A stretch of 64,000 nucleotides of DNA from Phyllobates terribilis (GCF_046119375.1 NW_027362767.1:256432001-256496000), one strand, 5' to 3'; shown: positions 1-64,000, counted from the first letter of the stretch. The notes: generated from the sequence alone by a model not told the origin. Made by a program: numbers and translations.

Positions 1-3000
1 AGGGGAACAGCGGGAGCATACTGGTTGTAAGTCTTCTCTTGTCTTTCCCTAGCCTGACAGAGACTTCGCTCCACGCTCTCTTGTACTCTCCGGTACTGCT
101 GCTGCCTCTCTGTGTCCCAGTCTGTTTCTGGTGAAGTGTCCTCAGGTGTCAGGACTCCCATTTCCAGGTCAACAGGTAACTTACCAGGTCTCGCCCTCAT
201 TAGGTAAGCCGGGGTACAGTTGGTGGAACCTACCGGGATGTGGTTGTATAGGTCCACCAGATCGGGCAACTTCTCAGGCCACAGACTGCGTTCTTCCAGG
301 GGCAATGTTTTTAGCAGATCCATTACCACCTGGTTCATTTTTTCACAAAGTCCATTAGTTTGCGGATGGTAGGGTGTCGTCCTTATCTTCCGGCAGCCAT
401 ACAGATTGCAGAATTCCTGGAAGACCTCCGCTTCAAAGGCAGGTCCCTGGTCCGTCAGCACTTGGTCCGGGTACCCGTGTGGACGGCAGAAGTGCTGCTG
501 GAAGGCTCTAGCTGCTGTTTGAGCCGTTAAGTCCTTGACGGGGACGACAACCAAGAACCGGGAGTAATGATCCACGATGGTTAACGCGTAGACGTAGCCA
601 CTTCTGCTTGGGGTCAGTTTTACATGATCCAAGGCTACCAGTTCCAACGGTTGCCGGGTGACGATGGACTGCAGGGGAGTCTTCTGGCTGGCCCGGTCCT
701 TCCTTCTCAGATTGCACGGGCCACAGTCTCTGCACCACTTCTCGATGGTTCCCCTCATGCCTACCCAGTGGAACCGCTCGCGCAGCAGGAACTCCAGCTT
801 TTTCCACCCGAAGTGTCCAGCTCTGTCGTGGTATGCCTCCATCACCATGGCTGCGTCTCTTCGTGGCACCACTACTTGCCAGAGTAGTTCATGCGTCCGG
901 GAGTTGACCATTCTGCGGCACAACTTCCCCTTGTAAAGGAATAGTCGACTCTTCTCCGCCCATAGTTGTTTGGCTTCCTCCGGAGCGTCTGGTTCAAGTC
1001 GAGCCTCCGGCCGAGTCAGCATCTCCTTCACCAGTCGGACGGCAGGGTCGCTATCTTGCGTTTCCGCCCAGTTGTAGTGGGGTAAGGGGTTCAACGTAGC
1101 AGCCTGTTTACCCCTTACCCGGTGGGAATACTGGATAGTCCCATGACGGTGGAACGCAGGGAGTTCAACTTCTTCCAGTCCCTCCGGATCTTCTCCTTCG
1201 TCCGGCAGGTTGGGCATCCTGGACAGGGCATCCGCGTTAGTATTGGAGCGTCCTGCCCGGTATTTGATTGTGAACTCGTAGTTGGACAGACGGGCCATCC
1301 ACCTCTGCTCCAGGGCACCGAGTCTTGCCGTGTCCAGGTGTATCAACGGGTTGTTATCCGTGTATACGGTGAACCGGGAAGAAGCGAGGTAATGCCTAAA
1401 GCGCTCGGTGACTGCCCATACCACGGCCAGGAACTCTAACTTAAATGAGCTGTAATTCTCGGGGTTCCTTTCGGTGGGTCGCAGTTTTCGGCTGGCATAG
1501 GAGATCACTCGTTCTCTCCCCTGCTGAATCTGGGATAGTACGGCTCCTAGCCCGATGTTACTGGCGTCGGTGTAGAGGATGAAGGGCTGGCTATAGTCTG
1601 GGTACGCCAAGATTTCATCCCCCGTGAGGGCCATCTTCAGCTGGCGAAAGGACTCTTCTTCTAGCTCTTCCCATTTGAAGGGCGGCTTCTGGTTCTTGGC
1701 CTTCCGGGACTGGCCTATCAGGAGGTCCTGCATAGGCGCTGCCTTTTTGGTGAAACCGGGAATAAACCTTCGGTAGTAGCCTACCAACCCTAGGAACTGC
1801 CGCACTTCTTTTACGCTGGAGGGGCTTGGCCATCCCTTAATTGCGGTGATCTTATCGGGGTCGGGAGCCACTCCGTCAGCGCTCACCACGTGTCCCAGGT
1901 ATTGCACCTTTGGTTTCAGGAGGTGACACTTGGAGGGTTTCACCTTTAGGCCGTAACTCGCCAGAGCTTCGAACACCTCCGCCAGGTGTTTCAGGTGGTC
2001 CTCATAAGTTTTGGAGTATACGATGACATCGTCCAGGTACAACAGGACCGTCTCGAAGTTTCTGTGGCCCAGACAGCACTCCATTAATCGTTGGAAGGTT
2101 CCTGGGGCGTTGCAGAGTCCGAACGGCATGCAGGTGAACTCACTAAGTCCCATCGGTGTGGTGAATGCGGTCTTCTCCCGGTCCGCCTCTGCTACAGGAA
2201 CCTGCCAGTACCCGCTAGTGAGATCCAAGGTAGAGAAGAAGTTAGCAGATCTTAAAGCAGCCAATGACTCCTCTATCCTTGGTAAGGGGTACGCATCCTT
2301 GTGTGTGATACGGTTGATTTTCCGGTAATCTACACACATCCTCATGGTGTTGTCTTTCTTTTTGACTAAAACTAGTGGGGCTGCCCAGGGGCTACAGCTA
2401 TCCCGGATTACCCCAGCCTCCTTCATGTCTCTAAGCATCCCCTTGGCGTGTTGGTAATGTGCAGGGGGTACGGGTCGATACCTCTCTTTTATGGGAGGAT
2501 GATCTCCCGTGGGGATGCGGTGTTCTACCCCCTTGACTCGCCCGAAGTCTAACGGGTGTTTACTAAACACTCTCTCATACTCTTGAACCACCCGATAGAC
2601 TCCTTGTTTCTGATGTGAGGGAGTGGAATCAGTACCCAAATGTAGTTGCTGACACCAGTCCTCCATGTCTTTCTTAGAGCCGTTACCTTCCTCCGGGTGA
2701 GATGGAGGCAAGGGTTCCACAGATTGTATAGAATTTTGATTAGTGGTATATAATTTGGCTAGCGTGGCATACCGGGGCAGGTACACTTCCCTCTCCCCGA
2801 TATTTATTATGCGAATGGGCACCCTCCCATGGCGTACATTGACCACCCCCCGTGCTGTCAAAATGGTGGGCCTACTGTCTGAGTAAACTGGTTCTACCAT
2901 TGCCTGGTAATCTCTTCCTCTCAGACCAATAGCTGCCCGGCACCAAATCATCATTTCACTTTTTGGGGGCATGGCAATAGGAAAAGGGTCACACATTCTT

Positions 3001-3539
3001 ACGCTACCAATCTCACCGCCGGAGAGTTCCACTTGTTGCCGTTGCATCAGTGCCCGGATCTCTTTCTGGAGCACCCGCTGCTCGCCGGAGCTGGCGTTCT
3101 TGGCAACCTGCTGTAAAAGGAAAATCACCTCTGCAAGACAATTTTCAATTACGTTAGTTCCTAGAGTTATTTTTGGGTGACTCTCATGTTTATCAATATC
3201 TACAATGATCAGTCCCTGTGCGGCCAGTTCGACTCTACCGATTTTGAGGGCCACCTCCTTAAATCCGATCTGTGGCACGGGCTGGCCATTGCTGGCGATG
3301 ATACTCAAGTCGTCGTCAGGGTAGTGGGTAATATCCGAGTCATTCCAGTACTGCTTGAAGAGCACGTACGGGATGGTGGTGACCTGTGACCCGGTATCCA
3401 GTAGGGCACTCATGGGAATGCCATCCAGTACCACAGGCAAGACTGGACGTCCTCCCACATATCTGTCGCGCCAGTTCGATGGGCCTGGTGATCTTTTTCC
3501 TGGGGGTTGGCCCTCTACCCCAGGTTGTGCCCGTTTAAA
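1..3539 (-). CDS. pol: Gypsy Pol polyprotein (protease, RT, RNase H, integrase); runs off the window start
   Basis: Hand-translated with no stop from 3539 to the window edge (absent from the ORF track, probably for lack of a stop). Motifs: LLDTGSQVT, RMCVDYRKIN, YLDD (2028-2039), ILAYPDYSQPFILYTDAS, HDRAGH...C-RD-C-GP-C, VALDHV, LTDQG-35aa-E. Confidence 0.95.
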
Positions 3540-4495
3540 GAACAGTACCTTTCCATATGTCCGGGTTGATTGCAGCGGCGGCAGATGGGTCGTCCGTCCT
3601 CGCTGTATCGGTCACTGGGTCTTCCTCTGGCCGGTGGGGTCCTCCTTGGTCGACGCCACGGGATGTCCTCCGGTCCGGATGCCAGCTGGATCTTCCCTGG
3701 GGTGGAAACCTGTAAAGACTGCACAGTTCGGGTTAGCGCAGCAACGCTCTTAGCTAGCTCTTGGACCTGATGGTGTAGGTCTGGAGCCGGGTCATTGTCC
3801 AAAGCCTGCGCATCAGCTCCCACAGGCCCTGCTGACAAGGGCGCCGCCTCCTGGTAGTAAGTGGTAGTGGGGCGTCTGTGGGTCACAACGCCACCTGGTG
3901 CCGGTTCTCGGAGCACCCGGATGGCTCTGTCCTTGAACTGTGCAAAGTCCAGATGGGGATCCTGTAAGGCCATTGCCCGCAACTGGGTTCGGTGGGCATT
4001 GCAATATAAACCCTCTATAAATTGTTCAGTCAACAGCCTGTCCTCGTTTCCCACCCCATCAGGGTCGGTCTGCTTTATGGCCCTCAGGGCCTCTTGTAGG
4101 TTTAGTGCATAGTCCCTTATACTCTCATGCGCTCGCTGCTTGCACCCGTAGAATCTAAGCTTAATCTCGGCTGAGGTGCGGGTATCAAAGGTGTCCTTCA
4201 GCCGGGTTAGTATCCCTGCGACAGTCTTCCTCCCAGGTGGCCAGGATTTTACTTCCCTTTTGGCTGCCCCGGTTAGTTGGGCCACCAGGATGCTCACTTT
4301 TTGCTCTTCTGTGAGGGGGTACACCTGGAAGAGGCTATCCAGCTTTTCTCTAAAGTCATGCAGGGTATGTGACTCCCCTGAGTACTGGGGTAGCCAAGCT
4401 GCTCCCGGGATATAGGGCATGGTGAAGGGCATAACTGCAGCAGCGGTAGCGCTGGCGGGGGTTGGGGCAGTGAAGCTCTCCTCCGTATCCGACAT
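3515..4495 (-). CDS. gag: Gypsy Gag (326 aa, capsid plus CCHC zinc knuckle)
   Basis: CRRCNQPGHMERYC knuckle; capsid-like N-terminal half; overlaps pol in the -1 frame. Confidence 0.93.
   Translation of the reverse strand: MSDTEESFTAPTPASATAAAVMPFTMPYIPGAAWLPQYSGESHTLHDFREKLDSLFQVYPLTEEQKVSILVAQLTGAAKREVKSWPPGRKTVAGILTRLKDTFDTRTSAEIKLRFYGCKQRAHESIRDYALNLQEALRAIKQTDPDGVGNEDRLLTEQFIEGLYCNAHRTQLRAMALQDPHLDFAQFKDRAIRVLREPAPGGVVTHRRPTTTYYQEAAPLSAGPVGADAQALDNDPAPDLHHQVQELAKSVAALTRTVQSLQVSTPGKIQLASGPEDIPWRRPRRTPPARGRPSDRYSEDGRPICRRCNQPGHMERYCSLNGHNLG
3533..3539 (-). other. -1 ribosomal frameshift slippery heptamer T TTA AAC
   Basis: X XXY YYZ in the gag frame just before the gag stop; the -1 frame opens into pol. 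Confidence 0.85.
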
Positions 4496-4721
4496 CTTCC
4501 TCCCCCCTAGTGGACCGTGGCCTACCTTGCGATGATCCTCTTCCGTAGGCCGCGGCTCCGCAGTGGATCGTCAGGGTTGAGGACCTTCCGTCGCGCTCCT
4601 GTGACGTCGGCGTCTGCTGGGCTCCTTCCAGGACCTTACGCAACGTCCGGACGTGAGGCGGGGCTTCAGTTCTCGCGCGCTTTCGGAGTCCACGCCCCTC
4701 TTCTTCCCGCGCGGCGTCCCC

Positions 4722-4870
4722 AAGATGGCGTCCAACGGCGGGAAAACTCCACGGATGGCGGGAAGAAGGCCGAAGATGGCGCCGGATGGCGGGAAACTTC
4801 ACCGATGGCGGGAAGAAGGTAGAAGATGGCGCCGGATGGCGGGAAACCTCCACGGATAGCGGGAATCTTC
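4722..4870. repeat. ~50-bp tandem repeat (x3) in the Gypsy leader carrying AAGATGGCG (YY1-consensus) motifs
   Basis: AAGATGGCG at 4722, 4773 and 4823, plus GATGGCG half sites. Confidence 0.8.
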
Positions 4871-4936
4871 ACCACTGGTAAGTTTGAACAATCTTTGCTT
4901 TTCAGGCACGCAGTACCCGGTGGTTGCGGGCACGAG

Positions 4937-4954
4937 ATCCTGCCGACTACGCCA
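4937..4954 (-). promoter_or_regulatory. Primer-binding site complementary to the tRNA-Ser 3' end
   Basis: Minus strand TGGCGTAGTCGGCAGGAT is the complement of vertebrate tRNA-Ser ...ATCCTGCCGACTACG-CCA; it lies 4 nt from the LTR end. Confidence 0.92.
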
Positions 4955-4958
4955 AAGT

Positions 4959-5930
4959 TGACGCGCCCCTGGGCCTGTGTCGCGCTGCGTTGCGCATGCG
5001 GGAGCCTACCCGGAGCCGGATCAGTGGAGGGTTGTAGTCTCGTGGCGGTGACCCGGTCCGTGCCCAGGGAGTCAAACTAGACGGCAGTCTATTAGTAGTA
5101 AATAGTTGATGACTACGCCACCCGTTGAGTGCAGCCAGGGAGCTGCTGCTGCAGGGCAGACCGCTGAGGCCGGTGGTAGGATTGTGCAGCGTGATAGTAT
5201 AACCCCCAACGGGAGGGGTATGGCCTCAGGGCAGCCGACGTGGATGATGGGGGTAGCAGGAACCACTCAGAGACGGTACGGTGTAGTTCAGGGTCTTTAC
5301 TGGTAACAACGATAGACCCTCCCGGAGTACTTGCTAGCAAACGGGGCCTGGTCAGTCTTTGAGCAGATGGGATCTCCCCTGGCCAGGCGTAGTTGTAGGC
5401 CTCACAATCTGACTGTACTCTTCTGGCTACCTTGCTAGAAGCTGATGTAAGTAGCCCACGTCCCTGAGTGTACCGTGTGGTGCTCACCCGTATGGCCGGT
5501 GACTCGGGGCCTTCTAATGGCTTCCGCTCCACGATGGCGGTGCTGGTCCCACGCGTGTGACCGTGCCTTCGGGCTTCTGGGCCAGAGGACCTGAAATCCC
5601 CTGCCTGACGGATTCTGCTGCTGGGTAGAAGTTAGTCCCCACAGCCTCGGACTCCGGGTCCGGTAAAGAATCTTCTTAGTCAGGGCGAGCGCTGCAGCTG
5701 CCAGCCCCTGACTCCTTGGAACTCTCCTGTTTCCTATGCTGCTTCTTGTCTCCACTCTCCTTGTCTGACTCACCCTGCCTCAGCCCCGGGTTTATACAGG
5801 GGAAGTTCTTCCCCTCCCAAGACTGGGCAGGAGGTGTGGCATGCACAGGATCCCTGACCAAAGGACCTCCCACCTGCTCTCAGACATAACATTACATTAC
5901 TGTGGAAAACCAGACCCCTGGGGTGCCACA
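4959..5930 (-). mobile_element. 5' LTR of the Gypsy element (972 bp)
   Basis: TG...GGGGCGCGTCA termini; TATAAA at 5791-5796 and AGTAAA at 5296-5301 on the minus strand. Confidence 0.9.
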
Positions 5931-7145
5931 TTAGAAAGGCAAAATGAGCAGTTGTAAGTACACAGTGCTATATAATGTGATGATTGCCATAAATGTTTTT
6001 TTTCTTTTACCTGGTGTAAATGCTGCTGCTCTCCTGAATATGGTCCTTTTTTTTATTTTATCCCTGCACTTCTCCACTTCTGAGGCATGGTCCCTTGGTA
6101 GCCAAGTGGGCGTGGTCCTAAATAAGACTCTCACATATAAGAGTTGATCGCCATGCCTACTTTGATTACAAGATTTGATTTACATACTTATAAGAAGGAG
6201 CCATAGCTCAGGAATGGAGAGGTGTGGGAAGAAAAGGAAATCAACACCGGATTCAGGAGAACAGCAGTATTTACATCAAGTAACAAAAATACATATTTTC
6301 GGCAAGTGACAGATCACCTTTAAATATTCAGGACTTAAAGGACTTGTCTCATCAAGGTGATCAGCTGATCAATATGGGTCAGATTGTTGAAACCTCTGAA
6401 GATAAGGATAAGGTGCAGCACCATTGTAGAAGAAATTTATTACATGGTGGCCATTGAAGCAAATGTTTGTCCCTATAATTCATGGCTGGGCCAAGTCTAC
6501 CAGATCGGGATGATTATAGATGTCACCCTCTAGCATATTAAAAGTGGCTCTGCACCGCTTTTGTATGCTTCAATAGGGCACATGGAAAGGGTTTGGCTGG
6601 GACAACAATTAGAAAAGAACTGTCTACGCAAACTAGACAGAATCAGTCTGGTGCAGGGGTGGAGAGGACTGTGCATGACGCAAAGGTTTCAGCCTACAGT
6701 TTGCTTGAGGCTCCACCATAGAGCTGTTTTCTCTAAAATAGTGAGGAAATTGTTTTTGTTTTTTTTTTCAAATAAAAAACTTTGTACCTTCTGATTAAAG
6801 AAAAAATCCTCTTTCCCCACTTATCAGTCACTTCTTCACTGATTCTCCCAAAACTGCTCAAATCTGTCTACAAATCCGTCCTCAGTGAGGAATCAAATTA
6901 TACATCTTGCCTATTGATGTCTATGGAGAGTGTAAAGGGAGAAACTGGAGGGAGAAGGAGGCAGACAGCCACAAAGAGAAATTGTAGATGGTTCTAATGA
7001 GTAGAGCTGGCAGGGGGGAAAACTGCTAAATAATGCCGGATACAAGACATGATGGCCAGAAATAGTGTTACTCGTCATGGGCACACATAGGACAGCTTAT
7101 TCTGACAAGTCACCGGCAGATATGCAATAAGCCGTGCTGCCCAAA

Positions 7146-8348
7146 TGTAGCGCCCCTGAGGGTTCGGTCACCACAGAGGTATTGCATCTCACCCAGAGGT
7201 GTGGTATCTCACTCTCAGGTAAGGAAGGAGTACAGCTCAGGACCCTAACACTACATTCACTACACCACATTTCCGGGGGACAGGGCGAGACTGCTCCTAC
7301 TGGAGAGCACAGTCCCTGATCCCTGGCTGGAGTGGGGAGGAACCACCTAGAGAGGGGGAACTATGTAGTGGATGGGTGGAGGACGTAGATCCTGGGAGCA
7401 CTGTAAAAGGAGGTATAAGAGGGAGGAACCATCTTAGAAAGTTCAGTTCAGTCTGAGGAGAAGTGACAGGAGCAGAGGCTCTGCATGAGCTCTGATCCAG
7501 AGGCGGGCCTAGCCAGGAGGCCTGAGCCTGGAAGGAGAGAAGAGAGGAGAGGGAGCAGGAAAGGCTCCAGGAACGGGAAGAGAAGGGACCCTAGGGGTAC
7601 GGGCCGTGCAGCAAGCCACCCGTACGCCCGCCGCTACTAGAAAGTAGGGGGGTCAGGCCAGATAAAGGGAACCGGTCCCTCAACTAGCACGGAGCTACAA
7701 GGCCCAACTAGGAAACTGGAGGCTGCATCACTTCAAGTACCGCAGGCCACAAGTCCACACCAGTACACTAAGAAGGTAGCCACATAGGACCCAGGGGACG
7801 GAACAGACGTCGCCCGCCAAGGCCCGAGCTTACCGGATAGAAGTGCCACTGGGTGTGAGGTGCAGGGAGCAGGCCAGAGAGAGGACACACAGAAGGGGGT
7901 CCTGCAAAATACTCCAGAGTTACCTGAGGGTAGACCGAGCCCCTCACTGCGTGAGCACAGGAAGCCCCTTACACTGGCCCTGTATCTGGAACTGCTATAA
8001 TCGTGAGTAAAGACCCTGGGACTGCACAATCGGACTCTGTGTTCATTACTGACTCCCTGCACTACAACCACCATCATCCACCTACACTGCCCTGAGGCTG
8101 CACTCTTCCTGTGGGGAGTTATACCACTCTCGCTGCTATACCACCGGCTTCAGAGGACTGTTCCGCAGCGGCGGTTCCTATTGACCGCATTCCACAGGTG
8201 GCGTAGTCGGACATTTACATTCATACACAAATACTACCCCTTTGGTTTGAACGCCCTGGGTCACGAACCGGGTCACCGCCACAGTGACTACAACCCTCAG
8301 CGTCTACCGGCCCGGCTCCGGGTACCCCACGGCCCAGGGGGCGCGTCA
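7146..8348 (+). mobile_element. Solo LTR of a related Gypsy family
   Basis: TGTAGCGCCCC...GGGGCGCGTCA; 4-bp TSD CAAA on both sides; AGTAAA at 8006. Confidence 0.9.
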
Positions 8349-8380
8349 CAAACCCGGCCATGTGTTCAGATTAATATGGG

Positions 8381-8469
8381 ATTTATCACCCACTCCTGGT
8401 TTTGTCTCCCACTCTTGAGAAAAAATACTGACCGAATACCGACCAAATACTGATAGTGGGGCTGTGGCC
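8381..8469. mobile_element. Partial (right half) copy of a ~200-bp palindromic MITE (GGCCACGGCCCCACTATCAG family)
   Basis: Matches the right arm of the copies at 12816 and 42239. Confidence 0.75.
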
Positions 8470-8610
8470 AAACAATACAAGCAGTGACCTGCGGGTCACA
8501 AGTCCAGATCTGCACACCCTCATTATCCAGAGTGTTTTATTAATGCGGGGGAGGGGCACTGCAATACCGGCCACAACATATGTACTAATACATTGTAACT
8601 ATTTAATATA

Positions 8611-9657
8611 TTGCATAGTAAAATAGCAATATTTGCAGATGATACTAAACTTTGTAAAGTAGTTAATACAGATGAGGATAGGGCACAGCTACAGGAGGAT
8701 TTAGATAAATTGGGGAGTTGGGCCAAAAAATGGCAAATGGGGTTCAATGCCGATAAATGTAAGGTCATGCACATGGGAAAGAAAAACAGCAGTCACCCAT
8801 ACATATTAAATGGGAAACCGTTGGGGAAATCTGACATGGAGAAGGACCTGGGCGTCTTGGTTAATAGCAAATTAAATTGGAGTGCCCAGTGTCAGGCAGC
8901 AGCTGCGAAGGCAAATAGAGTCATGGCATGCATCAGAAGAGGAATAGGGGCATATGATGAGAACATTGTTCTTCCCCTGTATAAAGCGCTGGTAAGGCCG
9001 CACTTAGAATATTGTGCACAGTTCTGGGCTCCGGTGCTCAGGCAAGACATATTGGAGCTAGAGAGGGTACAAAGGAGGGCGACTAAGGTAATAAAGGGAA
9101 TGGAGGGACTAGAATACCCAGAGAGGTTGTCAAAATTAGGCCTATTTACGTTGGAAAAGAGAAGGCTTAGGGGAGACCTCATACACATGTATAAATACAT
9201 CAGGGGGCAGTACAGAGATCTCTCCCATGACCTGTTTATACCAAGGATGGTGACAAAGACGAGGGGGCACACTATGCGTCTGGAGGAAAGGAGGTTCCTG
9301 CACCAGCATAGAAGGGGATTCTTTACGGTCAGAGCCGTGAGACTCTGGAACTCTCTGGGAGAGGAAGTGGTGATGTCCAACTCACTTAATGAGTTCAAGA
9401 GAGGCCTGGACGCCTTTCTTGAGAACAATAAAATTACATCTTATGCTTAGTTAATTAATCCAGGGATTTAATCTGACTACCAGATTGGTGTCGGGAAGTG
9501 AATTTTTCCTCAATGATGTAAATTGGCCTATACCGCATGTTTTTTTTGCCTTCCCCTGGATCAACGCTGCGGAATAGCTGCAGTGCACAAGAAATAGGCT
9601 GAACTGGATGGACGCTTGTCTTTTTTCGGCCTTATAAACTATGTAACTATGTAACTA
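8611..9657 (+). mobile_element. 5'-truncated CR1-type LINE (C-terminal ORF2, 3' UTR, CTATGTAA tail)
   Basis: FADDTKL RT motif, LELERVQRRATK, RRLRGDLI, TRGH; open 279 codons to the stop at 9450; (CTATGTAA)n tail at 9639-9657. Confidence 0.93.
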
Positions 9658-9738
9658 GTGCCGCTGATACATTCAGTACATAGAGGATTGTGTGGTCTGG
9701 ATACAACTGTAAAGAATCCTCAGATGGGAGAGAAATAT

Positions 9739-10453
9739 TGTAATGCCGGCATCCCTGCATGGTTCCTCTCCCACTCCGCAGCAGGAATGCCGACATACTC
9801 ACCGCCACAGTCGCCTAGTGGCGTCTCCTGCTCCGGCTCCTAGCTTCCTGGGTTTGCACACGTCGCGCAGGTCTCCCAGCAAAGCGCTTAGGGCCTGTGC
9901 TCTCCCCGCTACTTAAAGGGGCAGTGCGCACTTCGGAAGTGTTCCCAGCATATAGCTGGAAGACATTAGGTATTTAAGGCACCCTCACCTGTAGGGAGGT
10001 GCCTGAACAACTTCAGTACCTAGTCTTGTACCCACTAGTTTGTTGTCAGGTTCCTGTTCCCGAACCCATTCTGCTACCCTGTACCAGAGTCTGTCCTATT
10101 ATCCTGAACCTGCTCTGCCAGAACCTAATCCTGTACCTGAACCCATCCTGTCTGTACAAGTCATTCTGTCTGAACCTGTACCCGCTCCGTCTGAACCAAC
10201 ATGAGTATCCATACCGCCAGTGACCCGGTCCCTGTCCAGCCTGACACTCCGAGTCCATACTTGCATCCCTGACCCCTGGGGTCTGCTGCTGCGCTACCAG
10301 AGACTGCCCTGGAGTGGTACCTGGTGGCTACCTGCAGCTCCAGCCTGACCTCGACATCAGAGGCTCTAGTGAAGACCAGGTAGCTACTTAGTTACGCCCC
10401 TCCAGGGTAAGCCCGGCCCGTGGAGCAGTGGGTCCACACCTACCAGCGTGACG
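9739..10453 (+). mobile_element. Solo LTR (715 bp) of a different family
   Basis: TGTAATG...GCGTGACG (degenerate CA end) flanked by a 5-bp TSD AATAT. Confidence 0.75.
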
Positions 10454-11491
10454 AATATCTCATACCCCAAATTATTGCTTTCTCATGTCCTTTAATCTTT
10501 CACTGCCGCCATAATTTCTGTAGATTTTCATAAAAGGCTGCATGGGAGCAAATATTATTTAGATTAAAGCTGAATCTCTTGTGTCTTTCTGACTTCTGTA
10601 TTCACACATATTTCGGTCACTCAATATTGCAAAAATAGATATCTAAAGCATAGAAGTTTGGTTAGACAAAAAGGACATGTCAGGTTGTGGTGAGCCCTGC
10701 CCAGGTTCTAGATCAGCCGCCACTGGTGTATTTATAGGTGTAGAAAGGGCTTAACCTCAGAGCCAAGGACTTACAGTCATGGCAGACAGTGTTGGCACAC
10801 TTGAAGTTGTTCCAGAAAATGAAGTATTCCTCCCAGAAAATTATTACAATTACACATGTTTTGTTATACACATGTTTATTTCCTTTGTGTGTACTGGAAC
10901 AACACAAATAAAACTGAGAAAAAAAGGTAAATTTGATATAATTTCACACAAAACCCCAAAAATGGTCTGGACAAAATTGTTTGCACCCTCAACTTAATAT
11001 TTGGGTGCACAGCCTTTGGAATTCATCATGGCTTTTACTCCAGAAAGCTATGGAAACTCCATCACACCCTGCAGCGAAAATCTGAGACTGCCTGGTGCTG
11101 CGGATCTGAAGTCCTCAGTCTGACAATTTATACTGCGGATATCACTGTAGGTAAATGCTCGGCAGACGTTAGCTTTTCCGTAACCAGAACTTATTCTGTC
11201 ATTTGTAAGAAATAGGTTGGTTTCACACAATAAATTGCAGCCATGAGAACAATAGAGTGACATTGGTAACATCGCCCGGGCGCTATAATTCCATCAGAAT
11301 ACTCTAGGTGCGGTTACTGACCTGCAAAACCATGGCTGCTTAGCTCAGGCAATTTACACAACTTCCACTTGGGTTTCTCTTCATTTTTTTAAACCTCACT
11401 GTCTTCTCTAACACCTAAAATATAACGTCCCAAATATTACTGACTGCAAAACAGATCAACCCATCCATACAATACAGTTAGAGTTGAGCAT

Positions 11492-12817
11492 TATACACAC
11501 ACAGCTCTGCTATAGCCACACTATACATACAGCTCTGCTGTATCCCTACTGTACACATAGCTCTGCTATATCCACACTATACACATAGCTCTGCTATATC
11601 CACACTGTACACATAGCTCTGCTATATCCACACTATACACATAGCTCTGCTATATCCACACTATACACATAGCTCTGCTGTATCCCTAATGTACACATAG
11701 CTCTGCTATATCCACACTATACACATAGCTCTGCTATATCCACACTATACACATAGCTCTGCTGTATCCCTAATGTACACATAGCTCTGCTATATCCACA
11801 CTATACACATAGCTCTGCTATATCCACACTATACACATAGCTCTGCTATATCCACACTATACACATAGCTCTGCTATATCCACACTATACACATAGCTCT
11901 GCTATATCCACACTGTACACATAGCTCTGCTGTATCCTTAATGTACATATAGCTCTGCTATATCCACACTGTACACATAGCTCTACTATATCCCTACTGT
12001 ACACACAGCTCTGCTATATCCACACTATACACACAGCTCTGCTATATCCACACTGTACACATAGCTCTACTATATCCCTACTGTACACACAGCTCTGCTA
12101 TATCCCTACTGTACACACAGCTCTGATGTATCCCTACTGTACACACAGCTCTGCTATATCCCTACTGTACACATAGCTCTACTATATCCCTACTGTACAC
12201 ATAGCTCTACTATATCCCTACTGTACACACAGCTCTGATGTATCCCTACTGTACACACAGCTCTGCTATATCCCTACTGTACACATAGCTCTACTATATC
12301 CCTACTGTACACACAGCTCTGCTATATCCCTACTGTACACATAGCTCTACTATATCCCTACTGTACACATAGCTCTACTATATCCCTACTGTACACACAG
12401 CTCTGTTGTATCCCTACTGTACACACAGCTCTGATGTATCCCTACTGTACACACAGCTCTGCTATATCCCTACTGTACACATAGCTCTACTATATCCACA
12501 CTGTACACACAGCTCTGCTATATCCCTACTGTACACACAGCTCTGCTATATCCCTACTGTACACACAGCTCTACTATATCCCTACTGTACACACAGCTCT
12601 GCTATATCCCTACTGTACACACAGCTCTGCTATATCCCTACTGTACACACAGCTCTGCTATATCCCTACTGTACACACAGCTCTGCTATATCCCTACTGT
12701 ACACACAGCTCTGCTATATCCACACTGTACACACAGCTCTACTATATCCACACTGTACACACAGCTCTGCTATATCCCTACTGTACACACAGCTCTGCTA
12801 TATCCCTACTGTACACA
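11492..12817. repeat. 28-bp minisatellite (~47 copies)
   Basis: Unit CTGTACACACAGCTCTGCTATATCCCTA with a left-to-right variant gradient. Confidence 0.97.
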
Positions 12818-13017
12818 CGGCCCCACTATCAGTATTTGGTCAGTATTCGGTCAGTATTTTTTCTCAGGAGTGGGAGCCAAAACCAGGTGAGGAACAATCA
12901 GAGAAAAGGTATAATAGAAACAAGTCACCAATTCTGCATTTATCACCCACTCCTGGTTTTGGCTCCCACTCCTGAGAAAAATACTGACAGAATACTGATC
13001 AAACACTGGCTGTGGCC
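12816..13017. mobile_element. ~200-bp palindromic MITE
   Basis: Inverted arms ...CCCCACTATCAGTATT / ...TGTGGCC|TAA; same family as 42239-42441. Confidence 0.85.
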
Positions 13018-13269
13018 TAACAATCCCGCTAAGGTGACAGGCGAGTCCAGTCACACGCAGATCACACGGTCTGGTGGTCAGAGACCAGGTATACGGCAGG
13101 TGTGGGGCCTCACTAAGTCTTCCCATTATATTTCCCTCGTGTTATGGATCCAGCCCTGGTTTTGACTTAGAAATACTGATACAAAATACGGACCAAATCT
13201 GTAATGTGTGAACAAGTGTATACCGAGTGCGGCTATGCGATGCAGCCCCTCGCAGACAGCGCAGCCCAG

Positions 13270-13320
13270 AGCTGACTCCGCCCACCCGCGTCACTCGTCA
13301 CATGGTGATGACATCATCGA
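13270..13320 (+). promoter_or_regulatory. Candidate MON1B promoter/first-exon region
   Basis: CpG-rich patch with GC box CCGCCC (13278), E-box GTCACATG (13297) and a TGACATCA motif; the TSS cannot be shown from sequence. Confidence 0.35.
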
Positions 13321-13386
13321 AGGTCCTGGAGCTCCGCTGGGATCTACATCTACATCTACCCTGATCTGATCGGAGCGGCAGAGCAC

Positions 13387-15030
13387 GGAGCCCCCATGTC
13401 CGGTATAGTGGGGGGGGGGGGGGGGATACAGGGGATTGCGGAGCCCCCATGGCCGGTATAGCGGGGGGATACAGGGGATTGCGGAGCCCCCATGTCCGGT
13501 ATAGTGGGGGGATACAGGGTAGTGCAGAACCCCCATGGCCGGTATAGTGGGGGGATACAGGGGAGTTCGGAGCCCCCATGGCCGGTATAGTGGGGGGATA
13601 CAGGGGAGTGTGGAGCCCCCATGGCCGGTATATTGGGAGAATACAGGGGAGTGCGAAGCCCCCATGTCTGGTATAGTGGGGGGATACAGGGGAGTTTGGA
13701 GCCCCCATGTCTGGTATAGTGGGGGCATACAGGGGAGTTTGGAGCCCCCATGTCTGGTATAGTGGGGGGATACAAGGGAGTTTGGAGCCCCCATGGCCGG
13801 TATAGTGGGGGCATACAGGGGAGTTTGGAGCCCCCATGTCTGGTATAGTGGGGGGATACAGGGGAGTTTGGAGCCCCCATGGCCGGTATAGTGGGGGCAT
13901 ACAGGGGAGTTTGGAGCCCCCATGGCCGGTATAGTGGGGGCATACAGGGGAGTTTGGAGCCCCCATGTCTGGTATAGTGGGGGGGATACAGGGTAGTGCA
14001 GAGCCCCCATGGCCGGTATAGTGGGGGGATACAGGGGAGTTTGGAACCCCCATGTCTGGTATAGTGGGGGCATACAGGGGAGTTTGGAGCCCCCATGTCT
14101 GGTATAGTGGGGGGATACAGGGGAGTTTGGAGTTTGGAGCCCCCATGGCCGGTATAGTGGGGGCATACAGGGGAGTTTGGAGCCCCCATGTCTGGTATAG
14201 TGTGGGGGGATACAGGGTAGTGCAGAGCCCCCATGGCCGGTATAGTGGGGGGATACAGGGGAGTTCGGAGCCCCCATGGCCGGTATAGTGGGGGGATACA
14301 GGGGACTGCCGAGCCCCCATGTCTGGTATAGTGGGGGGGATACAGGGGAGTGCCGAGCCCCCATGGTCGGTATAGTGGGGGGGATACAGGGGAGTGCCGA
14401 GCCCCCATGGTCGGTATAGTGGGGGGGATACAGGGGAGTGCCGAGCCCCCATGGTCGGTGTAGTGGGGGGGGATACAGGGGAGTGCCGAGCCCCCATGGT
14501 CGGTGTAGTGGGGGGGGATACAGGGGAGTGTCGAGCCCCCATGGTCGGTGTAGTGGGGGGGGGGATACAGGGGAGTGCCGAGCCCCCATGGTCGGTATAG
14601 TGGGGGGGGATACAGGGGAGTGCCGAGCCCCCATGGTCGGTATAGTGGGGGGGGATACAGGGGAGTGCCGAGCCCCCATGGTCGGTATAGTGGGGGGGAT
14701 ACAAGGGAGTGCCGAGCCCCCATGGTCGGTATAGTGGGGGGGGGATACAGGGGAGTGCCGAGCCCCCATGGTCGGTATAGTGGGGGGGGGATACAGGGGA
14801 GTGCCGAGCCCCCATGGTCGGTATAGTGGGGGGGGGATACAGGGGAGTGCCGAGCCCCCATGGTCGGTATAATGGGGTGGGGATACAGGGGAGTGCCGAG
14901 CCCCCATGGTCGGTATAGTTGGGTGGGGATACAGGGGAGTGCCGAGCCCCCATGGTCGGTATAGTTGGGTGGGGATACAGGGGAGTGCCGAGCCCCCATG
15001 GCCAGTATATTGGGGATAGGGGAGTGCGGA
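13387..15030. repeat. G-rich ~43-bp minisatellite (~38 copies)
   Basis: Unit GAGCCCCCATGGYCGGTATAGT(G)5-9ATACAGGGGAGT; source of the spurious long Pro-rich ORFs. Confidence 0.97.
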
Positions 15031-16918
15031 GCTGAAAGCCCCTGGATGGGTTAGGTCAGTGCATGTGCAGGGGGGTGGCATGTAGTGTAACACTGCAGTG
15101 TGTGCAGGTCATGGACATGAAGTCTCTGCGCCCTCAGGTGGTTTTGTGTCTCTGCTGTCAGTGAGAGGTAACCTGTTGTTTACATGCAGGATCTTATTCC
15201 TGGACACATCATCTGCTGCACAGATTTTACTTGGTCGTTTCTCTGCTAGTGCTATTCATGTTACTGGGGCTTGCAGAAATCCATATATATACTGCAGAAG
15301 CAATCCTATACAGTTATGAGACACATTCTGTAACGCCGCTGTCGTGTGTGAACATGGCTGAATCTATGATGAGACAGGAGATTCAGACCCATGTGAAATG
15401 GTAGTACGCACCGTGCTGCCTACTCAGAGCCGCCGCAGGGACACCGGGGGGGGGGGGGGTAGACAGTGCGGCAGAGCTTGGCGACCTCCTGCCCTAAGTT
15501 CTGAGGTTCTCGGTGACAGCGGAGCACAGAGCGCTGGGGATAAGCTGCTGAGTAAACCCAGGACTATCATGGAGGAGGCAGCCAGTGGTGCAGACATTGA
15601 GAGCTTTGTGTTTGTGGGATTTGCCGGGTGTTTGCGCTGCTGCTATAATTATTATTATCCACCATGAGTCATGAGCTGGTACAACCTGGGGATTGTTTCC
15701 TGTGTGAAATGTCTGCGGTACCTCACAGGAATGGGATTTTGTGTCTTGGAGCCAGTGCCAGGGTTCATGTGATCCTTCTATGTGGCCATCATAAATTAGA
15801 AGTGCGTGCTGTCATGTGTTCTGTGTTACTCGTACCCAGTCACGGGACTAAAACATTTCATGGGTGCTGAACAAATTGGCACTAGGGCAGCTACAGTTTG
15901 TATTAAAGATATTGTCTCATTTATTTAAAGGGGTAAAATTGCAAAAAAAAAAAGCAAAAAACTTGCCCTTATTTAAAAAAAACAAACCCTCTCCATTATC
16001 AAGAAAGGAGAGATTTGTAATTATAGGTAGCATAGGTTACTGCTCGCTGCCTGTGTTATCGGCGGCCTTTGCAGGCTGTCAGTCAGAGGTGGCCATAGGC
16101 AAAGAGCACAGCATTTACAAGCTTTTTGCTAAAGGTCATAATCCCCGGTGCTGTGGTGGCAAAGCTGCCTGTGCTCGCAGGGAGACAGCTCAGATCAGGC
16201 CAGTGCCGCAGCCATGCCACATCTCCAAGCTGTCAGTCATCACAATCGCACTGCCCCCGGAAGGAGCGGTGGTGCTCCAGAACAAACATGACACAAACTC
16301 TTTAAAGATTCAGACTTTGTCTTTTTAGCGATTTCCTGATATATTTGTATTGGGGGAGATGATTTGTTTCAGGGAGTTAACTTTCTGAATTCGGATTTCC
16401 TGCAGGGCTGTCCCTCCGTGACCGCAGGCTCCACTGATTTTACAGCAGTTTGTACCTGTTGCCATAAAGTGCAGATGTCGTTGCGAGTTTGTGCATTTTC
16501 ACAATCTAGCCACTGATGCTGCTCCTTTTTTCTAGCGGATTGCAGGCACAGGCAACTCCATCATCATCAGCAGCAGCAGCCGGTATCGGGAGCTTTCTGG
16601 TGTCTTTTCATTTTGGCATTTCCCAGACTCTCGGTGCTACTACCGGCTGGTAACGGGGTATCAGTAGCCCCATAGTTGGCTCCATGTTTGGGACTATAGA
16701 GAGGTGTTGTCCATGCAGTGTATATGTAGAGGAAACCCTTCCTGATCCAGTTTGCACAGAACAAGGAGGCAGCTGCTTATATTACACACAATTGTGGTTT
16801 CACATAATGGCAAACAGAAGTGCAATAGACAGTGGTAAAGCGTTCGTTCATCGCCCTCTGCAGTGACTGAGCCTATGTCTGTATGTCTCCATTGTAAGGT
16901 GCCGGCAGAGATGTGGGC

Positions 16919-19900
16919 ATGATGGCCGAAGAAGCACCGAATCCGGCGCAAGGAGAAAAAGGGGAGCAGGAGACTGGTAAGTAATGGGAGAATTACATCA
17001 CTGGGCTCACAGGGAGTGACGGGGTGAAATATAGTAAAAATGGTGCATGTTCTTAGCACAGCTGCCAGCCAGTATCTAGTCAGCACCTTCCTCCCGCAGT
17101 ACTGTCCATCTAGTCAGCCTGCGAGTATTCACGTCAGACGTGTCCCCGTGATAAGGGGCAGATTGTAGGACATTACTGGAGCACATTTAAGGACACACCA
17201 TCTGCAAATTACAATGGGGGCTCAGCTTCCATTCATCCGCTGCCACCTTATGACATACATTAAGTCTGAGTCCTGTGACTGCAGCGTCCGAGTAAGGCTC
17301 ATGAGCGACATTTGTGCAAATCTGTCTGAGCACAGATCACTAATGCACGATCTCCCAACCCGAGCGTGACCTCCTCATAGCAATACACAAAGCTGTCCTA
17401 CTGCATCCAGGAGAGTCAGGGCCAGTCCGTGCATTGCGGTCAGATATCAGACCGATTTGCGTCTGAATGAGCCCCTTATTCTGTTAGACCATTCATAGTT
17501 CTTTTTTTTTTTTTAATACTGAAAACGTACAGAGCAGACCCCCAGTAAGTAGGAGAGGGGGGTACATGGAGCACTGCCTGGACTGGGGACCAGGGCTCAT
17601 CAGACATCACACCGCCCCTCGGTGCAGAGGAAGGATTCCAAGGCCAAACCCATTTGCATCGTTGCACTGCTGTGGAAGAACTTCTCTAAATCAGAATGTT
17701 TCCCAATATTTCCTTAGTAGAAGCAATAAACTTTAGAAGGTTTAGACATTGGTGCTGACCACTAGGCCGTAGACAGGCTGTAGTTTTCTGATACTTTCTC
17801 CTATGCACTGTTCATGTCTGCATAGTGGTTTCCTGAAGCCAAAAGGCTGTAACGGATCCATCACGGACCAGTGGTATACGGACGACCTGTTGACTTATCA
17901 GTCTACTGGGCTTCTTCGAGGTGTCCGTTGTTTGCCAGGAATGTACTGCAGCTTGCAGTGGTATCTTCTCTATCAGAGAATCCGCAGCTGAGCTTTCTAA
18001 GGGTATGTTCACATGACATTTTTTTTTTCAGGCAAGCGAAACTGACGAGGTTTTCAAGTGGAAGCTGCTTCAGAAAACAATGGCATTTTCAAAATGGTTT
18101 TCTTAATTGAAGCGTCTTTTTGTGCATTTTTTTTGCATTAGCTGATGGGGTTTGTAAGTGTTGTTTTTTGTTTGTTTTCTTGGGAGTGGGGGGATTTGTA
18201 GGTAATTTTTGAAATCCATTAAGCAGTGAGTAAAACAAACATTCTGTTAGTGGAAACGCTCACCATTCATTTCAGGTGTCCTCTGGGCGTTTGTTCTTTT
18301 TTGCCTTCCCATTCATTCTTATTGTAAAGGATAAAGCATCTTCCAAGTGGAAAATGCCTGAAGAATGGTCAGATCAATTCTTTTGACCGCTTGGCGTTTT
18401 TGGAAACCTGATCCAGATAAAAGATGCTAAGAAGACAAAACCCAAGATAGACACATAATAAGCAAATACCCTTCAGTAAAAGAATAAGCAGAAAATAATA
18501 TAGGGTGCTTAGTTAACATAATTTTGATAAAAAAAAATGCCATTATTTTCCTGCACTATTGCAGTTTATTCATTTACTGCAGGGTATTTGCTTATTATGT
18601 TTCTATCTTGGGTTTTGTCTGTTTAGTGGCCAGTGTGAACATGCACTAACATGTTGCATGCACACCAACTTATATCCCAAAAGATGCGAAGAAGCCTGAA
18701 CATGTGAACAGTGAGTTGTTTTTACATAGAAATAAATAAACAGATTCTTTGGAGCGGTTTCTGAGCGCTTTTACGGGCATTTCTGTAGCAGACCCATTCC
18801 AAACTCACCTGAATAAAAAAGTCACACGAACTTACAGATCAAAGCCCCAAACGCTGCTATGACCAAAGTCTGGCATCCTGTGGATGGGACACGGCATGCA
18901 GATGTCTATGTTCTGCCTCTTCCCTGTAGATACTTTCTCCCTGATACCGTTGGGCTTTGTATTTCTGGTTTATATACTTTTATCTGGGGTACTTGTAATT
19001 AACCTTGAAAGTTTTTGTTTTTCTCCTACAGATCTCCAGGATCAAACAGAAATTGAGACCAGCAGTGACCCTCAAACTTTACCCTCGCCACTTGATGTCC
19101 AGCCCTTAGACATACGGTCAGAGAGCTCAGATGAAGGATGTCATCATGATGCTTCTGTTCTGCTACATGGTCCCAGAGACAATCTCCACTGTGGTCCCTT
19201 ACAGGAGGGCATGGATGCACGACGCTCAGATGGTTCTCTGGAGGACAGCACCAGGGGAACTGCAGAAGAGACAGAACAGGTTCACAGAGGCTTAATGGAA
19301 GTACCTGAAACCTTGAATGTGGTGGACCATGACTCTGCTACTGTAACTGAGGGGGATGGATTAGATATACATGAATGTTTACAGCAAGGCTGTATGTCGG
19401 CTGCAGAAGATGTAGAGGGCGAGACTGGTGGCATGGTATATGACGGCAGCCAGCCACCACAGGCCCTGCAAACTATTGGTGAAGAGCCATCATGCAAGGA
19501 ATCAGCAGAAGGCAATGACACTGGACAGACACAAAAAAAGAGCCTTAAGTATAACAATATAGAGGCTTCTGTGGATGAGACCAAACTAAGCGATCTTGTG
19601 CTTGCTGTCCCTGGACAATCTGTAGGTGCTGGCGACCATGGTGATGAGCACAAGGAACTAACAACAGCTACTGCATTGGAGGACTCTGGGGACTTTCCTG
19701 GTGTCTCCTCAGTGGTGGGAGGAGTGACATCAGATGCCTCCCCACCTACTACCCCTGTTCAGCGAGAGGAGGACGTGACAGCGGAGAGCTGGCGCACAAA
19801 ACGGAAGCACGTGTTTGTCCTGAGCGAGGCTGGAAAGCCTATTTACTCCCGCTATGGTAATGAGGAGGCCCTGTCCTCCACCATGGGAGTAATGATGGCG

Positions 19901-22900
19901 CTGGTCAGTTTTGTTCAGAGTGGAAATAACTCCATCCGCTCCATCCATTCTGGTACGTGACAGTGTTGTGATCTATGATGTGAAGTTGCATCTGGTTGTG
20001 GGATCTGTTGGCCATTGTTATATAATGGTGGCTATTGGGGGCCATTTGTGAAGCTGTGATGCTGATTGTTCCTCTGTTTTCTTTCACAGACAAGCAGAAA
20101 GTGGTCTTCCTGCAGCAGGGCCCCCTGGTTTTAGTGTCTGTATCACGGGCCCCTCAGTCGGAGGAGCAGCTGAGGAAGGAGCTGCAGTACGTGTACTACC
20201 AGATAATCAGCATGCTCACCCAGGCCAGTGTGGCTCGGATTTTTGAGCGCAAGAAGAATTATGATTTGCGGCGTCTTCTCACCGGCTCTGAAAAGATCCT
20301 GGATAGCCTACTGGACTTGCTGGATACTGACCCTGGCTTCCTCCTAGGGGCAGTGCGGTGCGTGGCCTTGCCCAGCCCGCTGCGGGACTCCCTGAGCTCC
20401 ATTCTCACCAAAGCCATCACCCCCAATTTAGTGTTCTCCATCTTAGTGGCAGAGCAGCAGCTTGTGACTGTGGTGCAGGAACGAGCAGTGATTGAGGATT
20501 GCCGTCTGGACCCTGCAGACCTCCAGCTGCTGCTGAACCTCATTGGAGCATCTTCTGCCTTTCAGGCGGGTGAGATCTGGACTCCTATCTGCCTCCCACG
20601 ATTTAACCCCGATGGCTACTTTTATGCTTATATCTCATATTTGGACCCGGACTGCACAGTGTGTTTGGTGCTACTATCCACAGATAAAGAGTCTTTCTAC
20701 GCCGTGTCTGGCTGTAAGAGGAAGATCCAGGAGTCCATGGAAGCACAGAACTCTCTGCAGGCGTTGGCTGGGGCCCTCCGTTGCTGCTCATATAGTGCCT
20801 CTCTTGTAGGGGTCCCTGAGCTCTTACATTTTGTGTACAAGCCCCTCGACATCCCTGAAACCTACCAACAGCTTCCACAATTTACCAGGTACTATCTGTA
20901 AGGATGTAATGTAAATCGGTAAAATAACATTGTGTGCAGCATCCAGATTATCAGAAGGTAACAAACAAAAATTTGGAAATTTCACCGGCCTGCAGCTTTC
21001 TGACAACTGGAAAGAGTCACACTGTAATAGAAAGTCACACACAGCGCATCAGTGGCTGCAGAGATCAGATGCATAATATTGCCCTGTAGGCCATGAAATT
21101 AAATATACAGCCGTCTGCCCATGTTTACCTAAGATTTTGCATTAATTTTAATATCATCACTGTAATGACTTCTGATGTGATGTAACATCGTCATCTGTTG
21201 CTCTGCAGCCCTGAACCTGACGGCCCATACTCCAGTGAAGAGGAAAGACAGCGGCTCTTTGACCTGTACCGGTATCTCCACTGCCGCATCCACAGCTCGG
21301 CAAGACCCTTACGGCTCATTTACCACGTGGCAGAGAAGGAGACGCTGCTAGCCTGGGTGATATTATATTTCTGTGTTTAGGATGTAGGATTAGAAACCTG
21401 CGGTATTCCTAGACTTTACTGGCAATGGCACAATATAAGGTGTCCCAAGCCTTAGGCTGTGTAAAGCTTTGTTGTCCTGAGTGGCATTTTGTTTTTTTCC
21501 ATTTATTTGATATCTCCTGTAACATAGACCATACTGATTGCATTCATATCGTATGAGAATAGCTCATGGAAGACAGTCGTAGCTGGTGAGCAAAGTTTTG
21601 GCAGCAGTTTATTTTTCCTGGGAATAAGTGGATTGGGCACTGAAATTCAGCACACCTGGTCCTTATTTCCTCTGACATTATCTATACGGGGAGAGTCAGG
21701 ATACCTCAATACCGATTAGATTGTTGGAAGGCCCCCCCATACACATTAACGTCATTACGTCAGTGTAATGTGTATTGGGGCCTCCTGACTCTTCCCTTAA
21801 TAATGCCGTCCTGGCAGAGCAGTCTAGCCGTGGCTCTCCGATAGGGGAACACAGGTGTGTTTCCTGTATTACATAATATCTGAAGTCATTGATCTGCCAT
21901 TGTCTTAGGCTGCGTGCCCACTATGCGTTTTTGCCACGGAATTTCCGCAGCGAAAATGCTTAAAAAAACGCTTGGTAATACGTGCCCCATGGTCCCCAAT
22001 GATAATCCGCATGTGCTGTGCACATGCTGCGGAAATTTCCTCTGCGGATTATCGTTGCGGAAAAATACGCAGCATGTCCATTAATTTTGCGGACACGTAG
22101 CGTAATCACCGCCATTGACTTGCATTGAATCGCTTAATATCCTTATGACTACATGTACACATGCGGATATTAAACGATTCAATGTGTGGATGGTACCCGG
22201 ATCTGGAGAAGAGGAGACTCTCTTCCAGACACAGGTACCATAAGTACCTGTAAAAAAAATAAATAAAAAATAAACATTATACTCACCTCCTGATGGCCCC
22301 CGATCTTCTCCAGTCTCCCTGGCATCTCGCGATGGTCTAAAATGACCTTCCATGACGTCATTTAGTCATGTGACGAGTCACACGACCACTGACGTCGGCG
22401 GTCGCGTGACCTGTCACATAACTAAATGACGTCATGAAAGGTCCTTTTAGACCATCGCGAGCCGCTGGGGAGACTGGAGAAGGAGATCGGGGGCCATCAG
22501 AAGGTGAGTATAATGTTTATTTTTTACCATTTTTATTCTTTAACTAACTTGGTCACACTGTATAAAATCCATGCAGGTTGCATGGATTTATATAGTGTGA
22601 CCAAGTTGTCAAGTACTTTCCAAGTGATGCTAAAATCGCTTGGAAAAGCGCTTGATAACCCGCATGCGGAAATGCAAGTGAAGAACGCTTGACAAACGCT
22701 TGTCCCATGGCAGGAAAAACGCATATAAAATCCACATGCGTCTTTCCTGCCAGGGAGATGCTGAAAAAATCTGCAGTATTTCTGCATTGTTGACACTTAG
22801 CCTTACTAGGTGTTTGTGCTCAGGAGTGCTGCGTGTGCTCCAGGTCATAACTGGTTCCTTTTGTCGTTCCCTCCGCAGGTCACCAGTAAGTTTGAGCTGT

Positions 22901-23106
22901 ACACGGCGTTCAGCTCCTTAGTGACTAAGGTGGGTGCAATAAATGTCATAACCAAGCTGCTCCGCTGGATCAAGAGGGAGGAAGATCGTCTGTTCATACG
23001 TTACCCTCCAAAATATTCTACAACCCCTGTCCCTGGGAAAGGGGTTAAATCAAATCGGACAGATAGGCCTGACCCTTCCCAGAATGGCTTCTTCACAGGA
23101 CTGTAG
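16919..23106 (+). CDS. MON1B: Vacuolar fusion protein MON1 homolog B (717 aa)
   Basis: Exons 16919-16976, 19032-19952, 20090-20888, 21209-21356, 22879-23106, all GT-AG and phase-consistent. Motifs: [25 protein letters not shown]...QLPQFTSPE, C-terminal NGFFTGL. The first exon is inferred from phase and a strong donor. Confidence 0.95.
17296..17475. mobile_element. Short MITE (Harbinger-like GGC termini)
   Basis: TAA|GGCTCAT...ATGAGCCCC|TTA. Confidence 0.6.
18001..18646. mobile_element. MITE with TAA TSD (PIF/Harbinger-like)
   Basis: TAA|GGGTATGTTCACA...TGTGAACATGCAC|TAA; internal inverted repeat 18433-18472 / 18581-18620. Confidence 0.75.
21908..22802. mobile_element. Harbinger-like non-autonomous element with a central ~235-bp hairpin, in the last MON1B intron
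   Basis: TTA TSD on both sides; hairpin 22278-22512; an inverted, deleted copy lies at 52880-53462. Confidence 0.85.
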
Positions 23107-23317
23107 TGATGGAGAGGATGTGTGTGTAATCCGTACACACCGGACCTGCCCTCACCATACCATCCTCACCATGCTGTCTAACTACTGCATTTAGGGGATC
23201 CCGCTCCAATATGGATTATAGACTCTAACAAAGCACAGAAACTCATCAGGAGTAAGATGGCCGACCAAAGACCTGCGTCTGCCATGTCCTGTTACTTTTC
23301 TCATCAGAGTGTTCCTC

Positions 23318-23323
23318 AATAAA
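23318..23323 (+). terminator. MON1B poly(A) signal
   Basis: AATAAA ~210 nt after the stop, followed by a T-rich tract. Confidence 0.65.
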
Positions 23324-24144
23324 GCTGCTCCTCCGTAACTTTTAATATTAATTTCTTTTATTATAATTAGAGGACATTGTGCTGCAGGGCGGGCAATGCC
23401 CCGCACATCAGAGCATCGCTGCCAGATCCTCCCGGTGCTCAATCAGTAGATCAAAGAGTCGTCCCACCGTGGCCTCACTCACCTTCACCTGCGGAAGAAA
23501 GGCTGCCATTACACACACACACACACGGCTCCAGCCATCTACAAAACCTCAACTCCCAAAGTGATGGTGAGAGTTGTGGTTTCACCAGTGCTATAAAGGA
23601 GATATTATCCAGCAGGACATGATGGAGGTCCAGGGGGCGGCTGAGGATCATTAGCTGGTATAACGTGCCCATGGATCTGTATCGCTGCACCTCCTGTAAC
23701 CAATATCGCAGCTGATTATGGTGCTGTCACACACTGCTTCTTGAAAGTATTGCAGTTTTGTGGCAAATACAGAAGTGGATCCAATAGGAATGTAATATAT
23801 AAAGGAAGGACGTAAACGTCTTCCTGCTGGATCCACTTTTGGTTTTGGCTGAAAAACTGGAAAAAAATTCTTCTGTATAAAACTATCTGAATGCGGCTTC
23901 TCACTGATCATCACATGGCCCCACGCCTTCTGATTATTCAGCTCCAGGATGGGGGTAAGACATGGTCACCGTGTGTACATCTTGTACCTGCCAGGTCTTC
24001 AGGACATTTTCAGCTGGCACCCCGCCTTGTTGCTCCCATAGGTCAATAAAATGAGAAGGAATAGACAGTTGATTTGCCAGCCATTTCCAGTCATAGCCTG
24101 TGGTAGGAACATACGATTACCTGGTGTTAGTGTAATATGCAGAT

Positions 24145-27100
24145 CTATATCTGAGATTTAGGGTGGACGATGCAGACCTGGAGGGAACATGGAGGAGGTA
24201 TTTATCACTGGGGCTTCCCTGGTGGTGGGGCAGTAACTTACAGGAATATATACGCTTCTTATAGTCACCTCTACTGGCCATCTACAGTACATTATTTTTA
24301 TATTTTCACCACACACTGGTGTAGAAAGACAGGGACACCACTGATCTAAGCCTTCTACCTCCAGATTGGTGCTGTTGGTTACAAACAGGCATGAAAAGAT
24401 GTCTCCATGAAAGATACTTTGTTCTGGGACCTCAGATATGTGAAGCATGAGGACAGATTAATAGAAGCTGGTGTCGGAGCCTTTGATGCTCTTACCTTCA
24501 GGATGAGAGAGGCTGAGCTTTACTGTTAGTGGCACCCACAGGGAAGGGACGATGTCTCTTACAAGATGCTCTTCTGGTAACACTGGACCTGCAGACTGAC
24601 AATACATGAGCTATACACCGATGCACACTTATCGGCTAGACATATTCCTTCTCATCTTCCTACACTGTAGTCCATTATTTTCTCCATATACTGATGCAAT
24701 TTCCTAACCTGCCAATTATCGAGATGATTTGTGTCTAATGCCTGTCCCAACGTCCAGCGAAAACCTCGCTGTTGAGGTATAACTGGTTTTCTTTCACAAT
24801 GGTCCTTGTCACAAGGACAGCTAAATGATCCCTACAGTGTGAGAGCAAACAGCTCCTCCTATCTCAGCTTCCTGGACCCTGTGGACCTACAGTAAGGCTA
24901 TGTGCACACAATGCGGTTTTTATGAGTTTCCGCCGCGGAAACACATTAAAACCGCGTGTTAATAGGTCTGCCATGTATAGCAACGGTAATCCGCATGTGC
25001 TGTGCACATGATGCGGAAATTTCCGCTCCGGATTACCATTGTGGTACAATCCGCAGCATTACCATGACTAACATGATTCCGTGGTGAATTCAACGTCCAT
25101 TGACTTGCATTGAATCGCAGCAAACCCGCAGGTAGAATATCGATACATGCAGAATTGCTGCGTTTCAATGAAATCAATAGGCGCGGAATCGCGCTGCGGG
25201 TGGTACCCGGGTCGGGAGAGGAGGCTGCTACTCCACTCCGACCGCTGCTTTGGTTGATAACAGCGAGAGCAGCATGGATGGAAAGAGCAGCAGTCTGCTC
25301 TTCCCAGCCCGCCTGCCCCTGATAGTAAAAAAAAAAAAAAAAGTAAAAATAAAGCTTTATACTCACCTGTCCAGCGTCCCCGGTGGCCAGCAGTACACTG
25401 CAGGGCACAGGCTCGCGCCCCGCAGTGTACCGAGCTGCCAGGACATGCAGTGACGTCACAAATCCGCTGATGGTCACGTGACCATCAGCTGACAAGTGTC
25501 GGCAGCGCTCAGCTGATGGTTAGTGACAGCAGCGCTCAGCTGATGATCACGTGACCATGAGCTGAGCGCTGCTGTCACTTATCAGCTGATGGTCACCCTG
25601 GGAACATTCGCAAGAATGTTCCCACGGTGTTTAGCTCACTGGGGCTGATCTTCAGCTGATCAACTCCAGTGACCTCCTGCAGCAGTATGTATACTGACAG
25701 GGGTGATTTTATACCCCTGTCAGTATACATTGCTGTCTTCTACACCAGTGACATCAGTGATGGCTGATATCACTGCTGTAAAAGTGACCCAGATCGTCGT
25801 GGGACACTCGTTGACGGCGGACAGGTGAGGGATATGTTTGGGTTTTTTGGGGGGTTTTTATGGAGATCGCGGGCTTCACGGAGGTGTGTAATAAAAAAAA
25901 TTGTAGAAGCGTGTGTGTGTTTTATTTAATTAAAATACTTTATTCTGGCCGTGTGTTTTATTGAAAAGGCGGCGACTATTTTACTACGCGGTTAGTAATG
26001 GTGGTGTCTTATAGACGCCCTCCATTACTAACCTTGGCTTCACGTCAGCCGCCAATACAAGGCTGACGTGAACCCCAACCCCATTACCCGACTCATCACC
26101 GCTACAGGGCAGTGGGAAGAGCGAGGCTAAGCGCCAGATTTGGCGCATCTTATGGATACGCCATTTCTGGGACTGCTGAGAGGTGATATTAATATCCGCA
26201 GAGGGGGCTAGTATTCATGGCCCCTTCCCTGGCTATTCATATCAGCCCGCAGCTGTCTAGTTTAGCCTTTGCTGGTTAGATTTTATAGGGGGAACCCACG
26301 TCAATTTTTTTTTCGGAAGTCCCGCTGTATTCTAGCCAGTAAAGGCTAAACAAACAGCTGTGGGCTGATAATATCCAGGGAACATTTTTGGATAATGGCC
26401 CCTTCCGCGGCTACTAATATCAGTCCTCAGTGGTCGGCTTTCCCTCTACCTGCTATAAAAATGACGCGGGAGCCCACGCCATTTTTTTTTTTTTTTTTTT
26501 CATTTTAGTCTCTGTGCCCACGATCTGGACATAGCAGCGCTTTGGATGCAAATTTTTTCTGCATCCAAAACGTTGCATTCTATTGAACGCAGGTAAATCC
26601 AGATGTGTTCACTGAACCATGCTGCTTTACCGCATACGATACTTTCTAGTGGTCAAATTTCTGTTGCGCAGACTAGAGACTCCGCAAGAGAATTTGACAT
26701 GCTGCGGTCCTGAAAGACACGCTGTATATCAGTGTCCACGAGTGATTCGCAGCCTCTGATGCACGCATAGTGCACATGGGATTTCTAGAGATCCCATCCA
26801 CTATGCTGTAACATCTAGACACTGCGGGTTTAACGCTGTATAAACATGCAGCGTCAAACCTGCAGCGGCTCCTGACCGTGGCCATGTACCCAAATTCACC
26901 CGTAGCATGTCAATTTCTGTAGTGGACACGCTAGTCTCTGCTGCAGATTTTGACCGATTGAAGTGTCATTATATGCATTGGATTCACATGTACCGACAAC
27001 AAAAGTGCTGCATTAGAACACCATGTTTTGGACGCAACATAAACACGTTGTGTCCCAAGCGCCACTGAGTGCTGATTGGGAAGTAGTGGCTAAAGAACCA

Positions 27101-30059
27101 GCTGTGAAATGTTAATTATGGCCAGAGAAAATGTTTGCCTAATGGCACCTTCCCAGGCTAAAATTAACAGCTCACAGCAGCCGCATAAATTACACGAACA
27201 GAAATGCTAATGAAGATTGGGTGAATGGGACTAGCTGACACCTAGCTCTTTTGTTTGGTTATGTCTAGGTGTCAATCAGACCTTTTCATGACCAAACTTA
27301 ATTAAAGTAGAGTAAACAGTTAAATAAACACAAAGACACAGTGTAAACACTTTATTTGAATTACAGCAGACACATTCTTTAATCATTTAAAAGAACCAAT
27401 ATACTCACCCCATTTCTATGGTAATCCAAGGGTTTAAGCAATGTCCCACCAAATAACTTTATGTTGGCTCCAAAAAGTATTCATTGATGTACAAAAACGC
27501 TTAAAAAAACTCATGTAAAAACCGCATGCATTTTTTCTGCCAGGGAGAGGCAAAAACACTCAGAAAATTTCTGCTTCAAATCCTGAACTTGTGCACATAC
27601 CCTAAGGAGGCTATGGATATTTTGTCATTATAGCTGAATGTCTAATTATGTAAACAATTAGAACTTGCTGCCATATTGTTACATGTCAGTGGATGGTACA
27701 TTGCTATATTGATGCTTTGTAGAGAGTAGGATGTTTGCGGTAGATCTCACCCAGCCAGCGCAGAACCGCTCCCTCTTTGTGCATGGCGTTGACCACATCT
27801 TCTCGCCCCAGAGACTTCAGCTCTTGCGCCAGTCTCCGCAGCTGTTTCTCATTATCTGGATGATCCTGAAAGGCCACTAAGAAATCCTTCACGCCTAGAG
27901 GTTGTCTGGTCTGTGGGCAAATGTGAAATGCTCAGTTATTGGCTCCGTGCCATGAATACTGCAGCAATATGTTCTGTAATGTGAACTATGTCCTCAGTCG
28001 CTTTTATAGGCCTGATTCAAACTCTAAGGCCGGAGTCACACGAGCGTATAACATGGCCGAGTGCTATGAGATAAAACATCACATCGCACTTGGTTGGCCC
28101 AGGGTTATTCTATCGGGCTGCTCACATCTGCGATTATTTTCTCATGCCGATTCGGCATGCTGCAAATGGATGCGAGAATGGAATCGAACTCACCGATACA
28201 AGTCTATGGGTGCATGTGAAACAAAGCACTGCACTCAGATGTTATCAGAGTGCAATGTGATTACTGCGGATGCCGACAAAGAAGGCGATGGAGAAATTAC
28301 CTTCTCCGTCTCCTTCGCAGATGCGCTGCGATTCTCTCATGCTAGGTAATTGGAGCACTGACACTCGGCTCACACTCGCAGCAGAGCTGGGGCTGAGTGT
28401 CGTTAGCATCTCACATTGGAGGCTATACGCTAATGTCATCCCGGCCTAGAGCATGTGTCCAGCGCCTTTATGGCGGCACACAAAGTTCTGTACTATTAGC
28501 AGCCCTTCTAGTTTAGCTGCCAGATGATACACAGTGACATGTCATTGACATTCTGGTATTGCATCATAACATCGTATCTAATGATCTCCTATAGTGTCGC
28601 CCTGCATCCTGTTACATACCGCAAATGTTTCCAGATGTGCTGGATTTTCTGTCCTTAGTCGCAAGTTACCACAAATGTCAAAAATCACAGCACTAAATAG
28701 TTGCGCTACAGAAAGTCACAGCCATATTGCACAGATGTAAAAAGTACAAAGGTAAAAAGACAAGCTGCTCAGGGCTGAGCAAGGCAAACCAATGCTTACC
28801 ACTGAGCCACCATGTCATGTATGTAAAGCAAGACACAAAAGGAGTGCCCATAGGCACAGACTGCTGCTTGCCAGCCAATAAAGCTACAGCCCCAATATGA
28901 GCTGCCTGCCAAACTATACGGCGATAGCTGGACGGCACTAGTGAACTGGGAGTATGTAATGTTCATCACTGCCAGAAAATACAAAGAAACCAATATATCA
29001 ACATGGAGCCATAACACTGTATTACAACAGCTGTCCTGACTTGCTATATATATATATATATATATATATATGAATGCATTGTGGCAAAAGCACTGACCAC
29101 TCTGATGGGAGGATACAGGGAGGCACCTACCATTGATAAACTGAGCAAAGAGTTAAGTGTGTCAACTATTTCTTCATTCAAAGCGGGAAGTTTGTGAAAG
29201 GCAGAAATTACGTCCGGAGACCAGCGACAATCTGAGAAGAAAATGAACTTGTGAATGTATCTATAAGATGCCAACCCCGCCAAGGCGCACGTCGTTGGGC
29301 CCAATCTGAAATGGCTGGCAACAGGGAGCGACAGATTGCATGCAAATCCATAGCAATGGGAGGTAAGAAGAATTATTAAAAGAGACAATAACAAAAACTT
29401 TTTATTAACACCTCACCCCCAATTTATATATTCGAGTGAATATTCAGGGCGGATCATCCCTTTAAGTTGCCCCTTTTGGGACATTATGATTCTTACCTGT
29501 AGCTGCTGTGGGAGGGACAGAGCAAGAAATCTGCAGACTTGTAGTAGAATTACGTGCAATAGAAATCTGCAGACTTTTAGTGGAAAAAGGTTCACAAGAA
29601 AGCAATGGACCAATAGAGGGAATAGTCTCTGTGGGGTCATCGTGTTCCTCGGCTATATTCCTGACCTCGCTGTGATCTTCCATCTCATCATCCTCCACCG
29701 GGCCACATCTCACTGCAAGAGGAAGGATATAATAAAGATAAAAACATGGTCCATGGAGGAGCAGCTTGCCCACATGATGCCCCAATAGTGTACGTCTGCC
29801 ACAGTCACTAGGTGAAAAGCCTTTACAATTAATCCCCAGCTTCAATGTCCCAATGACAGCATTGCCTGGCCTATTCTTAGGCAGGTCAGTCTCATAGATA
29901 ATCTCAATGTGTCCATATAGATCACTGGAGTTATGATGTGGACATTGATGTGGGTGGTTGGATCCATGTCAACGATGAATTACCAGCAGAGTCCTGCTAT
30001 GATTGATGTACCCAGAGAACAGTGCCATGTGCAATTTTACCTGGATTGCGGTAATCCAT
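24145..30059 (-). CDS. Candidate uncharacterised multi-exon gene (~292 aa)
   Basis: Phase-consistent GT-AG chain: 30059-30041, 29712-29497, 29231-29131, 28905-28800, 28705-28620, 27910-27751, 24588-24496, 24423-24359, 24177-24145. An alternative stop at 27704 applies if the 27751 donor is unused. In-frame 36-bp duplication in exon 2. No homologue recognised. Confidence 0.5.
24896..26891. mobile_element. ~2-kb non-autonomous DNA element with GGCTATGTGCACAC-type termini
   Basis: Related inverted copy at 49857-51860; internal CAGCTGATGGTCAC repeats and a terminal module at 26508-26891. Confidence 0.75.
28028..28446. mobile_element. MITE (GGCCGGAGTCACAC termini)
   Basis: TAA|GGCCGG...CCGGCC|TAG. 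Confidence 0.7.
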
Positions 30060-30236
30060 GTCCGTCAGGTCTCGTGTAAATCTTCTCTCCTTTCTTTGTA
30101 TAAAAGTGAAACCAACACAGCAGCAAAAATGAAAGGAAATGCTTCGTCTGTGTTCCTCTTACGAGTTGATGATGGGTGTGTGTCCTAATAAAAGCCTGTC
30201 ATTTACTCAATCGCTTCGCCTTCAGCATGAATTTAA

Positions 30237-30440
30237 AGGGAGTTGTCACCAAATTGTTTCCCTATGAGTGATCACGCAGACTAACATTTCAGAATAGCTC
30301 TTATAACACTGGACTCCTGGGTTCAGCTGTGTCCTAGTGCTGCCAAAGTACCAGCCTGGGGCAGCAACTCCCATCCCACGTACAGTACGTCTTTCCTCTT
30401 CTTTTAGGCTGGTCACAGGGGTCAGGTGACACACTTCCCT
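30237..30440. mobile_element. TTAA-flanked (T2/Kolobok-like) MITE
   Basis: TTAA|AGGGAGTTGTCACC...GGTGACACACTTCCCT|GTAA. Confidence 0.7.
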
Positions 30441-30740
30441 GTAAACCTGAATTGTGACAGCTAAGCAATATCCCCTTCTTTGTCCCCCTGGCTGCTACAT
30501 CTGAGATAACCGCTATTGCATCTCCTTTACACTTAACCCCTGACACCTGATCTACTGTCAACTTCACATGGAGTCTTTGGCAAAGCCCCATCATTGTGTA
30601 AAAAAACAGATCAAAGTGTAGTCTCTACTGCTAAAAAAAGGCGACAGCCTGCCTGGTATCTGTTTTGGCATCTGACACATTTCACTGCTCTGTGTGCACA
30701 GATTGTAATAATTACAGGCAATGATTATAATGGAGAAAAC

Positions 30741-30746
30741 TTTATT
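30741..30746 (-). terminator. SYCE1-like poly(A) signal
   Basis: AATAAA on the minus strand ~85 nt after the stop at 30830. Confidence 0.6.
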
Positions 30747-30829
30747 TAACAATACTTTTGACGAACTACAGAATAAAGCGAAGCAGAAATAACCCCTGGG
30801 ATGGAGAGGAGACCGGCGTGTTGTTGGTC

Positions 30830-33800
30830 CTATCTGGTGAATGAGAATAGGATACTGCTGGGCTGGAAAGCCCCCTTGCTGAGCTCCGTCTGGGGCTTCT
30901 CCGCCAGGGCCTGTGACACCTTAGGCAGCTTCCTTTCTGCATCTTCCAGCCGTGATTTCAGCCTGTCTCCCCAAAACAGACAGGACAAGATTAAGACAAG
31001 CACAGAGAAACTTCATTTTTCTGTTCATCTATACTGAATACACCAAGAGGACTTTCTGCAAGCAATTTCCCGTAACTTGTGAATGCAGCTCTGGATGTGA
31101 CTGGAGCAAAAGACAGAGTAACATCAGATGTATTTGGCATTAAAGGGAATCTGTCACCATGTATTTCCCACACCATTTAAGAGCAGCATAATGTAGGGGC
31201 AGAGACACTGATTCCAGTGATATATCACTTACCTTACTGGGCTGCTTGCTGCTGTTTTGATTAAAAACTGTTTTCTCTGCTGCAGATCTTTCAGTTCTCT
31301 GAATGCTGAGCTCAGTATATCCCCACCCACACCACTGATTGGCAGCTTTCTGTGTACACTGCGCATAGGCAGAAAGCTACCAATCAGTAGTGGGGGTGGG
31401 GTTAGACTACCTGGCAGCAGGTTTACTAGTCCTCTGGTGATAATCTCCTGTTGACAGGTTTAAGTCCATTTACACAAAGTGACTGTTGAGTAGCAATATA
31501 GATGTACTGTATTCAACAACTTTTCATAGTGCAGGTTATATGACATGACAGCTCAGAAGAGACAATGAGGATATGAGACAGATTTGTTTTTGCAGATTTT
31601 TCCTTTAACTCTTTCACACCATAATGTGAAAAAAATGTGTTACCGCCTCATTCTGTGAGTTTCATACTGACCTGTTATATGTGTTCAGCACTTCTGTCTG
31701 TCGCAGAGTTTCCTCTTCTATCATGACCTTGGAACGGTTGTTTTCCTCTTCAAATAGCTTTCTGTAAGGCCATAAGAGATGCATGCATGAAGAGACCGTG
31801 CTGGATATTATAGGCTAGATAAGTTATGCCACTTTTTTTAGGTTCCCAGAGTTCTAGGAAATCACCATGTGCAGCTAAAGTGGAACATCTTCCATTGAGA
31901 CAAGCAGTGACACTACTATGGCCTCTGCCGTATTTTACTATGCACAACGTTACATTTCAGAAACCTCTAAAAGGTCATTTTGATTCTCCCGGTTTGTCTC
32001 TAACCCTAATACACACTTATATACTGTATAGTCATTTAGTGCAAGAAGTCCCATGAGGGTGCTCTACGTGTCTCACATTGCACACGTCGCTTGCTCGCTG
32101 CGCAGGAAGAGATTTTCTGAAGTCAGGACACCTTTCTCTCTCAGGTCGGCCTCAGTTTCTTCAAGTTCCTGGAGCTTGGCTGACTTCTCCTTTTCTATGA
32201 TAACAAATGATAGCTTATATATCCAGTGTACATAACTGAGGCCTGTTGCGATAAGGGGCTCCATTCCTCACTGGTAAGTCAGCGATCCCTTACCTTCTAG
32301 TAGAAGCTCTTTTTTCCGCTCTTTCATTTCATCGGTCTCTGCTCCAAGTCTTTTTGCATCCTATAAACAACGCACATAATTCAATGAATGGTCAAGTCGT
32401 GTTTTACAAGGTGGTTCATGTCATCGGTGATCTGTAGGAAGAGCCAACATTTAGAACCGAATCCCTCTCCCATTGGGCTCCTAGATCCACAGTACCAATG
32501 TAGGGCGACACAATGAGTTATCATGGCTATCACTACTATATAGCGCTACACCATTTCACTATACAAATGTATATACACTGCTCAAAAAAATAAAGGGAAC
32601 ACTTAAACAACACAATGTAACTCCAAGTCAATAACACTTCTGTGAAATCTACTTGTCCAGTTATGAAGCAACACTGATTGTGAATCAATTTCTCCAGCTG
32701 TTGTGCAAATGGAACAGACAACTGGTAGAAATGATCGGCAATTAGCAAGATACCCCCTATAAAGGAGTGATTCTGCAGGTGGTGACCACAGACCATTTCT
32801 CTGTTCTCATCCTTTTTGGCTGTTGTTTTGGTCACTTTTTCATTTTGCCATTGCTCTCACCCTTAGGGGTACCGTAGCATGAGGCGGTGTCTACAGTACG
32901 ACCCACAGAAGTTGCTCAGGTAGTGCAGTTCATCCAGGATGGCACATCAGTGCGAGCTGTGGCAAGAAGGGTAGCTGTGTCTGTCAGCACAGTGTCCATG
33001 TGGCGCCCCTGAGGGTTCGACCGCCACAGGGATGCTGCACTTCTTTAATGGAGTGTAGTGTTCCTCCTCTGAGGTAAGAACAGTGTGATAGTCGTGACCC
33101 AACCTTTGCATCCAACACCACACTTCTCCACCAGGGGGGGCTAGTATGCACTAGGTGCTGCTCCCCTGGTTACAGGGAGACTGGGGAACCAAGAGAGAGG
33201 GGAACCAGTCAGTGGGTGAGGGTGGAGGACTTACAAGTTAGTTACACTTTAAATTTCATATTTAATAAAAAGCCATTTTGGTTCGAGGTCTTTTGATCGT
33301 CTTTAGCCTAGCTCTTTGACTGTCTTTATGCTGTCAATTGCTGAGGGCACTGTGATCTCCCCCCCTAACGCGGATCCTGTGTGGGCCTGCATCGGATGGA
33401 GACACAGCCCTCGTACCCTGGCCTTGGGACGAGGGGCAGGTTGTAGACAAGGAATGTCTCAACCTGGTCAAGGACCAGGACCAAGAAGGCCCGGAGCTTA
33501 AGAGTGTGGCTCCATAGCAAATGGATCCCAGGCAGGATGCAGACGGAGCGGTGTAAGCCACCTGTCCTCGCCATGCTGATATATTCAGAGAGAGTCCGGC
33601 TGCAAGAGGGGTACCGGCCCCCGACACCCGACCTTGCTACTCCATGTCCTGGTCGGGAAAGCCCGGTAGGCCCTGAGGATCCCACCGGGTATCGGATGGA
33701 GCGGAGCTGCCACCCGTACCCTTGTTCTGAGAGGAGTTCAGAGGGAGACCCGGCCTATTCGCCCACACACAGACAGGAAAGGGATTCAGTCTGTAGTTCA

Positions 33801-36800
33801 GGAACACTCTGGTGTAGGGTCCCGACTGAATGCTGGACTTACTCGGAGGTTGTCGGACCCCTGTCCCTGATGATCACAGGACTCCGCGGGGAGCAGGGAG
33901 TCGCCTTCCTTCTGCCATCTCTAATGTGAGTAAAGCCTTGGAAGTTCACCCCTATGGCCTCCGGACTGTTTATTCTGCACTACACCGCACGACGCGGCGC
34001 CCGTCTTCCTCTACTACTACCCTCTCCATCCTGTCCCTCTGCCCTGAGGCCTTGCTCTGCCTGTGGGGAGTAGTAATAACTCTGGCCGCCATCACACCAT
34101 GCCTCAGCGGACTGCAGCGGCTCTGGTGGCCTTCACCAGGTGCCACAGGTGGCGTAGTCATAAATCAGCTACTCAACCCGGATAAGCCCACACCATCCTT
34201 TTAATGTGACGGCCCTGGGCACGGAGCGGGTCCGGGCCACGGCTACACCCCATCTCTACATCACAGGACCCGACTCCGAGTCCCCCATCTCCCAGGGTAA
34301 AGAAAAGGGCTTTTCGAGTAGAGGCGTCACATCCAGAGCATGGAGCAGATACCAGAAGACGTGGAGGGGCCGTAGGAGGGCAACAACCCAGCAGCAGGAC
34401 CGATACCTCCTCCTTTGTGCAAGGAGGAACAGGAGGAGCACTGCCAGAGCCCTGCAAAATGTGCTCACAGCCCAACACTGTGCAGGACGCTTGCATTCGC
34501 CACAGAACACCAGGATTGGCAAAGTCGCCACTGGTGCCCTGTGCTCTTCACAGATGAAAGCAGGTTCACACTGAGCACATGTGACAGACGTGACAGAGTC
34601 TGGAGACGCCGTGGAGAGCGATCTGCTGCCTGCAACATCCTTCAGCATGACCGGTTTGGCAGTGGGTCAGTAATGGTGTGGGATGGCATTTCTTTGGAGG
34701 GCCGCACAGCCCTCCATGTGCTCGCCAGAGGTAGCCTGACTGCCATTAGGTACTGAGATGAGATCCTCAGACCCCTTGTGAGACCATATGCTGGTGCGGT
34801 TGGCCCTGGGTTCCTCCTAATGCAGGACAATGCCAGACCTCATGTGGCTGGAGTGTGTCAGTAGTTCCTGCAAGATGAAGACACTGAAGCTATGGACTGG
34901 CCCGCCCGTTCCCCAGACCTGAATCAGATTGACCACATCTGGGACATCATGTCTCGCTCCATCCACCAATGTCACGTTGCACCACAGACTGTCCAGGAGT
35001 TGGCGGATGCTTTAGTCCAGGTCTGGGAGGAGATCCCACAGGAGACCATCCGCAACCTCATCAGGAGCATGCCCAGGCATTGTAGGGAGGTCATACAGGC
35101 ACGTGGAGGCCACACACAATACTGAGCCTCATTTTGACTTCTTTTAAGGACATTACATCAAAGTTGCATCAGCCTGTAGTGTGTTTTTCCACTTTAATTT
35201 TGGGGGTGACTCCAAATCCAGGCCTCCATTGGTTAATAAATTTGATTTCCATTGATGATTTTTGTGTGATTTTGTTGTCAGCACATTCAACTTTGTACAG
35301 AACAAAGTTTTCAATGAGAATATTTCATTCATTCAGATCTAGGATGTGTTATTTCAGTGTTCCCGTTATTTTTTTGAGCAGTGTATATTGGTCTTCATTC
35401 GGAAATTATCGGACCTGTAATATAACATAGTGTGGACACCATAGTGTTAGTCACATGATTCCCTTACCCCGTCATCTACTTACATAAAACTTTGCCAGCG
35501 CCTTGTGCTGTTTCATCAGATCCTCCATTTGATCCTGAAATTCAATCCTATATCGGTATAGAAAAAAAATAATTAAGTTCAGAAGTGTGCTGAACTTTGT
35601 GGACTGGTCACATCCATGTGCAGATCCTTGTGCTTTCCGTATAGTGGATGGGTGCAGCAGCTGCCTACTATTTACATGCACCAGTTTGGTCCATGAATTT
35701 GGCCAGACTAGTGCATGCTGTGATTTTTTTACATGCAGATCTGAGATCCATGTGGAAAGTAATATAACATTGGGTCTATGTGCTGTCCATAGTGCATAAA
35801 GACTGCACACGGATCAAAAATACGCTTGTGTAAACTTAGCCAAAGGTGGATCCTAAAACTATGGTGATTCATTGGCTGAATCCAGCGTTTTATTCCCTCA
35901 CCTCTGTTTTCTCTGCTTTAGCTTCTCTTCCTTAATTTTGGTGGTCAGATCATCAATCCTCTTTTTGCTTTCCTCGGCTTGCTCCAGCATTCTGCGCCAA
36001 TGTAAAGCATGCAGTGAGATGACGGTGGCGGCACACCTCAGTCCTATTCTTCTCTACTGCGGAGTGGATCGTTTAGTGCAAGTACCATGAGTAGTAGTCC
36101 AGTCCTTGTGTCACTACAGATGCTGTATTTTAGCCCAGGTTTAGACTATGGTGTATTGTTTTTGTTACCCTCTCAAATCCTTCATTGCTGACGTGTACTC
36201 AGTCTTCTCTCAGCATGAGGTGGTCCATGTCCATGGCCGGTACAAGGAACCTCCCAGATAGTGATATTCCTGTGAATGTGCTGCCTGTAAGGTTTGCTGT
36301 TTTGCTTTGATTATGTATTGTCCTGTAGGTCTAATATTTGGTGTCAGGGAAGTCCCCTGTAATCACAATGCTACCTCTGTGTCACAGGCATATATAAGGA
36401 CCCCAACAAACAGCCCCTCATATCTCAGCTTTCCGGGACCCTGTGCGTGCACATGAGAGAAGTGGGAGATTCCCATCTAAATATTTAGAATTTAGGTTCA
36501 ACTTTCCAGATCAAGTTAGAAAACTCCTTAAAGGGGCTGTCCAGTCCTCCCTAAGTATCACATGATCCCCGTACAATAAAAAAGTATGCAATCACATCAT
36601 ATAGTCAGTGTTCACTCTGCTTCCTGTCAGTGAATAGCAAGGTATTACTGAGCGCACTAAGCACAAAAGTAACACCACCTCCACTTACTTCTTTTCTTTC
36701 TTTAACTGATTGTCACGTTTTAGCTTTAGAAGTCGGACGGTTTCTAAAAGAAAATGTAGATATTTTGTTCTGTTACATTTTATGAGATGATGTAAAGGTT

Positions 36801-38747
36801 AATAATGTAAGCTAGGACTAATTCATATTTGTAGAAACCCTGAGAAAAGCAATGTGAGGGCCCTCCAAATCACCATACAGTGCCCAAATACTACCAACCT
36901 ACATTGTGCCCAATTATAATACCATAGTGTACCAGGTAATATCATCCTATAGAGTGCCCAAATAATACCAATCTATATTGTGCCCAATTATAATACCATA
37001 GTGTACCAGGTAATATCATCCTATAGAGTGCCCAAATAATACCAATCTATATTGTGCCCAATTATAATACCATAGTGTACCAGGTAATATCATCCTATAG
37101 AGTGCCCAAATAATACCAACCTATATTGTGCCCAATTATAATACCAGAGTGTACCAGGTAATATCATCCTATAGAGTGCCCAAATAATACCAACCTATAT
37201 TGTGCCCAATTATAATACCAGAGTGTACCAGGTAATATCATCCTATAGTGTGCCCAAATAATACCAATCTATGTTGTGCCCAATTATAATACCATAGTGT
37301 ACCAGGTAATATCATCCTATAGAGTGACCAAATAATACCAATCTGTATTGTGCCCAATTATAATACCATAGTGTACCAGGTAATATCATCCTATAGAGTG
37401 CCCAAATAATACCAACCTATATTGTGCCCAATTATAATACCATAGTGTACCAAGTAATATCATCCTATAGAGTGCCCAAATAATACCAACCTATATTGTG
37501 CCCAATTATAATACCACAGTGTACCAGGTAATAGCATCCTATAAAGTGCCCAAATAATACCAATCTATATTGTGCCCAATTATAATACCAGAGTGTACCA
37601 GGTAATAGCATCCTAGAGAGTGCCCAAATACTATCATACAATACCCAAATATATCACCTGATCGCATACTACCATACTACCATAAGTGCCCAAATAAAAC
37701 CAATCTATAGCGTCCCTAATTATACTACCACAAAGTACCCCAAAAATATTGTCCTATAGCATGGCCAATTATACAACCATAAAGTGCCAAAATATTATAT
37801 ACCTATATGGTGACCAATTTTCCTACCAAACAGTACACAAATAATATCAACCTATAGCGTCCATAACTTTACTACCACAATGTACCCAAATTATAACGCA
37901 CCATGGAGTGCACGATTATACCACAATACAGTGGCCAAATATTTCCATAATTCACACATAGTTTTTCTTTTCAATACATTTCTTGCTTTTAGAAGTGGTC
38001 TATTGTTGGGTAACCTCCTGCTCACCTTGCTTTTTCAGGAGTGTTTCTTTCAGCGCTGTTTTTTCCGCATATACTGAGATATAAACCCGACAGTACATTA
38101 CACATCGCCATATACACTGGACAGGATTAGCGCAGTGAATCATGGCTGCTCACATTTCTGTAGTTCCCGCTCTTCTGCTTCTATCTCCTTGTCTAATTCC
38201 TGCTTCTCGGCCTCGCTTTGTTCCCGATCTGCACAGGTATAGAACCGCCATTAGATGCTGTTTTTAAAGCCGTCTTACATATCAGGATGTGACAGATTGT
38301 AAATTACTGAAGTGTAGAGAAACGTTTGTTTCCAAACCGAATCTTATAGAAGTTATTTCAATGTAGGAATAAGGGCCCCTGCTCATATCAGCTGGTAATG
38401 TAACGTAATTAATGTTAATGTGATACTCCACCTCTGTGGCCACTTTATAGATATATGAGAATAACAACCCCCACTATACATTGGAAATACTGTTATTAGC
38501 AACTATAATACAATGGCATGGAGGATGGGCGCCCTGTAATATTACATTTCCCCTGAAGGGGCGACATCCTTGTTACCTTTCTGGACCATGGTGATCTTCT
38601 TCAGGACATCGTCCATCTTTGGGTCCATACGTCCTGCGGTGTAATAAGAATGTGATACAGGAGGGGCCCTCACCTCCTATAGGTCCAGTGTATTCTGTAC
38701 ATACCTCCTCCCGACATGTCTGCAGTCTGGCCCAACAACGTTTCCAT
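30830..38747 (-). CDS. SYCE1L: Synaptonemal complex central element protein 1 family (SYCE1/SYCE1L-like, 279 aa)
   Basis: Exons 38747-38705, 38633-38577, 38228-38154, 38073-38026, 36743-36689, 35991-35902, 35547-35484, 32360-32294, 32194-32077, 31761-31672, 30962-30830; total 840 nt, all [19 protein letters not shown] and [18 protein letters not shown] resemble human SYCE1 AFEEQLEDLMGQHK and LFLRSQEAAATVQLFQEE. Adjacent to MON1B, as SYCE1L is in human. The start codon is provisional. Confidence 0.88.
32576..35383 (+). mobile_element. Degenerate Tc1 (DD34-type) transposon interrupted by a solo LTR
   Basis: 28-bp TIRs CACTGCTCAAAAAAATAA.GGGAACACT with TA TSD; motifs [24 protein letters not shown]; contains stops, a frameshift and a deletion. 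Confidence 0.93.
32999..34331 (+). mobile_element. Solo LTR nested in the Tc1
   Basis: TGTGGCGCCCCTGAGGGTTCG...GAGGCGTCACA; 4-bp TSD TCCA; the start resembles the LTR at 7146. Confidence 0.92.
36880..37630. repeat. 74-bp minisatellite (~10 copies) built from three ~25-bp subunits; degenerate tail to ~37935
   Basis: Period of 74 measured between 36963 and 37037. Confidence 0.93.
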
Positions 38748-38950
38748 GTCACTACATGAGAAACAGAACAGCTCAGATACACTCAGCTCAGTAGATTTGG
38801 TTTCCAGTACCATCTCGATGCTGATGACCCCATTATACACATCGTCTCCTGACCTCACCCTGCATTACTACAAGGCACCAGGGATTGTCTGTAACATCAT
38901 GTCCTCCCTCTATCTGAACCTGAATCTCTCCAAAACTGAATGTCTCCTTG

Positions 38951-41900
38951 CCGAGCTGTGTATCTAATCCTATCCTGTGTGATACTGTCTGCTGAGCCGT
39001 GTATCTAATCCTATCCTGTGTGATACTGTGTGCTGAGCCGTGTATCTAATCCTATCCTGTGTGATACTGTGTGCTGAGCCGTGTATCTAATCCTATCCTG
39101 TGTGATACTGTCTGCTGAGCTGTGTATCTAATCCTATCCTGTGTGATACTGTCTGATGAGCCGTGTACCTAATCCTATCATGTGTGATACTGTCCGCTGA
39201 GCTGTGTATCTAATCCTATCCTGTGTGATACTGTCTGATGAGCCGTGTACCTAATCCTATCCTGTATGATACTGTTTGCTGAGCTGTGTATCTAATCCTA
39301 TCATGTGTGATACTGTCTGCTGAGCCGTGTATCTAATCCTATCCTGTGTGATACTGTCTGCTGAGCCGTGTATCTAATCCCATCCTGTGTGATCCTGTCT
39401 GCTGAGCCGTGTATCTAATCCTATCCTGTGTGATACTGTCTGATGAGCCGTGTATCTAATCCTATCCTGTGTGATACAGTCTGATGAGCCATGTACCTAA
39501 TCCTATCCTGTGTGATACTGTCTGCTGAGCTGTGTATCTAATCCTATCCTGTGTGATACTGTCTGATGAGCCGTGTATCTAATCCTATCCTGTGTGATAC
39601 AGTCTGATGAGCCATGTACCTAATCCTATCATGTGTGATACTGTCTGCTGAGCTGTGTATCTAATCCTATCCTGTGTGATACTGTCTGCTGAGCTGTGTA
39701 TCTAATCCTATCCTGTGTGATACTGTCTGCTGAGCTGTGTATCTAATCCTATCCTGTGTGATACTGTCTGCTGAGCCGTGTATCTAATCTTATCCTGTGT
39801 GATACTGTCTGCTGAGCTGTGTATCTAATCCTCTCCTGTGAGATACTGTCTGCTGAGCTGTGTATCTAATCCTATCCTGTGTGATACTGTCTGCTGAGCT
39901 GTGTATCTAATCCTATCCTATGTGATACTGTCTTCTGAGCTGTGTATCTAATCCTATCCTGTGTGATACTGTCTGATGAGCCGTGTATCTAATCCTATCC
40001 TGTGTGATACTGTCTGCTGAGCCATGTATCTAATCCTATCCTGTGTGATACTGTCTGATGAGCTGTGTATCTAATCCTATTCTCTGTGATACTGTCTGCT
40101 GAGCTGTGTATCTAATCCTATTCTCTGTGATACTGTCTGCTGATCCGTGTATATAATCCTATCCTGTGTGATACTTAATGCTGAGCTGTGTATCTAATCC
40201 TATCCTGTGTGATACTGTCTGTTGAGCCGTGTATCTAATTCTATCCTGTGTGATACTGTCTGCTGAGCTGTGTATCTAATCCTATCCTGTGTGATACTAT
40301 CTGCTGAGCTGTGTATCTAATCCTATCCTGTGAGATACTGTCTGCTGAGATGTGTATCTAATCCTATCCTGTGAGATACTGTCTGCTGAGCTGTGTATCT
40401 AATCCTATACTGTGTGACACTGACTGCTGAGCTGTGTATCTAATCCTATCCTGCGTGATACTGTCTGCTGAGCTGTGTATCTAATCCTATCCTGTGTGAT
40501 ACTGTCTGCTGAGCCGTGTATCTAATCCTATCCTGTGTGATACTGTCTGCTGAGCCGTGTATCTAATCCTATCCTGTGTGATACTGTCTGCTGAGCTGTG
40601 TATCTAATCTTATTCTGTGTGATACTGTCTGCTGAGCTGTGTATCTAATCCTATTCTGTGTGATACTGTCTGCTGATCCGTGTATCTAATCCTATCCTGT
40701 GTGATACTGTCTGCTGAGCCGTGTATCTAATCCTATCCTGTGTGATACTGTCTGCTGAGCCGTGTATCTAATCCTATTCTGTGTGATAGTTTGCTCAACT
40801 GTGTATCTAATCCTATCCTGTGTGATACTGTCTAATGAGCAGTGTACCTAATCCTATCCTGTGTGACACAGTCTGCTCAACTGTGTATCTAATCCTATCC
40901 TGTGTGATACTGTCTGCTGATCCGTGTATCTAATCCTATCCTGTGTGATACTGTCTGCTGAGCCGTGTATCTAATCCTATCCTGTGTGATACTGTCTGCT
41001 CAACTGTGTATCTATTCCTATCCTGTGTGATACTGTCTGCTGAGCCGTGTATCTAATCCTATTCTCTGTGATACTGTCTGCTGATCCGTGTATCTAGTCC
41101 TATCCTGTGTGATACTTAATGCTGAGCTGTGTATCTAATCCTATTCTCTGAGATACTGTCTGCTGAGCTGTGTATCTAATCCTATCCTGTGTGATACTGT
41201 CTGCTGAGCTGTGTATCTAATCCTATCCTGTGTGATACTGTCTGCTGAGCTGTGTATGTAATCCTATCCTGTGTGATACTGTCTGCTGAGCCGTGTATCT
41301 AATCCTACCATGTGTTATACTGTCTGCTGAGCTGTGTATCTAATCCTACCCTGTGTGATACTGTCTGCTGAACTGTGTATCTAATCCTATCCTGTGTGAT
41401 ACTGTCTGCTGAGCCGTGTATCTAATCCTACCATGTGTGATACTGTCTGCTGAGCTGTGTATCTACTCATTTCCTGTGTGATACTGTCTGCTGAGCTGTG
41501 TACCTACTCCTTTCCTGTGTGATACTGTCTGCTGAGCCGAGTATCTAATCCTATCCTGTGTGATACTGTCTGCTGAGCTGTGTATCTAATCCTACCCTGT
41601 GTGATACTGTCTGCTGAGCCGTGTATCTAATCCTACCATGTGTTATACTGTCTGCTGAGCTGTGTATCTAATCCTACCATGTGTTATACTGTCTGCTGAG
41701 CTGTGTATCTAATCCTACCCTGTGTGATACTGTCTGCTGAGCTGTGTATCTAATCCTATCCTGTGTGATACTGTGTGCTGAGCCGTGTATCTAATCCTAC
41801 CATGTGTGATACTGTCTGCTGAGCTGTGTATCTAATCCTATCCTGTGTGATACTGTCTGCTGAGCTGTGTATCTACTCCTTTCCTGTGTGATACTGTCTG

Positions 41901-42187
41901 CTGAGCTGTGTATCTAATCCTATCCTGTGTGATCCTGTCTGCTGAGCTGTGTATCTAATCCTATCCTGTGTGATACTGTCTGCTGAGCTGTGTATCTAAT
42001 CCTCTCCTGTGTGATACTGTCTGCTGAGCTGTGTATCTAATCCTATCCTGTGTGATCCTGTCTGCTGAGCTGTGTATCTAATCCTATCCTGAGTGATACT
42101 GTCTGCTGAGCCGTGTATCTAATCCTATCCTGTGTGATACTGTCTGCTGAGCTTTGTATCTAATCCTTTCCTGTGTGATACTGTCTG
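38951..42187. repeat. 41-bp satellite (~79 copies)
   Basis: Unit CTGAGCTGTGTATCTAATCCTATCCTGTGTGATACTGTCTG. Confidence 0.98.
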
Positions 42188-42238
42188 ATCTGCCCTGGGC
42201 TGAGTGTGCCGTGTAGTATCCGGGGACGTTCTGTATTA

Positions 42239-42441
42239 GGCCACGGCCCCACTATCAGTATTCGGTCAGTATTTTTTCTCAGGAGTGGGAGCCAAAATAA
42301 GGTGAGGAACAATCAGAGAAAAGGTATAATAGAAACAAGTCACCAATTCTGTATTTATCACCCACTCCTGGTTTTGTCTCCTACTCCTGAGAAAAAATAC
42401 TGACCGAATACTGACCGAATACTGATAGTGGGGCCGTGGCC
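42239..42441. mobile_element. 203-bp palindromic MITE
   Basis: GGCCACGGCCCCACTATCAGTATTCGG...CCGAATACTGATAGTGGGGCCGTGGCC. Confidence 0.88.
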
Positions 42442-43713
42442 TCGGCCAGTCCAGACATGTCTACCTGTTCCCACACCGATCTCCAGTAACTACTGATGCA
42501 TGAGGACACGCCGGGAGACCAGATCACTCCAACCAATCAGAAACTGTCTTTCATCCATAGAGCACAGGGTGGAGATGGAAGCAGGGACATGATAGGTGGC
42601 CTGCATTTACCTCAGCAATCACCTCATGAGGTAATTATCCCCCAGTCATCCATGTCAGAAGCAGCGATGGGCAGGTTACTCCGCATTATCCAGAGCCCGG
42701 CCTTTCTGTACAGGCCAGCATTACTGCAACCACAGCCATCTGAAGCCACAATCCACCTGACAGACCCCAGTACAAGGCAATAGGATATGTTTGAAGACTC
42801 AGAATAAGAAAAACATGGTGGCTTTCTTACAGCAACAGCACCAACCCTGACCCTGTGTTGTGTCCGGTATTGCAGCTCCCATCACATAAATGGGGCTGAG
42901 TTGTAATACCGGACACAACCCATGGTCAGGGGCAGCGCTGCTTCGGTCAGAAAGCAGTCATGGTACCCGTCATGGCTGAGTAATGACCAGACACTACTGT
43001 AACGAGCTGCAAATGGCATAAGAGTCGCCGCCATGTACCACAAATGGTGGTAAGGAGAAGTGGGCTGTTACCATAGTAACCCAGCAGGTCATGGCTTTCA
43101 GTTAAAAATTGGGAGCTGAAATAATTAGTTGCTATGGCAACAACCCCAGCAGTTTTGATAAATCCCCTTTACCCTCTCATGACTGGGCATGATTGTTTTT
43201 TTTTTTAAGGGAGTAAAGAGGGGGAGGTGCAATGAACCAAAATAACAATTCTGGAGCTCATGATTTTCTTTTTGGCATTATGTATGAATTAAATAATTTT
43301 ATACTTTGATAACTAGGACCTATTATGAACAAGACAAGACCAAATATGTTTACTTTTATTTTTTTTAGTTTTAGAAATTGATCATCTCCTATGCAGGGGG
43401 ACCTATATAAGGAAAAAAATGGTACTGAAGGGGCCTTCAGCAGTTCCCAGGCTCCCATCTATGACAGCCCCGTAATTGTGTTGTGGGATAGTGAATAGGA
43501 GACGTGTATGCGCTCACCAGCAACCTGGCTATTTAAATGCCGCTGTCACAGATTGACAGTAGCATCTAAATGGTTAAACAGCAGGGAGCAAAGCAAGCCC
43601 TGGTAGCTGCTGACACAGGCAGATGCCGGCTGTATGGGCCCACTCCATACACATGCACCCGACTGTAAGGTAGTTATGTCAGAGTGCACACAGAATAGGA
43701 AACAAATCTATAT

Positions 43714-45315
43714 CATACATGTCAAACTCGCCCACAGGTTGGTTATATTTGGCCCGCGCAACCAGAACCACCCCAACCCTATGTGGGGTCATTATTCTGT
43801 ATAGAAGGCAATGTGGGCCCATAATACTATAAAGAGGACTATGTGGGGCCCATTATCCTGTATGGAAAGCAATGTGGGGCCCATAATACTATAATGAGGA
43901 CTATGTGGGGCCCATTACTCCGTACGAGGACTATGTGGGGCCCATTATTCTGTATAGAGGACTATGTGGGGCCCATTATTCTGTATGGAGGACTATGTGG
44001 GGCCCATTATTCTGTATAGAGGACTATGTGGGGCCCATTATTCTGTATGGAGGACAATGTGGGGCCCGTTATTCTGTATAGAGGACTATGTGGGGCCCAT
44101 TATTCCGTACGAGGACTATGTGGGGCCCATTATTCCGTACGAGGACTATGTGGGGCCCATTATTCCGTACGAGGACTATGTGGGGCCCATTATTCCGTAC
44201 GAGGACTATGTGGGGCCCGTTATTCTGTATGGAGGACTATGTGGGGCCCATTATTCCGTACGAGGACTATGTGGGGCCCATTATTCCGTACGAGGACTAT
44301 GTGGGGCCCATTATTCCGTACGAGGACTATGTGGGGCCCATTATTCTGTATGGAGGACTATGTGGGGCCATTATTCTGTATGGAGGACTATGTGGGGCCC
44401 ATTATTCTGTATGGAGGACTATGTGGGGCCCATTATTCTGTATGGAGGACTATGTGGGGCCCATTATTCTGTATGGAGGACTATGTGGGGCCCGTTATTC
44501 TGTATGGAGGACTATGTGGGGCCCGTTATTCTGTATGGAGGACTATGTGGGGCCTGTTATTCTGTATGGAGGACTATGTGGGGCCTGTTATTCTGTATGG
44601 AGGATTATGTGGGGCCCATTATTGTGTGGAGGACTATGTAGGGCCCGTTATTCTGTATGGAGGACTATGTGGGGCCCATTATACTGTATGGAGGACTATG
44701 TGAGGCCCATTATACTGTATGGAGGACTATGTGAGGCCCATTATACTGTATGGAGCACTATGTGGGGCCCATTATTCTGTATGGAGGACTATGCGAGGCC
44801 CATTATACTGTATGGAGGACTATGCGGGGCCCATTATTCTGTATGGATGACTATGTGGGGCCCATTATTCTGTATGGATGACTATGTGGGGCCCATTATT
44901 CTGTATGGATGACTATGTGGGGCCCATTATTCTGTATGGAGGACTATGTGGGACCCATTATATTGTATGGAGGACTATGTGGGGCCCATTATACTGTATG
45001 GAGGACTATGTGGGGCCCGTTATTCTGAATGGAGAACTATGTGGGGCTCATTATTCTGTATGGATGACTATGTGGGGCCCATTATTCTGTATGGATGACT
45101 ATGTGGGGCCCATTATTCTGTATGGAGGACTATGTGGGACCCATTATACTGTATGGAGGACTATGTGGGGCCCATTATACTGTATGGAGGACTATGTGGG
45201 GCCCGTTATTCTGTATGGAGGACTATGTGGGGCTCATTATCCTGTATATTGGTTATCCCGCGCCTTTGTCCAAGTTTTTCATTTTGGCCCTCTGTGTTTC
45301 AGTTTGACATCCCTG
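43714..45315. mobile_element. hAT-like non-autonomous element containing a 31-bp minisatellite
   Basis: 15-bp TIRs CATACATGTCAAACT / CAGGGATGTCAAACT (12/15); GGCCCGCG subterminal motif; no clean 8-bp TSD. Confidence 0.6.
43779..45248. repeat. 30/31-bp minisatellite (~47 copies)
   Basis: Unit GGAGGACTATGTGGGGCCCATTATTCTGTAT. Confidence 0.97.
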
Positions 45316-46506
45316 TGTATTATGAAGACCTCCATGGCACAATCACATTGCCAGAAGTGCACGTTTTGTTTCTTGTGGAAGTCATTCTGGTGTAGTTCTG
45401 CAGCACATGGCTTCATTTGTTCAGTCACAGACCCAATAAGATTTCCGAGATTTTTCAGAATTGCTCTACTAAAAACGGTGCGGATGACGTCATTATAAAC
45501 ATAAACCAGGGTGTAACATTTATTTAATCTTGTAGAACGGAAAATCTCAACATTCTGGAATTATAAAACAGCAATTATAAAAATCTGTGAATCCAATAAA
45601 AAAACAAAATAGATTGATATTTTGTATGAAAACCCTGAACGGTCAGCGCCCTTTTCTGGAGCAGGTGCTGCACAGTGTTCTTGTGTCAGAAAACAAATCC
45701 CCTTAGTATAATATTATGCCTCAGTACAATGGTGAGTTCAATACAGAGAGAGGAGATAAAAGAGGTTCAGCATACAGCCGAGCGGCACTGAAAAGGCCTC
45801 AGAGGAAGCACTTGCACTTCAAGTTGTGTATTTAGAACAAGATATCTCTTTAGGAACGGCTGATACTGGCAGGCTGTGTATTAAAAACAGGATCCGTCAT
45901 CAGGGGCAGACGTTACATGTACAGTTCTGAAACATGTTGGTCATGTCCAGCGTATGATAATCCACCAGTCTCTTCGATCTCATCACCATGTTTTACTAGT
46001 AACGCTGCAACACTACTTGTGTTCTCCAGTAATTTTACGGCGTACGATCATCACAGTGAGGGGGGGGGGGGTCAACATCTGCCCATCCCAATCCCCCAAG
46101 AATCTGCCTCACTAAATAATAAAGTGCTAAAGGTGACCAACCCCCTTTAAAGACACCCTGTTAGCAGTTTCATACTGCCCAAGACATGGTCAACCTGAAA
46201 TCTAGTAGGCTCCATCATTTCAGAAAGCCATGCCTTACTCTGGTGAGAGACGCCTGGGAGGGGGAAGAGATGTGCTGAGAAGCTCCCTCCTGGCTTCTCC
46301 CTACCTGACTCAGTTTAATAGGTTTCTCAGTATAGTGGAGAAATATCAATCAGTCAGGTGAGTAGTTGGGGCAGCTGCCTGGCGCCTCTTTCCCCCATGC
46401 TTGGTCACTTTCTGCAATGAGTGAGCTAGTCTACACATTGTTGGGGCAGCACAAACCGACTGCCAGGTTCCCTTCATATTCTATTTTCCAACTGATTCAG
46501 GGTATA

Positions 46507-46872
46507 GGCCCACGATCAGGATATAGCAGCACTTGGAAGAAGAGTATTTTAGCTGCTTCCAAAACACTGTGTTCTAATCACACAGGTAAATCCGCATGTG
46601 TTCATTGAACAATGAGGATAAACGGCATCTAGTGACATGCTATTGGGGAAATTTCTGTTGCGAAGACTAGTTTCTCTGCAACAGAAATTGTCATGCTGCA
46701 GCTCGTAAAGCCAAGTCGCGGGTGAGTTTACACGGAGTCAAATAACAGCAGTGGGCATGAGAGTTCTACGATACAAGCACAGTGGATGGGCTTTATAGAA
46801 CGCAGCGTTATGGACGCAGCGCAGGTGAGCCGAGTCCAAAACACTGTTCTTCCTGATCGTGGGCACGCAGCC
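46507..46872. mobile_element. MITE related to the 26508-26891 / 49857-50243 module
   Basis: GCCCACGATCAGG...CCTGATCGTGGGCACGCAGCC|TTA. Confidence 0.7.
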
Positions 46873-47309
46873 TTAGAGGTTGGAGTTTTGCAATATCTGT
46901 ATCCCGGTAAAGGTAAGACGGAGGGAATGTGAATATATCCTCAACAGACCATTATATTTGGAAATGCCTGAATATGGGGTTAGAATAAGTTAAAGCAGCT
47001 GCACATATGGTGTATTTTTCTATTGGCATGGCCCCCCAGTAATGCCAATAACAGCCTGAAAACGTGGCCTATAAAAAGTCAGTGTTGGTTCTCTCACTTC
47101 TGCATCCAGAGGTCAGTACCATCAAATCTGCTGTACACCAGTATGGGACGTACGGTCTGTCACACACACACACGTCCCCGCAGGTATGGGAAGACGGGAT
47201 GTCACCGGCCCCAATCATCTCTCCATGTACAATTGAGAGGAGCAGCATTAACCCTTTAAAGGTCACCACCTTTTCAGAGCCGATTGGTCATTCAGAACTA
47301 ACACTTTAA

Positions 47310-47608
47310 AGGGTTACTTCCATCTCCAAGCTCCTGTCCCAATATGTAGTAGGTATAATATTAGTAAATACCTCCAATTAGAAATGTGCAGGACCTTAGG
47401 TATCCATGGTTACAACCACTAGCATCTAGCGGTCACTATATCAGTGGTCGTTACCATGGATAGCTAAGGTCCTGCAATGCCTGCACATGAGGAAAGAGAC
47501 ATAGCGAATCAGAAGAACTATACTACATTTCTAATTGGAGGTATTTGCTAATAATATTATTACACCTACTACATATTAGGATAGGATCTTGGGGATGGGA
47601 ATACCTCT
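47310..47608. mobile_element. 299-bp TTAA-flanked (T2/Kolobok-like) MITE
   Basis: TTAA TSD on both sides; palindromic arms. Confidence 0.85.
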
Positions 47609-48319
47609 TTAAATAGATGTTGGATAAAACCACCAATTTCAGCAAGATCAGCAGACAAACTATAATGTATGTGGGTGTCCTGCCAGCAGCAGGAGGGAAA
47701 AGGGTTGGACATGTTGCATTTCATCATGTCTGATCCTTTGTTCTCAGGGGAGATAAGCGTCTGGCTTACGACTCCCTATAGTGTATGGTATGCTTAATAT
47801 AAGCAGCAGATTCACAGCGGTTATCAGTGGCGACATCAAGGCACCAAGTGTCTGATAGTTCTCATATAAAGCTTGACATAGAGAGAAGCCAGTGGTCCAG
47901 ATAAGGAGCCCTCGTCTTCACAGGGGCCACAGTCCATGAATCCCAGATAGGAGTCCTCGTCTTCATGGGGGGCAATCCAGTGGCCCAGAAAAAGAGGCTT
48001 CATCTTCACAGGAATCAATGTACGGGGTCCCAAGTAAACCACCCTCAGCTTCACAGGGGCCACAGCCCAAATAGGAGCCCTCAGCTTCACAGGTGCCATA
48101 GTCCAGTGGCCCAGATAGGAGCCCTGACTGAGCTTCACAGTGGCCACAGTCCCGATCACGTAGAATAACAGGGGCCCCAGCTCTGCTGGAGTAGTGATTC
48201 CCATCATGTGTCTGAACAGTGGTTCCAATACTACAACTCCCAGCAAGCCTTGGGTACCACTGGTCTTCGGAGTCACATAGGCCGTGGTCTCCGCTCCACA
48301 GTGGGGCCCTGTCCAGCCA

Positions 48320-48919
48320 TTACACGGGCAGGGCTTTGGAGACCCCTCTCCTCATCAGACTCCCGCACAGTCCGCTGATGTAGCGCCTCCCCGCGGCGCC
48401 GCCCGGTAACATGCCCAGCAGCAGCGCTGCGCCGGTGATGATCTGCGCGCCGGCCCCCAGTAATGTGAGAGGGGTGCTCCGGAAGCCCAGCGCCGCGTAC
48501 AGCGTGCCCCCCAGAGCGGCCAGGTAGAAGAAGGCCCAGGGGTCGGGCTCCCGGAGCATGCGGCTGGGGCCCCGCAGGAGGCCGGCGGCACACAGGCCCA
48601 GAAGCGAGCCCATAGACCACAGCATGGCGAACTTCCGAGCCCGGAGCAACAGCAGCGGCACATAGAGTCCGGCCAGGGTGAAGCACAGAGCGGCCATGCC
48701 CGCACACACACCGGCCGCCATCAGCCTCTGAGTCCCGGACATCCCCGGCAGGAAAGGATCCGCATCCATAGGACTCCATGACCACGAGAGGCCGCCGCTG
48801 GGAGGGGAGAACCAGGCCCGCCACCCCGGCTCCGAGCGCTCGGAGGCCGCAGAACTGCCGCTGCTCCCGGCCTTATTCTGCGCTACGTACTCCTGTAACT
48901 GCCGGCCTAGGTCCGCCAT
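48320..48919 (-). CDS. SFT2D3: Vesicle transport protein SFT2C (intronless, 199 aa)
   Basis: MADLGRQLQEY start; PLLLLRARKFAMLWSMGS, YLAALGGTLYAAL; four hydrophobic segments; GC-rich single exon. Confidence 0.93.
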   Translation of the reverse strand: MADLGRQLQEYVAQNKAGSSGSSAASERSEPGWRAWFSPPSGGLSWSWSPMDADPFLPGMSGTQRLMAAGVCAGMAALCFTLAGLYVPLLLLRARKFAMLWSMGSLLGLCAAGLLRGPSRMLREPDPWAFFYLAALGGTLYAALGFRSTPLTLLGAGAQIITGAALLLGMLPGGAAGRRYISGLCGSLMRRGVSKALPV

Positions 48920-49202
48920 GGTGACAACGTCCGCCTCTGTCAGTGTAAATAAAGCTGGATGAACGTCTCCATGGCAACTGGACTTCCGCTTTTGTCACCT
49001 TGATGGGCTGTGCCAGAGAGAGCTCTGCTTGGCGAGATTCCCGCCGTGTCAGTGTAAATAAAGCTTTTCACTCTGCACAGTGTACGTTTAATAAAGCTCG
49101 GCAGAATTTTTTTTTGCTGTGACGGCTTCCTTACTGGCGAGCGGCCATTTTTGCGGAGACTACGATTCGTGAGCTCCGCCCAGAGAGGCGCTAGAGGAAA
49201 CG
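48920..49202. promoter_or_regulatory. Bidirectional CpG-rich promoter SFT2D3/FTSJ1, with the FTSJ1 non-coding exon 1
   Basis: ETS-like ACTTCCG (~48982), YY1-like GCGGCCATTTT (49141), GC box, donor CG|GTGAGT at 49203. Confidence 0.75.
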
Positions 49203-49856
49203 GTGAGTGAGCGATACCGCACGGGATGAACCGGAGCCGCTGCCGTCAGTGTGCACAGGGCATGGACTTGGTGCATCTAGATGTCAGCAGCAGTGTTTCC
49301 ATTCACTGACAGCAAGCAGCGATGTAGAGGAATTGACCCCTCGGGTATATTAGGATGCTGCAGAACTTTATCACTGTCCTTTTTTATGCACCCAGAGCCC
49401 CCTGCCCTGGAGACCTCTACTTTATATGTCCGCCTGGTGCCATCGTCATTGGTAGCCCCCCGAGTCCTGTGAGTTGCCCCTTCCCCTCAGACACATATAG
49501 GCGGGGGTCGGACTGGATGCAGGGATTTAGGCCATGTGCTCAAGTTCAGGATTTGATTGCAGACATTTTTGCAACTTTTCTGCATGTCTTGGCAGCGAAA
49601 ACACAGGCTTTTCCGTGATTTTGATGCGTTTTTGTCCAACAATGAATGATTTTTCTTGGTTATTAATAACAGCTCACAGGTGTTTGGTTAGCCGCTACGT
49701 CCCCACAATCAGCAACTAGCAGTGCTTTGGACGCAGCGCATTGTCCAAAAAGCTGTGTTCTAATGCTGCACTTGTTTTGTCAATACATGCGGATCCACCC
49801 CATGTAATGACATTTCAGTCGGTCAAAATCTGAATTGACATGTTACAGTTGAGTTT

Positions 49857-51860
49857 GGGTACATGCCCATGATAAGGAGCCGCTGCGGGTTTGAAGCTGC
49901 TTGTTTATGCAGAATCAAACCCGCAGCGTCCAGATGTTACAGCATAGTGGATGGGATCTCTAGAAATCCCATGTCCACTATGCATGCATCAGAGGCTGTG
50001 GATCACCCGCTGACACTGACATGCAGCGCGTCTTTCAGGACCGCAGCATGTCAAATTCTCTTGCAGAGTCACTAGTTTCAGCAACAGAAATTTGACCACT
50101 GCAATGTATTGAATGCGGTAAAGCAGCATGGTTCAGTGAACACATGCGGATTTACCTGCGTTCAATAGAATGCAGCGTTTTGGACGCAGCAAAAATATGC
50201 TGTGTTAAAAACTCTTCTATGTCTGGATCGTGGGCACAGAGCCTAAAATTAAAAAAATATGGCTTGGGCTCCTGTGTCATTTTCATAACCAGTAGAGGGA
50301 AATCTGACCGCTGGGAGCTGATATTAGTAGCCAAGGAAGGGGCCATTAGCCAAAAATGTTCCCTGGCTTTTAATAACAGCCCACAGCTGTTTGCTTAGCC
50401 TTTACTGGCTAGATTACAGGGGGACCCCAGAAAAAAATTTACATATAGTCCCCCTATAAAATCTAACCAGCAAAGGCTAGGCAGACAGCTGCGAGCTGAT
50501 CTTAATAGCCAGGGAAGAGGCCATGGATACTTGCCCTCTCCGAGGCTAATAATATCAGCTCTCAGTGTCCCTAGAACTGGCGCATCCGTAGGATGCACCA
50601 AATCTGGTGCTTAGCTTCCTCTCTTTCCACTTGCCCTGGTGCGGTGGCAAGTGGGGTAATAGGGTTGTGGTTCATGTCAGCCTTGTATTGGCAGCTGACA
50701 TGAAGCTCAGGTTAGTAATTACCATTACTAACCCCGTAGTAAGGTTTTTGAAATAAAGACACTGCCAGAATAAAGACTTTTATTTTAAATAAAATTCCGC
50801 ACTGTTTTAATCTTTTATTTAAAAGTAAAAAACACCGTATACTCACCTAACGCCCAATCCCCGAAGCCCTCGTCTCCTGTAAGAAACCAAAAATAAAAAA
50901 CAACCATATCCCTCACCTGTCCGCTGTTATGACATAATCCACAGTGTCCCACGATGATCCCGGTCACTTCTACAACAGCCACATCAGCAATCACTGATGT
51001 GACTGTTGTAGAAGACAGCACTGTATACACTGACAGGAGTGTAATCGCTCCTGTCGGTGTATAACGCTGTGCTGCAGGAGTGAGGTCACTGGAGTTCAAT
51101 CAGCTGATGGTCAGCTGAGAGCTTTGGTGACCTCACTTACTACCTCAGTGTTGCGTGAGAAAATTCTCACATAGCACCAATGCCATAAGTGAGGTCTCCA
51201 GAGATTTCAATTGATCTTCAGCTGATGAACTCCAGTGAACTCAGTCCTGCAGCACAGCGTTATACACTGCCGGGAGCAATCGCGCTCCTGTCAGTGTATT
51301 GCTGGATGATCGGATCGCTGTGGGACATCAAGATGACAGCGGACAGGTGAGAATAAGGTGTTTTTTTTATTTTAATATTGATTTATTTTATTTACTTTTT
51401 ATAAAACTGCGCACAGACGCCGGCTGAGGAGATTACTTCTCCCCTCAGCCACACCTGCTCCCACTATTGTCAGCTGGAGCGACCGTCTGATGATGGGAGG
51501 AGCAGTCTCAATTCTTTGTGTATTTTTGCTGCGTTTTTGACTCATTGATTTGAATTGAGTCCGTCAAATACGCAGCAAACATCCGCAGCAAATCCGCAAA
51601 TATTTTTAAACCTACATTTTTGCTGCAGATTTGACTGAGACTCCATTCAAGTCTAAGGGTGAAAAACGCTGCAGAAACGCACAAAGAATTGACATGATGC
51701 AGATTTAAACGCAATGACAATCCTGTCAGGAAAATTCCTGATCATGTGCACAGCACTTCAGGATGGTCATTGCATTAGCTGGCACACCGATTACCTAGCA
51801 TTTTTGGTGCTTTTCCGCTGGGAAAAAAACGCCACAAAACCGCACAGTGTGCACATAGTT
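49857..51860. mobile_element. ~2-kb non-autonomous DNA element, inverted relative of 24896-26891
   Basis: Shared terminal module and internal segments; ends GTGTGCACATAG at 51847-51858. Confidence 0.75.
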
Positions 51861-51894
51861 TTACAGTGTTTTTTTACCTTCTAGAAGGAGCATC

Positions 51895-54800
51895 ATGGGG
51901 CGCTCCTCAAAGGACAAGAGGGACATTTACTACCGGCTGGCCAAGGAGGAAGGCTGGAGAGCGCGCAGTGCCTTCAAGCTTCTGCAGCTGGATGAGGAGT
52001 ATCGGCTCTTCCAAGGTATCCGGCGCCCTCATCGCGTCTCCCTGCCTCGCCCTCATCGCGTCTCCCTGCCTCGCCCTCATCGCGTCTCCCTGCCTCGCCC
52101 TCATCGCGTCTCCCTGCCTCGCCCTCATCGCGTCTCCCGGCATCCACGTACCTCTTGATTAGTCTGCCTGGAGTGATGTCATCGTTGTGATGTAACACAC
52201 AAAAAGCAAGGCTGCCCAATCAGAAGAGGAGCCAGGGATGTCGGTAGGTACTAACAGGTTCTCAGGGCTCCTGTTCAACAGCCACAAAAAACTCACTTGG
52301 CCGCTGGACCTGGTCTTGCAAAACTTTTCAGTCTCTTCTCAAAAGTCCTCTTAGTGCTGGAATCAAGGGCGGAGTACAGACTATATAAAAAGCTGTAGTC
52401 TTTCTACTAAATCCGTGCTCTGCTCTGTGCGCTCTCGGGTTGATGCTGTGCGCTTCTGAGAATTCTTTTGAGCAATCGGTGGGGGTCTAAGGGACAATAT
52501 GCAAAGTATTAAAGGGCCTACAACTTATTAAAAAAACAAAAACAGAAGTATAGTGACTCATTGGCTGTGTGCATATGCTGCGTTTTTTTCAATGCAGATT
52601 GGTCACAAAACCTGAAAAATTTCCTGATGCCATCAAAGTGAATGAGAATCCTAAAGACTCATGCACACGTTGCTTATTTGTGACCTGCAGATTTAGCTCT
52701 GCCATATGTCAATGCTTTCAGCTTTTTTGCTGCAGATTTCACCCATGCTAATGAGTGGGGAAAAATCTGCAACAAAAATGCAGCAAGAACGCACGTTTTT
52801 GCCGCTGCTTTTTTCCTGCCAAGAGAAGCAGAAATTTCTGCACCAAATACTTAGTGTGCACATACCCTTGAACAGATAAGACTTAGTGCCCACGAAGCAG
52901 AAATGCTCCGGATGTTTTCTGCATCTCCCTGGCAGGAAAAACGCATGCGGATTGTACATGCGGATTGTACATGCGTTTTTCCTGCCAGGCAGAAGCGTTT
53001 GTGAAGCGTTTTTGCATGCATTTCCTCATGCGGGTTATGAAGGGATTTTAGAATCACTTGGAAAAGTGCTTGACAACTTGGTCACACTATAAATCCATAC
53101 CGGTTGCATGGATTTATATAGTGTGACCAAGTTAATAGTTAAAAAAAGAATAAAAATGGTAAAAAAAAAAAACATTATACTCACCTTCTGATGGCCTCTG
53201 GTCTTCTCTCCGGTGCGTCCGGTGTCTTGGACAGCTCGCGGTGGTGTAAAAGGACCTTCGCAAAAATAATGGACATGCTGCTTATTTTTCCGCAATGATA
53301 ATCCGCAGCGGAAATTTCCGCAGCATGTGCACAGCACATGGGGATTATCATTGGGGACCATGGGGCACGTATTACCAAGCTTTTACCAAGTTTTTTAAGC
53401 GTTTTCGCTGCGGAAATTCCACTGCAAAAAACGCTTGAAAAACGCATAGTGGGCACGCAGCCTAAAACTTGAGCTCTTGAATTTAGCTGAGCAGAGTCTT
53501 GTGTTTCTTCCCCAGGCGTACAAAGAGCGGTGGACCTGTGTGCGGCCCCCGGGAGCTGGAGCCAGGTTCTTAGCAGAAAGCTCAGGTGAATGGTGTTTTC
53601 TGTGCCAAATCTGAAGCCTCATGCGGGGTGTAGGATCTGCAGCACATAATCAGTGTCTTCACTATGTCTCCTCAGGTCCAGCAATGAGACTACTGAGGTG
53701 AAGATTGTAGCAGTGGATCTTCAGGCGATGGCTCCTCTACCCGGAGTCATCCAGATACAAGGAGATATTACCAAGGTTTGGAAGAAACCTTCACAGTCTT
53801 CTACTGAATTTGTCAGTCTGGATAGGAATTGTCATTTGATCTCGTTTCCTATTTTTAGGTCTCCACAGCTCATGAAATCATCCGACATTTTGAGGGGCAG
53901 CCTGCGGATCTTGTGGTGTGTGACGGGGCTCCTGATGGTAATATCGATATCTCTCTTATGTTCCCTGGTTTTGTTAGGATGTTGTCATTTTATGTAATGT
54001 CACTTTTTCTGGCTTGTAGTTACTGGACTGCATGACATTGATGAGTATATTCAGGCTCAGCTTCTACTGGCGGTGAGTGTCCTTCCAGAAGCGGGACCCC
54101 GTACATTGTGAGAGAAGATGGGTACTTAGTCACATTTCTACACCGCTACAACAGCATAAAATCTGTGATGGATGTAGGGAAAATATTAGCACTGCACCTA
54201 TGGAAAACCATATGGTGATAGAAGGATTTTGTTGTGCATCTGTCCATTACAATTTCCTCAAGCATTGTTACCCAGCTTTTCCAGAATCCTGAGTGACACA
54301 TCTGCCTAGTGTACAGAATGATAGGTGTATTATGGTTTCTGTTCACAAGCTGTAGTAATGCTGTATCTGATTTCCTTGTAGGCTTTAAACATCACAACTC
54401 ATGTGCTGAGAGCAGGGGGCACATTTGTGGCTAAGGTGGGTGACTTGTTGATTGCCATCTCTCTTCCTTTCCTGGCCATATGTCCTGAAGATGAGAACAT
54501 TTCTAATTTAAAATCCCTTATTTTTAGATTTTTCGTGGAAAAGATGTCACACTCCTGTATTCCCAGCTCAAGATCTTTTTCAGAGAAGTCACATGTGCCA
54601 AGCCTCGGAGCAGCCGGAACTCCAGTATAGGTAAAGCAAGTGTACAGAAATCCTAGAACCTCAGAATGGGCTTAACGAGATCACCCCCAAATGCAATAAT
54701 TCCTCCTTCATAGTATATCTGATGGGGGAAGCTCAGAGCTGACAAATGGCATCATTCCCTAAATCAGGATCAACACTCCAGCTGCATAAAACTACAAATC

Positions 54801-57800
54801 CCAGCATTTTGTGACAGGCACAGACTAGCAGACTGCTGTCATGGCATTGTGAGCCCATAGCTTCACAGCAGCTGTAGGTTGCTGACCCTGCCGTAAATCT
54901 ATTGTATCTGGTACAGTGCAGATTGCAGCATTAAAAGGGTTGTCCGCTATTAGGAAAACCCCTTCCCGATCTGAATGTTTGCCCCCTGTGAAAATAAATA
55001 CACCTATACTTACGTCCCGTGCCGGTGCCGTTCCAGTGGTGTTGGCACTCACGTCCCCGTGGATCACGTGCTTTTGTTATGACACGTGAGCCAGGTGCCC
55101 AATCAGCGCTGGTGTCACTATCCACGCCTTCAGACATATACATAATCAAGAGGGCGACCAACCTTAGGTAGCATGAATAATCCAAAACGTTGTCACTGGA
55201 GGCAACACCCAAACTATAAATACCACCAAGAAGAAGCAATAGGTGCTTTTTGCCACTAAAATAAATCTTTATTAAGTATTGCAAAAATGAAAAACAATCC
55301 TACAGAGTATAGCAATGGAGGACCACAAAAATTAAGAGCCCACTGCAAAATTGTCATTTTCTCTGATTTTTCTCTTTCTAGGTATATTTTTTTTAGTAAA
55401 ATGTACATTGTTGTTTTATTCTATAAACTACTGACAACATGTCTCTGAAATTCAAAGCTAAGAATGTTGTATTTATTTGCAGCAAATGAGAAATCATCAA
55501 AATAATAAAAAAGAATCAGAGAAACAGTGCTTTCAGACTTCAAATAATGCAAATAAAACAAGTTCTTATTCTTTTAGAAACAACAATACTCATGTTTTAA
55601 CTGAGGAAGAGTTCAGAAATCAATATTTGGTGGAATAACCATGATTTTTAATCCCAGTTTTCATGCATCTTGGCTGCTTTCTACCAGTCTTTCTCTCTGC
55701 TTTTGGGTGACTTTATTCTGCTCCTGGCACAATAATGTAAGCAGTTCTTCTTTGCTTGATGGCTTGTGACTATCCATCTTCCTCTCGATTACATTCCAGA
55801 GGTTTTCAATGGGATTCAGGTCTGGAGATTGGACTGGCCATGACAGGGTCTTGATGTGGTGCTTCTTCATCCACACATTGATTGACCTAGCTGTGTGGCA
55901 TGGGGCATTGTCCTGCTGGAAAAAACAGTCCTCAGAGTTGGGGAACATTGCCTGAGCAGAAGGAAGTGTTTTTCAAGCATAACCTTGTATGTGGCTTGAT
56001 TCATACGTCCTTCGAAAAGATTAACCTGCCCAATTCCAGCCTTGCTGAAGCATCCCCAGATCATTACCGATCCTCCACCAAATTTCACAGTGGGTGCAAG
56101 ACACTGGGGCTTGTATGCCTCTCCAGGTCTCCGTATAACCATTAGACGATCAGATGTTGGGCAAAGCTGAAAATTAGACTCATCAGAGAAGATTACCTTA
56201 CTCCAGTCCTCTATGGGCCAATCCTTATGGTCTTTGGCAAACTTCAGCCTGGCTCTCCATTGCTTCTCATTGATGAAAGGCTTTTTTCTAGCTTTACATG
56301 ACTTGAGGCCTCCAGGAACCTGGTACCAACTGTTCTTGCCGTGCTCTTCACCCCAGCTGCCATTTGCCGTTCCTTTTGTAGGTCACTTGATGTCATCCTA
56401 CGGTTACTGAGTGCCATTCAAATAAGATGACGATCATCCCAGTCAGTGGAGAGTCGCTTTCGCCCTCTGCCGGTCTGTAGCTTTGTTGTCCCCAATGTCT
56501 GCTGCTTGACCTTGTTGTAATAGACTGCCATCCTCGAAATTTTAAGAATGGAGGCAACATGACGCTCACTGTATCCCTCTGCTAGTAAAGCCAGAATTGA
56601 GCCCTTCTTTTCCTCACTCAAGACTTTTCTTTTCAACTCCTTTGGCATGGTTAAAAGTTATTTTTTCATTCAAGTTACTTTTTTGCTATTCCTAGTCCTA
56701 GCACTTGTTTTGCCATCCAGCTTGTCCTATTGCAAGAGGATTGTGAAGACCACAGCAGTGTTTTTTTATACTTTCCCTCATTACATAAGATTTGGTTCAG
56801 GTGATCACCTAATCAGAAGCACATTCAGTAGAATGAGGTGGACTTTGGTTGGAATTCAACTGACACTGGAATGGAATGGCTGTCAGAGATGTAGAGATGG
56901 GGATTTTTAGAAATAGACAGCCCAGGAATTTACAGGAACAGGATGCTTTTTGCCAAGAAGAATGGGCAGCTTTACCATCTGAGAAAATAAAGAACCTCAT
57001 CCACAACTACCACAAAAGACTTCAAGCTGTCATTGATGTTAGAGGGGGCAATACACGGTATTAAGAACTGGGGTATGTGAACATTCAATCAGGGTCATTT
57101 GGATGTTTTTGGTTGTCATTAAGATTTAAAAAGAGAAAACACAGTAGTTTGACAATAAATGGCTTCACCCATCCAATAACCATGAGTGGAGAAAAAGTTT
57201 TTTTTGTTATTATTCATATTCTCTGAAACAAGGCCAAGAAAGGAAAAATTCTGCCTGGGTATATAAACTTTTGTTTACAACTGTATAATTAATTGCGGTG
57301 CTATAGATCTTATAATTCATTAAAAAAAAAAAAAAAAAAAAAAAAAAAGTTATATATACAGTACAGACCAAAAGTTTGGACACACCTTCTCATTTAAAGA
57401 TTTTTCTGTATTTTCATGACTATGAAAATTGCACATTCACACTGAAGGCATCAAAACTATGAATTAACACATGTGGAATTATATACTTAACAAAAAAGTG
57501 TGAAACAACTGAAAATATGTCTTATATTCTAGGTTCTTCAAAGTAGCCACCTTTTGCTTTGATGACTGCTTTGCACACTCTTGGCATCCTCTTGATGAGC
57601 TTCAAGAGGTAGTCACCGGAAATGGTTTTCACTTCACAGGTGTGTCCTGTCAGGTTTAATAAGTGGGATTTCTTGCCTTATAAATGGGGTTGGGACCATC
57701 AGTTGTGTTGTGCAGAAGTCTGGTGGATACACAGCTGATAGTCCTACTGAATAGACTGTTAGAATTTGTATTATGGCAAGAAAAAAGCAGCTAAGTAAAG

Positions 57801-60800
57801 AAAAATGAGTGGCCATCATTACTTTAAGAAATGAAGGTCAGTCAGTCTGAAAAATTTGGCAAACTTTGAAAGTGTCCTTAAGTGCAGTTGCAAAAACCAT
57901 CAAGCGCTACAAAGAAACTGGCTCACATGAGGACCGCCCCAGGAAAGGAAGACCAAGAGTCACCTCTGCTTCTGCGGATAAGTTTATCCGAGTCACCAGC
58001 CTCAGAAAGCGCAGGTTAACAGCAGCTCAGATTAGAGACCAGGTCAATGCCACACAGAGTTCTAGCAGCAGACACATCTCTACAACAACTGTTAAGAGGA
58101 GACTTTGTGCAGCAGGCCTTCATGGTAAAATAGCTGCTAGGAAACCACTGCTAAGGACAGGCAACAAGCAGAAGAGACTTGTTTGGGCTAAAGAACACAA
58201 GGAATGGACATTAGACCAGTGGAAATCTGTGCTTTGGTCTGATGAGTCCAAATTTGAGATCTTTGGTTCCAACCACCCTGTCTTTGTGCGACGCACAAAA
58301 GGTGAACGGATGGACTCTACATGCCTGATTCCCACCGTGAAGCATGGAGGAGGAGGTGTGATGGTGTGGAGCTGTGTAAGGCCTATTTGACCAAGAAGGA
58401 GAGTGATGGGGTGCTACGCCAGATGGCCTGGCCTCCACAGTCACCAGACCTGAACCCAATCAAGATGGTTTGGGGTGAGCTGGACCGCAGAGTGAAGGCA
58501 AAAGGGCCAACAAGTGCTAAGCATCTCTGGGAACTCCTTCAAGATTGTTGGAAGACCATTTCCGGTGACTACCTCTTGAAGCTCATCAAGAGAATGCCAA
58601 GAGTGTGCAAAGCAGTCATCAAAGCAAAAGGTGGCTACTTTGAAGAACCTAGAATGTAAGACATATTTTCAGTTGTTTCACACTTTTTTGTTAAGTATAT
58701 AATTCCACATGTGTTAATTCATAGTTTTGATGCCTTCAGTGTGAATGTACAATTTTCATAGTCATGAAAATACAGAAAAAGCTTTAAATGAGAAGGTGTG
58801 TCCAAACTTTTGGTCTGTACTGTATATATAAAGTTTGGACACACCTTCTCATTTAAAGATTTTTCTGTATTTTCATGACTATGAAAATTGTACATTCACA
58901 CTGAAGGCATCAAAACTATGAATTAACACATGTGGAATTATATACTTAACAAAAAAGTGTGAAACAACTGAAAATATGTCTTACATTCTAGGTTCTTCAA
59001 AGTAGCCACCTTTTGCTTTGATGACTGCTTTGCACACTCTTGGCATTCTCTTGATGAGCTTCAAGAGGTAGTCACCGGAAATGGTCTTCCAACAATCTTG
59101 AAGGAGCTCCCAGAGATGCTTAGCACTTGTTGGCCCTTTTGCCTTCACTCTGCGGTCCAGCTCACCCCAAACCATCTCGATTGGGTTCAGGTCTGGTGAC
59201 TGTGGAGGCCAGGTCATCTGGCGTAGCACCCCATCACTCTTGCTCTTGGTCAAATAGCCCTTACACAGCCTGGAGGAGTCTTTGGGGTCATTGTCCTGTT
59301 GAAAAATAAATGATGGTCCAACTAAACGCAAACCGGATGGAATAGCATGCCGCTGCAAGATGCCGTGGTAGCCATGCTGGTTCAGTATGCCTTCAATTTT
59401 GAATAACTCCCCAACAGTGTCACCAGCAAAGCACCCCCACACCATCACACCTCCTCCTCCATGCTTCACGGTGGGAACCAGGCATGTAGAGTCCATCCGT
59501 TCACCTTTTCTGCGTCGCAGAAAGACACGGTGGTTGGAACCAAAGATCTCAAATTTGGACTCATCAGACCAAAGCACAGATTTCCACTGGTCTAATGTCC
59601 ATTCCTTGTGTTCTTTAGCCCAAACAAGTCTCTTCTGCTTGTTGCCTGTCCTTAGCAGTGGTTTCCTAGCAGCTATTTTACCATGAAGGCCTGCTGCACA
59701 AAGTCTCCTCTTAACAGTTGTTGAAGAGATGTGTCTGCTGCTAGAACTCTGTGTGGCATTGACCTGGTCTCTAATCTGAGCTGCTGTTAACCTGCGATTT
59801 CTGAGGCTGGTGACTCGGATAAACTTATCCTCAGAAGCAGAGGTGACTCTTGGTCTTCCTTTCCTGGGGCGGTCCTCATGTGAGCCAGTTTCTTTGTAGC
59901 ACTTGATGGTGTTTGCAACTGCACTTGGGGACACTTTCAAAGTTTTCCCAATTTTTCGGACTGACTGACCTTCATTTCTTAAAGTAATGATGGCCACTCG
60001 TTTTTCTTTACTTAGCTGTTTTTTTCTTGCCATAATACAAATTCTAACAGTCTATTCAGTAGGACTATCAGCTGTGTATACACCAGACTTCTGCACAACA
60101 CAACTGATGGTCCCAACCCCATTTATAAGGCAAGAAATCCCACTTATTAAACCTGACAGGGCACACCTGTGAAGTGAAAACCATTTCCGGTGACTACCTC
60201 TTGAAGCTCATCAAGAGAATGCCAAGAGTGTGCAAAGCAGTCATCAAAGCAAAAGGTGGCTACTTTGAAGAACCTAGAATAAAAGACATATTTTCAGTTG
60301 TTTCACACTTTTTTGTTAAGTATATAATTCCACATGTGTTAATTCATAGTTTTGAGGCCTTCAGTGTGAATGCACAATTTTCATAGTCATGAAAATACAG
60401 AAAAATCTTTAAATGAGAAGGTGTGTCCAAACTTTTGTATATATATATATCTCTATCTATCTCTATCATGGTTGTCAGCAAACAAAAAAAATCCTGATAA
60501 TTAAATGCATATATGGCAAAATATAAATATTAACTTAATATTGCCCTATATGGTTGACATTAACCATAAAAAATGTCAGTGTCTGTAGATACTACTAAAG
60601 AGAGAGCTTCATAGACTCAAAAGCCCAAGTGGGTACACATATATAGTATATAATGTTTAAACTCTTATCGAGAATCTCCTATAGAATAATGCATCCCAAA
60701 TAAAGGAGAAGTAGCTACAGGGCAACTTACATGTCCAAGGTAATATGCCCCCGATGAAGCAAGAGCAAAACTTGCATTGGGGCACTTAGCACCACATCCG

Positions 60801-62022
60801 TCATTAACCCACTTGAACATGTAAGTTACATTTCTTATGGTTAATGTCAACCATATAGGTCAATATTCCGATAATTAAATGCATATATGGCACAATATAA
60901 ACATCATATATATGACTACTATGTCAAGAAGTGTGATACTCATGACGTGGTGATTTGTGGTCCTCCATTGCTATACTCTGTAGGATTGTTTTTAATTTTT
61001 GCAATACTTAATATTTATTTTAGTGGCAATAAGCACCTATTTCTTCTTCTTGGTGGTATGTATAATCAAGCGCTCACTTATTGATTACTAATAGGTCCAT
61101 AGGCGGGACAGTGACGCCAGCGCTGATTGGGCGCAGCAGGGCTCACATGTCATAACAATCACACGTGAGTCCCGGGAACGTAAGTGCCGACACCGCTGGA
61201 ACGGCGCCGGCATGGGAGGTGAGTATACGTGTTTCTATTTTCACAGGAGGGAAACCTTCAGATCGAGAAGGGGTTTTTCTAAAAGTGGACAACCCTTTTA
61301 AATATAGATAATCTCATTATATAGAAGCGGCAATATTGGGTGGTCTCGTGCCAGGCCTTCCCACTTACACGCCTATATCCTAGGAGACTTATGAAGCAGA
61401 CAGTATGGTTATTTCACTGCATGTTAGTAATTATTTTTTCTCCTGTACAGAGGCGTTTGTTGTATGTCAGGGATACAGCCCGCCAGAGGGATATGTACCC
61501 AACATGTCAAATCCCCTGCTGGACCACTGCTATAGTGAGTGCTGGATACACAGATGTCTGGTTTTATGGACCTTGATTTAGAAACGTGAGATTGAATAAT
61601 TAATATTTTTTACCTCTTTTTAGATGTGGACTTTAACCAGCTTGAGGGTCCAAACCGTGTGATAGTTCCATTCCTGGCCTGTGGAGACTTGAGTGCCTAC
61701 GACTCCGACAAGACGTACCCTCTACAGGTAAGGGGGCTGAACCCCAGGAGGCCTTGCTGTACATAGAGGCATCGGGACTAAATGCTTCTGGTGTTTTTCC
61801 CTACAGTTGGAAAATGGTAAAGAATACAGCTACATGCCCCCAAATCAGCCCCCTATTCGTCCGCCCTATCAGGAGGCCTGCTTTTTAAAGAAGAACAATC
61901 TCCTAGCCAAAGAAATGCCACCTTCACCTGTGAACATCCCTTCAACCACGACAAACAGTGAAGATGAAGCAACCAGTGTTTGTGAGGGGGCCGCTATCCA
62001 GAAACTATCCATTTCCTCTTGA
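51895..62022 (+). CDS. FTSJ1: tRNA (cytidine32/guanosine34-2'-O)-methyltransferase (327 aa)
   Basis: Exons 51895-52015, 53516-53585, 53676-53775, 53859-53937, 54020-54072, 54382-54435, 54528-54630, 61451-61534, 61624-61727, 61807-62022; total 984 nt. Motifs: [26 protein letters not shown] tetrad present. Confidence 0.97.
52024..52138. repeat. 24-bp CpG-rich tandem repeat (~4.8 copies)
   Basis: CGCCCTCATCGCGTCTCCCTGCCT, starting 8 nt after the donor. Confidence 0.95.
52563..52867. mobile_element. MITE (GTGTGCACATACCC family)
   Basis: GGCTGTGTGCATATG...GTGTGCACATACCC termini. Confidence 0.65.
52880..53462. mobile_element. Harbinger-like element, inverted and deleted copy of 21908-22802
   Basis: TAA TSD on both sides; shared sequence blocks. 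Confidence 0.85.
55328..56880 (-). mobile_element. Degenerate Tc1 DD34E transposon
   Basis: N-terminal HTH ORF 56418-56648; GGSVMIWGC; QQDNAPCH-34aa-E ([12 protein letters not shown]); frameshifted; termini incomplete. Confidence 0.85.
56881..57283 (+). mobile_element. 3' fragment of a second Tc1-like element with its right TIR
   Basis: ...[15 protein letters not shown]; ends AAACTTTTGTTTACAACTG|TA. Confidence 0.8.
57359..58822 (+). mobile_element. DD38E (Intruder-type) Tc1-family transposon, copy A: defective ORF, intact ~272-bp TIRs
   Basis: TA|CAGTACAGACCAAAAG...CTTTTGGTCTGTACTG|TA; premature stop, frameshift, net 166-bp deletion, catalytic E changed to K. Confidence 0.95.
58830..60437 (-). 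mobile_element. DD38E transposon, copy B: intact ORF, outer 10-12 bp of both TIRs missing
   Basis: Inverted relative to copy A; both ends run directly into (TA)n. Confidence 0.95.
58981..60033 (-). CDS. DD38E transposase (350 aa)
   Basis: HTH region, GRPR linker, [14 protein letters not shown]-38 residues-E (SPDLNPIE). Confidence 0.93.
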   Translation of the reverse strand: MARKKQLSKEKRVAIITLRNEGQSVRKIGKTLKVSPSAVANTIKCYKETGSHEDRPRKGRPRVTSASEDKFIRVTSLRNRRLTAAQIRDQVNATQSSSSRHISSTTVKRRLCAAGLHGKIAARKPLLRTGNKQKRLVWAKEHKEWTLDQWKSVLWSDESKFEIFGSNHRVFLRRRKGERMDSTCLVPTVKHGGGGVMVWGCFAGDTVGELFKIEGILNQHGYHGILQRHAIPSGLRLVGPSFIFQQDNDPKDSSRLCKGYLTKSKSDGVLRQMTWPPQSPDLNPIEMVWGELDRRVKAKGPTSAKHLWELLQDCWKTISGDYLLKLIKRMPRVCKAVIKAKGGYFEEPRM

Positions 62023-62318
62023 TAGATTGGTTATTTAGTGGCTGCGGCCTGCAGCGCATTCACTTCTGCAGCGGAAGGCGAATGGCTCTGATGACATCCA
62101 GTCCGCAGGTGCAGGGTAGGACATGTACATGGATGATGGGTATCTGCACACGACTTATAATGGACAGGACTGGTGCACACGTCCTGGCAGGCACCTGTCA
62201 ACAGTTAGCAGCGGCTCTCCTGATGCAGAATGGAGCATGGCGGAGCAACCCTTTAAGATTTAAAAATCTTATGTTTTAAGTTGATAATTCGTTCTACTTT
62301 TTTTTGTAATGAAAAACT

Positions 62319-62351
62319 TTTATTTATTACAATTTTATTGCAACAAATAAA
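62319..62351. terminator. Bidirectional poly(A) signal cluster (FTSJ1 + / SLC51A-like -)
   Basis: AATAAA on + at 62346; AATAAA on - at 62319, 62323 and 62334. Confidence 0.65.
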
Positions 62352-62519
62352 GAAGGTTTTATCCATCTGTATGGAGTGTGGGTATAAAGGGCGGAGAGGG
62401 GAGTGCATTATGTGACAGCCAGAGATCAGCTCCAGGATATTTCACAAACGTATTTAAAGCTTTGGCCACCAACCAACTTGGCACCCTCCGAGAGACATCT
62501 ATTTCCATGGGATTAGCTT

Positions 62520-64000
62520 TCAGACTACTGTTGCATCATTGATGCCAATATAGTTTATCTGTGCTTGTATTTGTAGTCCACCTTTAGCTGATGCTTGTGG
62601 TTTTGCTACTTCATAGGCGTCTGTAGGAGTCATGTTCATGCTTCCCATTTCTATGCCTCGGGACTGAGGTTTGGCCATGCTTTGTCTGGGCAGGACCACG
62701 TTGTTCTGCAGGAAGTCGTACTTGTCAAGTGGTGCATGCTCGATGTGGCAGAGGGTCTCATCTCCCTCACTCATGTAACCAGCGTTGGTGCCCCTCATAT
62801 CCTCCTCTGAGAGGCTGTACAGGTCCGGCAGGGTGGTCTGAGACGATTTATTATGCATCTCCTCCCGGCTGATGGAGTCATTGTCAGAGCACGGCTCCAC
62901 CCTCCGGAAACAGTAACGGGCAAAGAGACTGATGAAGAACATCTCCATTGTTACAGAATAATTGTAGATGGCTGCGGAGGTGAAAAAACAGGAAGATTTA
63001 TTACTCTCCATAATTCCGATTGGACTCCGGAACATAGAAACAGCAGATTTTTACATGAATAATATACAAGCTGCACTGGACCTTCTTCCACAGATGTACA
63101 CATCCACCTGCCCCGGTCCTTCTGCCCAATACCACTCTCTGCACTTCCAACTGAATTTTCAATAGTCCCTTTAATACGATTTTCCTCTTACAAGTAGCCA
63201 TTTTTCCAACTGGATCGTTATCTCACCACCACCTAATCTAATGAGATTTTACCTAATACCAGGAGGGTGTTGGATAAAGGGTGAAAGTGGAAAACCCTTT
63301 TAAAGGGCATCTGCCATCATACCTCACAATACAAGCTGTAGATCTGATGAGACTGTTGTACTTGCTTTGATACGCCATGCCAGAATGGCTGTATAATACT
63401 TTATGAAAGTTAAAACTCAATCTAACGCCCACTTAGTTTGATTGACAGCTCCTCAGTGTCCCTCCTCTTTGCTGTTGCTGAGATGGCACACTGCTCAGTA
63501 CAAGCTGCAGCTGTCAGGCTGAATAGACAAAAAACTGAATACACTATGGCTGCATTCTCCCTCTGGACTCATTTTAATATTGGAATCATACCGCAATTCG
63601 GATATGGATTTTCACAGTAAGTGCACCTGCCTCATCAGGTCTAAGATATCTAATAATTTATGTATTGTGAAATCTGATGACAGATCTTGCTCCGTATAAT
63701 CCGCAGAGGTCCCCAAGCTGTGATGTCGCCATATGGCCACATCATGGCGCTTTGTAGATATTAAATCTTTAATAGCCTTATGTCCGGCAATAACATCTAA
63801 TCTTCTTCTATATAGACAATGTGAAATCACTTACTCTGAGAGCGCGTCTCCACCGTGAAGGGGGGGACACAAGGAATGGCTCCCAGGGCGGACATGGTCT
63901 CTAGGATCCCGTTCTGCAGCCCACACAAGACCAGCACCAGGGTGATGCAGATGAACTTGGATCTGGGACTGTAGCCCTCCAGTGCTTTCTTTGTGGCTTT
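62520..64000 (-). CDS. SLC51A: Organic solute transporter alpha-like (SLC51A family, possibly a paralogue); last two exons only
   Basis: Exons >64000-63835 (KFICITLVLVLCGLQNGILETMSALGAIPCVPPFTVETRSQ) and 62971-62520 (TIYNYSVTMEMFFISLFARYCFRR...), joined in phase 1. Resembles human OST-alpha KFALFQVLLILTALQ...IACSPPYSSKTRSQ. Confidence 0.78.

What the first reader, a model, noticed from the sequence alone, without database searches (positions are those of the whole stretch)
57359..60437. Tail-to-tail DD38E pair forms a ~1.4-kb hairpin inside a housekeeping pre-mRNA: a possible silencing trap
Seen: copy A (+) and copy B (-) are inverted and separated only by TATATATA. They are roughly 95% identical by eye, with a 166-nt bulge, and lie in FTSJ1 intron 7. 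Established: an inverted duplication read through from a host promoter (maize Mu killer) produces hairpin siRNAs that silence the family in trans; long dsRNA is also an ADAR substrate. Inference: FTSJ1 transcription could yield endo-siRNA/piRNA against this recently active family. The DNA palindrome should also be fragile.
Basis: partly seen in the sequence, partly recalled or inferred. Interest (0 to 1): 0.75.

Follow-up and report, generated by a model that had tools for sequence, protein, structure and literature searches.

The report
Inverted transposon pair in FTSJ1 intron
Two young copies of one jumping gene sit back to back in an intron of the housekeeping gene FTSJ1, so the intron RNA could fold into a 1.4-kb double-stranded hairpin, but nothing tested here shows that the hairpin silences anything.

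Summary
Copy A (57359-58822, +) and copy B (58831-60437, -) are tail-to-tail Tc1-type transposons of the DD38E (Intruder) family, separated by TATATATA. They are 97.8% identical, not about 95%, and A carries a 166-bp deletion. A has intact tips but a dead gene. B has an intact 350-aa transposase gene, but both its tips are clipped by 10 and 12 nt.

The pair lies in the 6.8-kb GT-AG intron between FTSJ1 coding exons 7 and 8, and FTSJ1 is on the + strand. In silico the intron RNA folds into a 1430-bp interrupted duplex (-2778 kcal/mol) with a 19-nt loop.

The symmetry stops exactly at the element ends and the site is a (TA)n tract. The simplest origin is therefore two insertions into a Tc1 hotspot. 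It is not a segmental duplication or a fold-back assembly artefact.

By established vertebrate biology, ADAR editing and decay with the intron is the likeliest fate, with at most low-level small RNAs. The DNA meets the published criteria for an at-risk quasi-palindrome.

Unchecked scan notes list similar inverted pairs elsewhere in this genome. This is an ordinary kind of locus, unusually clean, with a low-probability interesting reading.

The parts
57351..57358 (.). (TA)4 left flank of copy A; part of the (TA)n target tract. An A30 run lies just upstream.
   Evidence: sequence
57359..58822 (+). Copy A: a 1464-bp DD38E/Intruder element in the sense orientation to FTSJ1. Its tips are canonical (CAGTACAGACC... 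/ ...GGTCTGTACTG) and flanked by TA. The transposase gene is dead.
57806..57808 (+). Premature stop in A at codon 12 (TGA where B has CGA; a CpG-to-TpG change).
58369..58370 (+). Junction of the 166-bp internal deletion in A. The deletion removes the second catalytic aspartate.
57359..57630 (+). Left terminal inverted repeat of A, about 262-272 nt.
   Evidence: I3, D2
58551..58822 (+). Right terminal inverted repeat of A. It overlaps the last 36 codons of the transposase frame.
58811..58829 (.). The 19-nt unpaired centre (loop) of the quasi-palindrome: A's last 12 nt, which have no partner in B, plus TATATAT.
58831..60437 (-). Copy B: a 1607-bp DD38E/Intruder element antisense to FTSJ1. The inner tip lacks 12 nt and the outer tip lacks 10 nt.
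58981..60033 (-). Intact 350-aa transposase ORF of B, with HTH_Tnp_Tc3_2, HTH_SB and DDE_3 matches and D157/D247/E286.
59270..59435 (-). B-only 166-nt segment. It would be a single-stranded bulge in the hairpin.
60438..60450 (.). (TA)n right flank of copy B.
54528..54630 (+). FTSJ1 coding exon 7 (FtsJ profile positions 139-171). The donor GT is at 54631.
61451..61533 (+). FTSJ1 coding exon 8 (…EAFVVCQGY…). The acceptor AG is at 61449-61450.

Best explanation
This is a 3.08-kb quasi-palindrome made of two separate, young copies of one DD38E (Intruder-type) Tc1 transposon. They are inserted tail to tail in a (TA)n microsatellite inside the 6.8-kb intron between FTSJ1 coding exons 7 and 8. Copy A is in the sense orientation. 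It keeps intact ends but has a stop codon and a 166-bp deletion. Copy B is antisense. It keeps an intact transposase gene but has lost 10 and 12 nt from its two tips. The arrangement is most likely a by-product of the Tc1 preference for alternating TA, not a selected device. When FTSJ1 is transcribed, the intron RNA can zip from the 19-nt loop into about 1430 bp of duplex, interrupted by 32 mismatches and a 166-nt bulge. In a vertebrate nucleus the expected fate (inferred, not shown) is heavy A-to-I editing by ADAR and decay with the spliced intron, with at most a trickle of Dicer- or PIWI-type small RNAs. As DNA, the inner 440-bp arms with a 19-nt spacer form an at-risk motif for hairpin formation during replication.
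For: The family assignment rests on DD38E spacing, a 350-aa transposase, about 262-nt inverted ends and a full length of about 1630 bp. These match the family description in PMC7731502. The canonical tips are confirmed in two relatives, L001 and L002. The copies are separate lineages, with 17 A-private and 10 B-private substitutions when polarised on L002. The inverted symmetry ends at the element boundaries: the host flanks share no inverted similarity apart from an unrelated older repeat far away. The target is (TA)n on all three borders, relative L002 also sits in (TA)9, and Sleeping Beauty prefers ATATATAT (PMC8934666). The RNA minimum free energy is -2777.5 kcal/mol with 1430 A:B pairs, against -777 and -762 for A and B folded alone, and perfect helices reach 247 bp. 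The central DNA strand folds at -549 kcal/mol with z = -75. Editing of paired inverted repeats is the rule in vertebrates (PMC8096273). Risk from a palindrome rises with arm length and similarity and with a short spacer (PMC7999016).
Against: The assembly at the junctions, transcription through the intron, editing and small RNAs are therefore all unverified. Two insertions within 8 bp of each other are improbable unless the (TA)n tract is a strong hotspot or the family has very many copies, and the copy number was not measured. B's two clipped tips are not explained by simple insertion. Unchecked scan notes report further inverted DD38E and DD35E pairs in this genome, which could point to a recurrent mechanism and not to chance.
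Confidence: 0.7

Rival explanations
1. Silencing trap (Mu killer-like). FTSJ1 read-through, or read-through from B's own promoter, makes hairpin RNA. The RNA is diced or fed to PIWI proteins, and the resulting small RNAs silence the whole DD38E family in trans. The clipped tips keep the transposase-coding arm anchored in place.
For: The hairpin covers the whole transposase gene except for 166 nt, and perfect helices reach 247 bp. The host is a housekeeping gene and provides the sense strand. Several precedents exist: Mu killer (PMC1563492); a mouse intronic inverted repeat in Anks3 that yields endo-siRNAs (PMC11239679); and 23-29-nt siteRNAs from intronic transposon remnants in Xenopus, 85% of them antisense to the transposon (PMC3875865). 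The element's 3' end has no AATAAA or ATTAAA, so B's own transcript may run into A.
Against: No small-RNA or methylation data were available. Vertebrate somatic Dicer handles long dsRNA poorly, and natural hairpin siRNAs are scarce (PMC11239679). ADAR editing competes with dicing. Introns are short-lived and nuclear. Every copy of the family already carries about 262-nt inverted ends, so the pair adds quantity and not a new kind of trigger. Scan notes (unchecked) say intact copies persist elsewhere in the genome, so the family does not look obviously silenced to extinction. In Xenopus, siteRNA-bearing genes are repressed, which would be costly for FTSJ1.
Confidence: 0.1
2. A single insertion followed by a local inverted duplication of the element. 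Candidate routes are fold-back priming at the self-complementary (TA)n tract after a break, or aberrant transposition using ends on sister chromatids. The copies would then have diverged by 2.2%.
For: The two copies are immediate neighbours joined by a self-complementary (TA)4. B's tips are non-canonical, as might be expected of a repair product and not of a clean integration. Scan notes report other inverted and fold-back DD38E structures in this genome (unchecked). Alternative transposition makes such inverted duplications for Ac/Ds in maize (bioRxiv 10.1101/2020.01.07.897926).
Against: Fold-back synthesis would normally also copy host flank in inverted orientation, and none is found. Both copies carry private changes, which fits either model. 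The model needs B to end within 10 nt of the element boundary by coincidence or by a microhomology join.
Confidence: 0.15
3. Assembly artefact: two different genomic copies of an abundant repeat were wrongly joined at a TA-rich junction, or a fold-back chimeric read was built into the assembly.
For: The family is repetitive and the junctions lie in low-complexity (TA)n. No reads could be checked.
Against: A fold-back chimera would give identical arms. Here the arms differ by 32 substitutions, a 166-bp indel and different tips. Both outer flanks are unique intron sequence continuous with FTSJ1 exons in the correct order and phase.
Confidence: 0.05

Closest known systems
Intruder (IT, DD38E) family of Tc1/mariner transposons (PMC7731502)
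   Same: It shares the DD38E catalytic spacing and TA targets. Full length is about 1630 bp against 1.5-1.7 kb for the family, the inverted ends are about 262 nt against up to 272 nt, and the transposase is 350 aa against 341-379 aa. It is young: the copies differ by 2.2%, and the family is described as a recent invader of ray-finned fish and one anuran.
   Different: The family description has nothing corresponding to a tail-to-tail pair in which one copy has an intact gene with clipped tips and the other has intact tips with a dead gene. Placement inside the IT clade by a tree was not done here.
Mu killer of maize: an inverted duplication of MuDR read from a flanking promoter (PMC1563492)
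   Same: Both are natural inverted duplications of an autonomous DNA transposon's sequence, placed where an outside promoter can transcribe them into a long hairpin.
   Different: Muk acts through plant small-RNA-directed DNA methylation, and its small RNAs and heritable silencing were demonstrated. Here nothing downstream of the DNA structure is shown. The host is a vertebrate and the hairpin is intronic.
Paired inverted repeats in pre-mRNAs as ADAR substrates (Alu pairs in human; palindromic and paired repeats in zebrafish, PMC8096273)
   Same: Both consist of two oppositely oriented copies of one repeat within one transcription unit, forming intramolecular dsRNA.
   Different: This duplex is far longer and more perfect than a typical Alu pair (about 1430 bp at 97.8% against about 300 bp at 80-90%), and its loop is only 19 nt. 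Editing was not measured.
Natural hairpin endo-siRNA loci of mouse (Optn 3' inverted repeat, Anks3 intronic inverted repeat; PMC11239679) and Xenopus siteRNAs from intronic transposon remnants (PMC3875865)
   Same: Both involve a genic, in some cases intronic, repeat-derived RNA that gives small RNAs in a vertebrate.
   Different: Those loci were defined by sequenced small RNAs, and none are available here. siteRNAs are 23-29 nt, are not known to need a hairpin, and go with repression of the host gene.
Alu quasi-palindromes with short spacers as fragile motifs (PMC7999016, PMC8053094)
   Same: Both have long, highly similar arms and a spacer under about 20 nt.
   Different: Fragility was shown in yeast and cultured cells for engineered repeats. 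Breakage or polymorphism at this locus was not examined.
SOS splicing of DNA transposons from mRNAs, triggered by pairing of inverted ends (PMC12779559)
   Same: Both involve base-pairing of Tc1-type inverted ends within a host transcript.
   Different: SOS splicing was seen for exonic and 3'-UTR insertions but not for intronic Tc1 (Extended Data Fig. 2 legend). This pair is intronic and is removed by ordinary splicing.

Membership tests
DD38E / Intruder Tc1-mariner transposon | DDE triad with 38 residues between the second D and the E | tested here: met
   D157, D247 and E286 in the 350-aa ORF of B; the D-to-E spacing is 38.
DD38E / Intruder Tc1-mariner transposon | Tc1-type DNA-binding and catalytic domains | tested here: met
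   Pfam gives HTH_Tnp_Tc3_2 at 2.9e-12. HTH_SB (33.4 bits) and DDE_3 (27.4 bits, E 3.3e-06) match below their curated cut-offs. A GRPR motif is present in the sequence.
DD38E / Intruder Tc1-mariner transposon | Length 1.5-1.7 kb, terminal inverted repeats up to 272 bp, transposase 341-379 aa (PMC7731502) | tested here: met
   A plus its deletion comes to 1630 bp. The inverted ends are 260-286 nt by the repeat finder. The ORF is 350 aa.
DD38E / Intruder Tc1-mariner transposon | TA target-site duplication | tested here: inconclusive
   A is flanked by TA on both sides, but the site is a (TA)n tract, so a duplication cannot be told apart from the repeat. B's tips are clipped.
DD38E / Intruder Tc1-mariner transposon | Placement within the IT clade in a transposase tree | not tested
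   Only nearest neighbours were seen: unnamed Logan and ENA proteins at 93% and 91%, and named fish and poison-frog proteins at 88-91%.
Mu killer-type trans-silencing locus | Inverted duplication of sequence from an autonomous transposon | tested here: met
Mu killer-type trans-silencing locus | A hairpin transcript made from an outside promoter | not testable with these tools
   The location in an FTSJ1 intron in the right orientation is shown.
Mu killer-type trans-silencing locus | Hairpin-derived small RNAs and heritable silencing or methylation of active copies | not testable with these tools
   There is no access to small-RNA or methylation data.
ADAR-edited inverted-repeat dsRNA | Long intramolecular duplex within one transcription unit | tested here: met
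   The minimum-free-energy fold has 1430 A:B pairs and helices up to 247 bp. Both arms lie in one intron.
ADAR-edited inverted-repeat dsRNA | Clusters of A-to-G mismatches in RNA reads | not testable with these tools
Fragile long quasi-palindrome | Long, highly similar arms with a short spacer | tested here: met
   The arms are 440 nt at 98% with a 19-nt spacer, extending to 1.4 kb past a bulge. The single strand folds at -549 kcal/mol with z = -75.
Fragile long quasi-palindrome | Observed breakage, rearrangement or presence/absence polymorphism | not testable with these tools
   There are no population or read data. The 12-nt loss at the centre may be a scar, but that is inference only.
SOS-splicing substrate | Transposon with pairing inverted ends located in an exon or 3' UTR of the mRNA | tested here: not met
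   The pair is intronic, and the paper reports no SOS splicing from introns.

The most novel reading that the evidence does not exclude
The locus is a vertebrate counterpart of Mu killer. An immobilised, coding-competent DD38E copy is locked tail to tail with a dead twin inside a constitutively transcribed gene. Its hairpin RNA seeds germline small RNAs that hold a still-active transposon family in check, and the clipped tips of B and the 19-nt asymmetric centre are what let the palindrome persist.
Probability: 0.07. Interest if true: 0.8.

Novelty: new member of a known kind. Interest (0 to 1): 0.3.

Why it matters
How a host first recognises a newly invading DNA transposon is an open question in vertebrates. 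If the silencing reading were true, this locus would show that recognition in action. A chance inverted pair in a housekeeping intron would be a natural, heritable hairpin trigger, and 32 copy-specific variants plus a 166-nt single-stranded bulge would serve as built-in controls for mapping small RNAs and editing.

On the reading I favour, it is one more inverted repeat pair of the kind that feeds ADAR in every repeat-rich genome. It would then be useful mainly as an unusually clean test substrate for three things: editing against dicing of a near-perfect 1.4-kb intronic duplex, stability of a long palindrome, and a stationary transposase source beside a mobilisable defective copy.

Tried and rejected
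Assembly, transcription, editing and small RNAs remain untested.

2. Exact-protein look-up of B's transposase found nothing on record.

3. Rfam at gathering thresholds over the whole window gave no match, so there is no known miRNA or other RNA family here.

4. Arm-to-arm gene conversion. The innermost 247 bp are identical, but a perfect run that long arises in 7% of random placements of 32 differences. I do not claim conversion.

5. Large segmental inverted duplication. Sensitive blastn of the left intron flank against the reverse complement of the right flank finds only an unrelated, older 400-nt repeat far from the pair. Rejected.

6. Fold-back chimeric read artefact. Rejected because the arms differ in 32 substitutions, one indel and their tips.

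7. SOS splicing. Considered and rejected, because the paper reports that it does not act on intronic Tc1.

8. Joined FTSJ1 model.

9. Host organism. I did not establish it myself. An unchecked scan note calls this genome the golden poison frog, and one search does list Phyllobates terribilis proteins containing this transposase at 75-89% identity.
Full report
**What is there**

The window holds a 3079-bp quasi-palindrome at 57359-60437. The repeat finder reports inverted arms 57369-58374/59432-60437 (1006 nt, 98%) and 58371-58810/58830-59269 (440 nt, 98%, 19 nt apart). The sequence read-out and a global alignment give the details.
- Copy A is 57359-58822 on the + strand.
- Copy B is 58831-60437 on the - strand.
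- TATATATA (58823-58830) lies between them.
- There are 32 substitutions in 1442 aligned positions, which is 97.8% identity.
- There is a single 166-nt gap in A after 58369.

A repeat of this length and identity cannot arise by chance. A 24-nt probe from the element end finds exactly the four expected ends in the window, with none expected by chance.

**What the copies are**

B carries an uninterrupted 350-aa ORF at 58981-60033 on the - strand. Pfam finds the Tc1 HTH_Tnp_Tc3_2 domain at 2.9e-12. The Sleeping Beauty HTH and DDE_3 models also match, but below their curated cut-offs. The catalytic residues are D157, D247 and E286, with 38 residues between the second aspartate and the glutamate. 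That is the DD38E signature of the Intruder (IT) family.

The published family description gives 1.5-1.7 kb, a transposase of 341-379 aa, inverted ends up to 272 bp, TA targets and recent invasions of ray-finned fish and one anuran (PMC7731502). The elements here fit it: about 1630 bp when complete, with inverted ends of about 262 nt that overlap the last 36 codons. The closest proteins in the large collection are 93% and 91% identical (unnamed Logan and ENA assemblies). Named fish and poison-frog proteins follow at 88-91%.

A is dead. It has CGA to TGA at codon 12 (57806-57808), and its 166-bp deletion removes D247.

**The tips**

A has the canonical ends, TA-CAGTACAGACC... and ...GGTCTGTACTG-TA. 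Two independent relatives show the same ends: L002, a public-assembly contig 96.5% identical in DNA, and L001, from Metynnis hypsauchen. B lacks 12 nt at its inner tip and 10 nt at its outer tip.

The copy with a working gene therefore has no cleavage sites, and the copy with cleavage sites has no gene. The scan had already noted this on the same stretch (s1-232584), and I confirm it. I cannot explain why one young copy lost both tips. My notebook lists three untested ideas:
- A centre-break scar that turned a spacer-less palindrome into one with a 19-nt asymmetric centre.
- End-joining scars left after abortive transposase cuts.
- Slippage in the (TA)n tracts.

**The host gene**

Six-frame motif searches and stop-to-stop reading frames show FtsJ methyltransferase exons on the + strand. 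Searched exon by exon, they hit Pfam FtsJ in collinear order: profile positions 1-19, 23-42, 44-77, 81-102 and 139-171.

The first coding exon and an exon downstream of the pair both match best the tRNA (cytidine32/guanosine34-2'-O)-methyltransferase chain 8y2o_B. The E-values are 9e-19 and 7.5e-12, at chain positions 19-59 and 239-268. This is FTSJ1/TRM7 and not FTSJ3 or MRM2.

Coding exon 7 ends at 54630 with a GT at 54631. Exon 8 starts at 61451 after an AG. The split codon reads ...[12 protein letters not shown]. The pair therefore lies in a 6820-nt phase-1 intron, 2.7 kb from the donor and 1.0 kb from the acceptor, with A in the sense orientation.

**How it arose**

The inverted symmetry stops exactly at the element boundaries. 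A sensitive comparison of the left intron flank with the reverse complement of the right flank finds only an unrelated, older repeat of about 400 nt near the two intron ends. That rules out a segmental inverted duplication.

A fold-back chimeric read would give identical arms. These arms differ by 32 substitutions, an indel and their tips. With L002 as outgroup, 17 differences are private to A and 10 to B.

All three borders are alternating TA, relative L002 also sits in (TA)9, and Sleeping Beauty prefers ATATATAT (PMC8934666). Two hits in one (TA)n hotspot is therefore the simplest origin. A single insertion followed by an element-limited inverted duplication remains possible, at about 15%. 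It would need a family tree of genomic copies to exclude.

The innermost 247 bp are identical. This is not significant (P = 0.07 by simulation), so I make no claim of arm-to-arm conversion.

**What the RNA and DNA could do**

Folding 57340-60460 as RNA gives -2777.5 kcal/mol. The fold has 1430 of 1483 pairs between A and B in palindrome register and perfect helices of 247, 195, 137 and 129 bp. A and B folded alone give -777 and -762 kcal/mol. Because the loop is only 19 nt, the inner stem can nucleate as soon as B's first bases are made. This point is inference.

The central 899 nt as single-stranded DNA fold at -549 kcal/mol with z = -75. By the published rules, longer and more similar arms with a shorter spacer are more dangerous. 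Alu pairs with a 12-bp spacer stall forks in eukaryotes and pairs with a 52-bp spacer do not (PMC7999016).

**Does it silence anything?**

I did not seek the same data another way, so there is no evidence on the assembly junctions, intron transcription, A-to-I editing or small RNAs.

From the literature:
- Paired inverted repeats are the main ADAR substrates in vertebrates, fish included (PMC8096273).
- Natural inverted repeats in mouse genes, one of them intronic (Anks3), yield only low levels of endo-siRNAs, and effective RNAi needs exceptional conditions (PMC11239679).
- Xenopus embryos make 23-29-nt siteRNAs from intronic transposon remnants, mostly antisense to the transposon and associated with repression of the host gene (PMC3875865).
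- Mu killer works through a plant pathway (PMC1563492).
- SOS splicing, which senses paired Tc1 ends, does not act on intronic copies (PMC12779559).
- Each single copy of this family already has about 262-nt inverted ends, so any read-through copy makes dsRNA.

I therefore put heavy editing and decay with the intron first. A true trans-silencing role is at about 7-10%.

One further inference: the element's 3' end has no AATAAA or ATTAAA. On the minus strand the first such signal after B's stop codon lies deep in A, at 57655-57660. A transcript from B's own promoter might also run into A and form the same hairpin without FTSJ1.

**Context from the scan (unchecked AI notes)**

Other windows of this genome are said to hold several intact DD38E copies of 1627-1629 bp, another inverted DD38E pair, a fold-back DD38E element and an inverted DD35E pair in an intron. 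One follow-up note calls the genome the golden poison frog. That is compatible with the Phyllobates terribilis hits, but I did not establish it myself. If these notes hold, the family is young and abundant, and inverted pairs are a recurring by-product here and not a singular device.

**Verdict**

It is a new member of a known kind, an inverted transposon pair in an intron. It is notable for its length, its near-perfection and the complementary defects of its two halves.

Noticed in passing
window 54931-55329 and 60954-61301: A second, older inverted repeat of about 400 nt brackets the same FTSJ1 intron. It is 74% identical overall, with blocks at 84-93%. One copy starts 300 nt after the donor and the other ends 150 nt before the acceptor. 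There is no other copy in the window. Pairing could bring the splice sites together and would be a further dsRNA source.
   Followed up: partly
window 58831-60437: Copy B has lost 12 nt at its inner tip and 10 nt at its outer tip but keeps an intact transposase ORF, while its neighbour A has intact tips and a dead ORF. The two small terminal deletions on one young copy are unexplained.
   Followed up: partly
window 60480-60910: A MITE-like unit with 48-nt inverted ends (60529-60576 / 60828-60875, 90%) and short direct repeats at its borders lies just downstream of copy B.
   Followed up: no
window 55806-55845: A short relic of a different Tc1-like transposase, 73% identical to the DD38E copy over 37-40 nt, lies in the same intron.
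   Followed up: no
window about 52018-52160: A tandem repeat of a 24-nt unit starts right at the donor of FTSJ1 coding exon 1. It reads as repeated PRPHRVSL in the exon's frame.
   Followed up: no
window 57322-57348: An uninterrupted run of about 27-30 A abuts the (TA)n target tract. It is possibly the tail of a retroposed element upstream.
   Followed up: no
protein P0005: A protein named 'transposase, partial [Vibrio parahaemolyticus]' on a 1255-nt contig is 90% identical to this vertebrate Tc1 transposase. This is most likely animal DNA carried into a bacterial assembly.
   Followed up: no
L002:1340-1400: The closest DNA relative found, a public-assembly contig 96.5% identical, also ends in a (TA)9 tract. 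This fits a strong preference of the family for alternating TA.
   Followed up: partly
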